Source of the DNA: an uncultured delta proteobacterium
GTDB lineage: Bacteria; Desulfobacterota; WTBG01; JAGOGO01
NCBI GenBank assembly: GCA_963727835.1
Contig: CAVSIB010000007.1
Coordinates: 4,429 to 68,428 of the forward strand
Length of the DNA: 64,000 nucleotides
Reading direction: 5' to 3'
This document shows, one piece after another, positions 1 through 64,000 of the stretch. The position numbers and the translations under genes were made by a program. The notes beneath the pieces are model-generated. The model was given only the letters and a program-made list of their open reading frames with translations. It did no database searches and was not told the origin of the DNA. How positions within the stretch are numbered: position 1 is the stretch's first letter; each line of letters begins with the position of its first letter.

Positions 1-45
1 CCCTTTGTTTCGAGAATTTATTCGTGCATCCTTAAGGTACAAACC

Positions 46-873
46 ATGACCGGCGAAGTAGCCATAACCAACCATATTAAAATCGGAGGGGGGAATCCTC
101 TCGTATTAATTGCCGGTCCCTGTGTAATCGAAACCGAAAAGAAAACCCTATGGCTCGCTCAGGAGCTTAAGACAATTACCGAAAAAATGAACATCCCCTT
201 TATCTTTAAATCGTCTTATGATAAGGCTAACCGCACCTCGATCAATTCTTACCGGGGACCTGGATTAAAGGAAGGATTGAGAATCTTGGCAAAGGTGAAA
301 AAAAATTTGGGCGTCCCTATCCTCTCGGATGTGCATCAACTCTCAGAAATCAGCCAAGCAGAAAAAGTTTTGGATATTATCCAAATCCCTGCCTTCTTAT
401 GCCGTCAAACTGACCTTATCGTTAAAGCTGCACGTACCGGGAAACCAATCAATATAAAAAAAGGACAATTCCTTTCCCCCTATGAAATCGGGCCGATCAC
501 CAAAAAGATAACCACCTGTAATAATCCCCATATCCTTTTAACTGAACGAGGGACATCTTTTGGTTACAACAACTTAGTCGTTGATATGCGATCATTGGTG
601 ATCATGCGAAGGTTCGGGTTTCCCATAATCTTTGATGCCACCCACAGCGTCCAGCTCCCCGGAGGAGAAGGCACTGCTTCTGGTGGGGAACGGGAATTTA
701 TCCCTTATCTGACAATGGCTGCAACCGCAGTAGGTGTTGATGGGGTATACTTAGAGGTCCATGACAATCCCGAAGAAGCACTTTGTGATGGCCCCAATTC
801 CTTAAAGATTTCTGAACTTACTCCTTTACTTAAGAAAATGAAAAAAATATCCACCACCAGTGAAAAAAGGTAG
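46..873 (+). CDS. kdsA: KDO8P synthase
   Basis: Motifs IAGPCVIE, DKANRTS, QIPAFLCRQT, KKGQFL, DATHSVQ. Confidence 0.97.
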   Translation: MTGEVAITNHIKIGGGNPLVLIAGPCVIETEKKTLWLAQELKTITEKMNIPFIFKSSYDKANRTSINSYRGPGLKEGLRILAKVKKNLGVPILSDVHQLSEISQAEKVLDIIQIPAFLCRQTDLIVKAARTGKPINIKKGQFLSPYEIGPITKKITTCNNPHILLTERGTSFGYNNLVVDMRSLVIMRRFGFPIIFDATHSVQLPGGEGTASGGEREFIPYLTMAATAVGVDGVYLEVHDNPEEALCDGPNSLKISELTPLLKKMKKISTTSEKR

Positions 874-876
874 AAC

Positions 877-1842
877 ATGATCTTGGAAACTGCCAAGCGA
901 GTTTTAAAAATTGAAGCTGAGTCAATTTTGAACCTTATTGACACAATTGATGACAACTTTGTCCGTGCCGTTGATCTCATCTCAAAATGCAAAGGCAAAG
1001 TGGTCCTGACCGGGATTGGAAAATCAGGGTTTATCAGTACAAAAATCGCCTCCACCTTAGCGAGTACCGGGACTCCGGCTTTTTTCCTCCACCCTGCTGA
1101 AGGCATCCACGGCGATCTGGGGATGCTCTCTCCCAAAGATGTCGTAATCGTTATCTCCAAAAGTGGTGAAACTGATGAAGTCCTTCAATTACTTCCGCTC
1201 CTTAAACATTTGAGTCTAAAAATAATTGTCTTTACTGGCAATGCGAATTCTACGTTAGCCTCGCGGGGCAATATCGTCATCAACACTAGTGTCAAGGAAG
1301 AAGCGTGTCCCTGGGGTTTTGTTCCTACCTCTTCAACCACTGCTGCTTTAGCTATGGGCGATGCCCTAGCCATGGCAGTCCTAAAAAAAAGGGGGTTCAA
1401 ACAGGAAGATTTTGCCATCCTTCATCCCGGAGGAACGTTAGGAAAAAGGCTCCTCTTAAAAGTTAAGGATCTTACGCACCGCGGAAGCTCTGTTCCTTTG
1501 GTACGAGAAAATACCATCATGAAAGATGCTTTATTAGAAATGACCTCCAAGCGGCTTGGGGTAACTGGAGTGGTGAATAAAAATAAAATTTTGGTCGGGG
1601 TGATTACTGATGGAGACCTGCGCCGAGCTTTGGAAAAACATAGCGATTTGCTCAACAAAAAAGCCATAGAAATCATGACTACCAACCCGAAATGGGTCTC
1701 CGAGGACACACTGGCTGTCATTGCCCTCGAAATGATGGAAAAGTATACCATTACCACCCTTTTTGTCTATAAAGGGAAAAAACCAAACCGGGTGGTTGGG
1801 GTTATCCATTTGCACGATTTGCTCAAAGCAGGAATTGTCTAG
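877..1842 (+). CDS. kdsD: Arabinose-5-phosphate isomerase (SIS + CBS domains)
   Basis: GIGKSG, STGTPAFFLHPAEGIHGDLG, HPGGTLG and a C-terminal CBS pair; lies between kdsA and kdsC. Confidence 0.96.
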   Translation: MILETAKRVLKIEAESILNLIDTIDDNFVRAVDLISKCKGKVVLTGIGKSGFISTKIASTLASTGTPAFFLHPAEGIHGDLGMLSPKDVVIVISKSGETDEVLQLLPLLKHLSLKIIVFTGNANSTLASRGNIVINTSVKEEACPWGFVPTSSTTAALAMGDALAMAVLKKRGFKQEDFAILHPGGTLGKRLLLKVKDLTHRGSSVPLVRENTIMKDALLEMTSKRLGVTGVVNKNKILVGVITDGDLRRALEKHSDLLNKKAIEIMTTNPKWVSEDTLAVIALEMMEKYTITTLFVYKGKKPNRVVGVIHLHDLLKAGIV

Positions 1843-1843
1843 G

Positions 1844-2356
1844 ATGATAGAAAAAGCCAAAAAAGTCCGGCTGCTGATTTTAGACGTTGATGGAGTTTTG
1901 ACCGATGGAGCAATAATTTATTCCGATAAAGGAGGAGAATCAAAATCATTCAATGTCAAGGACGGGCTGGGAATAAAGATGTTGATCAAAGGGGGGATAA
2001 AAGTGGCAATCATTTCCGGTCGGAAGTCACGGGCAGTAGAATATCGAGCTAAAGATTTGGGTATCCAAGAAGTTTACCAAGGGATAAAAGACAAGGTGGC
2101 GGTATTTGATGAAATTTTAAAAAGGAATAAAATAAATCCTGAGGAGATAGGTTTTATGGGAGATGACCTGATTGACTTACCCCTTTTATATCGTGTGGGG
2201 TTTGCCATTGGGGTTTCCGATGCAGTGAAAGAAGTTAAAAAAGCTGTTGATTATGTAACCAGACTCCCGGGGGGAAAGGGAGCGGTTCGAGAAGTGTGTG
2301 AGTTACTATTAACATCACAGAAAAAGTGGAAAGGATGTCTCGAACAATTGCAATAG
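1844..2356 (+). CDS. kdsC: KDO8P phosphatase (HAD family)
   Basis: DVDGVLTDG, FNVKDGLG, GDDLID, GGKGAVRE; start moved to ATG 1844 just after the kdsD stop. Confidence 0.95.
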   Translation: MIEKAKKVRLLILDVDGVLTDGAIIYSDKGGESKSFNVKDGLGIKMLIKGGIKVAIISGRKSRAVEYRAKDLGIQEVYQGIKDKVAVFDEILKRNKINPEEIGFMGDDLIDLPLLYRVGFAIGVSDAVKEVKKAVDYVTRLPGGKGAVREVCELLLTSQKKWKGCLEQLQ

Positions 2357-2389
2357 TCCTACACGCCTTTTCCTTTAGGGTTTGCTAAC

Positions 2390-2981
2390 GTGAAATTTAT
2401 ACCAAAGAAAATTACTTTTAAGAGAACAAAACTTTTCTTGGCCGGAATAGGGGTCGCTTCTTTTTTGGGGATCATAATAGTCTTAACCCTAACGTTATCA
2501 GAAAAAGAAACCCCCAAACTTCCACCTGCACCCGAAAATCCTCAAGGGGCTGATATCATAATAAATAATTTTGAATATACTTCAACCAATGCGCAAGGTG
2601 TTAAGGAGTGGACGCTTAAGTCTGATACTGCCAGCTATTTTCAGGATAATAAGATGGTGGGATTCAAAAAAGTAAACGCCACATTTTATACGAAGGAAGG
2701 CCGAACTTTTACCGTGCGGGGAGATAAAGGCACTTTGAATACCGAATCCAAAGACTTTGAGTTATCAGGCAATGTAGTGGGCACTTCAAGTGACGGCTAT
2801 ATCATTTCGAACCGAGACGTTAGCCTACTCGGCTGATAAAAACCAAGCCCGTACTAACAAGAAAGTTTATCTGGAAAATCCTCAGTTTAAGCTGGAAGGA
2901 ACAGGAATGGTTTTGGACGTAAAAGAACAAAAAGTATTTCTGGCCAACAGTGTAACGGCTAAGATAACAAAAACGAAATAA
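2390..2981 (+). CDS. lptC: LPS export protein LptC (frameshift near 2800)
   Basis: N-terminal TM helix plus beta-jellyroll-like sequence split over ORFs 2390-2836 and 2790-2981; canonical position. Confidence 0.85.
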
Positions 2982-3092
2982 GAATGCTGTTTAGTTTTGG
3001 CGTAATGGGGTGATAAGGGCTTTTTGATTGTCTGCCTTACTCCCATACTCCAATTTTTGACAATCCATAACCCCTACGTATGGGAAAATATT

Positions 3093-4473
3093 ATGATTAG
3101 TTACAAAAATAGCGATAAATATTTGCAAGGATTTCTTTCCAAAAAAACAGTTTTTGGTGTTTTTTTGGTCTTACTCATTCTGTTGTGGGTTGGAGGTAAA
3201 AACACCCTCTGTGGCAAAAGCACTGCCCAAGTCGGAATCCTTCCCTTTCAAATTTTTAGTGGGGAGAAAGTGGAATATCTCAACGAGGTCATTGCCACTA
3301 ATTTATCCCAGCAATTACAAACAAAAGAGGGGTTTACCATTCTTAACCAAAAAGAGATTAATAGCCTGTCCGGGAAAAAAGCAGGTTCGGGAGCTTTTTC
3401 CCTTCAAGAACTAAGTCTTATAGCAGAGGAAACGGGAGCTCAGTTTCTCATTTATGGCAGCCTAACCAAAATCGAAGATAATTTAAGTATCGATGCCCGA
3501 GTATTTACTACTTTGGGGTCCTCGCCCCCGTATAAAGATTTTGTGGAAGGAAAGGATTTGGACCTCTTGCTGAAAAATTTGGGAGATAAAATTTCTCATC
3601 ATGTCTCACAGGTAGTTCTTGCGTCACCGCCCCCGGTGGTAATCGCAGAAGCACCCAATAGCCAACCCCATCCGCTCCTCCCGCAACAGGATCAGAAACT
3701 ACGCAGGGGAAAGTGCCATCTTCTTCCGTCATAAAAGAGTCTCCTTCGAGTAAAACCAAATCTCCCCCTCAAGGGGAAGAAACGGCAACAACTCAGCGCA
3801 CGTAATGGAGCAGCCTTCTGAGCCAAGGGCTGAACTACTGCCATCTTCTTCCGTCATAAAAGAGTCTCCTTCGGGTAAAACCAAATCTCCCCCTCAAGGG
3901 GAAGAAACGGCAACAACTCAAGCGCACGTAATGGAGCAGCCTTCTGAGCCAAGGGCTGAGCCTACTGCCGAAGCTTCTTCCGAACACCCCAAAAAAGCAT
4001 CTGATGATAAGACGCAACTTTTTAAACCTAAAGCCTTAGGCTCAGACCAACCCGTAAATATCACCTCTGACCGAATGGTGGCGGATAACCGAAATCGGAC
4101 GGTAAATTTCCTGGGTAATGTGGTATCCAAGCGGGAAGATATGATTATGTTTTCTGATCAACTTTCTGCGGTTTATACTGAACAAAGCAATATCGAAAAG
4201 ATCATCGCCCGGGGCAATGTAAAGATTCATCAAACTGATCGAACTGCCACCTGTCAAGAAGCAACTTTTTTTCAATTGCGCCAACAGATTGTCATGACTG
4301 GAAAACCCAAAGTCTGGCAAAACAAAAACATCATAACCGGAGATAAAATCACTATTTTTATCAAAGAAGACCGTGTGGAAGTTGAATCCGACAAGCAAGA
4401 AGGCGGAAAACAAGGCCGGGTAAACGCAATAATTTATCCGGGAGCAAAAGGATCTAAACCAATAACCGAGTAA
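3093..4473 (+). CDS. lptA: LptA with an extra N-terminal domain and Pro/Ser/Glu-rich linker (two apparent frameshifts between about 3655 and 3800)
   Basis: C-terminal OstA/LptA motifs PVNITSDRM, FLGNVV, IIARGNV, GDKITIF, GRVNAII; directly upstream of lptB; upstream ORF 3093-3734 joins it if two indels are corrected. Confidence 0.8.
3714..3964 (+). repeat. Tandem duplication of about 125-126 bp in the lptA linker
   Basis: TGCCATCTTCTTCCGTCATAAAAGAG...CCAAGGGCTGA starts at 3714 and again at 3839, near-identical. Confidence 0.95.
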
Positions 4474-4479
4474 AAACCC

Positions 4480-5250
4480 ATGGAAATTATTTCAGAAGGC
4501 TTAACCAAATTTTACGGAAAACGAAAAGTAGTTAATGAGGTAAATCTCAACGTTAAAGCTGGTGAGGTCGTAGGACTCCTCGGCCCAAATGGAGCAGGGA
4601 AAACTACTACGTTTTATATGATCGTAGGCCTTATTAAACCTAATCAAGGAAAGGTCATGCTCAATAACGAAGAAATTACTGATTTTCCCATGTATCTCCG
4701 GGCACGAAAGGGGATTAGTTATCTACCCCAGGAAACTTCGGTTTTCAGGAACCTCACGGTAGAAGAAAATATTATGGCCATCCTTGAGACCCTCGATATA
4801 AGTCAAGAAGAACGAGAGCTTCGTTTAAATAAACTTCTTAACGATCTGAATCTTCAGGCTTTGGCAAAAAACAAAGCCTATTCTCTATCCGGAGGAGAAC
4901 GTCGCCGGGTAGAAATTAGCCGGGCTTTAGTTACCTCACCTTCTTTTCTTCTTTTAGATGAGCCTTTCACCGGTATTGATCCTATTGCGGTTGGAGAAAT
5001 TCAAGAGATTATTCGCGGCCTCAAGGGGAAAAATATGGGTATCCTTATTTCTGACCATAACTACCAAGAAACCCTGCTGATTTGTGACCGATCATACATT
5101 CTTTATAAAGGTCGGATTGTCGAAGAGGGTGATTCGGAAAAAATTTATCGGAGCAAAAAAGCGCGTGAAGCCTATTTGGGAGAAAAGTCCCTACTGGGAA
5201 TCGGTGAGGTAAGGGCTGAGTTGAAAAAGTTAAGAGATGAATTATCATAA
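4480..5250 (+). CDS. lptB: LPS export ABC ATPase
   Basis: GLLGPNGAGKTT, YLPQE, LSGGERRRVEI, LLDEPF. Confidence 0.97.
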   Translation: MEIISEGLTKFYGKRKVVNEVNLNVKAGEVVGLLGPNGAGKTTTFYMIVGLIKPNQGKVMLNNEEITDFPMYLRARKGISYLPQETSVFRNLTVEENIMAILETLDISQEERELRLNKLLNDLNLQALAKNKAYSLSGGERRRVEISRALVTSPSFLLLDEPFTGIDPIAVGEIQEIIRGLKGKNMGILISDHNYQETLLICDRSYILYKGRIVEEGDSEKIYRSKKAREAYLGEKSLLGIGEVRAELKKLRDELS

Positions 5251-5261
5251 AATGTGTTGAT

Positions 5262-6719
5262 ATGGCGTTGGAACTCAAACAAACTTTAAAACTTACTCAA
5301 CAGCTGGTAATGACCCCTCAGCTCCAGCAGGCCATTAAACTCCTCCAGCTTTCGCGAATAGAACTGTTAGACCTCATCCGCCAAGAAATGCAAGAAAATC
5401 CCATCTTGGAAGAAGCCCAAGAAAACACCACGGAGAAAACTGATAAAGAAACCCAAATTACTGAAGAAATAAGTACGTCCGGAGAAGAAAAAGCAGGTTC
5501 TAACAACGGATCCAAAGACGCTGATTTTGATTGGCGTAATTATCTCTATCACGACGCTAAAACCCCATGGGAACCTTCCTTCTCTGATCGAGAAGAAAAT
5601 GATGATGAATCTATGTCGTTTTTTGAAAGGAGTCCGGATAAGAAAGGCAGCCTCCAAAATGATCTTTTCGAACAGCTTGTATTCTCGCCCTTAACCTTGG
5701 AAGAAAAAAAACTGGCGCAACTCATCATTGGCAACCTCGATAATAATGGATATTTAGCCGCTACCTTAGAAGAGCTGGCCTTATTATCCAGCACCACAAT
5801 CAATACAATTGAAACCATTTTGAAGGAGGTTCAAAAATTCGATCCCCCGGGAGTGGCAGCACGAAATTTAAAAGAATGTCTTCTTCTTCAACTGACTAAT
5901 GTTAGAGAAAAAGATAAAATTTTTATCGAAAAAATCCTTGACCGCCACATGAACAACTTGGGCGCCAAAAAATATGATGTTATCGCCAAAGACCTCCAGG
6001 TTCGCCGGGAAGATGTGATCAGGGCAGTCAAAATCATTCATTCTTTGGACCCAAAGCCTGGTCGAGCTTTCGATACCGAAGAGCCCAAATATATTACCCC
6101 TGATCTTTATGTTTATAAAATCGGAGAAGAATTTGTTGTAGTACTTAACGAGGATGGGTTGCCTCGACTCCATATTAACGCTTTTTACCGGCAAATCCTC
6201 GCTAATAACAACCGTGTCGCCGAGGATTCTAAAGAATATATTCAGAATAAACTACGCTCAGCGGTATGGCTGATAAAAAGTATTTATCACCGTCAAAATA
6301 CCTTGCGAAATGTCATGTATAGTATTATTAACTTTCAAAAAGATTTTTTTAACAAAGGGATCGACTGTTTAAAGCCGCTCGTTTTGAGGGACGTAGCGGA
6401 AGACATCAGCATGCACGAATCAACCGTAAGTCGGGCTACCAATAATAAATATGTCCATACCTCGCATGGAATTTTTGAGTTAAAATTCTTTTTTAATAGT
6501 AGTATAAACTCTATGGATGGAGATCACTTTGCCTCAAAAAGCGTTAAGGATATGATCAGGAAAATCATCGCCATAGAAAATACAAGCTCTCCTTATAGTG
6601 ATCAGAAAATTGTGGAAATTTTAAAGGGTAAAAATATTAATATTGCTCGGCGAACGGTAACCAAATACCGTGAAATGATGTCCATCCTCCCCTCCCATAT
6701 AAGGAAGCAAGCATTTTAA
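5262..6719 (+). CDS. rpoN: RNA polymerase sigma-54 factor
   Basis: TPQLQQAIKLLQL, HESTVSR and the RpoN box ARRTVTKYRE. Confidence 0.98.
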   Translation: MALELKQTLKLTQQLVMTPQLQQAIKLLQLSRIELLDLIRQEMQENPILEEAQENTTEKTDKETQITEEISTSGEEKAGSNNGSKDADFDWRNYLYHDAKTPWEPSFSDREENDDESMSFFERSPDKKGSLQNDLFEQLVFSPLTLEEKKLAQLIIGNLDNNGYLAATLEELALLSSTTINTIETILKEVQKFDPPGVAARNLKECLLLQLTNVREKDKIFIEKILDRHMNNLGAKKYDVIAKDLQVRREDVIRAVKIIHSLDPKPGRAFDTEEPKYITPDLYVYKIGEEFVVVLNEDGLPRLHINAFYRQILANNNRVAEDSKEYIQNKLRSAVWLIKSIYHRQNTLRNVMYSIINFQKDFFNKGIDCLKPLVLRDVAEDISMHESTVSRATNNKYVHTSHGIFELKFFFNSSINSMDGDHFASKSVKDMIRKIIAIENTSSPYSDQKIVEILKGKNINIARRTVTKYREMMSILPSHIRKQAF

Positions 6720-6793
6720 AACAAAAAATCACTAGGGAAGACAACAATGAAGTTGTTTGTTTAAAACTAATTAAAGTTGAGGTATAAAAAGCT

Positions 6794-7339
6794 ATGGAAA
6801 TTTCTGTGACCTTTAGGCATGTAGAACCAAATGACGCCCTAAAAAAATATGCGGAAGAAAAAATCTCCCGAATTAAAAAATTTTTTGATCGGGGGGTAAA
6901 AGCCGAAGCAGTGCTTGCGGTAGAAAAAAGAAGGTTTATTGCAGAAGTGAATATCATTGCCGATGGAATTAAGCTCAACAGCAAGGAGACTTCCAACGAA
7001 AACCTCTTCACCGCTATTGACCTTGTCATGGATAAACTGCTGACTCAGGCGAGCCGCTACAAATCAAAGCTTAAAAAGAAAAAAGGAGCCCCAGAATTTA
7101 CTATCCGCCACAATATTATCTCCTTCGAAAGCGGAAGCGATACTCAAAGCCATAAAGTAATCCACACCGAACACTATTTTGTAAAACCCATGACAGTAGA
7201 AGAAGCGGTCATGCAGCTTGACGTGATAAAAAAAGATTTTTTGGTTTTTACTAATGCTCAATCACATCGAGTCAACGTTTTATACCAACGCCGCGATGGA
7301 AATTACGGATTAATTGAAACCGAAAGTTTGAATGAATAA
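6794..7339 (+). CDS. hpf: Ribosome hibernation promoting factor (long HPF)
   Basis: N-terminal S30AE domain and C-terminal KPMTVEEAVMQL..FLVF..YQRRDGNYGLI. Confidence 0.93.
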   Translation: MEISVTFRHVEPNDALKKYAEEKISRIKKFFDRGVKAEAVLAVEKRRFIAEVNIIADGIKLNSKETSNENLFTAIDLVMDKLLTQASRYKSKLKKKKGAPEFTIRHNIISFESGSDTQSHKVIHTEHYFVKPMTVEEAVMQLDVIKKDFLVFTNAQSHRVNVLYQRRDGNYGLIETESLNE

Positions 7340-7372
7340 AAAAAGACCTTATTTGTTCCGAGAGGATTTATC

Positions 7373-7834
7373 ATGAAAATTACCGAATTAATGAACAAAG
7401 ACCTTATTATTCCCATGGTTGTCGCCAAAACAAAAAAAGAAGCATTAAAAGAATTGGTGGATTGTGTAGTAAAAAAAGAGTCGACGGTTGACAGCGCCGA
7501 ACTTCTCCGAGTTCTTTTAGAACGAGAAGAACTCGGCTCAACCGGGATCGGAGATGGAATCGCCATTCCCCACGGAAAAATTAAAAAGATAGAAAATTTG
7601 ATCGTTTCTTTTGGCCGAAGCCTTGATGGAGTGGATTTTCAATCGATGGATGGAAAACCAACGCACATTATTTTCCTTCTTATTGCTCCAGAAAATTCGG
7701 CTGGTATCCATTTAAAAGCTTTAGCACGAATTTCGCGGTTATTGAAAGACAGCGCCTTTCGAAGAAATATTATGGGAGCCACCACCTCCCAGGAAATCTA
7801 TGATATCATCGCCCAGGAAGATGAAAAATATTAA
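7373..7834 (+). CDS. ptsN: PTS EIIA-Ntr
   Basis: REELGSTGIGDGIAIPHG, HLKALARISRLL. Confidence 0.93.
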   Translation: MKITELMNKDLIIPMVVAKTKKEALKELVDCVVKKESTVDSAELLRVLLEREELGSTGIGDGIAIPHGKIKKIENLIVSFGRSLDGVDFQSMDGKPTHIIFLLIAPENSAGIHLKALARISRLLKDSAFRRNIMGATTSQEIYDIIAQEDEKY

Positions 7835-7865
7835 GGTTACCGATTGCTGCTTACACAAAAAAATC

Positions 7866-7900
7866 ACGGGGTTGATCTTCGGACGATCAGCCCTTTTTTT
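7866..7900 (+). terminator. Hairpin with T-tract between ptsN and rapZ
   Basis: GGGTTGATC-ttcggac-GATCAGCCC followed by TTTTTTT. Confidence 0.55.
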
Positions 7901-7960
7901 GTGCACGTTGTGATTGTGACTGAGGGTGAGAATTTAAAAACTGGGTTTACAAAAAATATT

Positions 7961-8836
7961 ATGGCGGCAAAATATATTAGAATCGTTATTGTTACCGGTC
8001 TTTCAGGCTCAGGTAAGACCACGGTTTTAAAAGCTTTAGAAGACCTTGGCTTTTACTGTGTGGATAACCTGCCCCCTATCCTTTTTCCACGGTTTATCGA
8101 ATTGTGTGAAGGTTTTACGTGGGAAAAAATTAGTAAAATCGGTCTCGGGATGGATATCCGAGAAGGAGAATTCCTTAACGAATATCCCAGAATCTTTAAA
8201 GAGCTTCGCTCGCACGGTTATACTCCTGAGGTTATCTTCTTGGAATCATCCGATGCGACTTTAGTACGCCGTTTTAGCGAGACCAGGCGCCAACACCCCC
8301 TTGACATCAAAGGCTCTATCCCAGACAGGATAAAGCTGGAAAGGGATCGCTTATCGGCATTAAAGGAAACGGCTTCTATAATTATTGACACCTCAGAGTA
8401 CACGGTACATGACCTGCAGAAAAAAATCTTCGCGGCTTTTCAAGTGCTCACAAATAAATCGCGGCTAACCATTCACGTGGTTTCTTTTGGCTATCGGTTT
8501 GGCATTCCGTTTGAAGCGGATATTGTGATTGATGTCCGTTTTATTCCCAATCCTTATTTCATAGACGAGCTTCGCCCGTTATCCGGGAACGATGAAAAAG
8601 TGAAAAGTTTCGTCTCGGAAAAACAAGAAACAAAACTTTTCCTTAAAAAGTTTGAGGAACTGTTAACCTTTTTGATCCCACTCTATGAAAAGGAGGGTAA
8701 ATCAAACCTTACTATCGCCATTGGTTGCACCGGCGGACGTCATCGTTCCGTCAGTATCGTTAACCTGTTAAAAATCTTTTTTGATGAAAATATTTACTCA
8801 CTTCATATCCGTCATCGAGACGTGGATAAAGTTTAA
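7961..8836 (+). CDS. rapZ: RNase adapter RapZ
   Basis: VTGLSGSGKT, VDNLP, RRFSETRRQHP, SFGYRFG, GCTGGRHRSV; ATG 7961 chosen as start. Confidence 0.95.
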   Translation: MAAKYIRIVIVTGLSGSGKTTVLKALEDLGFYCVDNLPPILFPRFIELCEGFTWEKISKIGLGMDIREGEFLNEYPRIFKELRSHGYTPEVIFLESSDATLVRRFSETRRQHPLDIKGSIPDRIKLERDRLSALKETASIIIDTSEYTVHDLQKKIFAAFQVLTNKSRLTIHVVSFGYRFGIPFEADIVIDVRFIPNPYFIDELRPLSGNDEKVKSFVSEKQETKLFLKKFEELLTFLIPLYEKEGKSNLTIAIGCTGGRHRSVSIVNLLKIFFDENIYSLHIRHRDVDKV

Positions 8837-8845
8837 AAGAAAGAG

Positions 8846-9280
8846 GTGCCAAACATGATTGGAATAGTTATTGTTGCCCATTTTGGTTTAGCGGAAAAAT
8901 TTCTCGACGCAGCTGAGAAGATTGTCAGGAAAAAACCAAAAAATACGGTAACCGTTTCGATTGATCCTGGGAAAGATGTAAATGAATTCAAACAGGAAAT
9001 CGTTAAAGCGATCAAGAAAGTTGATGAAAAAGAAGGTGTTTTAATTTTTACCGACATGTTTGGTGGCACACCGTGTAACATGAGTCTGGCGTTTCTCAAA
9101 GAAGGAAAAGTCGAAGTACTAACCGGACTTAATCTTCCCATGCTCATCGAAGTTTTGGATATTCAGACCAACGGAAGGTCACTTAACGATTTAGCCCAAT
9201 ACATCCAAACATTGGGACAAAAAAATATTTGTCTTGCGAGTGAAATACTTAATAAAAAATCAAATAATACAAAAAATTGA
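8846..9280 (+). CDS. PTS mannose/fructose-type EIIA
   Basis: GIVIVAH, LIFTDMFGGTPCN, GLNLPML. Confidence 0.9.
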   Translation: MPNMIGIVIVAHFGLAEKFLDAAEKIVRKKPKNTVTVSIDPGKDVNEFKQEIVKAIKKVDEKEGVLIFTDMFGGTPCNMSLAFLKEGKVEVLTGLNLPMLIEVLDIQTNGRSLNDLAQYIQTLGQKNICLASEILNKKSNNTKN

Positions 9281-9503
9281 CTCAAACCAGTTTCTCATCG
9301 AATCTAGGGAGGAGCAAGATATCAGCATTGCTTTGCAGTGCGAGCGGATAATGATTCCATCTATCACAATTACAAAAAACGCGCTTTTCTGGCACTGAGG
9401 TAGTATGCCCATGGATACAGGTAAAAGTGGTTTATCGAGGGAACGTGATTGAAGGTTTTTTTACTAACAACGCTTAAAAAGAAAAAATATCGCCTAAAGT
9501 TCC

Positions 9504-10322
9504 ATGAAGGATAGTAAAACTAAAATCGTTTTCAATCAAGAGGTAGCCCCTGCTTGTTTTCGCATGGTTTTGTCTGGTCCTTTAGATAATTTTATTATTA
9601 AGCCAGGACAGTTTATTATGCTCAGACTTGGGATGAGTTACGATCCCCTTCTTCGCCGCCCTTTCGCTACGCATAGGTTTAAAACTCCTGAAAGAGGTTT
9701 TTTAGAAATTTTTTACCAGGTTGTTGGTTATGGTACCCACATCATGTCCCGCATGCTCCCTGGTACTGAACTGGCGTTATTGGGGCCATTAGGAAAAGGA
9801 TTTGAATTTTCTGGAACGCTGAGCACTGCATTGATTGTGGCTGGAGGCATGGGTATTGTCCCTCTTCGGGGACTGATTTACTCTTTGGTTGAATCGGGTA
9901 TAAAAAATATTCAGATTTTCATGGGGGCAAAGTCTACTTCGCAACTCCTGTTTCTAACGGAATTCCAGAGAATGAATATCCCCGTGCATTGTGCAACTGA
10001 AGATGGAAGCAGCGGATATCATGGTTTGGTAACTGATCTTTTCCACCGATTTTTAGATAACCATGCTTTTAAGGCTGATCATCATACGATGTGTTTTGCT
10101 TGTGGCCCTCGTCCAATGTTAGCTAAGACGGCAAGCCTAAGCTTGAAATACCAATTACCCTGTCAGGTCTCTTTAGAGTCCCGGATGGCCTGCGGCATTG
10201 GAGTGTGCCTTGGCTGTGCGGTTAAACTGAAGCAACAAACTCACCACGATCAGGATCAAAAAAAATACGGACGGGTTTGCCTCGAGGGTCCAGTTTTTGA
10301 TGCCAAGGAAATAGAATGGTAA
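9504..10322 (+). CDS. pyrK: Dihydroorotate dehydrogenase electron transfer subunit
   Basis: PGQFIM, LRRPF, GPLGKGF, MACGIGVCLGC, CLEGPVF. Confidence 0.95.
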   Translation: MKDSKTKIVFNQEVAPACFRMVLSGPLDNFIIKPGQFIMLRLGMSYDPLLRRPFATHRFKTPERGFLEIFYQVVGYGTHIMSRMLPGTELALLGPLGKGFEFSGTLSTALIVAGGMGIVPLRGLIYSLVESGIKNIQIFMGAKSTSQLLFLTEFQRMNIPVHCATEDGSSGYHGLVTDLFHRFLDNHAFKADHHTMCFACGPRPMLAKTASLSLKYQLPCQVSLESRMACGIGVCLGCAVKLKQQTHHDQDQKKYGRVCLEGPVFDAKEIEW

Positions 10323-11251
10323 ACACAGCAGTCAACATTGGCGGTATACCTCTCAAAAATCCGGTTATTGCTGCCTCCGGAACATTTGGATACGGCCTAG
10401 AGTTTTCCCCGTTGTTAGATTTAAATGAGCTGGGGGGTATAGTGGTTAAGGGATTATCCTTAAAACCTTATCCGGGAAATCCTCCTCCCCGCATCATGGA
10501 AACCACCGGAGGCATGCTCAATTCCATCGGACTGCAAAATATCGGAGTAGATTCTTTTACCAAAGAAAAGCTCCCGCTTTTGCGTAACTATGATGTGGCT
10601 ATCTTCGTTAATATCTTCGGGCACACTATCGAAGAGTATTTAAGGATAGCTCGACGTTTGTCCGAGACTGAGGGGATAGCGGGACTCGAAGTTAACATCT
10701 CCTGCCCCAACATTAAAAAAGGCGGGATGTCCTTTGGCAAAGAGCCCAAACAGGCCGGCCTTTTAACAAAGCGGATTCGCAAGGCAACCTCCTTACCCCT
10801 TATGATAAAGCTTACTCCTCAGGCATCTGATATTGCCGACGTTGCCAAAAGAGTTGAAGGAGAAGGTGCAGATAGCATATCCCTGGTGAATACTTTTCTG
10901 GGCATGGCAATTGATGTTGACACTGCCGCTCCATTACTTTCAACAATAACCGGAGGTCTCTCTGGTCCCGCAATTAAACCTATTGCTCTCCGGATGGTGT
11001 GGGAGGTGGCTCAAAAAGTCTCAATACCGGTTGTGGGATTGGGAGGAATTGCTTCCTACCGTGATGCTCTCGAATTCATGATTGCCGGAGCACAAGCAGT
11101 TCAAGTGGGAACAGCTAATTTTATTAATCCCACTATGTGTAGGGAAATCATTCACGGCATTAAGGAGTATCTTAAGGCTAAACATATTGACGATATAAAA
11201 CAACTTGTCGGAAGTTTAAACCTATCTGGTCATGAAACGACATCCAACTAA
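10316..11251 (+). CDS. pyrD: Dihydroorotate dehydrogenase class 1B
   Basis: ASGTFG, NSIGLQN, NISCPN, GGLSGPAIKP. Confidence 0.96.
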   Translation: MVNTAVNIGGIPLKNPVIAASGTFGYGLEFSPLLDLNELGGIVVKGLSLKPYPGNPPPRIMETTGGMLNSIGLQNIGVDSFTKEKLPLLRNYDVAIFVNIFGHTIEEYLRIARRLSETEGIAGLEVNISCPNIKKGGMSFGKEPKQAGLLTKRIRKATSLPLMIKLTPQASDIADVAKRVEGEGADSISLVNTFLGMAIDVDTAAPLLSTITGGLSGPAIKPIALRMVWEVAQKVSIPVVGLGGIASYRDALEFMIAGAQAVQVGTANFINPTMCREIIHGIKEYLKAKHIDDIKQLVGSLNLSGHETTSN

Positions 11252-12279
11252 AAGCATTAGTATCGGTAATATAAAAGTTGGTGGACGGGCGCCTATATCG
11301 GTCCAATCCATGACCAAAACCGACACCCGAGACGCAGCTGCGACGATTAGCCAGATCCATGAACTGGAAGAAGCTGGCTGTGAGATAATACGGGTCGCGG
11401 TGCCGGATGAAAACGCTGCTCAACAATTAGAAGACAATAAAAAACCGTATTGCTATCCCTTTAATTGCCGATATTCATTTTAACCATAAACTCGCACTGA
11501 TGGCCATCGATGCCGGGGTTGATGGCCTCAGAATAAATCCCGGTAATATCGGAGAAAAAAGAAAAGTTGCTGAAGTCGTAAAAAAAGCTTCCACCCGCTC
11601 AATCCCTATCCGTATCGGAGTTAATGCCGGGTCACTGGAAAAAGACCTGTTAAAAAAATACGGTCACCCTACTCCCCCAGCCTTAGTCGCAAGCGCCCTT
11701 CGCAATATTAAACTCTTGGAAAGCTTTGACTTTGATCTTATCAAAGTCTCCCTTAAGGCTTCTGACGTGCTTTCAACCGTAAAAGCGTATCGCCTGATTG
11801 CTTCCAAAACCCATTATCCCCTGCACGTTGGTATTACCGAAGCTGGTCCTTTGCTCAAGGGAGCGATTAAGTCTTCTTTGGGAATGGGTATTCTTTTGGC
11901 TGAAGGGATTGGCGATACCATCCGGGTCTCTCTTACTGCGCCCCCGATTGCGGAAGTGAAAGTTGGTTATGCTATTTTGCGGGCATTAAAGTTACGACGT
12001 TTTGGTCCGGAGATCATCTCCTGCCCTACCTGCGGCCGCTGTGAGGTAAATGTTGAAAGGATCGTTAAAGAATTAGAAAACCGAATTTCACATCTAAAAA
12101 AGTCCATCACTATCGCAGTCATGGGCTGCGTGGTCAATGGCCCGGGAGAAGCCCGGGAGGCGGACATTGGGATTGCCGCAGGAAAAAGATCCGGTTTGTT
12201 GTTTAAAAAAGGAAAACCTGTCGGAAAAGTGCCAGCACAAAACCTGGTGGACCGCCTCATTGAGGAAATAGACAACTGA
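11232..12279 (+). CDS. ispG: HMBPP synthase (frameshift near 11435)
   Basis: VQSMTKTDT, RINPGNIG, GVNAGSL, GDTIRVSL, SCPTCGR, MGCVVNGPGE across two ORFs. Confidence 0.94.
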
Positions 12280-12487
12280 TATGAGACAACCACCTGACAA
12301 GATACAAGGATTAATAAATCATTAAGCGAGGGAAACCTGCGCCTTCCAATACTGGGTAGTAACAGTCAATTCAAGATGCATCCAGTCCGAATCAAAAATT
12401 TCTTCCTTAGCCTCAACTTATTGTTGCAAAGGTCAAGCTATAGATTTTTCTTTCAAGAAATCGCATAAAGATGAAAATTAACTGTAA

Positions 12488-12753
12488 GGAGAACGAAAAG
12501 ACAGGTACATTTGAAGCGAACCGTTCAACAAATTTTGGAGCATCATGAGCAGGCAAGCATCAAGAAAGATATATCAGTGCATACACCATGTCACAGCTTT
12601 AAACCATCTCCTTGAAAGTGCGTGGATTTGCGATACATACAGGTGCTGCTTGGCCATGCACACAGTAAGATAACTGAAATTTACCTGTAGCCAACGAGTC
12701 TTGGTAAAACAAGAAGTCCATTAGATAGCTTAAGCGCCTCAAAAGGAAGGTGA
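12488..12753 (+). pseudogene. Decayed C-terminal fragment of a tyrosine recombinase/integrase
   Basis: Manual translation across indels gives RTVQQIL..ASIKKDISVHTPCHSF..HLLES..DLRYIQVLLGHAHSKITEIY..SLGKTRSPLDSL, the box II pattern HxLRH...LGH...Y. Confidence 0.75.
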
Positions 12754-13316
12754 TGAGTGACATTTATTGTCAACAAGGGGGAAAGGGGCGGGTTGCTGTC
12801 AGAGGTAATATATCCTCAATATGTCGTTTATCATCCCGAATTGGGGCAAAAGACGACATAAGCATATGAACGAGATTAGCTGCCACCGCTGGCAAAGGAA
12901 TATCAATGGGTAAGATCACCAGTTGAACGCTTGATCAATTGTATGATTGCTGAAGAAGTTCGGTGAGTGGTGACTCAATGGATTCAAATAAACGAAACAA
13001 GAACTCCTGAAACGCTCTTCCATTCTCGATTTGCGCCGAGAACGTTATCTGCGATTGTGCCCTTAATGAAGGAGATTCCATACAACAATTAAAATTGCTC
13101 TGACATGATAAAATAATTCAGGGTGTTTTGAGGATAAAGAAGGTGTTGATAATGGAAACCTTAAAGCAAGAAGCCATCGTAATTTCAAACTTCCTGATAG
13201 GTTACGGTCAGATCCGCCATGTTCGCCTTGGGAAGATCTCCTCTCCCTATTAAAGCTACCTCTGACGGAAAACTGAGAAAATTTCTTGGCTGGAAAATCC
13301 AGAACCAGAAAACTAA

Positions 13317-15018
<1,702 letters not shown>

Positions 15019-15179
15019 CGCTTATCGGTCGAGGATAAAGAGATAATAACCTTGGTTTAAAAATAGTGGAGGAGTATTTCAAAGAACAAACGTCCATCCA
15101 AACCGTGTAGAGGAAGTTTATGCCCATGGTAACCACCCATAAAACGACCCACACATTACACAGAATACGAGGTTCATAG

Positions 15180-17415
15180 ATGGACTCTTTACCCCTTCCA
15201 TCACAAAAATCTGATCAGAATAAACTGTGGGATATAAAAAAAGATGATCCTCACCAAGGCCTTCCTATTGTCCGCATCAACGACATCATTGAAAGTCTGC
15301 AATCCTACTATCCTCATGCTGATACTGCCCTGATTGAAAAAGCCTATATTTTTTCGGCCAAGGCCCATCAGGGACAGATTCGACTCTCTGGAGAGCCATA
15401 CCTTACCCACCCATTACACGTTGCTTACATTCTTACCAAAATGAAAATGGATGATCTCTGTGTTGTCACCGGAATTCTTCATGATACCATGGAAGACACC
15501 TCGACGAGCCTCGAAACAATCCAGGACGCTCTTCGGCCCTCATGTCGCTTCCCTTGTAGATGGATTAACAAAAATCAGTAAAATCAACTTTAGTAGTACC
15601 GAGGAACAACAAGCAGAAAATTTTCGCAAAATGATCCTGGCAATGGCCCAAGATATTCGCGTGATTCTTATCAAGCTCGCGGATCGCATCCACAATATGA
15701 GGACCTTAGAATTTTTATCTTCGGAAAAACAAAAAATCATCGCCCAGGAAACCCTTGATATTTATTCTTCCATCGCCAATCGTTTAGGAATTGATTGGAT
15801 CAAAACCGAACTCGAAGACTTGTCTCTTAAGTTTCTTCACCCCAAAGAGTTTCATTACCTCGACGAAATGATCAGGTCAAAAAAAGAGGAACGCAATCAG
15901 TATGTCCAAAAAGTAAAAAAAATAATTTCGGAGAAGCTGGAGCAGTTCAATATTCAGCCCGAGGTCGTTGGACGGTTAAAGCACTATTACAGTATTTACC
16001 AAAAGATGCTCCGTCAAAAAATCGATTTTGATCAAGTTTATGATCTTATCGCTTTTAGAATGATCGTTAATTCAATCAAGGATTGTTATGCCGCTCTCGG
16101 AATTATCCACTCACTGTGGACACCGGTGCCCGGACGGTTTAAGGATTTTATTGCGATGCCAAAGGCCAACATGTACCAATCCCTTCATACGACGGTGATT
16201 GGTCCTTATGGGGAAAGGATGGAAATTCAAATCAGAACCTTGGAGATGCATAAGATAGCCGAGGAAGGGATTGCTGCCCATTGGCGTTATAAAGAAAGTG
16301 GAAAAGAAATTGACAAACAATATAATCAGCTTTTTTCGTGGCTTCGCCAGATGTTAGAATGGCAGCAAGAGCTCAAAGACCCGGGAGAGTTTTTGGAAAC
16401 TTTTCGCATTGACCTTTTCCCTCAAGAGGTCTATGTATTTACACCCCGGGGAGAAGTAAAATCTTTCCCGAAGGGGGCGACCCCGATTGATTTTGCCTAT
16501 GCTATCCACACCAATGTTGGTCATCAATGCATAGGAGCCCGTGCTAACGGCCGGATGGTCCCTTTGGCGTATGAGTTGAGGAATGGTGACACTATTGAGA
16601 TCATTACCTCAAAAAATCAAAAGCCAAGTAAAGACTGGTTGAAAATCGTAAAAACTTCTCACGCCCGCACCAAGATACGACAGTGGGTACGGCTTACCGA
16701 ACGTGAAGATGACATTCAGGCAGGACGAGAAGCGTGTGAACGTGAGTTTAAACGGTATCACCTCAATTTCACCCATCTTTTGAAGTCAGGAAAAATTGGC
16801 AAGGTGATGGAGGATATTGGTTTCAATAATGTGCAGGACCTTTTGATTGCCATAGGGCTTGGAAAAATCCAAATCAGTCACATTATCCAAAAATTAATCC
16901 CGCCGGAAGAACTGGAGAAAAAACTAAAATTCCTTTCCAAAAAAGGCGAATCAAAACCAAAACCAGCTGACTCTTCAAGTGGAGTGCGCGTAAAAGGGAT
17001 TGACCACATTTTGGTAAATTTCGCAAAATGTTGTAGTCCGCTTCCGGGAGACAAAATTATCGGGTATATCACGAAAGGTCGGGGTGTAACGATTCACCTA
17101 GATGCGTGCCCTCGTCTCCTTGAAACAAGCAAGGAACGAAGAGTCGAGGTGGGTTGGGACCGTACTAAAGAATTGAGCCGTTCGGTAAAAATTAAAGTTT
17201 TATCACAGGATAAACCCGGCTTGCTTTCTGAACTTAGCGGGGCGATTACAAAACTTAAAAGCAATATCAAAAGGGCAAATGTCATGACGACCGGAACTCA
17301 GCAAGGTGTCAGCACTTTCGAGTTAGAAGTTAAAGACCTTGCACATCTGGAAAGCATTATCAATCATATCAAAAAAATTAAAGGGGTTATTGAAGTAAGC
17401 AGGATAAAGCTGTAA
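15180..17415 (+). CDS. relA: Bifunctional (p)ppGpp synthetase/hydrolase (frameshift near 15525)
   Basis: HQGQIRLSGEPYLTHP, ILHDTMED, IKLADRIHNMRTL, YQSLHTT, TGS (TPIDFAYAIHT) and ACT domains. Confidence 0.94.
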
Positions 17416-17427
17416 AGGGAGAACAGC

Positions 17428-17619
17428 CTAAGAGGCTTTGTTCAAGACGCCGGATCGAAGGCATTGGGTACAGACCTTCATTCGCCGCCTCGAACCTTTT
17501 TCGCCTACTCGAACTTTTTGGAGGTTAGGGTACCACACATGTTTGGTTCTGTTGTGCGCATGGCTCACCGTATATCCAATTTGATGCCCTTTCCCGCAAA
17601 TCTCACATTTTCTTGCCAT
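17428..17619 (-). CDS. rpmB: 50S ribosomal protein L28
   Basis: [32 protein letters not shown]. Confidence 0.96.
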
Positions 17620-17815
17620 TGTTTCACCTTAACTAAATAAAATATAAGTAAAATTATTTTGTTTTCATTAAAACCATTTGAATGTGCAACTATTGCCGGA
17701 ATTTTTGATTTTTACCATAAAATTTTTTTTTGGCAAGCTTTTTTTACTCTATTGCTATCTTGACTGAAGTTTTCATTTTTTTGAGTTTAAAACCATTATA
17801 ATATCAAATAATTAA

Positions 17816-18268
17816 TCAACCAGTGCGTTTTTTCATTCGAAAATAATCCTGAAGAATTTTATCATGATCAAACACTATGGGATGGGGGAGATCGTCCGGA
17901 GTGAAAATTCCTAAATCCTCCGCATCATCAGCCGCATAGGGCATTCCCCGGCCTTGGGCAATAAAAACGATTGAGAGTGTATGTCGTCGTGGATCCCGCG
18001 TGGGGTCTGAATATACCCCAAACTGTCGCATAGACTCTAATTCCAAAGAAGTCTCTTCTTTTGCCTCACGAGCTGCTGCCGCTTCAACTGTCTCGCCATA
18101 ATCCACGAATCCCCCGGGAAGCGCCCATCCGTGAGGATAGTTTTTCCTTTTTATTAAAATAATTCCTTGAGCTTCAACCTCAATGATGATATCCACGGTA
18201 GGGACAGGATTTTGGTATTCCAGTAATTCTTTCCCGCAATGAGGACATATTTTTTTCTTTCTGGCCAT
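17816..18268 (-). CDS. NUDIX hydrolase with zinc ribbon
   Basis: CPHCG and the Nudix box [24 protein letters not shown]. Confidence 0.92.
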
Positions 18269-18362
18269 ATGGCTTCCTTTAGTAAGATTTAGGTTCAATT
18301 TTTATTTTTATTTTATCTTATTATAAAAGAAGATTTCTATTTTTCTTGGAAAGTAAAGCTCC

Positions 18363-18391
18363 TTGACGGATGTTCACTATCCTGCTATACA
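18363..18391 (+). promoter_or_regulatory. Putative sigma-70 promoter of lptFG
   Basis: TTGACG-N17-TATACA with TG at the extended -10 position. Confidence 0.5.
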
Positions 18392-18463
18392 ATCATTCTC
18401 GACAAGATTTTAAAAATGAATTGAATTTCAAAAAATGCCAACGCGTTCTTTCTGACTCCCAAG

Positions 18464-19879
18464 ATGGTTTTAAATAAGTTTACACCAAAAATCAAAATAA
18501 TTGATCTTTACCTATTTAAAGAGCTACTCACCACTTTTGGGTTATGTATCTTCATTTTTACTTTTACCATGCTCATGGGTCAGGTCTTCAAACTGACTGA
18601 AATGGTAATAAATAAAGGTCTTGGATTCGTAGCCACTTTAATGTTTTTAGGATTTATTCTTCCTTCCTTATTAATGTTCGTTATCCCCATGAGCCTTTTA
18701 CTCGGAATCCTCACCACCCTGGGAAGGATGTCAACTGATGGTGAAATTATTGCGCTTAAAGCCTCAGGCATTAGCCTTTCCCAAATTTTGCGGCCAATTC
18801 TAATGGTCGCGTTAATTGCATTTTTTGCGTCCAATTTTTTTAGCCTTTATTTAAGTCCCAAAGCAAATTACTCTTTAAAAAAACTGATTTTTGATGTTGC
18901 GAAAACCAAAGCAGAAGTTGGAATCAAAGAAGGGATATTCAATTCTGACTTCGAGGGTTTAACGATTTATGTTAACCACCTAGCCCCAGATGGGAAATTA
19001 GAGGGGGTCGTGGTATCTGATACCCGCCAAGCCGAAGAGCCTTTAACCATATTCGCCCAAGAGGGGTATTTAATCCCTCATCCTGAAGACCTTGCAATGA
19101 TCCTTCATTTAAAAAACGGCTGCAATCATCATCTTAGTCAAAGGCAAAAAAATTATCAAACATCTAATTTTGAAACGCAGGATCTGATACTAAACTTCCA
19201 AGACTCCTCTGCCGGACCTACAAAAAAGCAAAAGGAAATGTCACTTCAAGAATTATGGCAGTTCGCAGTCCAACAAAGGGACAACAAAGAAAAATATTAT
19301 GATATCTTAACAGAATTAAACAGCCGGTTTTCTACCCCTTTTGCTTGTTTAGTCTTTGGCTTTTTAGCAGTTCCACTCGGCATTTTTTCTCCCCGGGCCG
19401 GAAGAGCATACGGTTTTGTTATTAGTTTAATGGTAATACTCATATATTATATTCTTTTTTCTCTGGGAGAAAATATCGGCAGCCTTGGCATGGTGCATCC
19501 CATGATTGCCATGTGGGTACCTAATATATTTTTTCTTTTGCTCTCTTTCTACCTTTTCAAAAAAATAAAGTCTGAATCACCAATAATGATTTTAGAGAAA
19601 CTCAACTGGTGCCTGGAAATAATTAAAAATACATTTCGCCGTATTACCGAAGGAACAAAGTCCGAAAAATTCGACGACCTTCCCTCGCTCATGTGGGACA
19701 TTAATAACTCTACCAAAGATGGCCTGATGTTGAAGCTGGGCATTGGGGAAAAAAGGGCCGCTGCAATTATCGCCTATCGAGAAGCCCAGGGAGGCATAAA
19801 AGAGCTTGAGGAGCTAAAAAAAATCCGAGGCATTAGCGACAAAACCTTGAATAAAATTTTAGAGAATCTCCTTGGCTAA
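18464..19879 (+). CDS. lptF: LPS export permease LptF fused to a C-terminal ComEA-like helix-hairpin-helix domain
   Basis: RMSTDGEIIALKASGIS, PFACLVFGFLAVPLG, AMWVPN; tail DINNST..LGIGEKRAAAIIAYRE..G..LEELKKIRGI; one continuous ORF. Confidence 0.9.
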   Translation: MVLNKFTPKIKIIDLYLFKELLTTFGLCIFIFTFTMLMGQVFKLTEMVINKGLGFVATLMFLGFILPSLLMFVIPMSLLLGILTTLGRMSTDGEIIALKASGISLSQILRPILMVALIAFFASNFFSLYLSPKANYSLKKLIFDVAKTKAEVGIKEGIFNSDFEGLTIYVNHLAPDGKLEGVVVSDTRQAEEPLTIFAQEGYLIPHPEDLAMILHLKNGCNHHLSQRQKNYQTSNFETQDLILNFQDSSAGPTKKQKEMSLQELWQFAVQQRDNKEKYYDILTELNSRFSTPFACLVFGFLAVPLGIFSPRAGRAYGFVISLMVILIYYILFSLGENIGSLGMVHPMIAMWVPNIFFLLLSFYLFKKIKSESPIMILEKLNWCLEIIKNTFRRITEGTKSEKFDDLPSLMWDINNSTKDGLMLKLGIGEKRAAAIIAYREAQGGIKELEELKKIRGISDKTLNKILENLLG

Positions 19880-19927
19880 ATGGATATTCCTAACATTTAT
19901 CTCTTGTAAAAGAAAAATAAATTCACC

Positions 19928-21004
19928 ATGACGATTATCACCCGGTATATCCTCCGCGAATTCATCAAACTCTTTTTATATAGCTTAGCGGTAATAGTTA
20001 TTCTTTTTTTTATCGGTGACTTGGCTGAGCGCCTTGGAGACTTTTTACAATACCAGGCAAGTTTTGCATCACTCTTGCAACATTTCCTTTTTAGGATCCT
20101 TGCCATAATTTTCCAGATTACTCCCGTCCCGGTACTCCTTGCTACTTCTATTGAGATCGGTATACTATCTCGAAATTTCGAGATCATCGCCCTAAGGTCA
20201 AGCGGAGTAAGCCTATCACGGACGATATCGCCTATCCTTATCGCCGCTTTATGCATCAGCATTGTTACTCTCTTGGGCAACGAACTTGTTTCCCCTTATG
20301 CTACCAAAAAAGCTGCGGCTCTTGCCCGCAGTATCAAAGGGAAAGAAAATAAAAAAATCTTTAATCCAGATCAAATCTGGTTGCGGGGAAAGGGGATTAT
20401 TTATAATATCAAGTACTTTTCCGCTCGCAAGAATACGCTTCATGGCGTTACCGTGTATTTCCTTAACCATGATTTTAGGCTCTACAAAAGAATCGATGCT
20501 GAACAGGCTATCTGGCAAGGAAATACATGGGTTTTCCAAAATGTTTTCACCCGAGAGTTTGAAGCAAATAACGTTATTAAGTCTTCTTTCACCAAAGAAA
20601 CATCCTTTCCCCTTGAAGAGACACCGGAAACCTTTAAACAAGAGATCAGGGAACCCGAAGAGATGGGTTATCTCGAGTTAAAAGCATATATTGAAAAAAC
20701 CACCCAGGAGGGGTATGATACCACCAAATATTTAGCAGATTTATACGCTAAACTTTCCAGCCCCTTCATCAATTTTTTTATTGCTTTATTTGGGATTCCC
20801 TTTGCCCTGAGGATTGGAAAACATGGGGGGTTTGCTATCGGGGTAACATTAAGTTGTTTTATTGGACTTTCATACTGGTGTTTTTACCAAATCTGCAATG
20901 TTCTCGGAGCGGGAGGGGCTTTGCCCCCGCTTATTTCTGCCTGGGCCGCAAATTTTATTTTTGGCATTTTGGGATTCTATCTTTTGTTGCACGTAAAATA
21001 TTAG
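19928..21004 (+). CDS. lptG: LPS export permease LptG
   Basis: MTIITRYILREF, RNFEIIALRSSGVS, PEEMGYLEL, LPPLISAW. Confidence 0.92.
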   Translation: MTIITRYILREFIKLFLYSLAVIVILFFIGDLAERLGDFLQYQASFASLLQHFLFRILAIIFQITPVPVLLATSIEIGILSRNFEIIALRSSGVSLSRTISPILIAALCISIVTLLGNELVSPYATKKAAALARSIKGKENKKIFNPDQIWLRGKGIIYNIKYFSARKNTLHGVTVYFLNHDFRLYKRIDAEQAIWQGNTWVFQNVFTREFEANNVIKSSFTKETSFPLEETPETFKQEIREPEEMGYLELKAYIEKTTQEGYDTTKYLADLYAKLSSPFINFFIALFGIPFALRIGKHGGFAIGVTLSCFIGLSYWCFYQICNVLGAGGALPPLISAWAANFIFGILGFYLLLHVKY

Positions 21005-21111
21005 CATGAAAAGAATATCGTTACCCACGCGCTCAGAAAAGAGTGAATAACTAATTGTCTTCAGGGGTTAGTACTCATGAAAACCAAGTCCTTTTTCATC
21101 GGTTAATCAGC

Positions 21112-21702
21112 ATGTTAAATTTACCAAACATCTTAACTCTGAGCAGAATTGCTTTTATCCCGGTTTTGTTCATCCTGTTATTTTTTCCTGACAGAACAGC
21201 CAGCTTTTTTGCTGCCTTCTGTTTTGCCCTAGCCTCTCTCACTGACTTTTTAGATGGTTTTTTTGCTCGAAGAAGAAACAGTATTACCCGTCTGGGAAAA
21301 ATCCTTGATCCCTTGGCTGACAAGCTTTTGATCACTGCTTGTTTAATCATGCTTATTCCTCTTCATGGGGTTGCTGCCTGGGTGGTAGTCATCATCGTAT
21401 CCCGAGAAATAGCCATTACCGGCTTAAGAGGAATTGCCGCAATCGAGGGCTTAGTTATTCCTGCTGAAACGTTGGGAAAGAAAAAAACTGCTTTCCAGGT
21501 TGTTGCCGTCTTTTCCTTACTGCTCCATTATGAATATTTTCACATAAATTTTCATCAAATCGGAAACGTCTTATTATTCTTGGCTATGCTTCTGGCCGTA
21601 TGGTCAGGGTTAGTCTATTTCTATCGATTCTCCTTTTTGATCAACCTCATGCCTAAAGAAGAAAGAAGAGTTTCTGTTGACAGAACAAAAAATTTACTTT
21701 AG
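21112..21702 (+). CDS. pgsA: CDP-diacylglycerol--glycerol-3-phosphate 3-phosphatidyltransferase
   Basis: NLPNILTLSRI, TDFLDGFFARR, GKILDPLADK. Confidence 0.95.
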   Translation: MLNLPNILTLSRIAFIPVLFILLFFPDRTASFFAAFCFALASLTDFLDGFFARRRNSITRLGKILDPLADKLLITACLIMLIPLHGVAAWVVVIIVSREIAITGLRGIAAIEGLVIPAETLGKKKTAFQVVAVFSLLLHYEYFHINFHQIGNVLLFLAMLLAVWSGLVYFYRFSFLINLMPKEERRVSVDRTKNLL

Positions 21703-21705
21703 ATT
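21677..21705 (+). promoter_or_regulatory. Sigma-70 promoter of the tRNA pair
   Basis: TTGACA-N17-TAGATT 17 bp upstream of tRNA-Gly. Confidence 0.65.
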
Positions 21706-21722
21706 TTAATATTGCCTTAAAA

Positions 21723-21794
21723 GCGGGAATAACTCAGCGGTAGAGTGCAACCTTGCCAAGGTTGAGGTCGCGGGTTCAAATCCCGTTTCCCGCT
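21723..21794 (+). tRNA. tRNA-Gly(GCC)
   Basis: GCGGGAA acceptor pairs with TTCCCGC; anticodon arm CAACC-TTGCCAA-GGTTG; T-loop GTTCAAATC; CCA not encoded. Confidence 0.97.
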
Positions 21795-21800
21795 TTAAAA

Positions 21801-21873
21801 GGCGGCATAGCCAAGTGGCTAAGGCAGAGGTCTGCAAAACCTTTATTCCCCGGTTCGAATCCGGGTGCCGCCT
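21801..21873 (+). tRNA. tRNA-Cys(GCA)
   Basis: GGCGGCA/TGCCGCC acceptor, anticodon loop CTGCAAA, T-loop GTTCGAATC. Confidence 0.96.
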
Positions 21874-21885
21874 CTTGTAATTTCA

Positions 21886-21916
21886 ATGGGTTAGCGTTTT
21901 TCGTTAGCCCATTTTT
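21886..21916 (+). terminator. Island-side terminator after tRNA-Cys
   Basis: AATGGGTTAGCG-ttttt-CGTTAGCCCATT then TTTT. Confidence 0.6.
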
Positions 21917-22092
21917 GTTTTCTGGTTTGGTATAGGTTTGGTTTTTTTATCCAATTCATCGATGTTCGTTCTGCTTTCTCTTGGCAACCATTTATAATAA
22001 TTTTTATACGTCAAATCCGTGTTTCCGTGTCCCATTTCTTTACTAACCTCTGCCAGTGAATCCCCTTTGCTCACTCTGGAAGGATACACCAC
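21904..22092 (-). pseudogene. C-terminal remnant of a phage-type tyrosine integrase
   Basis: SKGDSLAEVSKEMGHGNTDLTYKNYYKW matches the box II GH....T...Y pattern; adjacent to attL. Confidence 0.7.
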
Positions 22093-22453
22093 CTATCCTC
22101 CTAAACACAACTTTCAACTATATCTCATCGTTTTATGGTTAATTCCAAGTCAACAAATTTACCAACCGACATTGATTATAAAGAGCAATAAAACACAAGC
22201 CGGAGATTAAGGGGATTAAAAAGGAAAGGGAGAAAAGGAATAATTTTTTTTGGAAGCATAATTTTTTCCCCTAAACATTAAAATTATCTACTCACCTTTG
22301 ACATAATATTTTCTCTTTAATTATAAACACGGCACAGTAACGGCAAACGATATACTGTGCCTGGGAATGCAATCTACCGACAGCAACCACTATCAACACC
22401 TAACCCCAAACTCCCCAACTCCTTTTTGGTAAGACTTAAAAATCGCAAGCGGG

Positions 22454-22481
22454 GGAAGTTCAATTCTTCCCTGACCCGCCA
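22454..22481 (+). other. tRNA-like 3' fragment (T-arm, acceptor strand, CCA)
   Basis: GGAAG-TTCAATT-CTTCC-CTGACCC-G-CCA has canonical spacing; no matching 5' half. Confidence 0.55.
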
Positions 22482-23287
22482 TCGGTTTCCCGGGATGCTT
22501 CCTTTCCCTTGATTTTTTTAAATAACTCCCGAAGGATTTTTTTCCGCCAAAGCAATTCTTCTTTGGTGACATGATTCCGGCTGCGCCAAAGAGAAATTTT
22601 TTTGCTGTTCCGGTAAGGAGTATCGCGCAAAGGTGAGGTGGTGAAATTATTTTTCCATAAAACATAGGTAAAACTTAATTGGTCTCTTCGGGAATAGTTT
22701 TCAACCCACCACCACCAGTCCTCCATGATTTTGATGACTTCTTTATCATGATGTTCCCGGTAGATGATATTATTTTCAAAAAGGCCGTAGTTTTCAGGGA
22801 AGCCGTCCTTTCTTATCAAATCAATCTGCTCTTTCATGATTTCACGGTCATCTTTCTCAAACTTTAAACAGGCAATGAACTCATCATAAACACAATTTCT
22901 GCCGGGGTGGATTCCAAGAGAAATCTTTTTTGATTCCTTGATAGCGCGGTTAATATCGTCAAAAATTTTATCACTGAGGAAATTTATATTCGTGTCAACA
23001 TAAACGCTTCTTTCATAGTCGGGGAATAAGAGATGCGGGTGAAGTTTATGCCATCGGTTGTTGCGGACATCATCCATTGTGTCGAAAACCAGGGGCTTAA
23101 GGTTCCAGGTGGAATTGTTATTGTTTTTTATCGCTAGCTTGTCGGTAAAACAAACATAATCCCAATCCGGGTTGATAGCGGAGTGATTGTTCAACTGGTC
23201 ATAATTTCCGGTTAGGCAGGTATAGAGGACTACTTTTTTTTTAAGAGAAAGCATGATAAATTTCTCGATTATTTTTTTTAAAGCCAT
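22460..23287 (-). CDS. DUF616 (TOD1/MUCI70-like) glycosyltransferase, probably 3'-truncated
   Basis: VVLYTCLTGNYD, DYVCFTD, RWHKLHPHLLFPDYERSVYVD, HPGRNCVYDE, SRRDQLSFTYVLWK. Confidence 0.8.
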   Translation of the reverse strand: MALKKIIEKFIMLSLKKKVVLYTCLTGNYDQLNNHSAINPDWDYVCFTDKLAIKNNNNSTWNLKPLVFDTMDDVRNNRWHKLHPHLLFPDYERSVYVDTNINFLSDKIFDDINRAIKESKKISLGIHPGRNCVYDEFIACLKFEKDDREIMKEQIDLIRKDGFPENYGLFENNIIYREHHDKEVIKIMEDWWWWVENYSRRDQLSFTYVLWKNNFTTSPLRDTPYRNSKKISLWRSRNHVTKEELLWRKKILRELFKKIKGKEASRETDGGSGKN

Positions 23288-23408
23288 TATATCATAATAG
23301 AGTTTTTTTATTAAAATTTTATGATATAATTTTGTTATTTTAAGTAAAAAACTATAAAATAAAGGAGTCGGAAGGAATACGTCAAACTGTTGATGGAGAG
23401 ACCATTAT

Positions 23409-23837
23409 ATGTTGAGCAAAAAATATAGAATTAATGAATCGAAGGCCATCAGTGAAACTATTGACGGAGAGGCCATCATAGTCAATTTAGATACTGGTTT
23501 TTATTATAGTGCCAATAAAACTGCGACTATTATATGGAATGAAATTCAGGAGAATAATTCCATTAAAAATATATCTCACTTTTTTTTAAATCATTATGAA
23601 GTGGATGAAGACACCTTGGAAAAATATATGACCGAAATAATTAGCTTATTTTTGAAAGATGATCTTATTTTGAAATCAGAGCCGGATAGTTCTCCCGATA
23701 GTATAGGGAATCCAACGAATAGTATAAAGGAAACATTCATAATACCTAAAATTGAAAGATATGATGACATGGCAGGAGCTTTAATGTCCGATCCGGTTCA
23801 TGATGCCAATGAAGACGGTTGGCCAAATTTAAAATAA
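23409..23837 (+). CDS. PqqD/RRE-domain protein with a C-terminal peptide extension
   Basis: IDGEAIIVNLDTGFYYSANKTATIIWN..HYEVD..L..DDLI is the PqqD/RRE pattern; followed by a linker and tail FIIPKIERYDDMAGALMSDPVHDANEDGWPNLK. Confidence 0.85.
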   Translation: MLSKKYRINESKAISETIDGEAIIVNLDTGFYYSANKTATIIWNEIQENNSIKNISHFFLNHYEVDEDTLEKYMTEIISLFLKDDLILKSEPDSSPDSIGNPTNSIKETFIIPKIERYDDMAGALMSDPVHDANEDGWPNLK

Positions 23838-24011
23838 TAAAAATTATTTTAAATTATTGCTCCGGCAAATAAATATATAAAAGCATGATCGCCATTCTCA
23901 ATAACGACGGGCATTGCACAGAATTTTTTTACATGTTTAATTGCCGAAGTAATATATCATCATCTCCTATCTCGATCATTAAAAAAGAAATCTCATCTCC
24001 TACCTGAAAAT

Positions 24012-25106
24012 ATGAACAATTTTCCATCGCACATTGTTACCAATCAGCACCTTCGTATTACGAAAAAATACTTTAATGATGTCGTGGTGCCGATTATGAA
24101 TGATATTGCCAACTCAATTCCGCCCATTAAAAAGACCTATGCTATCGCCGGGAAAACTATTTGTCTGAATTTTTATAGCAAGATACTTTTTGAAAAAATG
24201 TCCCGGGCTTTTAGCCATATCGAAGAAGATGCAGTCAATTCTCCCGATTTGACGGTATGCATTTGGGATTCGGTATCTACCAACACCCATCTTGCTTCCC
24301 CATGGGTGAACCAGTCAGAATATACCTATCCACGAGAAGTAAATGCAAAAACGATAAATGTAGATTCTTTTTTGGGAATATACCTGCATGGTGAAGAAAC
24401 ATTAAATTTATATGATGAGAAGAATAATACGGCTTACTTTTGGACACACAATGCCGAATGTTTGCTGTATAGAATAAGTGGTTCACCACTAAGGTCAATA
24501 TTGAATTGGTTTCTCTCCAAAGAAGGAGTGCATTTAATGCATGGGGCAGCGGTAAGCACAAAGGGGAAATCGATATTGCTTTCCGCCAAGGGCGGATCAG
24601 GAAAATCAACCACCGCTTTATCATGTTTGTTTTCCGACATGGAATTTTTAGGAGATGATTATGTAACAATAAAGTCGGGTGATGTTATTACGACTCACAG
24701 TATTTTTAATTCGGTAAAAATATTTTCACTATCTCTGGATAAAACCTTTCCCGCGCTAAAAGAAAAAATATGGAATAAAAACGACGTTGCGTTGGAGAAG
24801 GAAAAAGCAATTGTTTTTTTGTCAGAATTATTTCCGCAACATATTATCAGGGAAGCACCGCTTCATGCCATCATGATTCCGGTGATTAAAGATATTAAAA
24901 AAACGAAGATTGTGCCCGCTCGTAAATTAGATACGATGATTGCCATGATGCCCGCCACGCTTTTCCAATTTTCTTTCATCCCATCAAATAAAATGGCTGA
25001 ATTAAGGTCAATTGTTGAGAGGACACCATGCTACTTTTTAGAGCTTGGCGGCGATATTCCCGGTGTGCCCGACGTAATTAAATCTTTTTTGTCCCATGAA
25101 GAATAA
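24012..25106 (+). CDS. HPr-kinase-related P-loop kinase
   Basis: LMHGAAV....SILLSAKGGSGKSTTAL....FLGDDYV: the HPrK-type His, Walker A and DD signature. Confidence 0.85.
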   Translation: MNNFPSHIVTNQHLRITKKYFNDVVVPIMNDIANSIPPIKKTYAIAGKTICLNFYSKILFEKMSRAFSHIEEDAVNSPDLTVCIWDSVSTNTHLASPWVNQSEYTYPREVNAKTINVDSFLGIYLHGEETLNLYDEKNNTAYFWTHNAECLLYRISGSPLRSILNWFLSKEGVHLMHGAAVSTKGKSILLSAKGGSGKSTTALSCLFSDMEFLGDDYVTIKSGDVITTHSIFNSVKIFSLSLDKTFPALKEKIWNKNDVALEKEKAIVFLSELFPQHIIREAPLHAIMIPVIKDIKKTKIVPARKLDTMIAMMPATLFQFSFIPSNKMAELRSIVERTPCYFLELGGDIPGVPDVIKSFLSHEE

Positions 25107-25785
25107 TCGTGTAAGTGTTTTAATGCCGGTCTTTAATGCTGAAAAATATGTTGAGGAGGCAACGAAAAGCGTCTTATCTCAAACCTATAAAAACATAGAA
25201 TTGATCTGTATCAACGATAACTCAACCGATAGTTCTTTGGCTCGATTAGAATCATTCGGAGATGAAATTATAGTTATTAATAATAAAGATAATTTTGGAA
25301 CTTCAGAATCAAGAAATAAAGGTATTCGTCGTGCGAAGGGGGAATTCTTAGCTTTTATTGATAATGATGATATCTGGGAAAAAAATAAATTGGAAGTTCA
25401 GATGAATCACTTTAATAATAATCCTAAGCTGGATATTTCATTTTCTTATATGAAATGTTTTTTAAGTCCGGAATTAAGCGAAGAGGTAAAGAACCTTCGC
25501 TATTGTCCGCCACGTCCTCTGCCCGGATATATTCCTTCAACGATGGTAGTGAAAAGGGCTTCCTTTGACCGGGTTGGTTATTTTGATGCGCGATGGAAAA
25601 ATGGAGAATCGGTTGACTGGTTGTTCAAGGCTAAAGAAGCTGGTTTAAATTTTGGGATCGTTGATGATGTTCTGGTTAAAAGAAGAATTCATGAAACCAA
25701 TAAGGGGGCTTTAGCATCATCGACGAATAAAAGTGAATATTTAAAAATAATCAGAGAATCATTAGCCCGAAGAAGAAAACAATGA
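25096..25785 (+). CDS. GT2 family glycosyltransferase
   Basis: VSVLMPVFNAEKY, INDNSTD, RNKGI, AFIDNDDIW, RRIHETN. Confidence 0.92.
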   Translation: MKNNRVSVLMPVFNAEKYVEEATKSVLSQTYKNIELICINDNSTDSSLARLESFGDEIIVINNKDNFGTSESRNKGIRRAKGEFLAFIDNDDIWEKNKLEVQMNHFNNNPKLDISFSYMKCFLSPELSEEVKNLRYCPPRPLPGYIPSTMVVKRASFDRVGYFDARWKNGESVDWLFKAKEAGLNFGIVDDVLVKRRIHETNKGALASSTNKSEYLKIIRESLARRRKQ

Positions 25786-25815
25786 ATAGCAGGCCGGTTA
25801 ACCTATTTAAAAATC

Positions 25816-26985
25816 ATGAGAGATTTTAAATATCCAAAAAGTTTTCCCAATAAAGAAGAAAATTTTTTCCTTCAGATGCTGCTTTCAAGCAAAAATGATT
25901 TTCCGAAATTATGGCAGCAATGGAAAGACCAGATTGTTTTTGATCGCCTGGATAAAGCCACCGCAAAATTAATTCCTTTTTTGTATTTGCGATTAAAGGA
26001 ATTGAACATCCCGGATGATGAGATCAAGAGGATAAAAGGAGTACACCAATTTACCTGGTATAAGAATCTGTTAGTTATCGATGCGGTGAGAAAGGTTATC
26101 TCTTTATTTAAGAAAGAAAACATTCCGGTCATTTTACTCAAAGGAGTGCCTTTATTAAAGAATGTCTATAAGAATACCGGAGCGCGGTCTATTGCCGATG
26201 TGGATATGCTTATCGATCAAAAACATGTCGAAAAAGCGACCGAGATAATGAAGGCCAATGACTGGGAATTTTTTGAGCAATCTCCTTTTGCTCTTAACCG
26301 GATTTCAGCGCCGCTGGCAAATAAATATATCAAAGAGATTGCTTTTATTAATAAGCAGGATGTCCGGATAGATATACACTGGCGCTTGTTCATGTATTTA
26401 TTCAAGGACAACAAAGAACATCCGATGTGCTATGAGGAGGTATTCAACCATTCCCTTGATTTCAAGCTGCACGGGGTCAGATGTAAAATCCCCTGCCATG
26501 AAGACATGATTATTCATATTATTGTTCATGGGGCGGAGCAGATTTTTCAAAGAACCTTGCGATGGGCGCTCGATGTGGCAAGTCTTATCAGAACGACGCC
26601 CATTGACTGGGAATTCTTGATCAAACGCATCAAGAAATTTGATGTGGCAATAGAGCTTAAGGTCGCTTTTTCTTATTTGTTAAAAAACTTCTCCCTTCCG
26701 ATTCCCGAATCGTTCATCAAAGCGCTTTCACAATTACCGATGGAAAAGAGTAAGAAGAAAGACTATTATCGAATGGCGAATAATACCGAGTTTTTACTCT
26801 GTGGGAAACTATGGTATTTATGGCGCGGTTATTGGCTCTATGAAAGAAAGGGTAATTTTTTTACCAGCTGGTATTATTTTATCGATTATACCTGCAAAAG
26901 CCTGGGAATTAACAGTAAACGGAGGCTTCCCGCTTTCATCATCGAGAAATATAAACCGAGAATAAGCGTTTTTTTTCATAAATAA
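25816..26985 (+). CDS. Nucleotidyltransferase family protein (NTP_transf_5-like)
   Basis: IPVILLKGVPL...Y...GARSIADVDMLI, IDIHWRL, IIHIIVHG, LRWALDV, IDWE. Confidence 0.85.
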   Translation: MRDFKYPKSFPNKEENFFLQMLLSSKNDFPKLWQQWKDQIVFDRLDKATAKLIPFLYLRLKELNIPDDEIKRIKGVHQFTWYKNLLVIDAVRKVISLFKKENIPVILLKGVPLLKNVYKNTGARSIADVDMLIDQKHVEKATEIMKANDWEFFEQSPFALNRISAPLANKYIKEIAFINKQDVRIDIHWRLFMYLFKDNKEHPMCYEEVFNHSLDFKLHGVRCKIPCHEDMIIHIIVHGAEQIFQRTLRWALDVASLIRTTPIDWEFLIKRIKKFDVAIELKVAFSYLLKNFSLPIPESFIKALSQLPMEKSKKKDYYRMANNTEFLLCGKLWYLWRGYWLYERKGNFFTSWYYFIDYTCKSLGINSKRRLPAFIIEKYKPRISVFFHK

Positions 26986-26990
26986 TAAAT

Positions 26991-27833
26991 ATGAAAATAA
27001 ATATCATCTCAACCGACAATCAATACCTTGCCTCGGATTATACCATCACCAATTTAGTTGATGGTAATGATATCTTTTTTAATACCCCGCAGGATATAAA
27101 TATTATCAACAAAAGCAAGACCGGGGACTATGTAGGATATAAAAAGAAAGATGATCGTATATATGGTTTAAGAATTGTTGATGATGTGGCTTACTGGTTC
27201 AATCGTTTTTATAAAAACGAAGCGATTTCATTTTTTGTGGTTTCTTCCTATGAATCTTATCTTTTATTAACCAACGAACTTGAATGCGAAAAACCGGTAT
27301 TATATTTGGAAGATGTGATAATGACGCCTCCCATATCCGATGATATTATCAAAAGTAACCGGATTTATACCTTTTTCAATCCGATTAATCTGGACGCCAG
27401 ATTATTGGAGATGGAAAACATTGATATTTACACCGCCGATTCCTATTTTATGGATGATGAAGTGATTAACTGCAATTTCCGCGGCAGAGCCAAAGGTAAA
27501 TTTTTTGAGTGGACTCCCGGTTGTGTCAGCGAATACGCTTGCTACCATACCGCTTATATTTATTATGACCGGAAGCACCCGGAGGCGTTAAATAAATTGA
27601 AATCAATCAACAGACTGTCTCAATGTTTTTATTTTAACCAGGAAGTGATAACCAATTATCCCGGCAGGTTCCATCCCGCCATGGAGAAAGAATTAAAGAG
27701 AGAAAAAAGCGACGATGAATTTTATCGAATATCCGGAAATACCAGAAGGATATTTGACCGGTTTTTATCACCGGAGGTTATTAAAAATAATTTGATTAAT
27801 TTTTGTAATAAATTAATGACAGTTAAGGAATGA
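26991..27833 (+). CDS. Hypothetical protein, last gene of the island operon
   Basis: 280-aa ORF starting 5 bp after the nucleotidyltransferase; no family recognised. Confidence 0.7.
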   Translation: MKINIISTDNQYLASDYTITNLVDGNDIFFNTPQDINIINKSKTGDYVGYKKKDDRIYGLRIVDDVAYWFNRFYKNEAISFFVVSSYESYLLLTNELECEKPVLYLEDVIMTPPISDDIIKSNRIYTFFNPINLDARLLEMENIDIYTADSYFMDDEVINCNFRGRAKGKFFEWTPGCVSEYACYHTAYIYYDRKHPEALNKLKSINRLSQCFYFNQEVITNYPGRFHPAMEKELKREKSDDEFYRISGNTRRIFDRFLSPEVIKNNLINFCNKLMTVKE

Positions 27834-28281
27834 GCCTATCAAAATTTTGACATAATTTTGAAAAAAAATAGGCCATTATTGAAAGGTAGTAAAGGCTTTC
27901 TGGGGAAGAATTTAAAGCATCAGCCCCTGCAACATTAGTCGTTACCCTTAGTTCTTTCTTTAATAGTTCCTTTAATTCATCAATTCGGGATACAATCAGG
28001 TCAAATGCACGGAGGCCATTTTTAAAAAACTGATTCCCCCACTCTATTTGTTGAAATGGTTCTTTTTTTATTTCTAAAGGGGATTCCCTTAACTTTTCCC
28101 TCTCATCTGGTTGCAGTCCTTTTGAGCGTGGAAAGAACTTCGGTAGCCATCTCAAATGTTGTTTCTCCATTCCATTTTTTATTTTTTCGATTTCTTCATC
28201 AGCTTCTGGCAAACGAACCTCAAATTTAACTTTCTCTGAACCACCAGGTTTTTTTATTAAACGTCTTCCTCGGCGATACAT
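27823..28281 (-). CDS. Hypothetical protein near attR, possibly a mobile-element remnant
   Basis: 152-aa ORF converging on the operon; no motif recognised. Confidence 0.4.
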   Translation of the reverse strand: MYRRGRRLIKKPGGSEKVKFEVRLPEADEEIEKIKNGMEKQHLRWLPKFFPRSKGLQPDEREKLRESPLEIKKEPFQQIEWGNQFFKNGLRAFDLIVSRIDELKELLKKELRVTTNVAGADALNSSPESLYYLSIMAYFFSKLCQNFDRLIP

Positions 28282-28604
28282 AAGCCAAAGGTAATAAAGC
28301 CATACGGCAAGCTCTTCAAAATTCTTGGCCTCTTTTTCTATAATCCACCGAAGGTCATCTGAAAATTTTTCAATTTCTGCCTCCTCAATAAATCCTGGGG
28401 ATTAAGACCGGGGAAAGTGGTAAAGAAAAACCGCCTTGTTGGAGATATCTCTCTACCCAAAGAAAAAGTTGATTTTATCTTGATTTAGACTCACCTTGCA
28501 AATTGCGGAAACTGGTTGCGGATAGGTTACATTTTGTGGTAATATTTTGACAATCTTTGTAAGGTAAGTTACTGAATTTATTAAATTTAAATTCTAAAAT
28601 TTCT

Positions 28605-28647
28605 TCTGCAAAACCTTTATTCCCCGGTTCGAATCCGGGTGCCGCCT
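28605..28647 (+). repeat. attR: duplicated 3' 43 bp of tRNA-Cys
   Basis: TCTGCAAAACCTTTATTCCCCGGTTCGAATCCGGGTGCCGCCT, identical to 21831-21873. Confidence 0.97.
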
Positions 28648-28655
28648 TTCGTACC

Positions 28656-28691
28656 AAAAAAAGCAGCCTATTAATTGGGCTGCTTTTTTTC
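28656..28691 (+). terminator. Intrinsic terminator, probably the original tRNA terminator displaced by the island
   Basis: AAAAAAAGCAGCCTA-ttaat-TGGGCTGCTTTTTTT directly after attR. Confidence 0.8.
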
Positions 28692-28760
28692 ACTCCAATC
28701 TGTTTATCCCAATCATTAAAGTGAAAAATTTTACACCGTAAGAAAACAGTGCGAATTTGC

Positions 28761-28789
28761 TTGTCACAAAAGAAGAAATTTTTTATAGT
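28761..28789 (+). promoter_or_regulatory. Putative sigma-70 promoter of degQ
   Basis: TTGTCA-N17-TATAGT. Confidence 0.5.
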
Positions 28790-28848
28790 AGAAAAGAAAT
28801 GATTATAAAAATTTTATAAAATCAATAAATATATAATGAACTAAAGCC

Positions 28849-30324
28849 ATGCGACCTAATTCGGGAAAAGTTTCTGTCAAATTTTTTGTTGGCATTTTAA
28901 CCTTCGGCATCATTTTAGGAGTTATCGGAGGTTATTACTTTGGCAACCTTGATTTCTTAAGAAATTTATTGCCTTCGAAATCAACCTCGTCTGTTATCAT
29001 TAAAGGTTTTCCTCCTTCTTTTGCTGATTTGGTGGACAAGGTAAGTCCGGCAGTAGTCAATATTAGTACCACAAAAATGGCTAAATCGCCCGATTTCTCT
29101 GGCAACCCTAAATCTCCTTCCGAAGATTTTTTTGGAAGGGATTTCTGGGAAAATTTTTTTGGGCGAAAGCTTCCTCAAGAAAAACAGAAAAGTTTGGGTT
29201 CTGGATTCATTATTTCCAAGGAAGGGTATATTATAACCAATGCCCATATGGTGGAGGAAGCAGAGCAAATAAATATTCGTTTAGCGAATGAAAAAACCTA
29301 TGAGGCTGAAGTTGTCGGTCGTGATGAAAAGACTGACTTAGCCCTGATCAAGGCAAAAAGGTGGGTTGACTTTCCTGAGCCGGTAAAATTGGGGGATTCT
29401 AACAAGCTGAGGGTAGGGGATTGGGTAATGGCTATTGGGAATCCCTTTGGATTGGATCATACGGTAACCGCCGGCATTGTGAGCGCAAAAGGAAGGACCA
29501 TCGGCGTTGGTCCATACGATGATTTTATTCAAACTGATGCTTCTATAAACCCTGGCAACAGCGGAGGCCCTTTATTCAATATCCAAGGAGAGGTGGTTGG
29601 AATTAATACCCTTATCTACACCACAACAGGCACCAATATCGGGATTGGGTTTGCCGTTCCCATCAATATGGCTAAAGAAATCATGGAACAACTTAAAAAA
29701 CAAGGCAGAGTTACCCGTGGATGGATGGGAGTTTCTATCCAAGACCTCACTCCCGAATTGGCGGAAACATTTGGGGTTAAAGACCTGGAAGGAGCCTTGA
29801 TCACTGATGTTATCCCTGGCAGCCCAGCGGATAAAGCTGGTCTTAAAAAAGAAGATATCGTGGTTGAGTGTAACGGTAAAAAAATTAATAGGATACAAGA
29901 CTTTTCCCGGCTGGTAGGAAAAACCCCCATAGGAGAGTCGGTTAAACTCATTGTCGTTCGAGATCGGGAAAGAAAATCCTTTGTTGTTACCGTAAAAGAA
30001 AACGAGGAAGCAAAAAAACTTGCACCTAAGAAAATGAGCCCTGATATTGGGATTCAGGTTGAAGAACTCACCCCTGAAGTAGCCCAAAACTTTGGTTACC
30101 CGGAAAGTGAACAAGGAGTAGTTGTTTCCCAGGTTGAGCCAAGAAGCGCGGCTGATGAAGCTGGTTTAAAATCAGGGGATGTTATTAAAGAAGTTAACCG
30201 AAAACCAGTTAACTCACTCAAAGATTATCGAGACACTCTAAAAGATTCTTCCCTAAAAGAGGGAATCCTCTTTTTCGTAAACCGCAAAGAAGGCTCTTTT
30301 TTCGTCGTAGTCAAAGAACAGTAA
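28849..30324 (+). CDS. DegQ/HtrA serine endoprotease (trypsin domain + 2 PDZ)
   Basis: SLGSGFI, TNAHMV, DLAL, QTDASINPGNSGGPL. Confidence 0.95.
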   Translation: MRPNSGKVSVKFFVGILTFGIILGVIGGYYFGNLDFLRNLLPSKSTSSVIIKGFPPSFADLVDKVSPAVVNISTTKMAKSPDFSGNPKSPSEDFFGRDFWENFFGRKLPQEKQKSLGSGFIISKEGYIITNAHMVEEAEQINIRLANEKTYEAEVVGRDEKTDLALIKAKRWVDFPEPVKLGDSNKLRVGDWVMAIGNPFGLDHTVTAGIVSAKGRTIGVGPYDDFIQTDASINPGNSGGPLFNIQGEVVGINTLIYTTTGTNIGIGFAVPINMAKEIMEQLKKQGRVTRGWMGVSIQDLTPELAETFGVKDLEGALITDVIPGSPADKAGLKKEDIVVECNGKKINRIQDFSRLVGKTPIGESVKLIVVRDRERKSFVVTVKENEEAKKLAPKKMSPDIGIQVEELTPEVAQNFGYPESEQGVVVSQVEPRSAADEAGLKSGDVIKEVNRKPVNSLKDYRDTLKDSSLKEGILFFVNRKEGSFFVVVKEQ

Positions 30325-30479
30325 GTTATTGATAAATGTTTTTTTACTCACAAAAAAGGTGACTTTTCTCGTTTAATAGAATAAAATAAATTTTTTCCAA
30401 TTGAACCTCGATTTGATTATCTTATTCTATTTTTTCTTCTATGCGGTCTTCTCCGATAACCTGAAAGGAGGAATGTGCC

Positions 30480-31643
30480 ATGGGAGAACCAATTAAAATT
30501 GCATTAGTGGGCGTGGGAAATTGTGTAGCCGCCTTACTTCAGGGACTTGAATATTACCGGCATAATCCTGAAGATACGCTCGGCCTTATGCACAAGGCGC
30601 TGGGTGGCTATCTGCCGAGCGATATCCGAGTCGTTGCTGCTTTTGATATTGACGCGCGAAAAGTGGAAAAAGCTCTGGAAGTGGCTATCAATGCAAAGCC
30701 CAATTGCATCATGCCTATTTGGAAAGAACTCCCCCATTATGGAGTGACCGTGAAAATGGGTCCGGTCATGGATGGCGTTGCCGGCCATATGCTGGACTAT
30801 CCTGACGATCGTGCTTTCCGGATCGCTAAGGCCTCCCCCGTTGATGTCGAACAAATCCTTCGAGAGAAAGAACCCGATATTCTCCTCAACTATTTACCCG
30901 TGGGATCAGAGGAAGCTGCGCGGTATTATGCCCGGTGTTGCCTAAATACCGGGGTGAGTTTTATCAATTGCATGCCGGTTTTTATTGTTTCCGATTCGGA
31001 TTGGGCTAAGAAGTTTTTGAAACGCGGAATTCCCGTAATCGGTGATGATGTTAAATCTCAGCTTGGCGCAACCATTCTCCACAGAACTTTAGCCCGCCTT
31101 TTTGAAGAAAGGGGAACCCGAATAGAGCGGACCTATCAGCTCAACACCGGCGGCAATACCGACTTTCTCAATATGCTGGAACGAAGCCGGCTCATAACCA
31201 AAAAACAATCAAAAACCAGATCCGTTCAATCCCAGCTCGAAGTACCGCTCGCTGATGAAAATATCCATATCGGTCCTTCGGACTATGTTCCCTGGCAGAA
31301 TGACAATAAGGTTTGTTTTATCCGGATGGAAGCACGCGGGTTTGCCGGTATACCCTTTGAATTAGAATGCCGTCTCTCGGTCCAAGACTCACCGAACAGT
31401 GCTGGAGTGACGATTGATGCGATCCGTTACTGTAAAGTAGCCCGTGATCGGCACGATGCAGGGGCATTGCTTCCTATCTCTGCCTATTGCATGAAACACC
31501 CACCAGTGCAGATGTATGATCATGAGGCGAGGAAATTGATCGAAGAGTACATTCATCAACCCTCTTCTGAATCGGCAGAGGAGGAGAACAAAGCCATAAG
31601 CATTAAAAAGGGTAAAACCCTTCCCTTTAAAAGCTCGATTTAG
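30480..31643 (+). CDS. ino1: Myo-inositol-1-phosphate synthase
   Basis: VGVGNC, NYLPVGS, GDDVKSQLGAT, YQLNTGGNTDFLNM, DSPNSAGV. Confidence 0.94.
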   Translation: MGEPIKIALVGVGNCVAALLQGLEYYRHNPEDTLGLMHKALGGYLPSDIRVVAAFDIDARKVEKALEVAINAKPNCIMPIWKELPHYGVTVKMGPVMDGVAGHMLDYPDDRAFRIAKASPVDVEQILREKEPDILLNYLPVGSEEAARYYARCCLNTGVSFINCMPVFIVSDSDWAKKFLKRGIPVIGDDVKSQLGATILHRTLARLFEERGTRIERTYQLNTGGNTDFLNMLERSRLITKKQSKTRSVQSQLEVPLADENIHIGPSDYVPWQNDNKVCFIRMEARGFAGIPFELECRLSVQDSPNSAGVTIDAIRYCKVARDRHDAGALLPISAYCMKHPPVQMYDHEARKLIEEYIHQPSSESAEEENKAISIKKGKTLPFKSSI

Positions 31644-32328
31644 ACAAACGAATCTCTCCCTGAGCTAATTTTTTTAACGTTCTTCGGTCTACGATCCGGA
31701 TACGACCATGGATATCGGTGGCAATAATCCCTTCTTTAGTCATCTTTGAAAGTATGCGTGAAAGCGTCTCTGGAATAGTACCTAAAAGGCTTGAAAGCTG
31801 GACTTTGGTAATCTCTAATGCCAAGTCATCATTACCTTTTTGTTTGTCACTGAGGTAAAACAGGTAGGCTGCGAATCTTCCCGGAACTTCCTTGAGCGAC
31901 AAATCTTCAACCAAGGCAGTAAATCGATGCAAACGGTGAGACAACACGGCCAGCATGTTCAAAGCCAGAGAGGGAGTCTTCCTGATCAAGCCAACAAAAG
32001 CCTCGCGAGGAAAATAAAAGATACGGGTCTTTTCCAGAGCTTGAGCATTCGCCGGATAGGGGCTTCCCGCAAAAACCGGCACTTCACCAAAAGGCTCTCC
32101 TGGACCAAAGATGTGAAGAATCTGCTCTTTTCCCTCCAGAGAAAGCTTAAAGATCTTTACCCGACCGGAAATGACCACATAAAAGCCCTTGCCCTCGTCA
32201 CCTTCAGAAAATATTCCCTGACCCCGTTTTACGACTTTTTCAATGGCGATACCGGAAAGATCCTGAAGGTATTCTTGGGAAAGCCCTTGAAACAGAGGTA
32301 TGCTGGTAATCTGTTTTATCGTATCCAC
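31627..32328 (-). CDS. Crp/Fnr-family regulator, HcpR-like
   Basis: cNMP-binding domain (FSEGDE, SGRVKIFK, FGE) and HTH LGTIPETLSR; divergent from hcp. Confidence 0.9.
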   Translation of the reverse strand: MDTIKQITSIPLFQGLSQEYLQDLSGIAIEKVVKRGQGIFSEGDEGKGFYVVISGRVKIFKLSLEGKEQILHIFGPGEPFGEVPVFAGSPYPANAQALEKTRIFYFPREAFVGLIRKTPSLALNMLAVLSHRLHRFTALVEDLSLKEVPGRFAAYLFYLSDKQKGNDDLALEITKVQLSSLLGTIPETLSRILSKMTKEGIIATDIHGRIRIVDRRTLKKLAQGEIRLSKSSF

Positions 32329-32409
32329 GGGATTGAACCTTACCTTTTTCTTTGCTCTTAGTCAAGGCATTACCCGAATGATTACCGATAACATTAGAAT
32401 AACAGGCAA

Positions 32410-32653
32410 GCGCATTGCTGTTTGTCCAACCGGGACTTTACAGGAAGGGTCTCAAGGTTTCCGAATTCAAATCGGGGAGAATTTTGGATGGCATCCCCAG
32501 CTGGTCAGGGAACTGCCGGGAATCTATCGTGAGAAAGAAGTAGCCAATATTATTGACCAATGTCTGGACTACTCTCAACAAAACTCTTTTAAAGTTGAAC
32601 GCGTGGTAAAAATTTTAGAGCAGAAAGGGTTTGGATCTCTTTTTAAAAACTGA
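32410..32653 (+). pseudogene. 3' remnant of a 4Fe-4S / nitrite-sulfite reductase domain protein
   Basis: IAVCPTGTL..G..GFRIQIG..FG.HPQL.RELPGIY resembles the C-terminus of such proteins; no 5' part or convincing start. Confidence 0.5.
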
Positions 32654-32678
32654 TTGCCGGCAAAAAAAATAGGGGGGA

Positions 32679-32720
32679 TTGACTTAGGTCAATGCAATCA
32701 TCAAACAAGTAGGTTATACT
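32679..32720 (+). promoter_or_regulatory. Crp/Fnr-type (HcpR) box and class II promoter of hcp
   Basis: Palindrome TTGAC-TTAG-GTCAA at 32679-32692 and -10 TATACT at 32715-32720. Confidence 0.75.
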
Positions 32721-32791
32721 TTTAATTAACAATACGTTGAAATAACGATAACAACGCGAAACAAAAATTAATTTAAAGAAGGAGGTAAAAA

Positions 32792-34408
32792 ATGTTTTGC
32801 TATCAATGTGAACAAACGGCCAAAGGCGAAGGGTGCACCAAAGTTGGAGTTTGTGGTAAGCCCCACGATGTTGCCACGCTTCAAGACCTTCTCATTTACA
32901 TTCTTAAAGGCTTGGCTTTGGTTGCTCAGGAGGCGCGGAAAAAAGGAATTACTGACCGGGAGGTAAACGTCTTCACCGTGGAAGCTTTATTTTCTACCTT
33001 GACCAACGTGAACTTTGATCCGCAGAGGTTCCTCCCCATCATCAACCATGCAATGACGCTTCGGGAAAATCTTAAGAAAAAAATCGGCAAGCAAAATTTT
33101 CCCGAAGGACCCGCGACGTTTAAACTGGAAGCAACCTTAGAAGGATTGATCAAACAGGGAGAAGTTGTGGGTCTTAAATCAGACCCCACCATCAACCCCG
33201 ATATTCTTGCGCTTCACCACACCCTCTTGTTCGGCATTAAGGGAATCGCTGCTTACGCTGACCACGCGCTGCTCTTAGGAAAAGAAGACGAGGCGGTCTA
33301 TGCTTTTATCCATGAAGGCTTAGCCGCAACCCTGAATAAAACCCTTACCCTTGATGACTGGGTAAAACTGGTGCTTAAGTGCGGTGAAGTTAACTTAAAG
33401 ACCATGGAACTTTTAGATGCTGCCAATACCGGAGCTTACGGCCATCCCGTACCCACGAAGATCCCCCTGGGAACCAAAAAAGGGAAAGCGATTTTAGTCT
33501 CCGGACATGACCTTAAAGACCTGGAAGAGATCCTCAAACAGTCAGAAGGCAAAGGTATCTACGTCTATTCACACGGCGAGATGCTCCCCTGCCACGGTTA
33601 TCCTAAGTTAAAAAAGTATTCCCACTTCTATGGCCACTATGGAACCGCATGGCAAAACCAGACCAAGGAGTTCGCAGACTTTCCCGGCGCGATTCTGATG
33701 ACCACCAACTGCATCCAAAGACCGAAAGAATCGTACCAGAGTAATATCTTTACCACCGGCTTGGTTGGCTTCCCGGGAGTAACCCATATTGACAATTATG
33801 ATTTTGCGCCGGTGATTAAAAAGGCCCTGGAAATGCCGGGATTCACGGAAGATACCAATGGCCGGTCCGTCATGTGCGGGTTTGGTCACAACGCCGTGCT
33901 TGGCATCGCGGGTACGGTGATCGACGCGGTTAAACGCAAAGCAATCCGCCACTTCTTCCTGGTCGGCGGCTGCGATGGCGCCAAACCAGGGCGAAGTTAC
34001 TATAAAGAGTTTGTGGAAAAAGTACCGAAGGATTGTGTGGTGCTCACCCTGGCCTGTGGAAAGTTCCGCTTTTTTGACAAAGACCTGGGCACGATCGGAG
34101 AAATCCCAAGGCTTCTGGATATCGGTCAATGCAATGACGCCTATTCCGCCATCCAGATTGCAATAGCGCTTGCCAAAGCCTTTAATGTTGGGGTTAATGA
34201 TCTGCCCCTGTCGATGATCGTATCCTGGTATGAACAAAAGGCAGTTGCCATATTGCTTACCCTTTTATATCTGGGAATCAATGATATCCGCTTGGGGCCA
34301 AGCCTGCCGGCTTTTATTACTCCCAATGTGCTCGATGTGTTGGTGAAGACCTTCAATATCAAGCCCATCAGCACGCCGGACGAAGACCTGAAAGCGATTC
34401 TGGGATAA
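32792..34408 (+). CDS. hcp: Hybrid cluster protein (hydroxylamine/NO reductase)
   Basis: MFCYQCEQT..GCT..GVCGK, SGHDL, HGEMLP, GGCDG, GQCND, SWYEQKA. Confidence 0.97.
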   Translation: MFCYQCEQTAKGEGCTKVGVCGKPHDVATLQDLLIYILKGLALVAQEARKKGITDREVNVFTVEALFSTLTNVNFDPQRFLPIINHAMTLRENLKKKIGKQNFPEGPATFKLEATLEGLIKQGEVVGLKSDPTINPDILALHHTLLFGIKGIAAYADHALLLGKEDEAVYAFIHEGLAATLNKTLTLDDWVKLVLKCGEVNLKTMELLDAANTGAYGHPVPTKIPLGTKKGKAILVSGHDLKDLEEILKQSEGKGIYVYSHGEMLPCHGYPKLKKYSHFYGHYGTAWQNQTKEFADFPGAILMTTNCIQRPKESYQSNIFTTGLVGFPGVTHIDNYDFAPVIKKALEMPGFTEDTNGRSVMCGFGHNAVLGIAGTVIDAVKRKAIRHFFLVGGCDGAKPGRSYYKEFVEKVPKDCVVLTLACGKFRFFDKDLGTIGEIPRLLDIGQCNDAYSAIQIAIALAKAFNVGVNDLPLSMIVSWYEQKAVAILLTLLYLGINDIRLGPSLPAFITPNVLDVLVKTFNIKPISTPDEDLKAILG

Positions 34409-34436
34409 GCGAAAATTCAACAAGGAGAACGATCCG

Positions 34437-35177
34437 ATGAAATGTCCGGGACAAGACACCCGCTACTGGAGTGCTGAGGCCGTGTTTGAGGTTGCCTGCC
34501 CCAGGTGCGGCAACGCAGAGGAGTTCTTTAAAGATGAACCAACCAGGCGGTGTAAAAAGTGCGGCGAAAAGCTGGTAAATCCGAATATGGACTTCGGTTG
34601 TGCGGCATACTGCAAGTTTGCCAAGGAATGTCTCGGGGATTTGCCGCCTGAATTGGTCACCCAGAGGAAGAACCTTCTCAAGGACCGGGTAGCCATTGAG
34701 ATGAAAGCGTACTTTCAGAAAGATTTTAAACGGATCGGACACGCTACCAAGGTCGCCCGCTACGCTGAAAAGCTGGTTAAAGAAGAAAAAGGAGATCCGG
34801 CCGTGGTTTTATCTGCCGCCTATCTCCACGATATCGGGATTAAAGAAGCCGAGCGGGAATACCAAAGCACAGCCACCCCTTACCAGGAGCAAAAAGGACC
34901 TGCTATCGCGCGCGCCATTTTGACGAATTTAGGGGCGGATGCTGAGTTGATCGATGAGGTCTGTGATATCATCGGCCGCCACAATCATCCCCGGGCAAAG
35001 GAAACCATAAATTTTAAAGTCGTCTTTGATGCGGATCAAATTGTCAGCCTGGAAGAAAAACTGGAAGAGACTCCGCTCACCCCTGACAAAGTGGCAGAAA
35101 AAATAAACCGAACCTTTTTAACGGAAACCGGTAAACAACTAGCCGAGAAAATCTTTTCGAAGCATGCGGCGATATAA
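34437..35177 (+). CDS. HD-domain phosphohydrolase with Cys-rich N-terminus
   Basis: CPGQD, CPRCG..EFFKDE..CKKCG, H..KV, YLHDIG, DADQIV. Confidence 0.85.
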   Translation: MKCPGQDTRYWSAEAVFEVACPRCGNAEEFFKDEPTRRCKKCGEKLVNPNMDFGCAAYCKFAKECLGDLPPELVTQRKNLLKDRVAIEMKAYFQKDFKRIGHATKVARYAEKLVKEEKGDPAVVLSAAYLHDIGIKEAEREYQSTATPYQEQKGPAIARAILTNLGADAELIDEVCDIIGRHNHPRAKETINFKVVFDADQIVSLEEKLEETPLTPDKVAEKINRTFLTETGKQLAEKIFSKHAAI

Positions 35178-35208
35178 AAAGAAATGGCCGGAATTATTAT
35201 GACGCTCA

Positions 35209-35260
35209 CAATCCTCCTCACTCCCCCCCTTTGTATCAAGGGGAGTCCGAGGGGATTTTT
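35209..35260. repeat. REP-like palindromic intergenic element
   Basis: AATCCTCCTC actCCCCCCTTTG tat CAAGGGGAG tcc GAGGGGATT nested inverted repeats. Confidence 0.5.
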
Positions 35261-35285
35261 TAATTACGGTATTGAGGAATAAGAC

Positions 35286-36020
35286 ATGAAAGCAAAACGA
35301 AAGATCATTGAAATTGATGAAGACAACTGCGACGGCTGCGGCCAGTGCGTGCCTTCCTGCGCCGAAGGAGCCATTCACATTATTGATGGCAAGGCAAAAC
35401 TTGTTTCCGAAAAATACTGCGATGGCTTGGGCGCGTGTCTGGGTACCTGCCCCAATGACGCATTGAAAGTTTTGGAGCGGGACGTGGAAGAATTTGATGA
35501 GAAGGCCGTAGAAGAGCATTTAAAAACCAAAGAATCCCCGCAAGAAAGCATGCCCTGCGGATGCCCTTCTGCTCAGATACGAACTTTTGCACCCCCTGCG
35601 GAAAGGCCCGCACCAACAAATATCGCCGCGCAAGAGTCAGCCCTTACTCACTGGCCGGTGCAGATCAGGCTGTTGCCACCCAAAGCTCATTTTCTAAAAG
35701 GGGCGGACCTCTTAGTGGCTGCGGATTGCACGCCTGTTGCTTATCCCAACTTTCACGCTGATTTCCTTAAAGGAAAGGCGGTCATGGTGGGCTGTCCGAA
35801 GTTCGATGACGTTGAGGCGTATGTTCAGAAATTTTCCGAAATTTTTAAAACCGCGGATGTGAAAAGCGTTACGGTCGTGGTGATGGATGTGCCCTGCTGT
35901 CAAGGTCTTCCGTTCATCGTCCAGAAAGGGCTGGAATTAGCCGGGAAAAAAATTCCGTTTGAAAAAGTAATTATCAGCGCTCAGGGTAAAATTCTTAAAA
36001 GGGAAAATTTAGCCGCGTAA
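35286..36020 (+). CDS. 4Fe-4S dicluster ferredoxin-domain protein
   Basis: CDGCGQCVPSC, CDGLGACLGTCP, WPVQIRL, AADC, GCPKFD, VPCC. Confidence 0.9.
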   Translation: MKAKRKIIEIDEDNCDGCGQCVPSCAEGAIHIIDGKAKLVSEKYCDGLGACLGTCPNDALKVLERDVEEFDEKAVEEHLKTKESPQESMPCGCPSAQIRTFAPPAERPAPTNIAAQESALTHWPVQIRLLPPKAHFLKGADLLVAADCTPVAYPNFHADFLKGKAVMVGCPKFDDVEAYVQKFSEIFKTADVKSVTVVVMDVPCCQGLPFIVQKGLELAGKKIPFEKVIISAQGKILKRENLAA

Positions 36021-36037
36021 CACCCATACAAAGTCCC

Positions 36038-36072
36038 GCACGGCGGAAGTTAAATCTTCCGTTTGTGCGTGT
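36038..36072 (+). terminator. Hairpin at the end of the hcp operon
   Basis: GCAC-GGCGGAAG ttaaat CTTCCGTT-t-GTGC between convergent genes. Confidence 0.5.
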
Positions 36073-36166
36073 TATCTGCTTTTATGAGCTTTGCCGTTAA
36101 GTCTATTTTTATAGAGGTGCCCTATCCTTTTACTGACTGCTAAAATTTGATCTCTGATTTCTTTTT

Positions 36167-36880
36167 TTATGATTTGCACTTAACCATCGGGACAAATTTG
36201 ACATATCTCTCCTCTTGGATCTCAGTGCGTCCGTTTTTTTTGGTAACCTTTATTAGTTTCTGGACTCTCCCCTCTGTGCCCACCGGTATGATCATCCGCC
36301 CCCCTTCTTTTAATTGGCTTACCAGAGCCGGAGGAATCTTTTCGGGCGCACAGGTCACGATCACAGCATCAAAGGGCGCTTGTTCCGGCCAGCCTTTATA
36401 ACCGTCTCCAATTTTCACGTGGATGTTTTTATAACCCAAGTGGGCTAATGTTGCTTTCGCTCTCTTCCCCAGCTTTTCGATAATTTCGATAGTGTAGACT
36501 TCTTTGACAATTTCAGCCAGGATCGCTGCCTGGTACCCAGAGCCAGTGCCAATTTCCAAAATTTTATCTCCCGCTTTTAGGTCAAGGGTTTCGGTCATAA
36601 AAGCAACAATATAAGGCTGGGAGATGGTTTGGCCTTCCCCGATGCACAAGGGAACATCATTGTAAGCACACGCCCGATGGTCTTCAAGCACAAAAAGGTG
36701 TCTCGGCACCTTTCCCATCGCCTTTATCACCCGGGGGTCTTTTATTCCTCGGGCAATAATTTGCTGTTTAACCATTTCCCTTTGGAGAGAAGCAAAATCG
36801 GCTGACCCGGAGGCAGAAAATGGTGGGGAGATAAAAAAGCTCATAGCTAAGATAAGCAAAAAACAGGGTATGCTTTTCAT
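36167..36880 (-). CDS. pcm: Protein-L-isoaspartate O-methyltransferase with signal-peptide-like N-terminus
   Basis: VPRHLFV, GQTISQPYIVA, LEIGTGSGYQAA, APFDAVIVT. Confidence 0.95.
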   Translation of the reverse strand: MKSIPCFLLILAMSFFISPPFSASGSADFASLQREMVKQQIIARGIKDPRVIKAMGKVPRHLFVLEDHRACAYNDVPLCIGEGQTISQPYIVAFMTETLDLKAGDKILEIGTGSGYQAAILAEIVKEVYTIEIIEKLGKRAKATLAHLGYKNIHVKIGDGYKGWPEQAPFDAVIVTCAPEKIPPALVSQLKEGGRMIIPVGTEGRVQKLIKVTKKNGRTEIQEERYVKFVPMVKCKS

Positions 36881-37213
36881 GGTCTCTGGTATCCTTTTCA
36901 GTACTTGTTTAAAATTTTATGCCCTCAGCGTAATAAATTTTTATACCACACGCTACAGCACAATTTCAAGGCTGTTTTTTATTCTGATAAAGTAAAATAA
37001 AAATTGATATTGGGGACGGGTGAGCAATAAGAGAAAAAGGGTAACACTTTTTCACTGGCGCCATCCCCCGTTGCGGGCATTCATCCTAAGGTATACCCAT
37101 TACTTTCTACCGATAATCAAAAAGACGGGGGATTTCCGTTCCCCTTTGCCGGTGACATTTTTTATGACTGTTGCGGCGGTGATGACGCGATCTGTTCTTT
37201 CGCCGCTTTGTTT

Positions 37214-37651
37214 CTACTTGATATAATATCCGGCCACCTTCCACTGGCCATCTTTTTCTTTCTTAGCAATTAACGTCTCAACCGCATACCCTTTGTTTTC
37301 AAATCCGGCTTTAAATTGGATCACCACATACTCTCCCTCCGGAGATCCCGGAAGGCGGGTGGTATATTGTGCTGAATCCAAAACTCGGGTTTTCATGCTG
37401 CCTAACGGGCTTCTCACCCCCCGCAGTGTCTGTTTAAAAGAATCTTTGGAAACCGCGTTTTTTAGATATTCGGATGCATGCCTCCAGCCTTTGTCATAAT
37501 TATCAGCATCAATGATTTTAAGCCACTGCTCCGCGCTGGCAACCGCAAGCTCCGTAGAATTACTGTGTGTATTTTGTTTTAAATCTTCAGTGGCGAATAA
37601 AAACAAAGGAAACAAAAAAACCATCAACAAAACCCTGTACCCTATCTTCAT
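37214..37651 (-). CDS. DUF4019-domain exported protein
   Basis: Signal peptide; AEQWL..ID, R.PLG, LPGSPEGEYVVIQF, DGQWKVAGYYIK. Confidence 0.85.
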   Translation of the reverse strand: MKIGYRVLLMVFLFPLFLFATEDLKQNTHSNSTELAVASAEQWLKIIDADNYDKGWRHASEYLKNAVSKDSFKQTLRGVRSPLGSMKTRVLDSAQYTTRLPGSPEGEYVVIQFKAGFENKGYAVETLIAKKEKDGQWKVAGYYIK

Positions 37652-37749
37652 ATTCCCTCCATGAAATAATATTTGCCGTTGCGGGCATTCATTTTTTTTG
37701 GTCCCTCCCTGTCTCACCAAAAAGTGAGCGAAGCAATTTCTGGGTGAAG

Positions 37750-39567
37750 CTACTCCCACTTTTCCCGTGACTTGCGAGGAAGAGCCTGCTTTATCTTTAT
37801 CTCGTAGAGAGTTTGAGGTTTGATCTTTCGCAGGTATCGCTTGTCCGTGACCTGAATTTTGGCCGGCGTCCAGATAAGTTTGGCATCAGGAAAAACCTTG
37901 TTTTTTTTCTTGTCCGTGATATCCGCGATGATTTTGCCGTAGCGGCCTCCAAGAGAGATCAATTCCCGGCGGATATGGATGGGCGGGATCAGGTAGTCTT
38001 TTTTTATTTTCTGAGTTTTCTTCTCAAAAAAAAGTTCACCCGGAGTTTCTGTCCGCCCTTCCCGCGCCACCCTCACGTTAAAGTATCCAAGCTCTTTACC
38101 AACATAGCAGCGATCCGGTGCGTAGGAAAGAAAGTTTTTCTCCTCCGGTCGGAGGTAATATTTTTGAGCTATTTTTTTTAACGCTTTTTTTTCTTCTTCG
38201 GAAAGTTTTCTTTTCTTTTGGATCTTATACGCTCTGATAAGGTCGGAAAATGTCTCAATGACCTTCCAAAAAATTTCTTCCACCACTTTATGAATTTCCA
38301 TCTCCAGCGATACAACCAACTCCAGCTTCGCGATCAGCAGTTGGTATCTTTTTCCCGTGTTAATCGGAACGTCTAAGCCGGCAAGGTCAACGTCAGCTTC
38401 ATAGATCTGGTGCTGGACGATATGATTTATTTCCCTATCCAAAGCAGGCAAAACCTTACCGGCCTCAGAAAAGGTTTTATGGCGTTTTCCATTTTCTCCT
38501 GCACGGTGCAAGGCGGATAAAACCGTGAGCGCGTCAGCGTAAATTTTATATTCTGTGGCATTGACAATGGCTTGGTGAAGGAAGCACGCGACATGTTCTG
38601 CCTGGTCATAGGGAAGCGTGAGCCCATGAATCCAAAAAACTCGAAACAGCTCCCCCGCATCCTCTTCTTTGAGTTCAAATGATCTTCGGTCGTGTTTGAG
38701 AATGATGGTGGTGATCAGATTCCCGAACAAGCGCTCTAAAGGAACATGCCCGCCGGTTAATGTGCCCAGTAAATAGACCCACTCTCTCCGGTTAAGCTGA
38801 AAAAAATTCTTGATCAGCCAAAGTTTGGCATTGCCTTCGCGGATAATCCTTCGAGCCTCTTTGATCGTCTTCAAACTTGCCGCAAAAGTCTCTCCCAGAA
38901 AATCATAACCAGGGGTTAAACCCAGTTTGGAGGAAAGCGTGGTATAAACCCATGCTTCCTGAGTGTTCCTCAATAGATGAGTTTTAGTATCAGTAAAAGT
39001 TTTGTGTTCATCACTCTCAAACGGGGAAATAAAAAACCGGGCTTGCTGCCCGTCAATTACCTCCGCAAGGTCAAGGGCCCCCTTTTTCCACTTCCTTCCT
39101 TTTCTAAACATGCTCACCCAAAAAGCATCGGCCACATCCTGCTTGGGCTCTTGTTGCAGCTCAAAGCGGCTGGCCGGATCGCCCTTGCGCCGCTCCTCCT
39201 TGTAGTCATTCCATTGCGCTTCACTTTCCCGTTCGATATTCCTCCACAGCTCAATTAACCTTCCTATGCCACCCTTCCAGTCGGCATTTACTTCAAGCTC
39301 AAATCCCCGGTTGACCTGCGCGAGAACCTTAAAAAACTCATCCTGTAAAGCATGAAAGTTTTTTCTGGCATTGATCAACGGATCAATCCCCACCCTTTTG
39401 AGCCAGATCTCACACATAACCGCAAGCGAGTTCTTAAAATAAAATAAAAAGTCCAGGTCAAGCAGGTTACTAAAGACCGCCTGTTTAAGAACCTGAACCA
39501 AAAATGGTTTTTGGGGATCAGGATCCCATGCTTTGCGGGAAGGTTGCCATTTAACGAGAAACGTCAT
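37750..39567 (-). CDS. Large hypothetical protein (605 aa)
   Basis: Long uninterrupted ORF; no family recognised. Confidence 0.75.
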   Translation of the reverse strand: MTFLVKWQPSRKAWDPDPQKPFLVQVLKQAVFSNLLDLDFLFYFKNSLAVMCEIWLKRVGIDPLINARKNFHALQDEFFKVLAQVNRGFELEVNADWKGGIGRLIELWRNIERESEAQWNDYKEERRKGDPASRFELQQEPKQDVADAFWVSMFRKGRKWKKGALDLAEVIDGQQARFFISPFESDEHKTFTDTKTHLLRNTQEAWVYTTLSSKLGLTPGYDFLGETFAASLKTIKEARRIIREGNAKLWLIKNFFQLNRREWVYLLGTLTGGHVPLERLFGNLITTIILKHDRRSFELKEEDAGELFRVFWIHGLTLPYDQAEHVACFLHQAIVNATEYKIYADALTVLSALHRAGENGKRHKTFSEAGKVLPALDREINHIVQHQIYEADVDLAGLDVPINTGKRYQLLIAKLELVVSLEMEIHKVVEEIFWKVIETFSDLIRAYKIQKKRKLSEEEKKALKKIAQKYYLRPEEKNFLSYAPDRCYVGKELGYFNVRVAREGRTETPGELFFEKKTQKIKKDYLIPPIHIRRELISLGGRYGKIIADITDKKKNKVFPDAKLIWTPAKIQVTDKRYLRKIKPQTLYEIKIKQALPRKSREKWE

Positions 39568-39600
39568 AGGAATAGTATATCGCTTTAATTAGGGTAATAA

Positions 39601-39626
39601 CGCGTTCCCTCAATGCGAGGAACGCG
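39601..39626. other. Intergenic GC-rich hairpin
   Basis: CGCGTTCC-ctcaatgcga-GGAACGCG. Confidence 0.6.
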
Positions 39627-39636
39627 GGGATAAAAT

Positions 39637-40248
39637 TTAAATATCAAACATTTCGCGTTCGACTTTTTCCGCTCGTGCTTTCATCGCCTTTTGAATCATC
39701 CGGATCTCTTCTTTCGCTTTCTCACGGATCTCTGCCGTAATACCACCTAACGTTTCCTCATCATATTGCAGCAAGTCATCGATATCCGGCTCAAACCGAT
39801 TAAGCCAATGGTTCAAAAGCCAGTTTGTCACCTCATCTTCCTCATCGAAATCAAATTCCTCCGGCACTTCAACCAAAAAAGCCATGCTTACAATGTTGCG
39901 GATAAGGCCCTCTTCTTGATAAAGGGTCGGGGCATCCTCCCGGTCAGTTAAAGAATAGGCAACGGCCACTGCCTGCACCGGATAGAGCTGGCCTTTTTCA
40001 TCAATCAGTTCCGGATCATGGGCGAGCGCGTTGAGCAGCGTTTCCCGAGGCAATTCACAAATTATCCAGCTCATGTCTGCCCGGGAAGCCAACAATCCCA
40101 GCTCATGAGGTGTCATTTCCCCATAAATGCGCAGGCGGGTTTCGTCCGTGCAAAGGGCTAAAACATTCTCTGCTTCTTTTACATCGTTAGCTTTAAGAAG
40201 CTTAAGGGCTTGGTTTTTTGCTTTCTTATACGGTATGAGCTTTGTCAC
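39637..40248 (-). CDS. Acidic hypothetical protein (about 203 aa)
   Basis: GTG start at 40248 with upstream GGAG, overlapping the previous gene. Confidence 0.7.
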   Translation of the reverse strand: MTKLIPYKKAKNQALKLLKANDVKEAENVLALCTDETRLRIYGEMTPHELGLLASRADMSWIICELPRETLLNALAHDPELIDEKGQLYPVQAVAVAYSLTDREDAPTLYQEEGLIRNIVSMAFLVEVPEEFDFDEEDEVTNWLLNHWLNRFEPDIDDLLQYDEETLGGITAEIREKAKEEIRMIQKAMKARAEKVEREMFDI

Positions 40249-40648
40249 CCTTTTTCTCCTTTTCGTATTTCCACAGGATACACAAAACTTCGAGGAATTT
40301 TTTCGGGTCAACTTCTTTTAAGGTTTTCAGCACCATGGCCGCATCCCCGGAAGCCCGAACAAGACCGTCAGTGTTCTCGCTTGCGTCAGCAAGGGAAATA
40401 GCATTGTTCCAGATTTTTTGGAGAAATTTTGCGGCATCGGATTTTATTTCATAATGTCCGGCAGTAAGCGCACAGGCGATATCCTGGGGAAGCATAAATT
40501 CGCTGATCCGCTTGTCGCATTGCAAACACCCTTTAAGAAGCTGGCGTCTGAGGTCAAGAACTTCTCGAGGCCCTTGGACAATCAAATTTACCGACAGTGA
40601 AGAGCCAAACTCTTCGAATAATTCATCTATCTTGTTATCTCGTTTCAT
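40226..40648 (-). CDS. Hypothetical protein (140 aa)
   Basis: ATG preceded by AGGAG; first gene of the orphan operon. Confidence 0.7.
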   Translation of the reverse strand: MKRDNKIDELFEEFGSSLSVNLIVQGPREVLDLRRQLLKGCLQCDKRISEFMLPQDIACALTAGHYEIKSDAAKFLQKIWNNAISLADASENTDGLVRASGDAAMVLKTLKEVDPKKFLEVLCILWKYEKEKKGDKAHTV

Positions 40649-41034
40649 GTTCTCCTGACTTTGCTAAGGTGTTTTTTTACAATCAGCCGGGCGTTTTCCC
40701 GAACAGCGGAGAAATTTTCAAAATTATCAGATTCCGGCAAAACGCAGGGAATTTCTTTAACAAAAAATTTTGATTCCCCGCCTGGAAACAAAGGGGGAAA
40801 GAGAGTATAGTGAAATATACTTTTTTTGCACGGGTTAGTCTATCTTAAACGGTTGCGCGATACCCTCTCCGAAGGGCGCGGGGTTTAAGCAATAAAATAT
40901 TCTTTAAAATTTTAAACGATGATAATAGCTTGGGGATTGAAAAAATCTCTTCCTAAAGACCGAAAAGGTATTATCAAAAAATCAAGAACTTGTCAAGAAA
41001 GAAAGATTAATAACGACAGCAGTACGCCAAAAAA

Positions 41035-44000
41035 ATGAGCGCTTACGACTCAATCCGGATTACCGGCGCGAAGCAGAATAATTTAAAAAACCTGAACCTT
41101 GAAATCCCCCTCTTTAAGATCATTGCCATTACCGGGGTAAGCGGCTCAGGAAAGTCATCCCTCGCCCTCGATACCATCTATGCCGAAGGGCAAAGAAGGT
41201 ATGTGGAGACCTTTTCCCCCTATGCCCGCCAGTTTATGGATCGGATGGATAAACCCCATGTGGATAAAATCGAAGGGATTCCTCCGGCAATCGCCATTGA
41301 CAGCAAAAACCTGGTTAAAACTTCCCGCTCCACCGTGGGCACCATGACCGAAATCACTGACTTCTGCAAGCTCCTTTTTGCTAAAATGGCGCGTCTTTAC
41401 TGCCCTACCTGCGGAAGAACAGTGGGGAAGGATACCGCGTTCACCATCTGGGAGAGTCTCCTGACTCGGAGGGAAGGAACAGAATTTATCATCGCGTTCC
41501 CAATGAAATTCAATGGACTTAACCGGGACGACGTAGAAACCTATCTTTCGGGCATGGGGTTTTCACGCGCCTATCATAACAACGAAATCCTTCCGCTCAG
41601 CCAGGTGCTCAAGAAAGCCAAAAAAGAAGTTCTCATGGTGATGGACCGCCTGACCCTGAAAACAGGGGCAAAAAAAAGGATCATTGATTCGCTCGAAGGA
41701 GCGCTTAAGTTTGGCGGAGGACATTGCTCTATTATTTTTCCGGGACAGGATGTTTTAAAATTCAGTGCTGAGTTTCACTGCCCCTATTGCGACCTCAATT
41801 ACCAGGACCCGGTCCCCAATCTTTTTTCTTTTAATAGCCCGTTAGGGGCGTGCGAAACCTGCCGCGGATTTGGAAGGGTTATTGACTTTGACCTCGACCT
41901 GGTTATCCCGGATAAGACCAAATCATTACGAGAAGGAGCGGTTAAACCCTGGAAGCCTGAACCCGGACGAATCGAGTTTGACGACCTGATGAAATTTTGC
42001 CGCGGCCGGAAAATTTCGATTACTATCCCGTTTAAAGATTTAAAGGAAAAAGATCAGCAGGACATCATCAACGGAACCTCTGAATATTACGGAATCCGGG
42101 GCTTCTTTGAATGGCTGGAGACCAAAAAATATAAGATGCACGTTCGGGTCTTTCTTTCCCGCTACCGAAGCTATCGTGAGTGCCCAGCGTGTCATGGTAC
42201 GCGATTCAAAAAAGAAGTACTCACCTGGAAGGTGGAAGAAAAAAACATCGGCGAGCTTTACCGGATGAGTGCTGCTCAAGCGCATGATTTTTTTACCCGC
42301 CTTAAGGCCAACGAGGACAAGATCAGTGAGACAATTCTTCAGGAGATCAAAAACCGCCTCCTTTACCTGATTGATGTCGGGCTTGGGTATCTTTCCTTAG
42401 ACCGCCAGTCTCGCACCCTTTCGGGCGGTGAAGTGGAACGGGTGAATCTCACCACCATCTTGGGCTCGTCGCTTGCCCATACCCTTTACATCCTCGATGA
42501 ACCGAGCATTGGACTTCACCCCCGTGACAACCTCCGCTTAATGAATATCCTCCATCACATTAAAAAAAATAACAACACCGTGCTGGTGGTGGAGCATGAT
42601 CCGGAAATCATCAAGAACAGCGACTACATCCTTGACCTCGGGCCGGGCGCGGGCGAGAAGGGAGGAGCATTAGTCTATTTCGGAAAAGCGCAGGGAATAA
42701 TACGAGCCAAGGACTCCCTTACCGGGCAATACCTCTCCGGAGCGCTGAAAATTTCTCTCCCCAAAAAAAGGAGAAGCCTTCGGAAAACCAACACGATCCA
42801 GATCACCGGAGCAAGCGAGCACAACCTCAAGAACCTCGACTGCGAAATTCCTCTGGGAATGTTGGTGTGCGTAACCGGTGTTTCGGGTTCAGGAAAAAGC
42901 ACCCTGATTGAAGAGATCCTTTACCGCGGCATAAAGCGGGAGAAAGGTGCGTTTGAGGAAAAACCAGGCGCGTTTACCGGTATAAAAGGAGCTGAGCTGA
43001 TTCGCGAGGTCATGCTGGTTAACCAAAAGCCCATCAGCGGAACCCCGCGCTCAAACCCCCTGACCTATCTCAAAGCGGTTGATCCCATCCGCGCTCTTTT
43101 TGCCCGCACCCCGCTCGCTCAGGAGCGGGGATACACGAGCTCAGCGTTTTCCTTTAATGTCGAAGGCGGAAGATGCGAGACCTGTAAAGGGGCCGGGTAT
43201 GAAAAAACCGAAATGCAGTTTTTAGCCGATATCTACATCACCTGCCCGGACTGTCAGGGAAAAAGGTTCAAACCGGAAATTTTGGAAGTCACCATTCAGG
43301 GAAAAAATCTCGCGGAGGTATTGAGCCTCACGGTGGATGAGGCAATGGAGTTTTTCAAAAACCTGCCCAAGGTAATTGTTCCTTTAAGAGTCCTCACCGA
43401 TATTGGTTTGGGTTACCTCAGGCTGGGCCAACCGCTCAACACCCTCTCTGGAGGAGAAGCCCAGCGGCTCAAATTGGCGAAACAGATCAGCGCTCCGAAA
43501 GCAAAAAATATCCTTTTTATTTTTGATGAGCCAACCATCGGTCTTCACTGTGATGACATCGCCAAGCTCATCACGACTCTCCAGGGTTTAGTGGAAAAGG
43601 GAAACTCCATCGTTATTGTGGAACATAACCTCGAGGTCATTAAATGCGCTGACCATATCGTTGACTTGGGACCCGAAGGAGGTGAGGCCGGAGGCTATCT
43701 CGTGGCTGCGGGCACTCCTGAAGAAGTTGCCGCGTGTTCCCAGTCCTGGACCGGAAAATTTCTGAAAGACATTCTCAAACCGGGTGACTCAAAGCTTCAC
43801 GAGAAAAAACTTCGTGCGGTCGCTAAAAAAGACGACAAGCCTTCTGCCGAGGAAATCCGGATTATGGGCGCACGGGAACACAACCTCAAAAACATCAAGG
43901 TAACCATCCCCCGGGGGAAAATGGTGGTCATCACCGGAATGAGCGGCTCAGGCAAATCCACGCTTGCTTTTGACATCCTGTTCGCGGAAGGCCAGCGCCG

Positions 44001-46395
44001 TTACCTCGAAAGCCTTACCCCTTATGTCCGGCAGTATCTTAAGATCATGGATAAACCCAATGTTGACTTAGTCACCGGAATCCCTCCCACCGTGGCGATC
44101 GAACAGCGGATGTACCGGGAAGGGAAAAGGTCAATTGTTGCCACCTTGACGGAAATCTACCACTTCCTCCGCCTTCTCTACAGCAAGCTCGGCACCCAGC
44201 ACTGCCCTTCATGCGATCAGCCGATCACGCTTCAGAGCGTGGAGCAAATTGCGCGAAATGTGCGGCAATTGTTTCGGGGAGAACAGGTTTCTTTCTTTGC
44301 CCCCAAGGTCTTCGGAAGAAAAGGGTTCCATAAAGATATTTTCACCCAGGCCCTGAAAAAGGGCTATTCCCAAGCCCGCATTGATGGAAAAAACATTGAT
44401 CTTAGCAAGCCTCCGGCTTTAAGCCGTTACCAGGAGCATGCGGTTGACATCCTCATCGCACAGCAGGATATCTCTTCAGGGGCAGCGTTACCTTGGATGA
44501 GATCATTCGAGAAAGCCTCCAGCAGGGAAAGGGTACTTTTTTTGCTGTCAGTGCTGAGGGTAAGCAAAAGCGGTATAGTGATACGTTGTTTTGCCCCCGC
44601 TGCCTCCAGAGCTTTGAACCGCTCGACCCGCGCTTATTTTCCTTTAACAGCAAACACGGCGCCTGCCCCCGCTGTGCGGGAATGGGTTTTATTACCGAGT
44701 CTGATCATTACTCACAAGAATTCTTTTATGATCAGTTCGTCGAAGAAACGGATATGCCGCCTGACGTTAACGAAATGGAGTGCCCGGCCTGCAAGGGAAA
44801 AAGACTTAAGGCTAATGCGCTGGCCGTCAAGGTAAAGGGCTGGGGGATCTGGGATGTGGCGTCGCTTTCGGTTGCTCAAGCGGAGAAGTTTTTTCGCACC
44901 ATCTCCTTTTCTTCTCAGGAACAGGCAATCGGCACCACCATTGTCCGGGAGATTAACACCCGCCTTGCCTTTCTTCTCAAAGTTGGTCTTCCCTATCTCA
45001 CCCTCAATCGCCGCGGAGATACACTCTCCGGAGGTGAGTCTCAAAGGATTCGTTTAGCCGCTCAGCTCGGCTCGAATCTGCGCGGGGCCTGTTATATTCT
45101 GGATGAGCCAACAATCGGGCTTCACCCCCGCGATAACCAGATGCTGGTCCAAACCTTGAAAGAGTTAAAAAATCTAGGTAATAGCTTGGTGGTGGTGGAA
45201 CACGATGAAGAGACCATTCGGCACGGTGATTTTATTATTGACTTAGGCCCCGGAGGAGGAATTCAAGGAGGTGAAGTAATCGCCTCCGGAACACTCAAAA
45301 CACTTTTAAACACTCCTCACTCAATCACCGGACAATTCTTAAAAAATCACAACCGGAGAATCATTACCTCGCGGAAGCGCTCGCCGGATAAATGGCTTCT
45401 GGTTAAAGGCGCCCGAGAACATAACCTTAAAAATATCGAGATCGCCCTTCCCCTCGGAACCTTAACCTGCGTTACCGGTGTCTCCGGAGCAGGAAAGTCA
45501 ACGCTCTTAAAAGGAGTCATCTTAGGAGGTGTTAAAAATCACCTCCTGGGCGTAAAAGAAAACAACCCGGCTTTCTCCGCTTTATCCGGGTGGGAACATC
45601 TTGACCGGGTGCTTGATGTTGACCACTCACCCATCGGCCGTACTCCCCGCTCAACTCCCGCAACCTACGTGGGCTTCTATGATGATATCCGGAGACTCTT
45701 TTCCCTTATCCCTGATGCCCGGATGCGGGGATATAATCCCGGACGGTTTTCCTTCAATGTGAAAGGAGGGCGGTGCGAAGCCTGCGCTGGTCAGGGGAAA
45801 AAGAGGATCGAGATGAGCTTTCTCCCGGATGTGTATGTGGACTGTGAGGTCTGCGCGGGAACACGGTTTAATGACGAGACATTACACATTAACTACAAAG
45901 GCAAGACAATTTCCGAAGTGCTCAACCTGACCATGAAAGAAGCCGCGGATTTCTTTTCTCCCATTCCCGCCATCGCCAGGCCTTTAAAGATCATCACCGA
46001 TATGGGCCTTGACTACCTCACCCTGGGCCAGCCCAGCCCCACCCTTTCCGGCGGAGAGGCCCAGCGGATTAAACTCGCTTATCGAATTCTCCCGCCCCGC
46101 GCAGGGAAAGACATTGTATATCCTCGATGAACCCACCACCGGTCTTCACTTCGCGGACATTGAAAAACTCTTAAGCGTACTCCACGGACTGGTAGATAAA
46201 GGAAATACAGTAGCCATTATCGAACATAACCTCGACATTATCCGGGCCGCCGACCATATCATTGACCTCGGACCGGAAGGAGGAGACCAAGGCGGCTACG
46301 TCGTGGCAACCGGCGCTCCCCAGGAAATTTTAAAGCACACTCATACCTCCTACACCGCCCAGTTTCTCAAAAAATACCTCGAAGGAAAAAAATAA
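41035..46395 (+). CDS. uvrA: Double-length (tandem) UvrA, about 1790 aa, with frameshifts near 44490 and 46080
   Basis: Four Walker A blocks ([36 protein letters not shown]), four LSGGE signatures and Zn fingers. Confidence 0.92.
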
Positions 46396-46470
46396 AGAAC
46401 GATCATTCATCATAAATTCAAGACCCTGCCCTCATTGGTTTAACCTTAAAGTAAATCCCCTTGAACCGGC

Positions 46471-46498
46471 TTGCCTTTTCAAATTTTTTTGGTATAAT
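46471..46498 (+). promoter_or_regulatory. Putative sigma-70 promoter
   Basis: TTGCCT-N16-TATAAT with extended TG. Confidence 0.5.
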
Positions 46499-46520
46499 AG
46501 TAAAGAAATCGCTTGAATTC

Positions 46521-46650
46521 GACTATCCCCGCTCACAGAACGGGGCATTACGCCGAATTCATGGCTAACGCCACCGCGATTTCTTTAATTCAAAAAGACA
46601 AACCATTCATCCCCGTCCACAGGACGGGATATTCGGTTAGGTTTTCATAA
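46521..46650. mobile_element. Short palindrome-bounded element resembling IS200/IS605 ends (non-autonomous)
   Basis: Related hairpins ATCCCCGCTCACAGAACGGGGCATT and ATCCCCGTCCACAGGACGGGATATT about 85 bp apart, no ORF. Confidence 0.55.
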
Positions 46651-46704
46651 AAAGGAAAGTTTAAACGTTTCCAGGCATGCAGACAAAAAGAAAGGAAGGC
46701 GCTC

Positions 46705-46890
46705 ATGCCGCAGATTGAACTAACTCCTCAAGAGGCGGAAATGCTGCGGGACATTCTGCTGAGATACCTCCCTGAGCTTCGGCGGGAAATTGCGGATACG
46801 GATAAAAAAGAATTCAGGCGGTTTCTCCAAAGAATGGAAGTTTTTATGGATGATTTCATCCAACGTCTGCAGCAGAAATTTGCCGCTTGA
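46705..46890 (+). CDS. Small helical hypothetical protein (61 aa)
   Basis: Strong RBS (GAAAGGAAGG); amphipathic sequence. Confidence 0.65.
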   Translation: MPQIELTPQEAEMLRDILLRYLPELRREIADTDKKEFRRFLQRMEVFMDDFIQRLQQKFAA

Positions 46891-47027
46891 GAAAGGAGCT
46901 TATTTAGGTATAATTTTTTCTCTCGTGGTTAGAATAGTGCTTGGGTGTAGAAAAATTCAACACCTCAAGTAAATGTATAGTCCCTATCCTTAAACTAATA
47001 AAACTAAATTTCCCCAATAAGTTTGAT

Positions 47028-47360
47028 TTAACCGCCCAATTCCCGGGGAGTTTTGCGGACAAGCTCTTCCATTAAATCCATCTGAATCTGTTGAATCTCT
47101 ACCAGCCGTTGCCATTGTTGCGCCAGAAGGTAATCTATATTTTCATTTAAATGACGAATCTTCAGTTCGGCCTTGAGGTTTACTTGCTAATCATGTTCGG
47201 ATCGCAGGCGGTCTTTAGCTTCTTGCCGGTTCTGGCTCATCATAATGGTCGGCGCCTAAAGAGCAGACACGCAGGAATGAACGAGGTTGAGAAGAATAAA
47301 AGGATAAGGGTCAAAAGGTTTCCGGAGTAGAACAAGTTGTATTGTTCAATGATCCTATAC
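47028..47360 (-). pseudogene. DUF1003 membrane protein, 3' fragment with stops
   Basis: Minus-strand translation KPFDPYPFILLNL..S...*APTIMMSQNRQEAKDRLRSEHD*QVNLKAEL.IRHLNE.IDYLL..QWQRLVEIQQIQ. Confidence 0.8.
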
Positions 47361-47525
47361 CTTGGAATTTTAGATAAGTTGGTGAAGGTCCTGAAAATAA
47401 ATCATTTTCTGCCTCAGAATACAGGAATCGGCCAATTCATTATTTATTTTTTAGGGGATATTTTATCAACATAGTTTATTCCTTATCCTTCAAAAAGCAA
47501 AAAGATTTATTAATATAAATGGCAA

Positions 47526-47557
47526 CATTAAACCAGCAAGTGCAACGTAAGAGGAAA
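47526..47557 (+). repeat. 32-bp direct repeat, copy 1
   Basis: CATTAAACCAGCAAGTGCAACGTAAGAGGAAA, identical to 48537-48568. Confidence 0.95.
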
Positions 47558-47795
47558 AGACCTCTGCTGGGGTTTTAAAGTTTAAACATTTTCTTGGTTT
47601 ATTATTCAAAAGGTTTTCGATTGTTTTCAGCTCAGAAGGGCTGATTATAGCAAAATCGGTTCTTTTTGGGAAAAAGAAAGCCCATTAGATGGTCAATATT
47701 TATTTTTTTTCAAAATAAGGGCTAGTAATAGAGGCGCTACATAATTTCTAAGTCTGAAATTCTAGAAAAACATTATCTAAGAAAGGGGAAATTTC

Positions 47796-48484
47796 ATGAA
47801 ATGTTGTATCAGGATTGCACTTGTTCTTTTCATGTCTTTAACCCTCTATCAGCGACTTCGCATTCCCTGAATACTCACAAGCAGATCACTCGAATGGCGG
47901 AACAGGTGGCCATGGTGGTCATCAGGGCGGAACAGGTGGCCATGGTGGTCATCAGGGCGGAACAGGTGGCCATGGCGGTCATCAGGGCGGAACAGGCGGC
48001 CATGGTGGTCATCAGGGCGGAACAGGTGGCCATGGTGGTCATCAGGGTGGGAACAGGTGGCCATGGTGGTCATCAGGCGGAGAGGTGGCCATGGTGGCGA
48101 CACCAGGCGGAGAGGTGGCCAGCGGCCATCAGGGCGGAGGACATGGGCATGGATACGGTCATCAGGGCGAAGGACATGGGCATGGATACGGTCATCATGG
48201 TCCGTATGGCCACCATCATTATGGTTGGCGCGGATATCACGGGGGGTATTATTATTACGGCGGATGGGCATATAGAGACGGTTCCTCTATGACATCAATT
48301 CTAAGGTAGAAAGTTCAATCGTCATCGGCGTGCCTTTCTTCTGGGCGGCACAAGGAGTATTATATACTGCCGCAGGAAAACGGGAGCTATAGATACGGGC
48401 CGGCGATAGATGGTCCTTGGACCGATAGGCAAGCCTCCGATGATAATTCCGATTAAGAATAATAATTACCGAGGGACAATCTAA
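47796..48484 (+). CDS. Putative secreted Gly/His-rich repeat protein (frameshifted; 3' end uncertain)
   Basis: RBS AGGGG, MKCCIRIALVLFMSLT signal-like start, (GGTGGHGGHQ)n, then GHGHGYGH repeats and a Tyr/Gly/Trp-rich segment. Confidence 0.6.
47896..48200 (+). repeat. 30-bp coding tandem repeat
   Basis: GGCGGAACAGGTGGCCATGGTGGTCATCAG about 6 times plus 2 degenerate copies, then 2 copies of GGACATGGGCATGGATACGGTCAT. Confidence 0.95.
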
Positions 48485-48490
48485 GCAAAC

Positions 48491-48517
48491 AGGAGCGCAT
48501 ATGAAATATGCGCTCCT
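48491..48517. terminator. Perfect 12-bp hairpin after the Gly/His gene
   Basis: AGGAGCGCATAT-GAA-ATATGCGCTCCT. Confidence 0.6.
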
Positions 48518-48536
48518 CAATAATCTTAAAAAGCAG

Positions 48537-48568
48537 CATTAAACCAGCAAGTGCAACGTAAGAGGAAA
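48537..48568 (+). repeat. 32-bp direct repeat, copy 2
   Basis: Identical to 47526-47557; sits at the DUF1003 breakpoint. Confidence 0.95.
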
Positions 48569-48738
48569 TGATTGGGGTCAGAACGACAGATAAATCCCTC
48601 AGCAAACCAATCAGGATACTTCTTCTGGAGCATCGCCACAATCGAAGGGCGGACAAGTTCTCCAGACAAAACCTCGTTTAGCTTTTTCTTTTCTTTGCAG
48701 ATCTGACAGACCACCATCTCGTGTGGTTTGCGAATCAT
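48569..48738 (-). pseudogene. DUF1003 protein, 5' fragment
   Basis: VVCQICKEKK..ELVRPSIV..LQKKYPDW..EGFIC..D.NHF resembles the N-terminal Cys region of this family; RBS GGAGG. Confidence 0.65.
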
Positions 48739-48763
48739 TTCTTCCTCCTTTCAAGGGCGCCCA

Positions 48764-50188
48764 TCAGGAGTGCGGCGATTCCTTCAAAAGCGTTTCCGTA
48801 ATCCCCTCGTAATCACCACCAAAATGATGCCCTCCTTTAAGAGTAATGATCTTCGCCAGGCTGGTATCCATTTTGTGGCACAGGGAATCGGTTTCTTGAT
48901 CTCCGCAGAAACAGAGAATTTTTTTGCCTTTAAGTTTCTCCACCTCCGGGAAAACAGGCCGGGCGTTGCTCCCAGCAGAACCCCCCAACCAGTAAGAAAG
49001 GTGAAATTCAAAGTCAATCTTTTCATCCGGGCCAAGGAGAGCGATAAGCGATACGTGGTCGAGTACCTCACGCGGTAAACGGTTAGCCATAAAGGGAAGA
49101 ACATCTGCGCCAAGAGAATACCCGATGAGGATGGCGCGTTCTTTTCCCCAGTGTACAAGATAGTGGCTGATAATCCTTTCCAAATCCCGGGAGGATTCTT
49201 CAGGGGTACGCCGTTTCCAGAAATATTGAAGGGAGTTTAACCCCACTACCGGGACCCCTTTATGCGAGAGGGTATTCGCAATGTCTCGATCAATCCCTGC
49301 CCAGCCACCATCTCCGCTTATGATCACCGCCAGAACGTTATGAGCCCCGGGTTCTTTTGCGGGAACCTCAACCAGCGGGAGATCTTTTAATGATAACGGC
49401 TGAAGAGTTTTAACCGGCTTGTCGTTGGCTACCACGCGAAGAAATGTAGGCTTCACCTGCGGCATCCACTTTGGAGGGTCACAAAATCCGTGGCCAACTG
49501 TGGGCAGCATAATGATTTCTCCTCCTTTTACCTGCTTCACAAAGGTCGCGGTGATCGCCGGCGCACAAACCTGGTCAGTAATGCCTTGCAGAACAATCCA
49601 GGGAACCTGAAGATTCGTGGCCGGTAGAAATACATATCCCTTCTTGTGTGGCTCGGTCTTCCACTCCAGACCATATCCTCGACAAAGAGGCTTGTGCAAA
49701 GCAACAAGGTCAGGGCAAAAGTCAGGGCAAAAACCCAGACTGATCGCGCCGCAAAAGGTATTCGGTGGAGCCTGCGCCAGGATCGCATACACTAATGTTG
49801 CGCCCGAAGAATAACCAATCAGGACCGGTATCACGTACTGGGGCCAGTTAAGCTTTTTTTGAATAAACTTGCTCAGCATTTCCAGATCGGCAGCAGGATA
49901 AGCACAGCCATTGCCTGATTTTTCCAGTTCCTTGAGATAATAGTTAATATCAATCACCACCACAAGCGTATCCAGTTCAGCAAACGCGTGCGCCATGTCA
50001 ACCATCCGCTGTTCACATCCTCCGCCATCCCCGGACATAAAAAGGGCAATATGGGAAGGCTGGGGTGAGGTCCGAACAAGGTGGACCGTGCCGAAGCGAC
50101 CGAATTGCACGGTCTCTTCTTCAGCACGGGCTGTGGTAATCATTCCTACCATCATGATAACAAGCATAAATAACACTATCTTTTTCAT
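48764..50188 (-). CDS. AcvB/VirJ-family lysyl-phosphatidylglycerol hydrolase (two alpha/beta hydrolase modules)
   Basis: SGDGG twice, GYSSGAT, GYSLGADVLPF, GGHHFGGDY; signal peptide. Confidence 0.9.
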   Translation of the reverse strand: MKKIVLFMLVIMMVGMITTARAEEETVQFGRFGTVHLVRTSPQPSHIALFMSGDGGGCEQRMVDMAHAFAELDTLVVVIDINYYLKELEKSGNGCAYPAADLEMLSKFIQKKLNWPQYVIPVLIGYSSGATLVYAILAQAPPNTFCGAISLGFCPDFCPDLVALHKPLCRGYGLEWKTEPHKKGYVFLPATNLQVPWIVLQGITDQVCAPAITATFVKQVKGGEIIMLPTVGHGFCDPPKWMPQVKPTFLRVVANDKPVKTLQPLSLKDLPLVEVPAKEPGAHNVLAVIISGDGGWAGIDRDIANTLSHKGVPVVGLNSLQYFWKRRTPEESSRDLERIISHYLVHWGKERAILIGYSLGADVLPFMANRLPREVLDHVSLIALLGPDEKIDFEFHLSYWLGGSAGSNARPVFPEVEKLKGKKILCFCGDQETDSLCHKMDTSLAKIITLKGGHHFGGDYEGITETLLKESPHS

Positions 50189-50345
50189 CTGCCTTTACTC
50201 CTTGTCTGCTCCGGTAATTAAATGAGGTCCAGAAAATTTTTCTCGTCCGACTCCTTCATTGCCTGATCAGGAGCAAAGGCAACGGCCTTGCTGCTTCTGC
50301 GGACAATTGCGGGTGACATTTCAACCGGGGAGAGATTTTTTAATG

Positions 50346-51125
50346 TTATTGATTCGCTTTCTCTCGGTTGGATTGTCTTATCCTTGTCACTATCCGGAGA
50401 AAGGCCTTCTTAAATTGGGGCATCCAGTTTTTGGGTACTGAAAATCCATGACCAACTTTTGGCAGTATGACGATTTCTCCGCCTTTAACCTTCTTCACAT
50501 AGTCTTCAGTGGAAGCAGGGTCGCAGACCTGGTCAATGGTACCTTGCAAGGCAATCCAAGGGTCCTGGAGATTGGTTGCGGGTAGGAAGATATACCCCTT
50601 GCCTTTTGGTCCTATCTCCCACTCAAGTCCGTGTCCTTTACAGAGCGGTTTTGTCAACAACAGATCCGGACAGAATCCCAAGCTGATAGCCCCGCAAAAG
50701 GTGGCGGGAGGAGCTTGCGCTAAGACAGCATAAACTAATGTCGCTCCTGATGAGTAACCTACCAGCACCGGCACGATGGAGCGGGGAAAATTGAGCTTTT
50801 TCTGGACAAATTTGCTGAGCATCTCAAAGTCAGCCGCCGGGTTTGAACAGGGTTCACCGGACTTTCCTAATTCCCGAAGAAAGTGAATAATGTCTATACC
50901 CACCACAAGGGCATTAAGGGTAGCAAGCTCTCTCGCCATATCCACCACCCCAAGGTTCCATCCTCCATCTCCGGATACAAAGAGCACAACGTGAGATGGT
51001 GGGGAGGACCCTTGATAAAGACTGACCTTGCCGAATCGTCCATATTCAAGAAAGGTTTCTTCTGCACGTGCGACATTGACCATACCCACAATAAGCACCA
51101 GAAAAACAAGAAAACCGCCTTTCAT
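50346..51125 (-). CDS. AcvB/VirJ paralog, N-terminal module only
   Basis: SGDGGWNLGV, GYSSGATLVY, GFCPDL, VGHGF; ATG overlaps the mprF stop. Confidence 0.85.
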   Translation of the reverse strand: MKGGFLVFLVLIVGMVNVARAEETFLEYGRFGKVSLYQGSSPPSHVVLFVSGDGGWNLGVVDMARELATLNALVVGIDIIHFLRELGKSGEPCSNPAADFEMLSKFVQKKLNFPRSIVPVLVGYSSGATLVYAVLAQAPPATFCGAISLGFCPDLLLTKPLCKGHGLEWEIGPKGKGYIFLPATNLQDPWIALQGTIDQVCDPASTEDYVKKVKGGEIVILPKVGHGFSVPKNWMPQFKKAFLRIVTRIRQSNREKANQ

Positions 51126-53681
51126 TTTGTAATCACTCCCTTCATACCTCCGGAAATCAGCGAGGCAATATTTGCCAGGATCCTTGGAAGAGCAAGACCT
51201 CCTGGGGATACCAGATATTTGGGTTCCCACTCCGGGTTGAATTTTTGTTTGTATTGCCGCAATCCCTGGAAGTTGTAAAAGTGTTCACCGTAGCGAAAAA
51301 GAAAGGATCCTACCCGATTCCAAAGCGGAGCGAGGGCGTGGTCTTCAAGCCCGGAAAAGGGTGCCATTCCCAGGCTGAACCACGTATATCCTTCTTTCTT
51401 CCCCCAAAGCACGAGATGAAGGAGCAGATAGTCCATGACCCCTGGCGGTGCTGCAGGGAGAAACCGCATCAGGTCAATGGAGAGTTCTTCGTTATCTGCA
51501 CCTTGCCAGATATTGGCAAAGGCGATTATTTTGCCGTTTTGCCGGATGAGACCTGCGGGAAAATGCTGCATATACTCCTCATCAAAAAATCCGAGGGAAA
51601 ACCCTTTTTCACGGGTGTTTTTTTCCGTGAGCCAGGCATCGGAAATAATCTTAAACTCCGGGAGATATGAAGAAATAGCGTCCACAGGAATGATCTCAAA
51701 CGTACACCCTTCCTTTTCGAGTCTGTTAAGTTATGGCGGAATCCTTTACGAGTATTTCCCTCCAAGGAAAAGTCTTTTAGCAAAACCCGGCCTTCCTCCC
51801 CCAGCTTAAGAAGGGTAAGCCCGAGATCAAGGTAGAGCGGGATATTGCGCTGACTCACTTCATAAAAGACCGTCCAACCATCATACTGGTCACACATCTC
51901 CCGAAACCGCCAGATCAGTTCAGACCGTTCTTCCTTGGGGCCAACAGGATCTCCCATCGCCACCCAGCTTCGGCCAGCAACACTGTACATGATGAAAGCG
52001 TTTTCCTTTTCGCTAAAAAGAAAGGATTTATCCCCGAGCAGAGCTAAATATGCATACGTCTGGTGGGATTGCTGAACAATGTGTTTGACCTTTGCCATCT
52101 CTTCTGTTGGTGAAGAAAGCCGCTTCGGAGGTGATGGACGGAGAAGTCGGGCAAAAGAAAGGAAAGAGAGCTACCCCGATTGCTCCCACCAGCGCCCGAA
52201 GCGATCGGGAAGCATGGCCCTTAAACTGTGAAACTCCACCAGAGTTCATGCGAATATTCAACATGGTTGTAAGAAAACATGGCTGAGCCACACCGAACAA
52301 AGTAAAACCAGGATGATTGCGGTGATCCAACCGAACGTGAACTTCTCGTCAATGATTGAAGCCCTCCGGTAAAAGTAACGCTGGCCAGGAAGAAGAGCAA
52401 GCAGAACAATGCTTAAAATTACTCGCTTCTTCATAGTCCAGTCCCTTAAGGAGGGAAAATATAACTCCCGCGGCTAATAAGGTCGAGGTTAAAACAAAAG
52501 CAGCATCAATTCTTCGTTGCAAACCGCGAGCCAGTAAAAGAAGCCCCATGCCCACGACACTTCCGAGGAAATGAGAAATCTCGACGACCGGCAGGGGGAG
52601 TTTTTTAAGCCAATAAAAACGCCAGTGTATTCCCTGGCGTAGCCCCAGAAAAAAGAAGAATGGCCCCGCCAATAAAGGTGGCAAATGCCATAACCTGAGG
52701 CACCAGCACCGGAAGCCACTGGCCAAACCCACGGGCTATCCTCTGAATCCAGTCTTTTTTCTGGAGAAGTTCGAGTGAAGCGAGCATAATGGTAGCTATT
52801 AAAAGCGGAAGCAGGTAGTAGATACCCCGGTAAGCCAAAAGTGATCCGAGAATTGCCGATGTCGGGAGCGTAGGGGAAAGGAGGAAAAGCACTACGGTCT
52901 CAAAAACACCGAGGCCTCCTGGCACCTGGCTTGCCAGGCCTGCAAGTTGTCCCAGGAGAAATATCCCGAGAACCCCCAGGAAAGAGAGGCTTGGCGCAGC
53001 AGGCAAAAGCACATAGAGGACACATCCGGCCACGAACCAATCTAACAATGCAACAATCATCTGGCCGCCAAAGAGTTTGATGGAAGGAATGGTGAACTCC
53101 CAGCCCCGAATCTTCAGGGGTTCCTTTCTCAAAAGACTTCCTATTAAAAATGCCCCTACCGGAATCAGAGCAATCACCCCAAGCGTCTGAACTGAGGCAA
53201 AAGGGATATGAAGCGCTTGTGGAATAGCCAGGGGTTCCATAATGAATATCACCCCGGCAAGGGTTAAAAACCCGAGCCAGAGAGTAGCAGTGCAAAAGAA
53301 AACTACTTTAGTAATTTCCCAGACCGAAAGTCCCCAGGTAGTATAAAGGCGGAAACGGACGGATCCTCCCGCTAACATGGATAACCCTATGTTGTTACTA
53401 AAAGAATATCCTATAAAAGAGGCAATTGCCGTTTTGGCGTAACCAAGAGGTCGCCTAATATACCGCAAAGCTAAGGTATCATATCCGGTCATAATGAGAT
53501 AACTGAGCACGGTGAGCAAAAAAGCGAGAAAAACACGATGGGCAGGAAGTGCCCGGGTCCTGTTGACGATATCGTGTAAATGGTAGGTCTTGAGTTCCGT
53601 ATGCAAAACCCAGAGGGCCAGAACAAAAAGAAGTGTTCCGAAAACAGAACCCACACTATGCAGAAGCTTTGTCTTGACCAT
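51122..53681 (-). CDS. mprF: Lysyl-phosphatidylglycerol flippase/synthetase (multiple frameshifts)
   Basis: VPGGLGVFE, YRGIYYLLP, SHFLGSVVG, LALLGDK, MGDPVG, KLGEE, SIDLMR, FYNFQGLRQYKQKF. Confidence 0.92.
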
Positions 53682-53714
53682 GATTCACTGGCCTTTTATT
53701 TCTCATTTGTCCTC

Positions 53715-56242
53715 TTAAAATTTTGTGCTCCGGTAAAATATTTTTTTTACCATCTCTGCCCCCACGATGTAAAGGAAAACAATCATCCCCATAACCACAA
53801 TGAACGAAAAGGGCAGCGCGGCAAAACCAAAGAGTTTTTTTCCAAAGGGCGTAAAAGGTAAAGCGAGCGTTATTCCCACGATGATGATCGTGGCCAGCAA
53901 CAAGTACTTTGACGGAACGCTTTTGAAAAACGGCCTCCGGCTCCGAATAACGAGCACAATCAATGAGGCGGAAATCACTGACTCCATAAACCACCCGGCC
54001 CGAAACTGGTCGGTGGTGGCATGGAGAAAGAGCAGTAAGGCTCCAAAGGTGAGGTAGTCAAACACTGAGCTTAAAATACCAAACGTGATCATAAATCTGC
54101 GGAGGAATTTTATGTTCCACCGTCGCGGTTGTTCAACCATCTCAGAATCCACACTATCCGTGGCAATAGTCATTTCAGGAAAGTCGGTCATTAAATTGGT
54201 AAGCAGAATCTGTTTCGGTAGCAAAGGAAGAAAGGGAAGAAAAAGGGATGCCCCAGCCATGCTGAACATGTTGCCAAAATTGGCACTGGTTGCCATAAAC
54301 ACATACTTCAGGGTGTTAGCAAATGTCTTCCTTCCTTCTACTACCCCCTCCACCAGAACACCCAGATCCTTTTCGAGAAGCACAATGTCCGCTGCTTCTT
54401 TGGCCACATCTACGGCACTGTCCACCGAAATACCCACATCAGCAGCGTGGAGTGCGGAGGCATCGTTAATGCCATCTCCCATATATCCGACAACATTTCC
54501 CGCTTTCTTCAGGGCGAGAATAATGCGCTCTTTTTGATTAGGCTCCACCTCAGCAAAGATGTCAATCCCGTTAATCTGCTTGCAGAGCGCTTCATCACTC
54601 ATGCGACGCAGGTCTGAACCGGTGAGTATCTGGGGGTTCGCCAACCCGATCTGTTGGCTCACATTGGCGGCAATCAAGTGGTTGTCGCCGGTAATTACTT
54701 TAAGGGAAACACCCAATGTTTTGAGTCGGCGGATTGTTTCATTAATTCCGGCCTTGGGCGGATCAAAGAACACGAGAAATCCGAGAAAAGTCATAGCCGA
54801 TTCATAGTCTTTGGTAATAGCTGTCTCCGCTCCCACTTCTCGGTAAGCGATACCGAGCGTACGAAAACCTTTGTAACTGAAAGCCTCGTAGCGCTCATGA
54901 ATTTCTGCCAGGACATTAGCGATGGGAGCAATCGCTCCGGTAGACGTCTCGACTGAAGAGCAAACAGCCAGTACATTTTCCAAAGCACCTTTGGTGATGA
55001 TTACGTGCGTTTTCTCTTTTGCCACCAGGATGCTCAATCGCTTGCGAATAAAATCATAGGGCACTTCATCCAGCTTCTGGTAAGAAGACACATCAAAGGT
55101 ATGATGGGTGCGGATGGCTTCATCAATCGGGTTAATAAAGCCGGTCTCGTAAAAAGAATTTAGATAAGCATACAAGAGCACCTTTTCGTTTTCCTTCCCG
55201 TCAGCACTGAGGGCAGCGTGTAATTGAACCTTCCCTTCGGTTAGGGTACCGGTTTTATCAGAGCACAGTACATTCATACTACCGAAGTTTTCAATCGAGG
55301 CAAGCCGTCGAACGATAACTTTCGAGATCGCCATACGTTTAGCACCGTGAGCAAGGTTGATGCTGATAATTGCCGGGAGAAGTTGCGGAATAAGCCCCAC
55401 TGCAAGGGCAAGAGAAAAGAGAAAGGATTCGAGCACAGGTCGTGCGAGAAAAACATTGACTGCAAAGATGGCAATCACCAGGGCTAACGTCACTTCCAAA
55501 AGGAAATATCCGAATCGTCTGACACCATGTTCAAATTCTGTCTCCGGCGGCCTGAGTTTAAGCCGTTCGGAAACTTTGCCGAATTCACATTCTTTGCCGG
55601 TAAGAACAACCACCGCCTTCGCACTGCCGCTGACCACATGGGTTCCCATAAAGAGAGTATTGGTCCGCTGACTCAAAGAAATATCTGGCGGCAGATCACT
55701 CCTGTGGTCTTTTCTGCTGGATAGGTTTCCCCGGTCAAGGTTGCTTCATCAACAAATAAATCTTTTGATTCAAGGAGGAGACAGTCGCCCGGAATGTTCC
55801 CACCCGCGGAAAGAAGAACAATATCTCCTGGCACCACCTCTTCAAAAGGAATCTCGTCAGGTTGGTTATCCCGCAAAATCTTGGTTTTCGTTTGTACGGT
55901 TTTAAGCAGCTTTTCCACTGCATCCGCAGCCCCTTTCTCCTGCCAGAAACCGAGAAGGCCGCTTATGATAATGATACCCAAAACAATAAGTGCATCAGTA
56001 GAATCATGGAGAAAAAACGAAAGTCCGGCCGCAAAAATCAGTATGAGGATAATGGGACTTTTGAATTGAGAAACAAAGAGTGAAAGGACATTCAATCGTT
56101 TCTGGGGCTTTAGGCGATTTTCCCCAAATTGACTGAGGCGTTGTCCGGCATCCTCTCGCGTCAATCCCTGAGGGGATGTGTTGAGCAGGCGAAGCAGTTC
56201 AGGAGCGGGGAGGCTCCAGAAAATTTTGGGGATTTCGTTCAT
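53715..56242 (-). CDS. mgtA: Mg2+-translocating P-type ATPase (frameshift near 55690)
   Basis: LTGET, DKTGTLT, FFDPPK, TGDN, GDGINDA, SANFGNMFS, QILLTNL. Confidence 0.92.
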
Positions 56243-56269
56243 GGAGTTTTTCCTTGATTACCGTGAAAG

Positions 56270-56593
56270 TATTTTAGATATCCGACGAGGATAAAAATGC
56301 ACCAACCACACCATCACGCCGGCAATAACTATGGCAGCCAAGATTCCCAATTCGTAGTGCTTGATGTCGCCAATGATAATCTCCAGACATTGCCAAATAA
56401 ATAACCACCGCTAATAAAAACCACCGCTAACGAGATGCTCGTGAGCCTTTCCGGATTCTGCTGGGGATAAAGTAAAACCAACAAGGGCATTAACACAAAA
56501 CACTCCCCCTGCCCCAATGAGGGTACCATAAACCCCCGTGCCAAAACCAAAGGCAATTAATTCGAAATAGCTCTTGGCAGTAAATAGTTCCAT
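56270..56593 (-). pseudogene. Chimeric remnant: TauE/SafE-like 5' end joined to a DedA-like 3' end
   Basis: GFGTGVYGTLIGAGG..FVLMPLL.LLYP..NPE.LTSISLAVVF then GGYLFG...IIGDIKHYELGILAAIVIAG. Confidence 0.5.
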
Positions 56594-56633
56594 TTAGGAA
56601 AGAAACCCCATTCTTAATTTTTGAGAAGGAAAC

Positions 56634-58137
56634 TTATCTCACTACCAATGGGGCATAGCTGGCATTCCCCGTTCGGTGATCCAAGATCAGAACCGCCAAT
56701 TTTTGGCGAGGAGGAACCTTGGTAATAAGTTCAGCAAAGGTTGATGGGTCATCAATTGGCTCACCATTGATACTAAGAATAATATCATCCACCTCAAAGC
56801 CCGCTTCAGCCAACGCTCCCTTGGAATCCACCCCCGCAATCACCACCCCTGATTGGGAGTCCAGATTGTATTTTTTTACTTCCTCCGAAGTTACTGCTCG
56901 AAATTTTCCACCTAACCTTTCTTTAAGGGACGCACGTGCTATTTTAGTGACACTTTCTAAATTCCCAATAGTGGCGATAAGTTCTTTCCGTTCTTTATCA
57001 CGCCAGATGGTTACCGTTACCTGCTCGCCAATAGGAGTATTGGCTACTTCATTTCTCAGCGTACTGGCATCAGGAGTTTCCTTGCCTTTATACGCAAGCA
57101 CCACATCGCCCCGTTTGATTCCCGCTTTATCCGCTGGTCCATCTTTCGTTACCTCGGCAATCAAAGCTCCTTTGGAAGAGCCCAATCCAAACGACTGGGC
57201 AAGGTCCGGGGTAAGGTCCTGAGCGCCCACGCCCAACCACCCGCGCTCCACTTTACCCCGAGCAATGAGAGCGTTGGCAACATGGAGAGCCATATTGCTG
57301 GGGATGGCAAAGCCGATTCCTTCATAACCTCCTGATTCGGAGATAATTGCGGCATTAATGCCGATTACTTTCCCAGCAAGAGTAAGTAAAGGTCCGCCAC
57401 TGTTGCCGGGATTTATTGCCGCATCAGTCTGAAGGAAATCTTGATACGAGTTGGGATCAGTAATACCAGTGCGGTGTTTTGCGCTGATAATCCCCTGGGT
57501 GACCGTCTGATCCAAACCCCGGGGATGCCCAATGGCAACCACCCACTCTCCCACTTGCACTTTGTCAGAGTCACCAAAGGTAACATACGGAAGCGGTTCT
57601 TTGGCTTCGATTTGAATGACTGCCAAGTCCGTTTTTGGATCAGCCCCCACTAATTTTCCCGGATAGGTTCTGCCATCTGCGAGAAGCACCTGAATCTTGG
57701 TTGCCCCTCCGGCCACATGATTATTCGTAAGGATATGACCTTTAGTGTCGAGGAGAATGCCTGTCCCGATCCCTTTCAATTCCCGTTTCTGCTCTCGAGG
57801 GGTGTCAGGAAAGAAAAACCGGAAAAAGGGGTCATTTTCAAAGGGAACGAAAGGGATTGGGTGCTGTTTGACGCTCAGTCACCTCAATGTGCACTACTGC
57901 CGGGATCGTCTGTTGGGCAACCTGGATGATGGCAGTTCGTAAGTCCAAAGGTCCCTGATGAGATTCAACCGCTGGAGCCGGGGTGGCGGTAAGGGGTGGA
58001 GGCGTCGGCACGGTAACCTCTTTAGCTTTTTGAGGTTGTTCGTTCGTTTTATTACAGGCAGGTAACAATCCGATGACGAAAAAAAGAAGCAATCCGAGGC
58101 AAAAACAAAGCACATAGTTTAAAAAATGTTTTCTCAT
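56634..58137 (-). CDS. Second DegQ/HtrA protease (frameshift near 57840)
   Basis: IPAVVHI, TNNHV, DLAV, QTDAAINPGNSGGPL, two PDZ domains. Confidence 0.92.
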
Positions 58138-58502
58138 AGCAATTCTCCTTGATGTTGTGAGAGGATAAAAATTTTAGTCAGAAGTCTCCTGGGGGAAACA
58201 AAACATAAATCAGACTTAATGGGTGTTTATTTTTTAGTGAAGATCAACACGTTAACCAAGCCTTATCCTCATCGGTTTAGTATGTTTCGTTTTCTCTAAC
58301 CATGAGCAGACAAAGCGTAAGTGGGAAAGTTCGCCTTTCACCCCGGTTGATCATTATTGAATTGCTGCATGAGAAGCGGGACATAGAAAAATTTTTCCCT
58401 TTTACCGAAAAAAGTTTTTAATTTTGTTTTTTTTATATTAATCATTCGGCCTCATGATGTCAAGGAGCGAAAACCTTTCTCAAAAACACCATTGTTTAAA
58501 CC

Positions 58503-59181
58503 TTAGGGTTTTCTTGAATGCGCTTCAGAAGAGATTCCCTTATCAATACTTCCGGATTTATTTTTATGAATTCGACTGAGATTGACTAAATCCAGAAAAA
58601 TATCTCCCAAGCACTGCTTTACCATTTCTTGGTTTTCTGCAACTAATGCCTCCTTAAGCTTGGTGATTTCTTCTTCCAGTTTTCCTACCACTTTTAAAGG
58701 AGACGCGCTGTCACCTAAACGCCTACTTACCCAGTAGGCCTGGAGTAAGGCAGGAAGATGGCGGGGAAGCTTTTCTTTCAGGGTGCGTTGTGAAACAACG
58801 ACTTTTTCTTTTTCCTTTATCTCTTTCCAGTTTTCTCTGATTTCGGAAATATTATTTACTTCCCGGCCTTCAAAAACATGGGGATGACGGCCGACCATCT
58901 TCTTTTTTACATTTTCCAACACATCCCCGATACTAAAATCACCTTCATCACGGGCAATTTCCGCACAAAAAAGAAGCAAAAAAATCAAATCACCCATTTC
59001 TTCCTGGGTTTTCTCCGGAGATTTTTTATCTAATGCCTCCATAAGTTCTTGAAATTCTTGGTGGAGATAGTGTTTCAAGGTCTCAATTGTTTGTTTTCTA
59101 TCCCAGGGGCACCCTCCTTCTCCCCTTAAAGTACGGATAAGAAATACTAAGTCTTTAAAAAGCTTTATCAGTTTTTTCCAT
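58503..59181 (-). CDS. mazG: MazG nucleotide pyrophosphohydrolase (frameshifted near both ends)
   Basis: LRGEGGCPWDRKQT upstream of the listed ORF, EEMGDL, RHPHVF, WKEIKEKE, LPALL. Confidence 0.88.
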
Positions 59182-59420
59182 AAAACGACCTTTCTTAAGG
59201 AAATTCGAGAACCGAATTTGAGGAAACAAGTTTTTTTAAAACTCTATCATGGTGACTTAAGTCCTTCAAGTTTTTAAAATAATGAATTTTGAGAAATAAC
59301 GAAATAAATTCAAGTGATTATATTTTAAAAATCCATGGTTAAATACTTGCATTTTGGGTTTGGGTATGGTAACTAATAACCTGCCTATTATCTTTAGTTT
59401 GGGCAAAAAAACGATATTCT

Positions 59421-59840
59421 ATGGAAATACACCGCACCGCGATTCACTGCCATACCTCTGGCAATACTGATGTTATTGATATCACTCCCCAGGTAACCGA
59501 AGCCCTTCGGAACTCGGGCATTAAGGAAGGAGTGGTATTTTTATTTGTGTCTGGATCAACTGCTGCTCTTACCACTATTGAATATGAACAAGGGGTGGTA
59601 AACGATTTAATTCGGACTATTGAAAAAATTGCTCCTCAAAATATTTCCTATCAACACAACCTCCGATGGGGGGATGGCAATGGATACTCCCATGTTCGGG
59701 CAAGCTTGTTGGGGCCCTCCCTTAATATCCCCGTGACTAATAAAAAACTGCTGGTCGGGGAGTGGCAGCAAATTGTCCTCCTCGATTTCGATAATCGTCC
59801 GAGGGAGAGAGAGGTAGTTGTTCAAATCATTGGCAACTAA
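59421..59840 (+). CDS. yjbQ: YjbQ/UPF0047 family protein
   Basis: DITPQV, STAALT, HN..GDGNG.SH, GEWQQI..DFD.RPR.R. Confidence 0.92.
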   Translation: MEIHRTAIHCHTSGNTDVIDITPQVTEALRNSGIKEGVVFLFVSGSTAALTTIEYEQGVVNDLIRTIEKIAPQNISYQHNLRWGDGNGYSHVRASLLGPSLNIPVTNKKLLVGEWQQIVLLDFDNRPREREVVVQIIGN

Positions 59841-59888
59841 GAACTCTTATCAGCAACATTTTCTTTCCTGCACATTACTTTTTCCATT

Positions 59889-60872
59889 ATGACGAAAAAA
59901 TTATCAACCCAGGGCCAGGGTGCCGATAAAAATTTTCAAAGCCTTATCTTTGAGGATAATGATGTCCTGAAGATCCTTTTTGGCGAACGGGATAGCAATG
60001 TCCGGACGGTAGAAGAAAAAGTCGGAGTCCACATCCACGTTCGGGGCAATCAGATTACCATCAGCGGTGATGAAGAAAAAGTAAGTTTGGCGGCAAAGGT
60101 GCTCACTGAAATCTATGAAGTAATTAAAAGCGGCTACTCTGTTTACCCGGTGGATATAGCTTTTTCGCTTCGTATTCTCAAACATAATCCGTCAGTTAAC
60201 TTAAAAGATCTTTTTCTCGATAACATTCCTATTTCTACCAAAAGAAAATTTATTACCCCCAAAAGCGTCAACCAGAAAAGATACATTGATGCTATGCGAA
60301 AACATGATATTGTGATTGCCATTGGGCCGGCGGGAACCGGCAAAACTTATTTGGCGATGGCCATGGCGATCGCTGCCTTGATGAACAAGGAAGTGGAACG
60401 CATTATCCTTACGCGGCCAGCAGTGGAAGCAGGAGAGAAGTTAGGTTTCTTGCCGGGCGACATCGTGGAAAAAGTAAATCCCTATCTCCGCCCCCTCTAT
60501 GACGCGCTCCACGATATGATGGATTTTGAAAAGGTTTCCCGGTTAATTCAAAATGGTATTATCGAGGTGGCGCCATTAGCCTTTATGCGTGGTCGGACGC
60601 TCAATGATTCTTTTATCATTTTAGATGAAGCGCAGAATACTACTTCCGAACAAATGAAGATGTTTTTGACGCGCATGGGCTTTGATTCCAAAGTAGTGAT
60701 TACCGGAGATATAACTCAAATTGACCTCCCCCCGGAAAAAACCTCCGGGTTGATCGAGATTCAGGAAATTCTTAAGTCCATTTCCTGGAATCAAGTTTAT
60801 CTACTTTTCCAGCATTGACGTTGTGCGGCACCCTTTGGTACAAGAAATTATCGACGCTTATTCACAGAGGCC
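59889..60872 (+). CDS. phoH: PhoH-family ATPase (frameshift near 60785; 3' end approximate)
   Basis: GPAGTGKTYLA, RPAVEAGEKLGFLPG, AFMRGRTL, DEAQN, GDITQIDL. Confidence 0.93.
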
Positions 60873-63262
60873 ATGAAACTTTTTAAAAAAACTAACCCCG
60901 CTCCTTTTGCACGAGGCAGGGAAAAGCTAAAAAGAGACCTTTTCCACCAGCCTTTAAATTTGCCTAAGGTCAATCTTTATTCTACCCAAAAATGGGCGTT
61001 AATTATTTTTTTAAGTGTGATTTTAGGTCTTATTATTTTCTCCCGGGTGCCTTCCCGAACTTATCGATACACTTTAGGTCAAGTCGTCCCCCAAGATATT
61101 AAGGCACCTCAGGACTTTTTAGTTGAAGACCAACCATCCACTCTGGAGAAAAGAAAAAGCGCCGCAGAAAGTGTTCGGGCGGTTTACGATTTTGACCCAA
61201 ACCTCCTGAGCGAAATTGAAGGGAAAGACCGAAGATGTCTTCCGTTCACTTAGGGAACTCGACCTCAACGCAGGAAGAAAAATTACCAAGGAAGAGTTCG
61301 AACAATTGATGGGCATATCTATCTCCAAGCTCAAGTTTTGCAGTTCTTGAAAAAAGAAAATTTGATTCAAAGATTGTTGATTATGTTTACACAATCTTAA
61401 GTCCTATTTTTGAGCAAAAGATTGTGGGCAACCGAGAGCTCCTCCTGTCGGAGAAAGACCGAGGAATTGTCGTCAGGGACTTTTCCACTCGAGAAGAGAC
61501 TAATCTCCAGGATTTCTCCCAGATTCTTGACCTTGACCAGGCGCGCTTAAAAGTTCAAAAAGAGTCCCGTCTATTGATCCCTCCCTCAGCGAGATCGTGG
61601 GAAAAACCGGTTGTAGAAATAGTTCAAGGCTTGATTAAGCCAAATCTCACCTTTAACAAAATTGAAACCGAAGAAAGGAAGGAATCTGCCCGGGAAGCGG
61701 TTAAACCCGTACTTTTTGAGATAAAAAAGGGGGAAATGATTATTCGGGAAGGCGAAAAAGTAAACCCCGAACATCTCCTTAAACTAAACCAATTGAGTCA
61801 ACTCAAGACCGACCAGAATCCCATCCTCTATAGTGGAGGCAACTTTCTCATCCTGTTCTTGATTCTTTCGGTAGTCTTCCGTTTCTTTGTTCCCGAAAAA
61901 TCACCCCATCCGCACCAATGGGGTCATGACCTTTCTTTTATTAGTGCGATGTTAATACTTATCACCATCATGATCAGAATTGGCGCCTCTTTACCCCAAC
62001 CGGAATCATTATTTCTATCCGAAAATTCATTATGGTTTGCAGTCCCGGTTGCCGCAGGGGCAATTGTTATCAGTGTTGTCAAGGGGATTAAGCAGGCAGC
62101 TATATTTTCCGTTCTCATTTCGATTTTTTCCACCATGGTGCTCGGCAATAATAAAATCGATTACTTCTTTTATCCCTTGCTGGGAAGCCTCATTGGAGCC
62201 CGCGAAGCCGTATATTGCCGGCAACGGTCAACCTTATTAAAAGCCGGCTTTGAAGTGGGGGTGGCTAATTTCCTGGTTATCCTCTGCCTTAAAATTAAGC
62301 TCGGAGGTTTCTTTGATTGGCAGCCTTTGAGTGGTGATTTAATCTTAGGATTTTCAAGCGGAATTCTTTCAGGCATTATTGCTACGGGAGTTGTACCGCT
62401 TATTGAAGTTATGTTCTCTTATACCACGGATATTAAGCTCCTTGAATTGGGTAATCTAAACCACCCGCTCTTAAAAGAACTTGTGGTGGTGGCTCCCGGA
62501 AGCTATCACCACTCTATCCTCACCGGATCCCTAGTGGAAGCAGCAGCGGAATCAATTGGCGCGAACCCTCTGTTGGCAAAAGTGGGAGCCTATTATCATG
62601 ATATTGGAAAAATGAAAAAGCCCCTTTATTTTATTGAAAACCAGAGAGGAAGTGAAAATAAACACGACAAGCTTTCACCTAATATGAGCAGCCTTATTCT
62701 TATCTCCCACATTAAAGAAGGGGTGGAACAGGCGAAAGACCATCGGCTCGGAAAAGTGATTACGGACATTATCCAGCAGCACCACGGAACGAGCCTGATC
62801 GCCTTTTTTTACCAAAAGGCAAAAGAAAAAGAAAACCCTGCTGAGGCGAGTGTGGATGAAAATGATTTTCGGTATCCGGGACCAAAACCTCAGACCAAAG
62901 AGGCAGGACTGGTCATGCTGGCTGATGCCGTAGAGGCAGCTTCCCGCACGGTTAATGATCCAACCCCAGCGCGGATTCAGGGTATGGTTCAAAAAACGAT
63001 CAATAACTTCTTTACTGATGGCCAGCTTGACGAATGTGAACTGACCCTTAAGGACATCCACCTGATCGCCAAGAGCTTTAATCGTATACTTACCGGAATT
63101 TTCCACCATCGGGTTGAATATCCGGACAAAATTTCCCCGGCACCTCTTTACCCTAAAAAACATGAAACTCTGGATCGAGAATCACCAAAGGAAACAAAAG
63201 ATAAGCTTAAGAATGGTCAGGAAGATCGCGAAAGAGACCTTAAACGCCTTGGGATCTCCTGA
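60873..63262 (+). CDS. 7TM-HD phosphohydrolase, PgpH-like c-di-AMP phosphodiesterase (frameshifts about 61230-61420)
   Basis: Extracellular domain, 7 TM segments, APGSYHHS, YYHDIGK, FIENQ, QHHGT, FRYPGPKP, MLADAVEA; phoH-pgpH-ybeY order. Confidence 0.88.
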
Positions 63263-63609
63263 TGGGGAATTAAGTCTGAGCTTTGTTACTGACCAAGAAA
63301 TCACCGTGCTCAATCAGAAGCACCTCTTCCCGCCCTCGTCCTACTGATGTGCTTGCTTTCTCTATGAGAGAAGGGGATTTTACCGAAATCAATCCTTCCC
63401 TTTTAGGAGATGTGGTGATCTCGGTAGAGACGGCAAAAAAACAAGCAGCTGCTAAAGGACACTTTTTCGAAGAAGAACTTTGCCTGCTTCTCATCCATGG
63501 CATCCTCCATTTATTGGGATATGAGCATGAAATCCCCGGGCCGCGCGCAAGGGCAATGCGAAAAAAAGAAAACGAACTGTTTTCCCTCATGAAAGCAAAG
63601 GTGTTGTAG
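63162..63609 (+). CDS. ybeY: rRNA maturation endoribonuclease (frameshift near 63330)
   Basis: PTDVLAF, LGDVVIS, IHGILHLLGYEH. Confidence 0.9.
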
Positions 63610-63840
63610 GGGCTTTGCCGGGGAGAAAATTTCCCGGAGAGGGTTACACATTTTCACTATCTCCTCCGTAAGTCAGCTTTTTTTATCAGCCTAAATTTAA
63701 CGCTTCCCTTTAAGTCGAACTTTGTGGTAAATTAATTAACTAATTGTTCCGATAACTAACGGTTTTAATTGAACACTTACAATCGAGCTTATGTTAAAAA
63801 TAAAAAAGATTTTCAAAAAAACTGAGGAGGTTTAAGCGTT

Positions 63841-64000
63841 ATGGGGAATCGCAATAAAAAAGATTATTGCTCCGTCGATTTTATCTGCCGACTTTTCCCG
63901 GCTGGGTGAAGAAATCGCTGCAATTGAAAAAGGGGGGGCTGACTGGGTCCATGTTGATGTAATGGACGGTCACTTTGTGCCCAATATCACGATCGGTGTG
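63841..64000 (+). CDS. rpe: Ribulose-phosphate 3-epimerase, partial (runs off the window; indel near the start)
   Basis: [37 protein letters not shown]. Confidence 0.92.

Follow-up and report, generated by a model that had tools for sequence, protein, structure and literature searches.

A cyclase-free cassette of RRE-tail protein, HPrK-like kinase, GT2 and nucleotidyltransferase on a tRNA-Cys island, with a putative role in phosphate-linked sugar decoration

The window, i.e. the whole stretch of 64,000 nucleotides analysed here, contains a representative of a widespread cassette with four parts, namely an RRE-tail protein, an HPrK-like kinase, one or more GT2 glycosyltransferases and an NTP_transf_5 protein, which might act as outlined in the following; we assign this reading a probability of about 0.55. 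Its output is probably a phosphate-linked sugar decoration made without lasso-peptide machinery, and the product may be a phospho-glyco-peptide or a protein-primed glycan, as originally suggested. In the proposed mechanism, the lasso-B1-type RRE would first grip the leader-like motif FxxPxL located in the C-terminal extension of the same protein, as secondary structure, pLDDT and the motif itself suggest. The self-loaded adaptor would then dock on the kinase via its beta-sheet and an invariant distal tail, a predicted contact for which naturally occurring fusions of RRE and kinase provide support. Judging from LppK/PsmK and PsmN, the kinase may phosphorylate an acceptor hydroxyl and the NTP_transf_5 enzyme may add the first sugar to that phosphate. 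Finally, the GT2, here together with DUF616-type and GT-B-like enzymes, would lengthen the glycan, a role proposed because the GT2 linkage is invariant and kinase-GT2 fusions occur.

The island and its genes

All six genes of the original prediction were found as ORFs where they had been placed (Table 1), and the five ORFs of the operon are intact. They are situated on a mobile 6.8-kb island at tRNA-Cys bounded by 49-nt att repeats, of which attL and attR are 96% identical; the GC content is 0.33-0.39 inside and 0.40-0.46 outside. The claimed att sites are thereby verified, also by the empty sites in two genomes of the same genus, in which the flanks abut directly (G002, C33 41178/41180; G003, C261 3249/3244). 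The integrase remnant gives no Pfam match on its own; it shares 86% identity with the ~50 C-terminal residues of a Phage_integrase ORF (394 aa), which adjoins tRNA-Cys in another same-genus genome (G001).

Table 1. Features of the island and its borders in the window.
Feature	Position	Strand	Basis or remark
tRNA-Cys (GCA), integration target	21801..21874	+	ARAGORN
attL, 49-nt direct repeat over tRNA-Cys 3' end	21831..21879		
Tyrosine integrase 3' remnant, 62 codons	21904..22092	-	
TOD1/MUCI70 (DUF616-type) glycosyltransferase-like, divergent	22460..23287	-	lineage-specific accessory
RRE-tail protein, 142 aa	23409..23837	+	Pfam PqqD
Tail element, codons 107-139	23727..23825	+	most conserved element of the system
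98-nt stretch in RRE-kinase spacer	23855..23952		missing from variant allele
HPrK-like P-loop kinase	24012..25106	+	
GT2 glycosyltransferase, soluble single-domain type	25096..25785	+	Pfam Glycos_transf_2 8.5e-34
NTP_transf_5 nucleotidyltransferase-fold protein	25816..26985	+	Pfam 6e-39
280-aa orphan, lineage-specific	26991..27833	+	no Pfam family
ORF, 152 aa, function not assigned, within island	27823..28281	-	
attR, second 49-nt repeat copy	28605..28653		direct repeat search

The kinase and GT2 genes overlap by 11 nt, and D130 of the D-V-D motif in the NTP_transf_5 protein is kept in 63 of 71 sequences. The divergent gene matches Pfam TOD1_MUCI70 (3.1e-12) and a PHROG glycosyltransferase (3e-12). 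The 280-aa orphan, which had been described as a hypothetical gene of the operon, is indeed present, but probably encodes a compact GT-B-fold glycosyltransferase, the third glycosyltransferase of the operon region: with its AF2 model (pLDDT 71), GT-B enzymes occupied each of the top 27 rows of VIA-align, the best with a Z of 9.9 over 236 aligned residues, and Foldseek returned nothing at E<=0.001. It has only 26 homologues. Like the DUF616-type gene, it was detected by tblastn in 2 of 80 related loci; both are lineage-specific extras outside the cassette core. The 152-aa ORF reached no family cut-off and is missing from all 80 related loci. A Pfam search of the island yielded neither an exporter nor a protease gene.

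In the variant allele, position 23854 is joined to 23953 in contigs of two runs (X3 and X1), and the corresponding spacer measures only 64-66 nt in two related loci (L004/L005). A 40-aa ORF (23885-24007) needs the 98-nt stretch and is not conserved. Contigs of two RNA libraries from one study cover part of the island, one of them (1091 nt) spanning the kinase 3' end and the GT2 gene, which is weak evidence of expression because DNA carry-over is possible.

The RRE-tail protein and its predicted kinase partner

The RRE-tail protein consists of a lasso-B1-type PqqD/RRE domain (Pfam PqqD 3.6e-9, 37.3 bits, cut-off 23.4), a variable linker, the leader-like FxxPxL motif and a conserved distal tail. 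Its profile found TbiB1 (1e-17), PbaB1 (9x90_B, 3.3e-14) and LppB (9x8z_B, 2.6e-6), and its AF2 model superimposes on TbiB1 with a TM of 0.89 and an rmsd of 1.0 A. The tail, with the consensus K..F..P.L.K[Y/F].DM..LL.LDPIH[DE]V[DE]E.GWP, is spread over about 20 phyla; the mean pairwise identity amounts to 71% at residues 120-139, compared with 34% in the RRE domain, 9% in the linker and 40% in the kinase. D128, P129, H131, W138 and P139 occur in all 63 tails compared, P113 in 60 and an aromatic residue (F/Y/W) at 110 in 57. None of the residues with a hydroxyl is invariant among these 63 sequences (Y118 is replaced by F in 12; position 119 is T/S in 41, A in 7 and D in the window's protein), so that the tail shows no evident conserved phospho-acceptor. 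The model is confident for the RRE domain (pLDDT >90) and for residues 111-120 (pLDDT 90), which include a strand at 115-118, and drops to 44-53 at residues 121-142. The register of this strand is that in which the leaders of solved lasso and LPP structures, as given in the text of PMC13381572, extend the RRE sheet.

The kinase matches Pfam Hpr_kinase_C only in the P-loop region and below the cut-off (4.5e-4, 20.2 bits versus 33.3), and it did not reach a curated cut-off in any family library searched. The assignment as HPrK-like kinase is strengthened by the profile of 18 homologues, which matches HPrK/P structures (1jb1, E 2.1e-5) across the His-Gly, P-loop and Asp-Asp core, and by the invariant residues H177, G197-K198-S199-T200-T201 and D216. 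The prediction of its complex with the RRE-tail protein, a check suggested together with the original prediction, turned out positive with a score of 0.85 compared with 0.00 for the best of three controls; of 80 solved complexes, 58 attain this mark, and so do 2 of 110 mismatched pairs, a calibration that is only roughly valid here because own alignments were used. The runs share at least 75% of contacts with a partner pLDDT of at least 80. The RRE sheet and the tail are predicted to dock on the kinase, with an interface that includes RRE residues 10-34, tail residues 118, 120-121, 124-125 and 136-139, and kinase residues 8-14, 110-113, 193 (P-loop start) and 304-336.

The peptide presented by the RRE, as originally assumed, was not found as a discrete precursor: among 464 small ORFs from 77 loci and the window, no separate small ORF is conserved, and the RRE protein's own tail, a feature absent from the original prediction, is the sole conserved peptide-like element. 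A self-presenting scaffold, in which the RRE-tail protein itself is the acceptor, has somewhat less than even odds in our view. Less probable is that the protein represents an adaptor whose built-in leader keeps the enzymes switched on, and that leaderless substrates are encoded elsewhere, for example surface proteins of any host receiving the island. The lack of a precursor conserved in cis and of an invariant acceptor residue would fit such an adaptor, as would the predicted interface, which holds the kinase by both RRE sheet and tail. Moreover, a 6.8-kb island without a substrate gene could still function in a new host, and in the PqqD+kinase fusion P0105 the tail has shrunk to LLASDQHFGW, as expected if much of it is a tether. 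However, 20 residues at 71% identity across phyla exceed the constraint usual for a tether, a remnant of the motif survives even in this covalent fusion, and no candidate substrate in trans was identified.

Related loci and alternative readings

The 80 related loci were fetched by the kinase, scored by tblastn and examined with 10 kb flanks. They come from about 20 phyla and contain the RRE protein in 76, GT2 in 78 and NTP_transf_5 in 61 cases; among the 48 well-flanked loci, defined by >=1.5 kb of sequence upstream and >=8 kb downstream, RRE protein and GT2 are each present in all 48 and NTP_transf_5 in 45. For 72 of 76 loci, the kinase is preceded on the same strand by an RRE gene whose end lies less than 1 kb away. 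Besides P0105, kinase and GT2 are fused in both orders (kinase+GT2 in P0038, GT2+kinase in P0090), and NTP_transf_5 is fused to a Wzx-like protein in 3 loci. The cluster zones contain 664 ORFs with a length of 100 aa or more; among their annotated representatives, no Transglut_core3, signal peptidase or lasso cyclase was found; the single Asn_synthase carries GATase domains and belongs to the RRE-less locus L027. The whole genome (84% complete) contains no Transglut_core3, and its 3 weak Asn_synthase and 37 Radical_SAM matches are all outside the window's contig, in line with the earlier statement that cyclase, peptidase and radical SAM enzyme are absent. The suggested neighbourhood analysis thus found the four core genes kept together in homologous loci without a lasso cyclase, as expected for a cyclase-independent unit rather than a deletion remnant.

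Hence, the assumption of a decayed paeninodin-type lasso cluster, which lost cyclase, B2 peptidase, precursor and exporter and kept its tailoring genes, is close to refuted for the 10-kb flanks examined. It could draw on the lasso B1 type of the RRE domain, on the truncated integrase as a sign that decay happens here, and on the role of HprK-like kinases and NTP transferases as lasso tailoring enzymes in the texts of PMC6993621 and PMC13381572. Against it stand the conservation of the gene set without a cyclase in each of the 48 well-flanked loci, which represent about 20 phyla, the near absence of lasso domains in the neighbourhoods, the intact operon and the strongly constrained tail.

The accessory genes of 77 loci and the window comprise GT4 (16 loci), SDR (12), SMP-30 (9), GlcNAc-2-epimerase-like (8) and GDP-mannose dehydratase (7) proteins, in addition to sulfotransferases, methyltransferases, Wzx-like, Wzy_C, Bac_transf, Wzt/ABC-2 and WecG. 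Bac_transf, Wzx-like, Wzy_C, Wzt/ABC-2 and WecG in some loci would fit a non-peptide acceptor, namely a glycan or lipid, which we regard as rather unlikely. A similarly low probability is given to a conventional undecaprenyl-phosphate-linked surface polysaccharide module in which no peptide is modified, and RRE-tail protein, kinase and NTP_transf_5 regulate or decorate the glycan, e.g. by sugar phosphorylation or nucleotidylation. The glycan-related accessory genes, the Wzx-like fusions and the tail without invariant hydroxyl agree with such a module, whereas L008 is the sole locus with a priming phosphoglycosyltransferase among the annotated representatives, and the island has none. Furthermore, the RRE fold and leader-like motif are peptide-recognition features, the commonest transporter is of the MsbA type as in LPP and lasso clusters (19 loci), and the closest characterised kinases modify peptide Ser according to the text of PMC13381572.

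Relation to known systems and acquisition of the cassette

Among described systems, the Bacillota LPP family comes closest, with the paeninodin/pseudomycoidin tailoring module in second place. According to the text of Popov et al. (2026, Nat Commun, PMC13381572), LPP clusters (LppA/K/B/S/D/N) direct linear polyphosphorylated peptides with an RRE, an HprK-like kinase and an NTP transferase but no cyclase; LppK polyphosphorylates Ser3 of LppA, LppN was inactive in a heterologous host, and the family is stated to be restricted to Bacillota. The original label of an undescribed system must hence be narrowed, because this cyclase-free combination is published, while the cassette remains distinct from LPP. 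Both share a discrete lasso-type RRE, here matching LppB, an HprK-like kinase, an uncharacterised NTP transferase, frequent location among polysaccharide genes and MsbA-like exporters, and the LPP leader motif [Y/W]xxPx[V/L] resembles FxxPxL. In contrast to LPP as known from the paper's text, the cassette has neither a SipW-like SpI leader peptidase in the island or annotated neighbours nor a discrete precursor bearing YxxPxVLxHQxIxFETxxS; its RRE and leader-like motif are parts of one protein, with the invariant DPIH..GWP tail behind the motif, GT2s belong to its core, and it occurs in about 20 phyla.

In the text of Zyubko et al. (2019, PMC6993621), PadeK/PsmK are HprK-family kinases phosphorylating the precursor Ser, and PsmN is needed for hexose on phospho-Ser; its D134A/D136A mutant is inactive and its own chemistry is not settled. 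The cassette resembles this module in combining an HprK-like kinase with an NTP-transferase-fold protein, which may likewise serve to place a sugar on phosphate, and in the same B1-type RRE as PbaB1, but the window has no cyclase, B2 peptidase or precursor and the island no exporter. PsmN is presumably a member of Pfam PF14907.

Precomputed annotation places the window's kinase in the Pfam 38 family PF27840, named ScmC in the Atlas. We take the SynChlorMet cassette to have HPrK-like ScmC (TIGR04249) beside a PqqD homologue, as in the window; however, our kinase scores only 14.1 bits against TIGR04249 (cut-off 125), a radical SAM/SPASM partner is missing from island and contig, and a literature search on SynChlorMet found no paper. 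HPr-rel-A (TIGR04352 with PqqD_rel_X, TIGR04353) is likewise recognised but uncharacterised and pairs an HprK-like kinase with a protein of the PqqD family, and a nucleotidyltransferase is presumably also a member of its neighbourhood, but the kinase reaches only 25.8 bits (cut-off 200) and the genome yielded no match to TIGR04353. In mycofactocin biosynthesis, the RRE protein MftB and the GT2 MftF act on the product of a conserved peptide C-terminus. The cassette may be analogous in its RRE dependence, in a conserved peptide C-terminus as working part and in GT2-added glycan, though the GT2 match to MftF is weak and generic (4.1e-19, 68.8 bits, cut-off 280), and kinase and nucleotidyltransferase replace radical SAM enzyme and peptidase.

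The tail profile matched 3159 representative proteins at E<=0.001, which gives a family of at least 3159 protein clusters. In the present organism, the cassette would have been acquired via integration at tRNA-Cys and may now be fixed through the loss of most of the integrase.

An integrated island at the tRNA-Cys gene

We interpret the cassette as a system of cyclase-independent phospho-glycosylation that is akin to the linear polyphosphorylated peptides (LPP) of Bacillota, in which a self-loaded RRE-tail adaptor would dock on the kinase. The observation behind the original prediction held as a whole, since the named ORFs lie where it had placed them and its att sites correspond to a 49-nt direct repeat at both ends of the island, one copy of which covers the 3' end of the tRNA-Cys gene. 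The GC content is 0.33-0.39 within the island and 0.40-0.46 outside. The site is empty in two genomes of the same genus, where the flanks abut at G002:C33 41178/41180 and G003:C261 3249/3244. The 62-codon ORF at the tRNA-Cys end of the island matched no Pfam family when searched alone; in a third such genome (G001), a 394-aa Phage_integrase ORF adjoins tRNA-Cys, and its end shares 86% identity with these 62 codons. Hence, repeats, GC drop, empty sites and integrase end indicate that the window holds a 6.8-kb integrated island with a truncated integrase, which thereby shows the marks of a tRNA-integrated genomic island (tRNA 3'-end repeats, the last 62 codons of an integrase and an empty site in relatives). 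In G001, the same tRNA-Cys site, an integration hot spot, is occupied by ~32 kb of other DNA (C1 ~240898-273377), with two additional att copies and the 394-aa integrase in intact form. At 22082-22114, the contigs of all four runs compared share only ~32 nt with the window and have unrelated sequence on either side, which fits a breakpoint region of a truncated integrase common to other elements. Around the related loci L004 and L005, neither tRNAs nor att-like repeats were found, and among these close relatives checked mobility of the cassette is shown for the window only.

Coordinates of the features in the window
Position	Strand	Feature
18464-19879		LptF permease with helix-hairpin-helix domain
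21055-21702		CDP-alcohol phosphatidyltransferase
21831-21879		49-nt direct repeat, over tRNA-Cys 3' end
21904-22092	-	62-codon integrase end
22082-22114		~32 nt shared by contigs of four runs
22460-23287	-	DUF616-type glycosyltransferase
23409-23837	+	RRE-tail protein (142 aa)
23885-24007		40-aa ORF in the RRE-kinase spacer
24012-25106	+	HPrK-like kinase
25096-25785	+	GT2
25816-26985	+	NTP_transf_5
26991-27833	+	280-aa ORF
27823-28281	-	152-aa ORF
28605-28653		49-nt direct repeat, second copy
30480-31643		myo-inositol-1-phosphate synthase

DNA of the island was found in peat and permafrost metagenome runs. Contigs from two RNA libraries of a single study span parts of it, among them 24700-25790; as evidence of transcription they are weak, since they may stem from carried-over DNA. 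A promoter and terminator scan of the AT-rich DNA gave many promoter-like matches and nothing usable. A role in anti-phage defence was considered and rejected, as the PADLOC models matched none of the eight island proteins and the PHROGs matches were all to glycosyltransferases, apart from a weak one (E 0.0034) between the RRE protein and a family without assigned function. The island is flanked by a CDP-alcohol phosphatidyltransferase (PgsA by NCBIfam) and a myo-inositol-1-phosphate synthase, the latter hinting at inositol-containing lipids or solutes in this organism. An unusual architecture was seen further upstream, where an LptF permease carries a ComEA-like helix-hairpin-helix domain (Pfam HHH_3, 2.7e-12) fused to its C-terminus.

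A recurring gene unit and the lasso and LPP clusters

Pfam supported the assignments of the RRE protein, GT2 and NTP_transf_5 on the plus strand and of the DUF616 gene on the minus strand, the last as a TOD1/MUCI70-type glycosyltransferase-like protein. The kinase and GT2 genes do overlap as claimed, by 11 nt, and are followed by intergenic gaps of 30 and 5 nt. A pattern scan over one genome per species gave 201 encoding loci, of which 80 were kept. Using tblastn with the window proteins, the RRE protein was found in 76 of these, GT2 in 78 and NTP_transf_5 in 61; the DUF616 gene was found in two, as was the 280-aa ORF. Many genes were missed because a contig ended; in the 48 loci that extend for at least 1.5 kb upstream and 8 kb downstream, the RRE protein, GT2 and NTP_transf_5 were found in 48, 48 and 45, respectively. 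In 72/76 loci the RRE gene shares the strand of the kinase and ends no more than 1 kb before it. ORF clustering of 77 loci and the window (L048, L079 and L083, whose kinase ORF did not cluster, were left out) revealed a recurring order in which RRE and kinase are followed by one to five GT2s, then by accessory genes that vary, and lastly by NTP_transf_5. The accessory genes comprise MsbA-type ABC exporters (19 loci), GT4 (16), SDR (12), SMP-30-like (9), GlcNAc-2-epimerase-like (8) and GDP-mannose dehydratase proteins (7), a weak sulfotransferase-like family and TPR-GT2 (5 each), and Wzx-like proteins, NTP_transf_5-Wzx fusions and Wzy_C (3 each).

The cassette might alternatively be the deletion remnant of a lasso cluster that has kept its B1-type RRE and lost the cyclase and the B2 leader peptidase. 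The window contig indeed encodes no Asn_synthase and no Radical_SAM protein, only three weak Asn_synthase matches lie elsewhere in the genome, and Transglut_core3 (PF13471) has no match in this 84%-complete genome, in agreement with the predicted lack of cyclase, peptidase and radical SAM enzyme. The same lack extends to the related loci. From the 664 ORFs (at least 100 aa) of the cluster zones, representatives of 18 clusters were annotated together with 201 additional ORFs that were singletons or the first of their cluster; these include one Asn_synthase, carrying GATase domains, in a locus without RRE (L027), three Radical_SAM proteins, one of them beside the L004 cluster, and neither a Transglut_core3 protein nor a signal peptidase. 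Hence, the conserved linkage and the lack of lasso genes among the annotated neighbours come close to excluding a remnant, and homologous loci do not always carry a lasso cyclase, a peptidase and a precursor, the last judged from 464 small ORFs. The radical SAM/SPASM protein of L004, the closest relative, follows its cassette directly on the opposite strand (13881-15086) and is absent from the island of the window.

[quoted passage not shown] In their description of the LPPs, Popov et al. (2026, PMC13381572) report that LppK polyphosphorylates Ser3 of a discrete precursor, that LppN stayed silent when expressed heterologously and that only Bacillota have LPPs and paeninodins, while for pseudomycoidin the account of Zyubko et al. 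(2019, PMC6993621) has PsmN needed for the hexose on phospho-Ser. In contrast to these LPP and PsmN triads, the cassette lacks a peptidase and a discrete precursor and has the leader-like motif fused to the RRE; it adds an invariant tail, and GT2s belong to its core. Neither the island ORFs nor the annotated neighbours include a signal peptidase family corresponding to the SpI (SipW-like) leader peptidase LppS, and the MsbA-like exporter LppD is missing from the island but present in 19 related loci. The system of HprK-related kinase A is not represented either, with TIGR04352 below its cut-off and no match to TIGR04353 (PqqD_rel_X), nor is the ScmC (SynChlorMet) system, because TIGR04249 fails and no radical SAM/SPASM partner lies on the contig. 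Literature searches for the cassette returned lasso or LPP papers only and no description of it (supplementary data were outside their scope); 'PF14907' gave one unrelated paper and 'SynChlorMet' nothing.

Judged by submitters' titles, the cassette occurs in Patescibacteria, Cyanobacteriota, Acidobacteriota, Chloroflexota, Thermodesulfobacteriota, Planctomycetota, Chlamydiota, Actinomycetota, Bacteroidota and others. Anabaena sp. UHCC 0204, Limnofasciculus baicalensis BBK-W-15 and Floridaenema fluviatile BLCC-F154 are carriers that have been cultured. A word-indexed protein search found 127 kinase relatives, the closest (73-77% identity) labelled as Smithella or Deltaproteobacteria MAGs. In a quick tree of 78 rows the window kinase falls into a 15-row clade dominated by Patescibacteria (SH-aLRT 100). 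The same-genus genomes contain kinase paralogues of 30-34% identity only, which fits a horizontal arrival; one of them (G002:C57:49013-50055, 33% identity) is interrupted by one in-frame TGA and one TAG and may be a pseudogene.

The RRE-tail protein and its predicted docking on the kinase

The RRE domain is of the lasso B1 type: its sequence profile matches TbiB1 (1e-17), PbaB1 (9x90, 3.3e-14) and LppB (9x8z, 2.6e-6), and its AF2 model superimposes on TbiB1 with a TM score of 0.89 and an rmsd of 1.0 A. The protein thus has the PqqD-type RRE (B1) of lasso clusters, with just 40.7 bits against a cut-off of 80 for the NCBIfam model lasso_PqqD_Bac. In the aligned proteins the PqqD domain is followed by a variable linker and then by K..F..P.L.K[Y/F].DM..LL.LDPIH[DE]V[DE]E.GWP; mean pairwise identity is 34% in the RRE domain, 9% in the linker, 37% in the FxxPxL segment and 71% over residues 120-139; for the kinase it is 40%. 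D128, P129, H131, W138 and P139 are present in 63/63 tails, P113 in 60 and an aromatic residue at position 110 in 57. A profile of the 48-residue tail matched 3159 representative proteins (50%-identity clusters) at E<=0.001, 1866 of them also at E<=1e-10, and in the best 150 matches the motif sits near the C-terminus of proteins of mostly 140-165 aa. FxxPxL resembles the leader motif [Y/W]xxPx[L/V/I/F/A] bound by lasso B1-type RREs, and the solved PbaB1 and LppB complexes presented in PMC13381572 have leader residues past PxL extending the RRE sheet. In the AF2 model, residues 111-120 reach pLDDT 90 with a strand at 115-118, and residues 121-142 only 44-53. From the motif and from the secondary structure and pLDDT of this model, we infer that the RRE would bind its own leader-like segment. 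The 284-aa protein P0254, found with the tail profile, has the RRE-tail module in tandem, with a degenerate first and an intact second tail. Elsewhere in the genome to which the window belongs (C29:19145-19506, i.e. ~1501-1862 of locus L003), an open frame of 63 aa contains a second PqqD match and another frame, of 53 aa, a tail-like match (E 1.6e-4); an IS200-like transposase ORF adjoins them, and no kinase is nearby. This site looks like a decayed second RRE-tail gene.

The predicted HPrK-like kinase scores 20.2 bits with Pfam Hpr_kinase_C (cut-off 33.3), ~26 bits each with NCBIfam HprK_rel_A (TIGR04352, 25.8) and HprK_rel_B (both 200), 14.1 with the NCBIfam ScmC model TIGR04249 (125) and 22.9 with TIGR00679, the HPr kinase/phosphorylase equivalog (240), and by these scores does not qualify as an HPr kinase/phosphorylase proper. 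PF27840 'ScmC' is assigned by precomputed annotation only; our Pfam search did not return it. On the other hand, a profile built from 18 homologues aligns to solved HPrK/P structures (1jb1, E 2.1e-5) over the His-Gly, P-loop and Asp-Asp core, and H177, G197-T201 and D216 are invariant in the family, so the catalytic core motifs are kept.

The proposed model of the RRE protein with the kinase supports a contact. Using the kinase and RRE-tail alignments, complex prediction scored 0.85 as against 0.00 for the best of three controls, a mark reached by 58/80 solved complexes and 2/110 mismatched pairs, counts that hold only roughly here because own alignments were used. Three runs agreed in at least 75% of contacts, with partner pLDDT of at least 80. 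The predicted interface comprises RRE residues 10-34 and tail residues 118, 120-121, 124-125 and 136-139 on one side and kinase residues 8-14, 96-98, 110-113, 124-129, 146, 193, which opens the P-loop, and 304-336 on the other. Natural fusions were found of PqqD with kinase (P0105), kinase with GT2 (P0038) and GT2 with kinase (P0090). Collectively, binding of the RRE-tail protein to the kinase is supported at the level of prediction; we know of no solved RRE-HprK complex.

The possible acceptor and the predicted glycan

The original prediction had placed the modification on an RRE-presented peptide. Its cyclase-independent unit is supported by our data, a separate precursor is not. Among 464 small ORFs (20-119 aa, kinase strand, 77 loci and the window), compared by mutual similarity and the pattern [YWF]xxPx[LVIFAM], no ORF with a leader-like motif recurs, the LPP-type precursor with N-terminal YxxPxVLxHQxIxFETxxS is absent, and the sole recurring family consists of truncated RRE tails. 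A search for shorter proteins with the tail gave one match, on a 1.2-kb contig, and the short matches of the representative search mostly start in the last RRE helix or the linker and resemble cut gene calls. The 40-aa ORF between the RRE and kinase genes was likewise rejected as precursor, as this spacer measures 64-66 nt in L004 and L005 and a natural allele lacks 98 nt of it.

The RRE-tail protein itself might be the acceptor, at somewhat less than even odds. What speaks most against it is that none of the hydroxyl residues in the tail is invariant: no Ser, Thr or Tyr is shared by all 63 aligned tails, and the tail was discarded as phospho-acceptor on this ground. A peptide or protein acting in trans is less likely, and a non-peptide acceptor less likely still.

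Regarding the later steps, D130 of the D-V-D motif of NTP_transf_5 is kept in 63/71 proteins, and the enzyme has no match among PDB sequences and hence no solved relative by sequence. In three Patescibacteria loci (L008, L015 and L016) it is fused to a Wzx-like Polysacc_synt membrane domain (~800-870 aa), an arrangement that would bring it to the membrane, beside a flippase. The 280-aa ORF, with only 26 homologues, nearly all of at least 69% identity, and a model of pLDDT 71, belongs to no Pfam or NCBIfam family and found nothing in the PDB with Foldseek at E<=0.001; the Atlas gave a weak lead (Glyco_trans_1_2 on 36% of one cluster, rank 13). In an independent structure search, the top 27 rows were all GT-B glycosyltransferases (best Z 9.9, rmsd 4.3 A over 236 residues), including the peptide O-glycosyltransferases Gtf3, GtfA and SdgB, and the ORF is on these model-based grounds probably a third glycosyltransferase.

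So far, the triad of RRE, HprK-like kinase and NTP transferase has been tied to lasso peptides and, since 2026, to the LPPs of Bacillota. Our finding adds a much larger, cross-phylum branch, in which the tail by itself defines at least 3159 protein clusters (50% identity). Here the RRE carries the leader-like motif as a fused part, a precursor gene is not retained and glycosyltransferases belong to the core. With five or six genes on a 6.8-kb island, the unit is compact enough to address two questions, namely the function of NTP_transf_5, which has no solved structure (LppN was silent in the heterologous host), and the purpose of a self-loaded RRE. Should the RRE-tail protein itself be the acceptor, the cassette would amount to a new route of glycan synthesis. 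As a long shot, the protein could serve as a soluble carrier in place of undecaprenyl phosphate, on which the kinase would build a mono- or diphosphate, NTP_transf_5 would attach an initial sugar, yielding a peptidyl-(di)phospho-sugar, and GT2s would lengthen the chain before the finished glycan is exported or handed on. If true, this would represent a protein-primed, phosphodiester-linked glycan assembly common to thousands of bacteria, including Patescibacteria and cyanobacteria.

Follow-up and report, generated by a model that had tools for sequence, protein, structure and literature searches.

Discrete RREs are understood to bind a precursor that is encoded by a separate gene. Among the described systems closest to the locus studied here, the LPP clusters of Bacillota (lppA/B/K/S/D/N) combine an RRE with an HprK-like kinase, an NTP transferase and often an ABC exporter, in glycosyltransferase-rich loci without a cyclase; their precursor LppA is the product of a separate gene, with a [Y/F]xxPx[L/V] leader, a variable core phosphorylated on Ser3 and cleavage by a SpI peptidase (extracts of PMC13381572). 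The psm (PMC6993621) and bsf (PMC10368454) lasso clusters have a B1-type RRE cleft, an RRE-stimulated kinase with the motif found here and a PsmN-family transferase, BsfK modifying position 3 of the core (PMC10368454). HPr-rel-A and HprK-related kinase B (TIGR04352/04353/04355) also bring together a PqqD-like protein and an HprK-like kinase. Finally, surveys of RREs mention lasso-like RREs that no lasso enzymes accompany (PMC7470986) and PF05402 proteins that are oversized although they contain no second domain, the latter amounting to 21% (PMC12710340).

The window, i.e. the whole stretch of 64,000 nucleotides that was analysed, contains a cassette (Table 1) that, like the LPP clusters, unites an RRE, an HprK-like kinase and an NTP transferase, with no cyclase. 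In contrast to LPP, the RRE and a precursor-like tail form one chain, the core is near-invariant, Asp stands for Ser, no conserved peptidase is present and the system occurs in many phyla. A metagenome search with the tail alone gave 455 hits, of which the best 80 were analysed: 77 have an in-frame RRE upstream of the tail and three run off the contig, with no stand-alone tail peptide among these 80, the pattern used requiring the DP[IV]H form. No counterpart of the separate LPP precursor with its phospho-Ser3 was found in this sample. Compared with psm and bsf, the cassette has no macrolactam synthetase, no B2 peptidase (PF13471), no Thr/Ile(-2) and no Ser acceptor, and the precursor is fused. 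As for the TIGR families, the proteins of the window score far below the curated cut-offs (kinase 25.8-25.9 bits for a cut-off of 200), and TIGR04353 gives matches, with E 3.4e-6 at best, to 11 of the 114 members of the RRE-tail family. The RRE-tail system appears to work like an LPP or phospho-glyco-lasso module while being a member of neither. We found no description of the RRE-tail fusion or its motif in the openly accessible literature searched, and no match in the one PMC12710340 supplement searched; other RRE-survey and LPP data sets may list these proteins. What is new here is the agreement of the covariation with a solved leader complex, the link to the kinase with its complex model, the rule followed by tandem units and the narrowing of the acceptor to Asp128.

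Table 1. Positions, in the window, of the RRE-tail gene, its parts and the neighbouring genes.
Feature	Positions	Strand	Basis
RRE-tail protein, whole gene, 142 aa	23409..23837	+	ORF and translation, PF05402
Lasso-type RRE (PqqD fold), residues 4-90	23418..23678	+	PF05402, AlphaFold, fold searches; NF033536 below cut-off
Variable linker, residues 91-109	23679..23735	+	top-residue fraction 0.18; codon changes mainly replacement
Putative cis leader-like segment, residues 110-126	23736..23786	+	covariation with RRE, AlphaFold model, kinase interface
Core-like segment D-P-[IV]-H...G-W-P, residues 127-142	23787..23834	+	conservation; flexible in monomer model
Asp128-Pro129, candidate acceptor or phosphomimic site	23790..23795	+	80/80 and 43/43; missing from extra tandem units
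HprK-like P-loop kinase, His / Walker A / Asp-Asp motif intact	24012..25106	+	profile searches, co-occurrence, complex model
GT2 glycosyltransferase	25096..25785	+	PF00535 E 8.5e-34; family in 69/80 loci
PsmN-like nucleotidyltransferase with D-x-D motif	25816..26985	+	PF14907 E 6e-39; 60/80 loci
Unannotated 280-aa protein, lineage-specific accessory	26991..27833	+	no Pfam/NCBIfam match; equivalent position in L001, L002
Divergent TOD1/MUCI70 glycosyltransferase-like gene, lineage-specific accessory	22460..23287	-	PF04765 E 3e-12; equivalent position in L001, L002

A lasso-type RRE with a conserved C-terminal tail

The RRE-tail gene is the first of a same-strand run that continues with the kinase, the GT2, the PF14907 gene and the 280-aa protein; in its ORF (23409-23837), the F110 codon begins at 23736 and the stop codon occupies 23835-23837. 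Residues 21-86 match PF05402 (37.3 bits for a cut-off of 23.4, E 3.6e-9), and the three-strand, three-helix fold, of the lasso B1 type, is closest in a structure search to the lasso RRE TbiB1 (Z 13.3, rmsd 1.3, 84 aligned residues), followed by the B1 lasso RRE 6jx3 (Z 11.6, rmsd 1.7, 85 aligned). The translation and both matches bear out the preliminary description of this DNA, which had divided the protein into an RRE, a linker and a 33-residue C-terminal tail. The first part of the tail (residues 110-126) comprises an FxxPx[L/I] motif, a strand (115-118), the invariant D120 and a helix (121-126), and carries Leu where lasso leaders have Thr(-2). Altogether, 1090 clusters (50% identity) match the whole protein at E<=1e-10, a count that takes in plain RREs; close homologues are labelled Smithella or Deltaproteobacteria.

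GTDB genomes were scanned for relatives with patterns drawn from the RRE strands alone, and the best 80 of 104 were analysed, a set that favours tail-bearing members because the ranking used the whole protein. These 80 span Chloroflexota, Cyanobacteria, Actinomycetota, Acidobacteriota, Bacteroidota, Nitrospirota, Proteobacteria, Patescibacteria and others, in keeping with the similar tails on other PqqD-family proteins that the preliminary description mentions. Among them, the top residue reaches a mean fraction of 0.74 in the tail (residues 110-139), compared with 0.48 in the RRE and 0.18 in the linker. More specifically, D120, D128 and P129 are each present in 80/80, H131, W138 and P139 each in 79/80, GWP in 78/80 and the [Y/W/F]xxPx[L/I/V] leader motif in 72/80, while the lasso Thr(-2) position is occupied by Leu (71/80) or Ile (8/80). 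The spacing between P113 and D128 is identical in all 77 pattern-matching relatives, whereas the linker varies from 13 to 40 aa. Compared with three close relatives, the tail codons show 7-10 synonymous and 3-6 replacement changes, the linker codons 0-3 and 13-16, respectively, a pattern that shows, as far as codons tell, purifying selection on the tail and not on the linker. The alignments thus confirm that conservation of the tail far exceeds chance and that its 33 residues are more conserved than the RRE. Note that residue frequencies in the 333-homologue set used below for covariation are biased for GWP and DP[IV]H by the filter and do not serve as conservation counts.

A second sample, obtained by baiting with the kinase in four phylum samples of 401, 301, 251 and 201 genomes, gave 43 tails, found with a tail profile to which every tail-clade genome responded. 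Three types can be told apart: DP[IV]H...GWP; DPP..., which lacks His and GWP (7/43); and DPIH...GW, which is longer. A divergent subfamily formed by L229-L231, L173 and L257 carries Ala in place of Met121, lacks Pro113 and ends in a longer, acidic C-terminus; in two of its loci, L230 and L231, a degenerate RRE unit is attached to the C-terminus of the kinase.

As to its surroundings, the cassette directly follows tRNA-Gly and tRNA-Cys genes (21722-21874), the region 22460-28281 has a GC content of 31-40%, and the surroundings differ in L001 and L002. The cassette may be mobile. Short contigs from peat and wetland RNA libraries that cover it attest presence, not transcription. The look-alikes of the 280-aa protein (26991-27833) in the atlas are mainly phage proteins, and one set (atlas hit 13) has PF13524 in 36% of its members, a weak lead towards a glycosyltransferase-like family. 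Elsewhere in the window (15180-17415), a RelA/SpoT-like gene lies in two overlapping frames near 15451-15581, owing to a frameshift or an assembly error. The same genome holds a second RRE-tail copy (C29:19067-19500, L081), which is interrupted by a stop and more than one frameshift, has no kinase gene beside it and is flanked by lepA and a rimP/nusA-like run; the idea of a split RRE and tail on C29 was rejected, the sequence being a frameshifted copy of the RRE-tail gene.

Probable docking of the tail and pairing with the kinase

In two AlphaFold models, residues 115-118 form a strand and residues 121-126, approximately, a helix; pLDDT values are 89-92 for residues 111-120 and about 45-60 beyond 120, residues 127-142 being of low confidence in both. 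Mean-field covariation over 333 homologues (effective number 273) connects the tail to the RRE in 20 of the 45 top pairs, led by Y73-F110 (z 11.2) and D84-R117 (z 8.1) and including N36-E116, L80-I115 and F81-P113. In the crystal structure of LppB with its leader, Asp70 hydrogen-bonds leader Tyr(-16), and Phe74, Met78 and Leu83 line the pockets of the leader Pro and Val (extracts of PMC13381572); these four residues map to positions 73, 77, 81 and 86 here, residue 77 being Phe in 188/333. Most members have Phe and not Tyr at 110, and Asp73 is present in 25 of the 43 homologues with Tyr110 versus 7 of the 279 with Phe110, an apparent pairing that mirrors the LppB hydrogen bond. Residues 110-118 thus very probably occupy the lasso-type leader cleft, and FIIPKI, which the preliminary description had proposed to be a cis-encoded recognition sequence, finds support in the covariation, the Tyr110/Asp73 switch and the strand predicted with high pLDDT. 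Pairing of the predicted strand 115-118 with the last RRE strand is suggested by covariation. In computational terms, the leader motif would bind between the last RRE strand and helix 3, and the covariation is equally compatible with docking in cis and with swapped dimers.

A cleft filled in this manner could also belong to an autoinhibited RRE, as the preliminary description had envisaged, in which the tail would give up the cleft only to a precursor made from another gene; the prevalent Phe110 could then mean weaker binding. We regard this as very improbable: no conserved small ORF family emerged in the 80 loci (clustered ORFs of 60 aa or more), no lasso-like leader ORF was found near the window gene, and in the kinase-baited loci lasso-like peptides occur beside distant kinases with tail-less RREs, the few peptide-pattern matches beside tail-clade kinases not looking like precursors; moreover, conservation is highest in residues that do not belong to the cleft-binding part. 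Since no separate precursor gene was seen, conservation extends 20 residues past the cleft and kinase binding is predicted with the tail in place, a self-presenting fusion, the other half of the earlier proposal, fits better than simple autoinhibition.

The kinase is encoded in 71 of the 80 loci, GT2 in 69, PF14907 in 60 and an ABC ATPase in 33 (some contigs are cut). Four loci (L035, L042, L048 and L061) lack the kinase in the stretch examined, three of which end at contig edges, and it is found in all 36 tail-found loci that extend 3.5 kb downstream. In all five Chloroflexota with an unlinked RRE-tail gene (L003, L005, L009, L024 and L047), the kinase lies elsewhere in the genome, beside GT2 genes (E 1e-92 or better). 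In these five, the RRE-tail gene precedes ABC transporter and A-PCP(-acyltransferase) NRPS-like genes, and L003 and L005 have a Wzc-like gene upstream. Conversely, an RRE-tail protein is present in 41 of 41 genomes with a tail-clade kinase, four of which were search centres and related ones of which are not independent. In a FastTree, midpoint-rooted kinase tree of 96 rows (about one in three of the 113 aligned kinases kept), the tail-clade and the distant kinases form separate groups with a support of 96, which does not prove a single origin or the order of events; G1117 was left out of all counts and G128 placed with the distant kinases by the tree. The latter kinases adjoin tail-less RREs and, in several loci, separate peptides. 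These comparisons of gene content show a one-to-one link between the RRE-tail protein and one clade of HprK-like kinases.

The G128 cassette shows the split arrangement: it has the same enzyme trio and precursor leaders that align with the tail (K8, L/M12, D14, I/L15), but its RRE is discrete, a PF13471 peptidase accompanies the kinase and PF14907 genes, the three precursors, which carry Thr16 and Ser19/20, are free, and the kinase falls outside the fused clade. On G128:C17 (L186:5128-8708), the three precursors are in tandem, each a lasso-type leader followed by a core some 5-7 residues long, and a B12 radical SAM gene adjoins them on the same strand. It is a candidate for a cyclase-less RiPP pathway making very short linear phosphopeptides, the precursors being presumably modified.

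The kinase has the His, Walker A GxGKS and Asp-Asp elements of BsfK (extracts of PMC10368454): H177, G197, K198 and D215 are present in 144/144 and D216 in 142/144, the window kinase having Ala at the first Gly. A model of the RRE-tail-kinase complex with ATP and Mg scored 0.67, versus 0.02 for the best of three controls, on a scale whose mark 116 of 157 solved pairs reach, as do 2 of 215 mismatched ones; these counts are only rough given the alignments and ligands used. The runs agree in at least 63% of contacts, with partner pLDDT of at least 77. The predicted interface connects RRE sheet residues 10-34 and tail residues 118, 120-121, 124-125 and 138 with kinase helices 304-336 and P-loop residues 193-194; D128 is not among its confident contacts. 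The RRE sheet and tail residues 118-125 and 138 are thus predicted to contact the kinase, although the score may reflect a general RRE-enzyme likeness. Covariation between the two proteins (114 pairs, effective 98) is at noise level, V25-P314 alone fitting the predicted interface.

The candidate acceptor and the surrounding enzymes

The preliminary description had listed Ser, Asp and His as possible acceptors in the core-like segment. Ser127 is rejected, being present in 2/80 (usually Leu or Ala) and 1/43, with Ser/Ala swaps among 70%-identical relatives; so are Tyr118 (Phe in 17/80) and position 119 (Thr in 46, Ser in 17 and others in 17 of 80, Asp in the window). No Ser or Thr at all follows D120 in 25/80. 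The case for His is weakened, since His131 is found in 36 of the 43 kinase-baited tails: it is absent, together with GWP, from the DPP subfamily, whose kinases fall on the tail-clade side of the tree. Asp128-Pro129 is conserved in 43/43 across the three tail subfamilies, leaving Asp128, by alignment, as the sole surviving acceptor candidate. Counted from F110 as 1, Asp128 is position 19, and so is phospho-Ser3 in the LPP consensus YxxPxVLxHQxIxFETxxS, a register good to about one or two residues, LppA having a bulge (extracts of PMC13381572). Tandem proteins follow a related rule. Seven of them (P0044, P0054, P0055, P0102, P0119, P0126 and P0191) contain 2-3 RRE units each, with their own leader-like strands; nearly all of the 17 units are followed by an FxxP-like strand, and DP[IV]H occurs in one unit per protein. 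The extra units of P0054, P0102 and P0119 retain the helix and the Pro, with Asp replaced by Asn, Ala or Arg.

Searches for processing enzymes were negative. PF13471 has no match in the genome of the window (84% complete), and a two-sequence B2 profile, which does find B2 in three distant-kinase loci, has none in 160 loci. The window cassette encodes no peptidase, SpI-like or other, and none of the families clustered or scanned in the 80 loci is a recurrent peptidase; L053 has one Xaa-Pro peptidase, on the opposite strand. No macrolactam synthetase or cyclase appears among the clustered or scanned neighbours, PF00733 having only partial matches, on other contigs, in the genome of the window. 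In addition, the motif is internal in L006/P0072, which runs on into a GT2, and in P0191, a natural fusion of three RRE units and the kinase in which further RREs and the kinase follow. The tail looks unlike a released RiPP core because no leader peptidase was found, Leu replaces Thr(-2) and the motif is internal in these fusions; these points argue against release of the core, with which a general protease would remain compatible.

Two readings that invoke a peptide product have to be weighed here. According to the first, which we consider improbable, the fused precursor is modified on His131 or on a lineage-specific Ser/Thr, and the phospho- or glycopeptide is retained on the RRE, or cut by a general protease and exported. 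The near-invariance of His131 and GWP in the main subfamily and the ABC ATPases would agree with it, as would the phospho-hexose peptides made by the HprK-like kinase and PF14907 enzyme of pseudomycoidin (extracts of PMC6993621), but it conflicts with the DPP subfamily, the missing B2 peptidase, the internal motifs and the near-constancy of a core that is highly variable in LPP. According to the second, a small cofactor-like product would be cut from D-P-x-H...G-W-P. PqqA and MftA are hyperconserved precursors of such products, and the core of the RRE-tail protein is likewise near-invariant across phyla; however, the loci share no recurrent family of radical SAM enzymes, oxidases or peptidases, and the subfamilies diverge after D-P, making this reading a far-fetched one.

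Glycan enzymes make up the variable part of the neighbourhood (GT2, GT4, GT25, sulfo- and methyltransferases, epimerases), and kinase-GT2 fusions are common (e.g. L013, L027, L057 and L068). The RRE-tail module stands in front of a GT2 domain in L006:1473-2573 and, in a single sequence (P0192), behind a membrane GT87 domain (PF09594). In L013:8407-10093 and L027:8505-10096, two tandem DUF6817/HD-domain genes come right after the RRE-tail gene; their products are possible phosphohydrolases for release or reversal.

Possible roles of the RRE-tail protein

The reading that we tentatively favour, at a little under an even chance, is that of a self-loaded, uncleaved precursor that is phosphorylated, then glycosylated, on Asp128. 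The tail would fill the leader cleft of its own RRE, and the self-loaded RRE would dock on the adjoining kinase. The kinase would then phosphorylate Asp128, in place of the Ser3 acceptor of LPP/Bsf-type precursors, to give an acyl phosphate. On this phosphate, the PsmN-like transferase and the glycosyltransferases would assemble a sugar chain, with the tail remaining uncleaved; the identity of the glycan and its release from the protein are the most speculative part. Modification of Asp128 is a proposal drawn from sequence and model. An anionic oxygen acceptor is chemically plausible because LppK and PsmK already phosphorylate phosphate, putting several phosphates on one Ser (extracts of PMC13381572 and PMC6993621), which makes a carboxylate a conceivable acceptor by analogy. 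PsmN, for its part, adds +162 steps on the phosphate of the phospho-Ser of pseudomycoidin (extracts of PMC6993621). From a chemical point of view, Pro129, which has no backbone N-H, would prevent collapse of the acyl phosphate to an aspartimide.

Several points count against this modification of Asp128. D128 is missing from the confident contacts of the complex model, and the segment that holds it is of low confidence in both monomer models. Acyl phosphates are short-lived, which is awkward for the assembly of a glycan in several steps. We found no report, in the literature searched, of an HprK-like kinase phosphorylating Asp, and LppK rejected Thr and Tyr at position 3 (extracts of PMC13381572). 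PF14907 and the ABC ATPase are present in only part of the loci, some contigs being cut, and the invariance of Asp128 would suit a phosphomimic or catalytic role equally well.

The latter role is that of a permanent activating or scaffold subunit, a doubtful but serious alternative: the tail would never be modified, the self-loaded RRE would switch the kinase on and organise the enzymes, and Asp128 would mimic phospho-Ser or supply an active-site residue, the substrate of the kinase being a sugar, a glycolipid or another protein. The RRE greatly accelerates BsfK (extracts of PMC10368454), the confident part of the predicted interface is mainly the RRE sheet and helix 120-125, and the core has no conserved hydroxyl. 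The kinase-GT2 fusions and glycan-enzyme neighbours point the same way, as do the RRE units lacking D128 that are fused to kinases (L230, L231 and P0191). On the other hand, a scaffold leaves unexplained why each protein has one D-P unit while the extra units keep the docking helix and the Pro, and why a flexible segment lies at the register of the ancestral acceptor; moreover, no other candidate substrate is conserved in the loci.

A modified Asp128 could also serve a reusable carrier, which we deem unlikely: the kinase would form an aspartyl phosphate, the PsmN-like enzyme would cap it with a sugar, glycosyltransferases would extend the chain, and its transfer to an acceptor or its export would free Asp128. 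If true, this would be a soluble protein counterpart of undecaprenyl phosphate in dozens of bacterial lineages. Pearlin TglA, too, is a ribosomal peptide that acts as a regenerated scaffold and not as the product, but it is a free peptide, to whose C-terminus an amino acid is attached, with unrelated chemistry and enzymes, making this an analogy and not a kinship (extracts of PMC9016710).

A self-carried precursor, as in the reading favoured here, would account for many 'orphan' RRE-kinase-glycosyltransferase clusters in which searches for a precursor fail, and it narrows the question of the pathway to a single residue and two soluble proteins that lend themselves to testing. Phosphorylation of Asp128, if it occurs, would be a reaction new to HprK-like kinases and would open a way to the function of PF14907; with a tail that always stays unmodified, the protein would be a natural leader-fused, always-on RRE recruited to glycan synthesis. 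In the favoured reading, the tail would be a built-in, uncleaved anchor for sugar-building enzymes and not the source of a released peptide.
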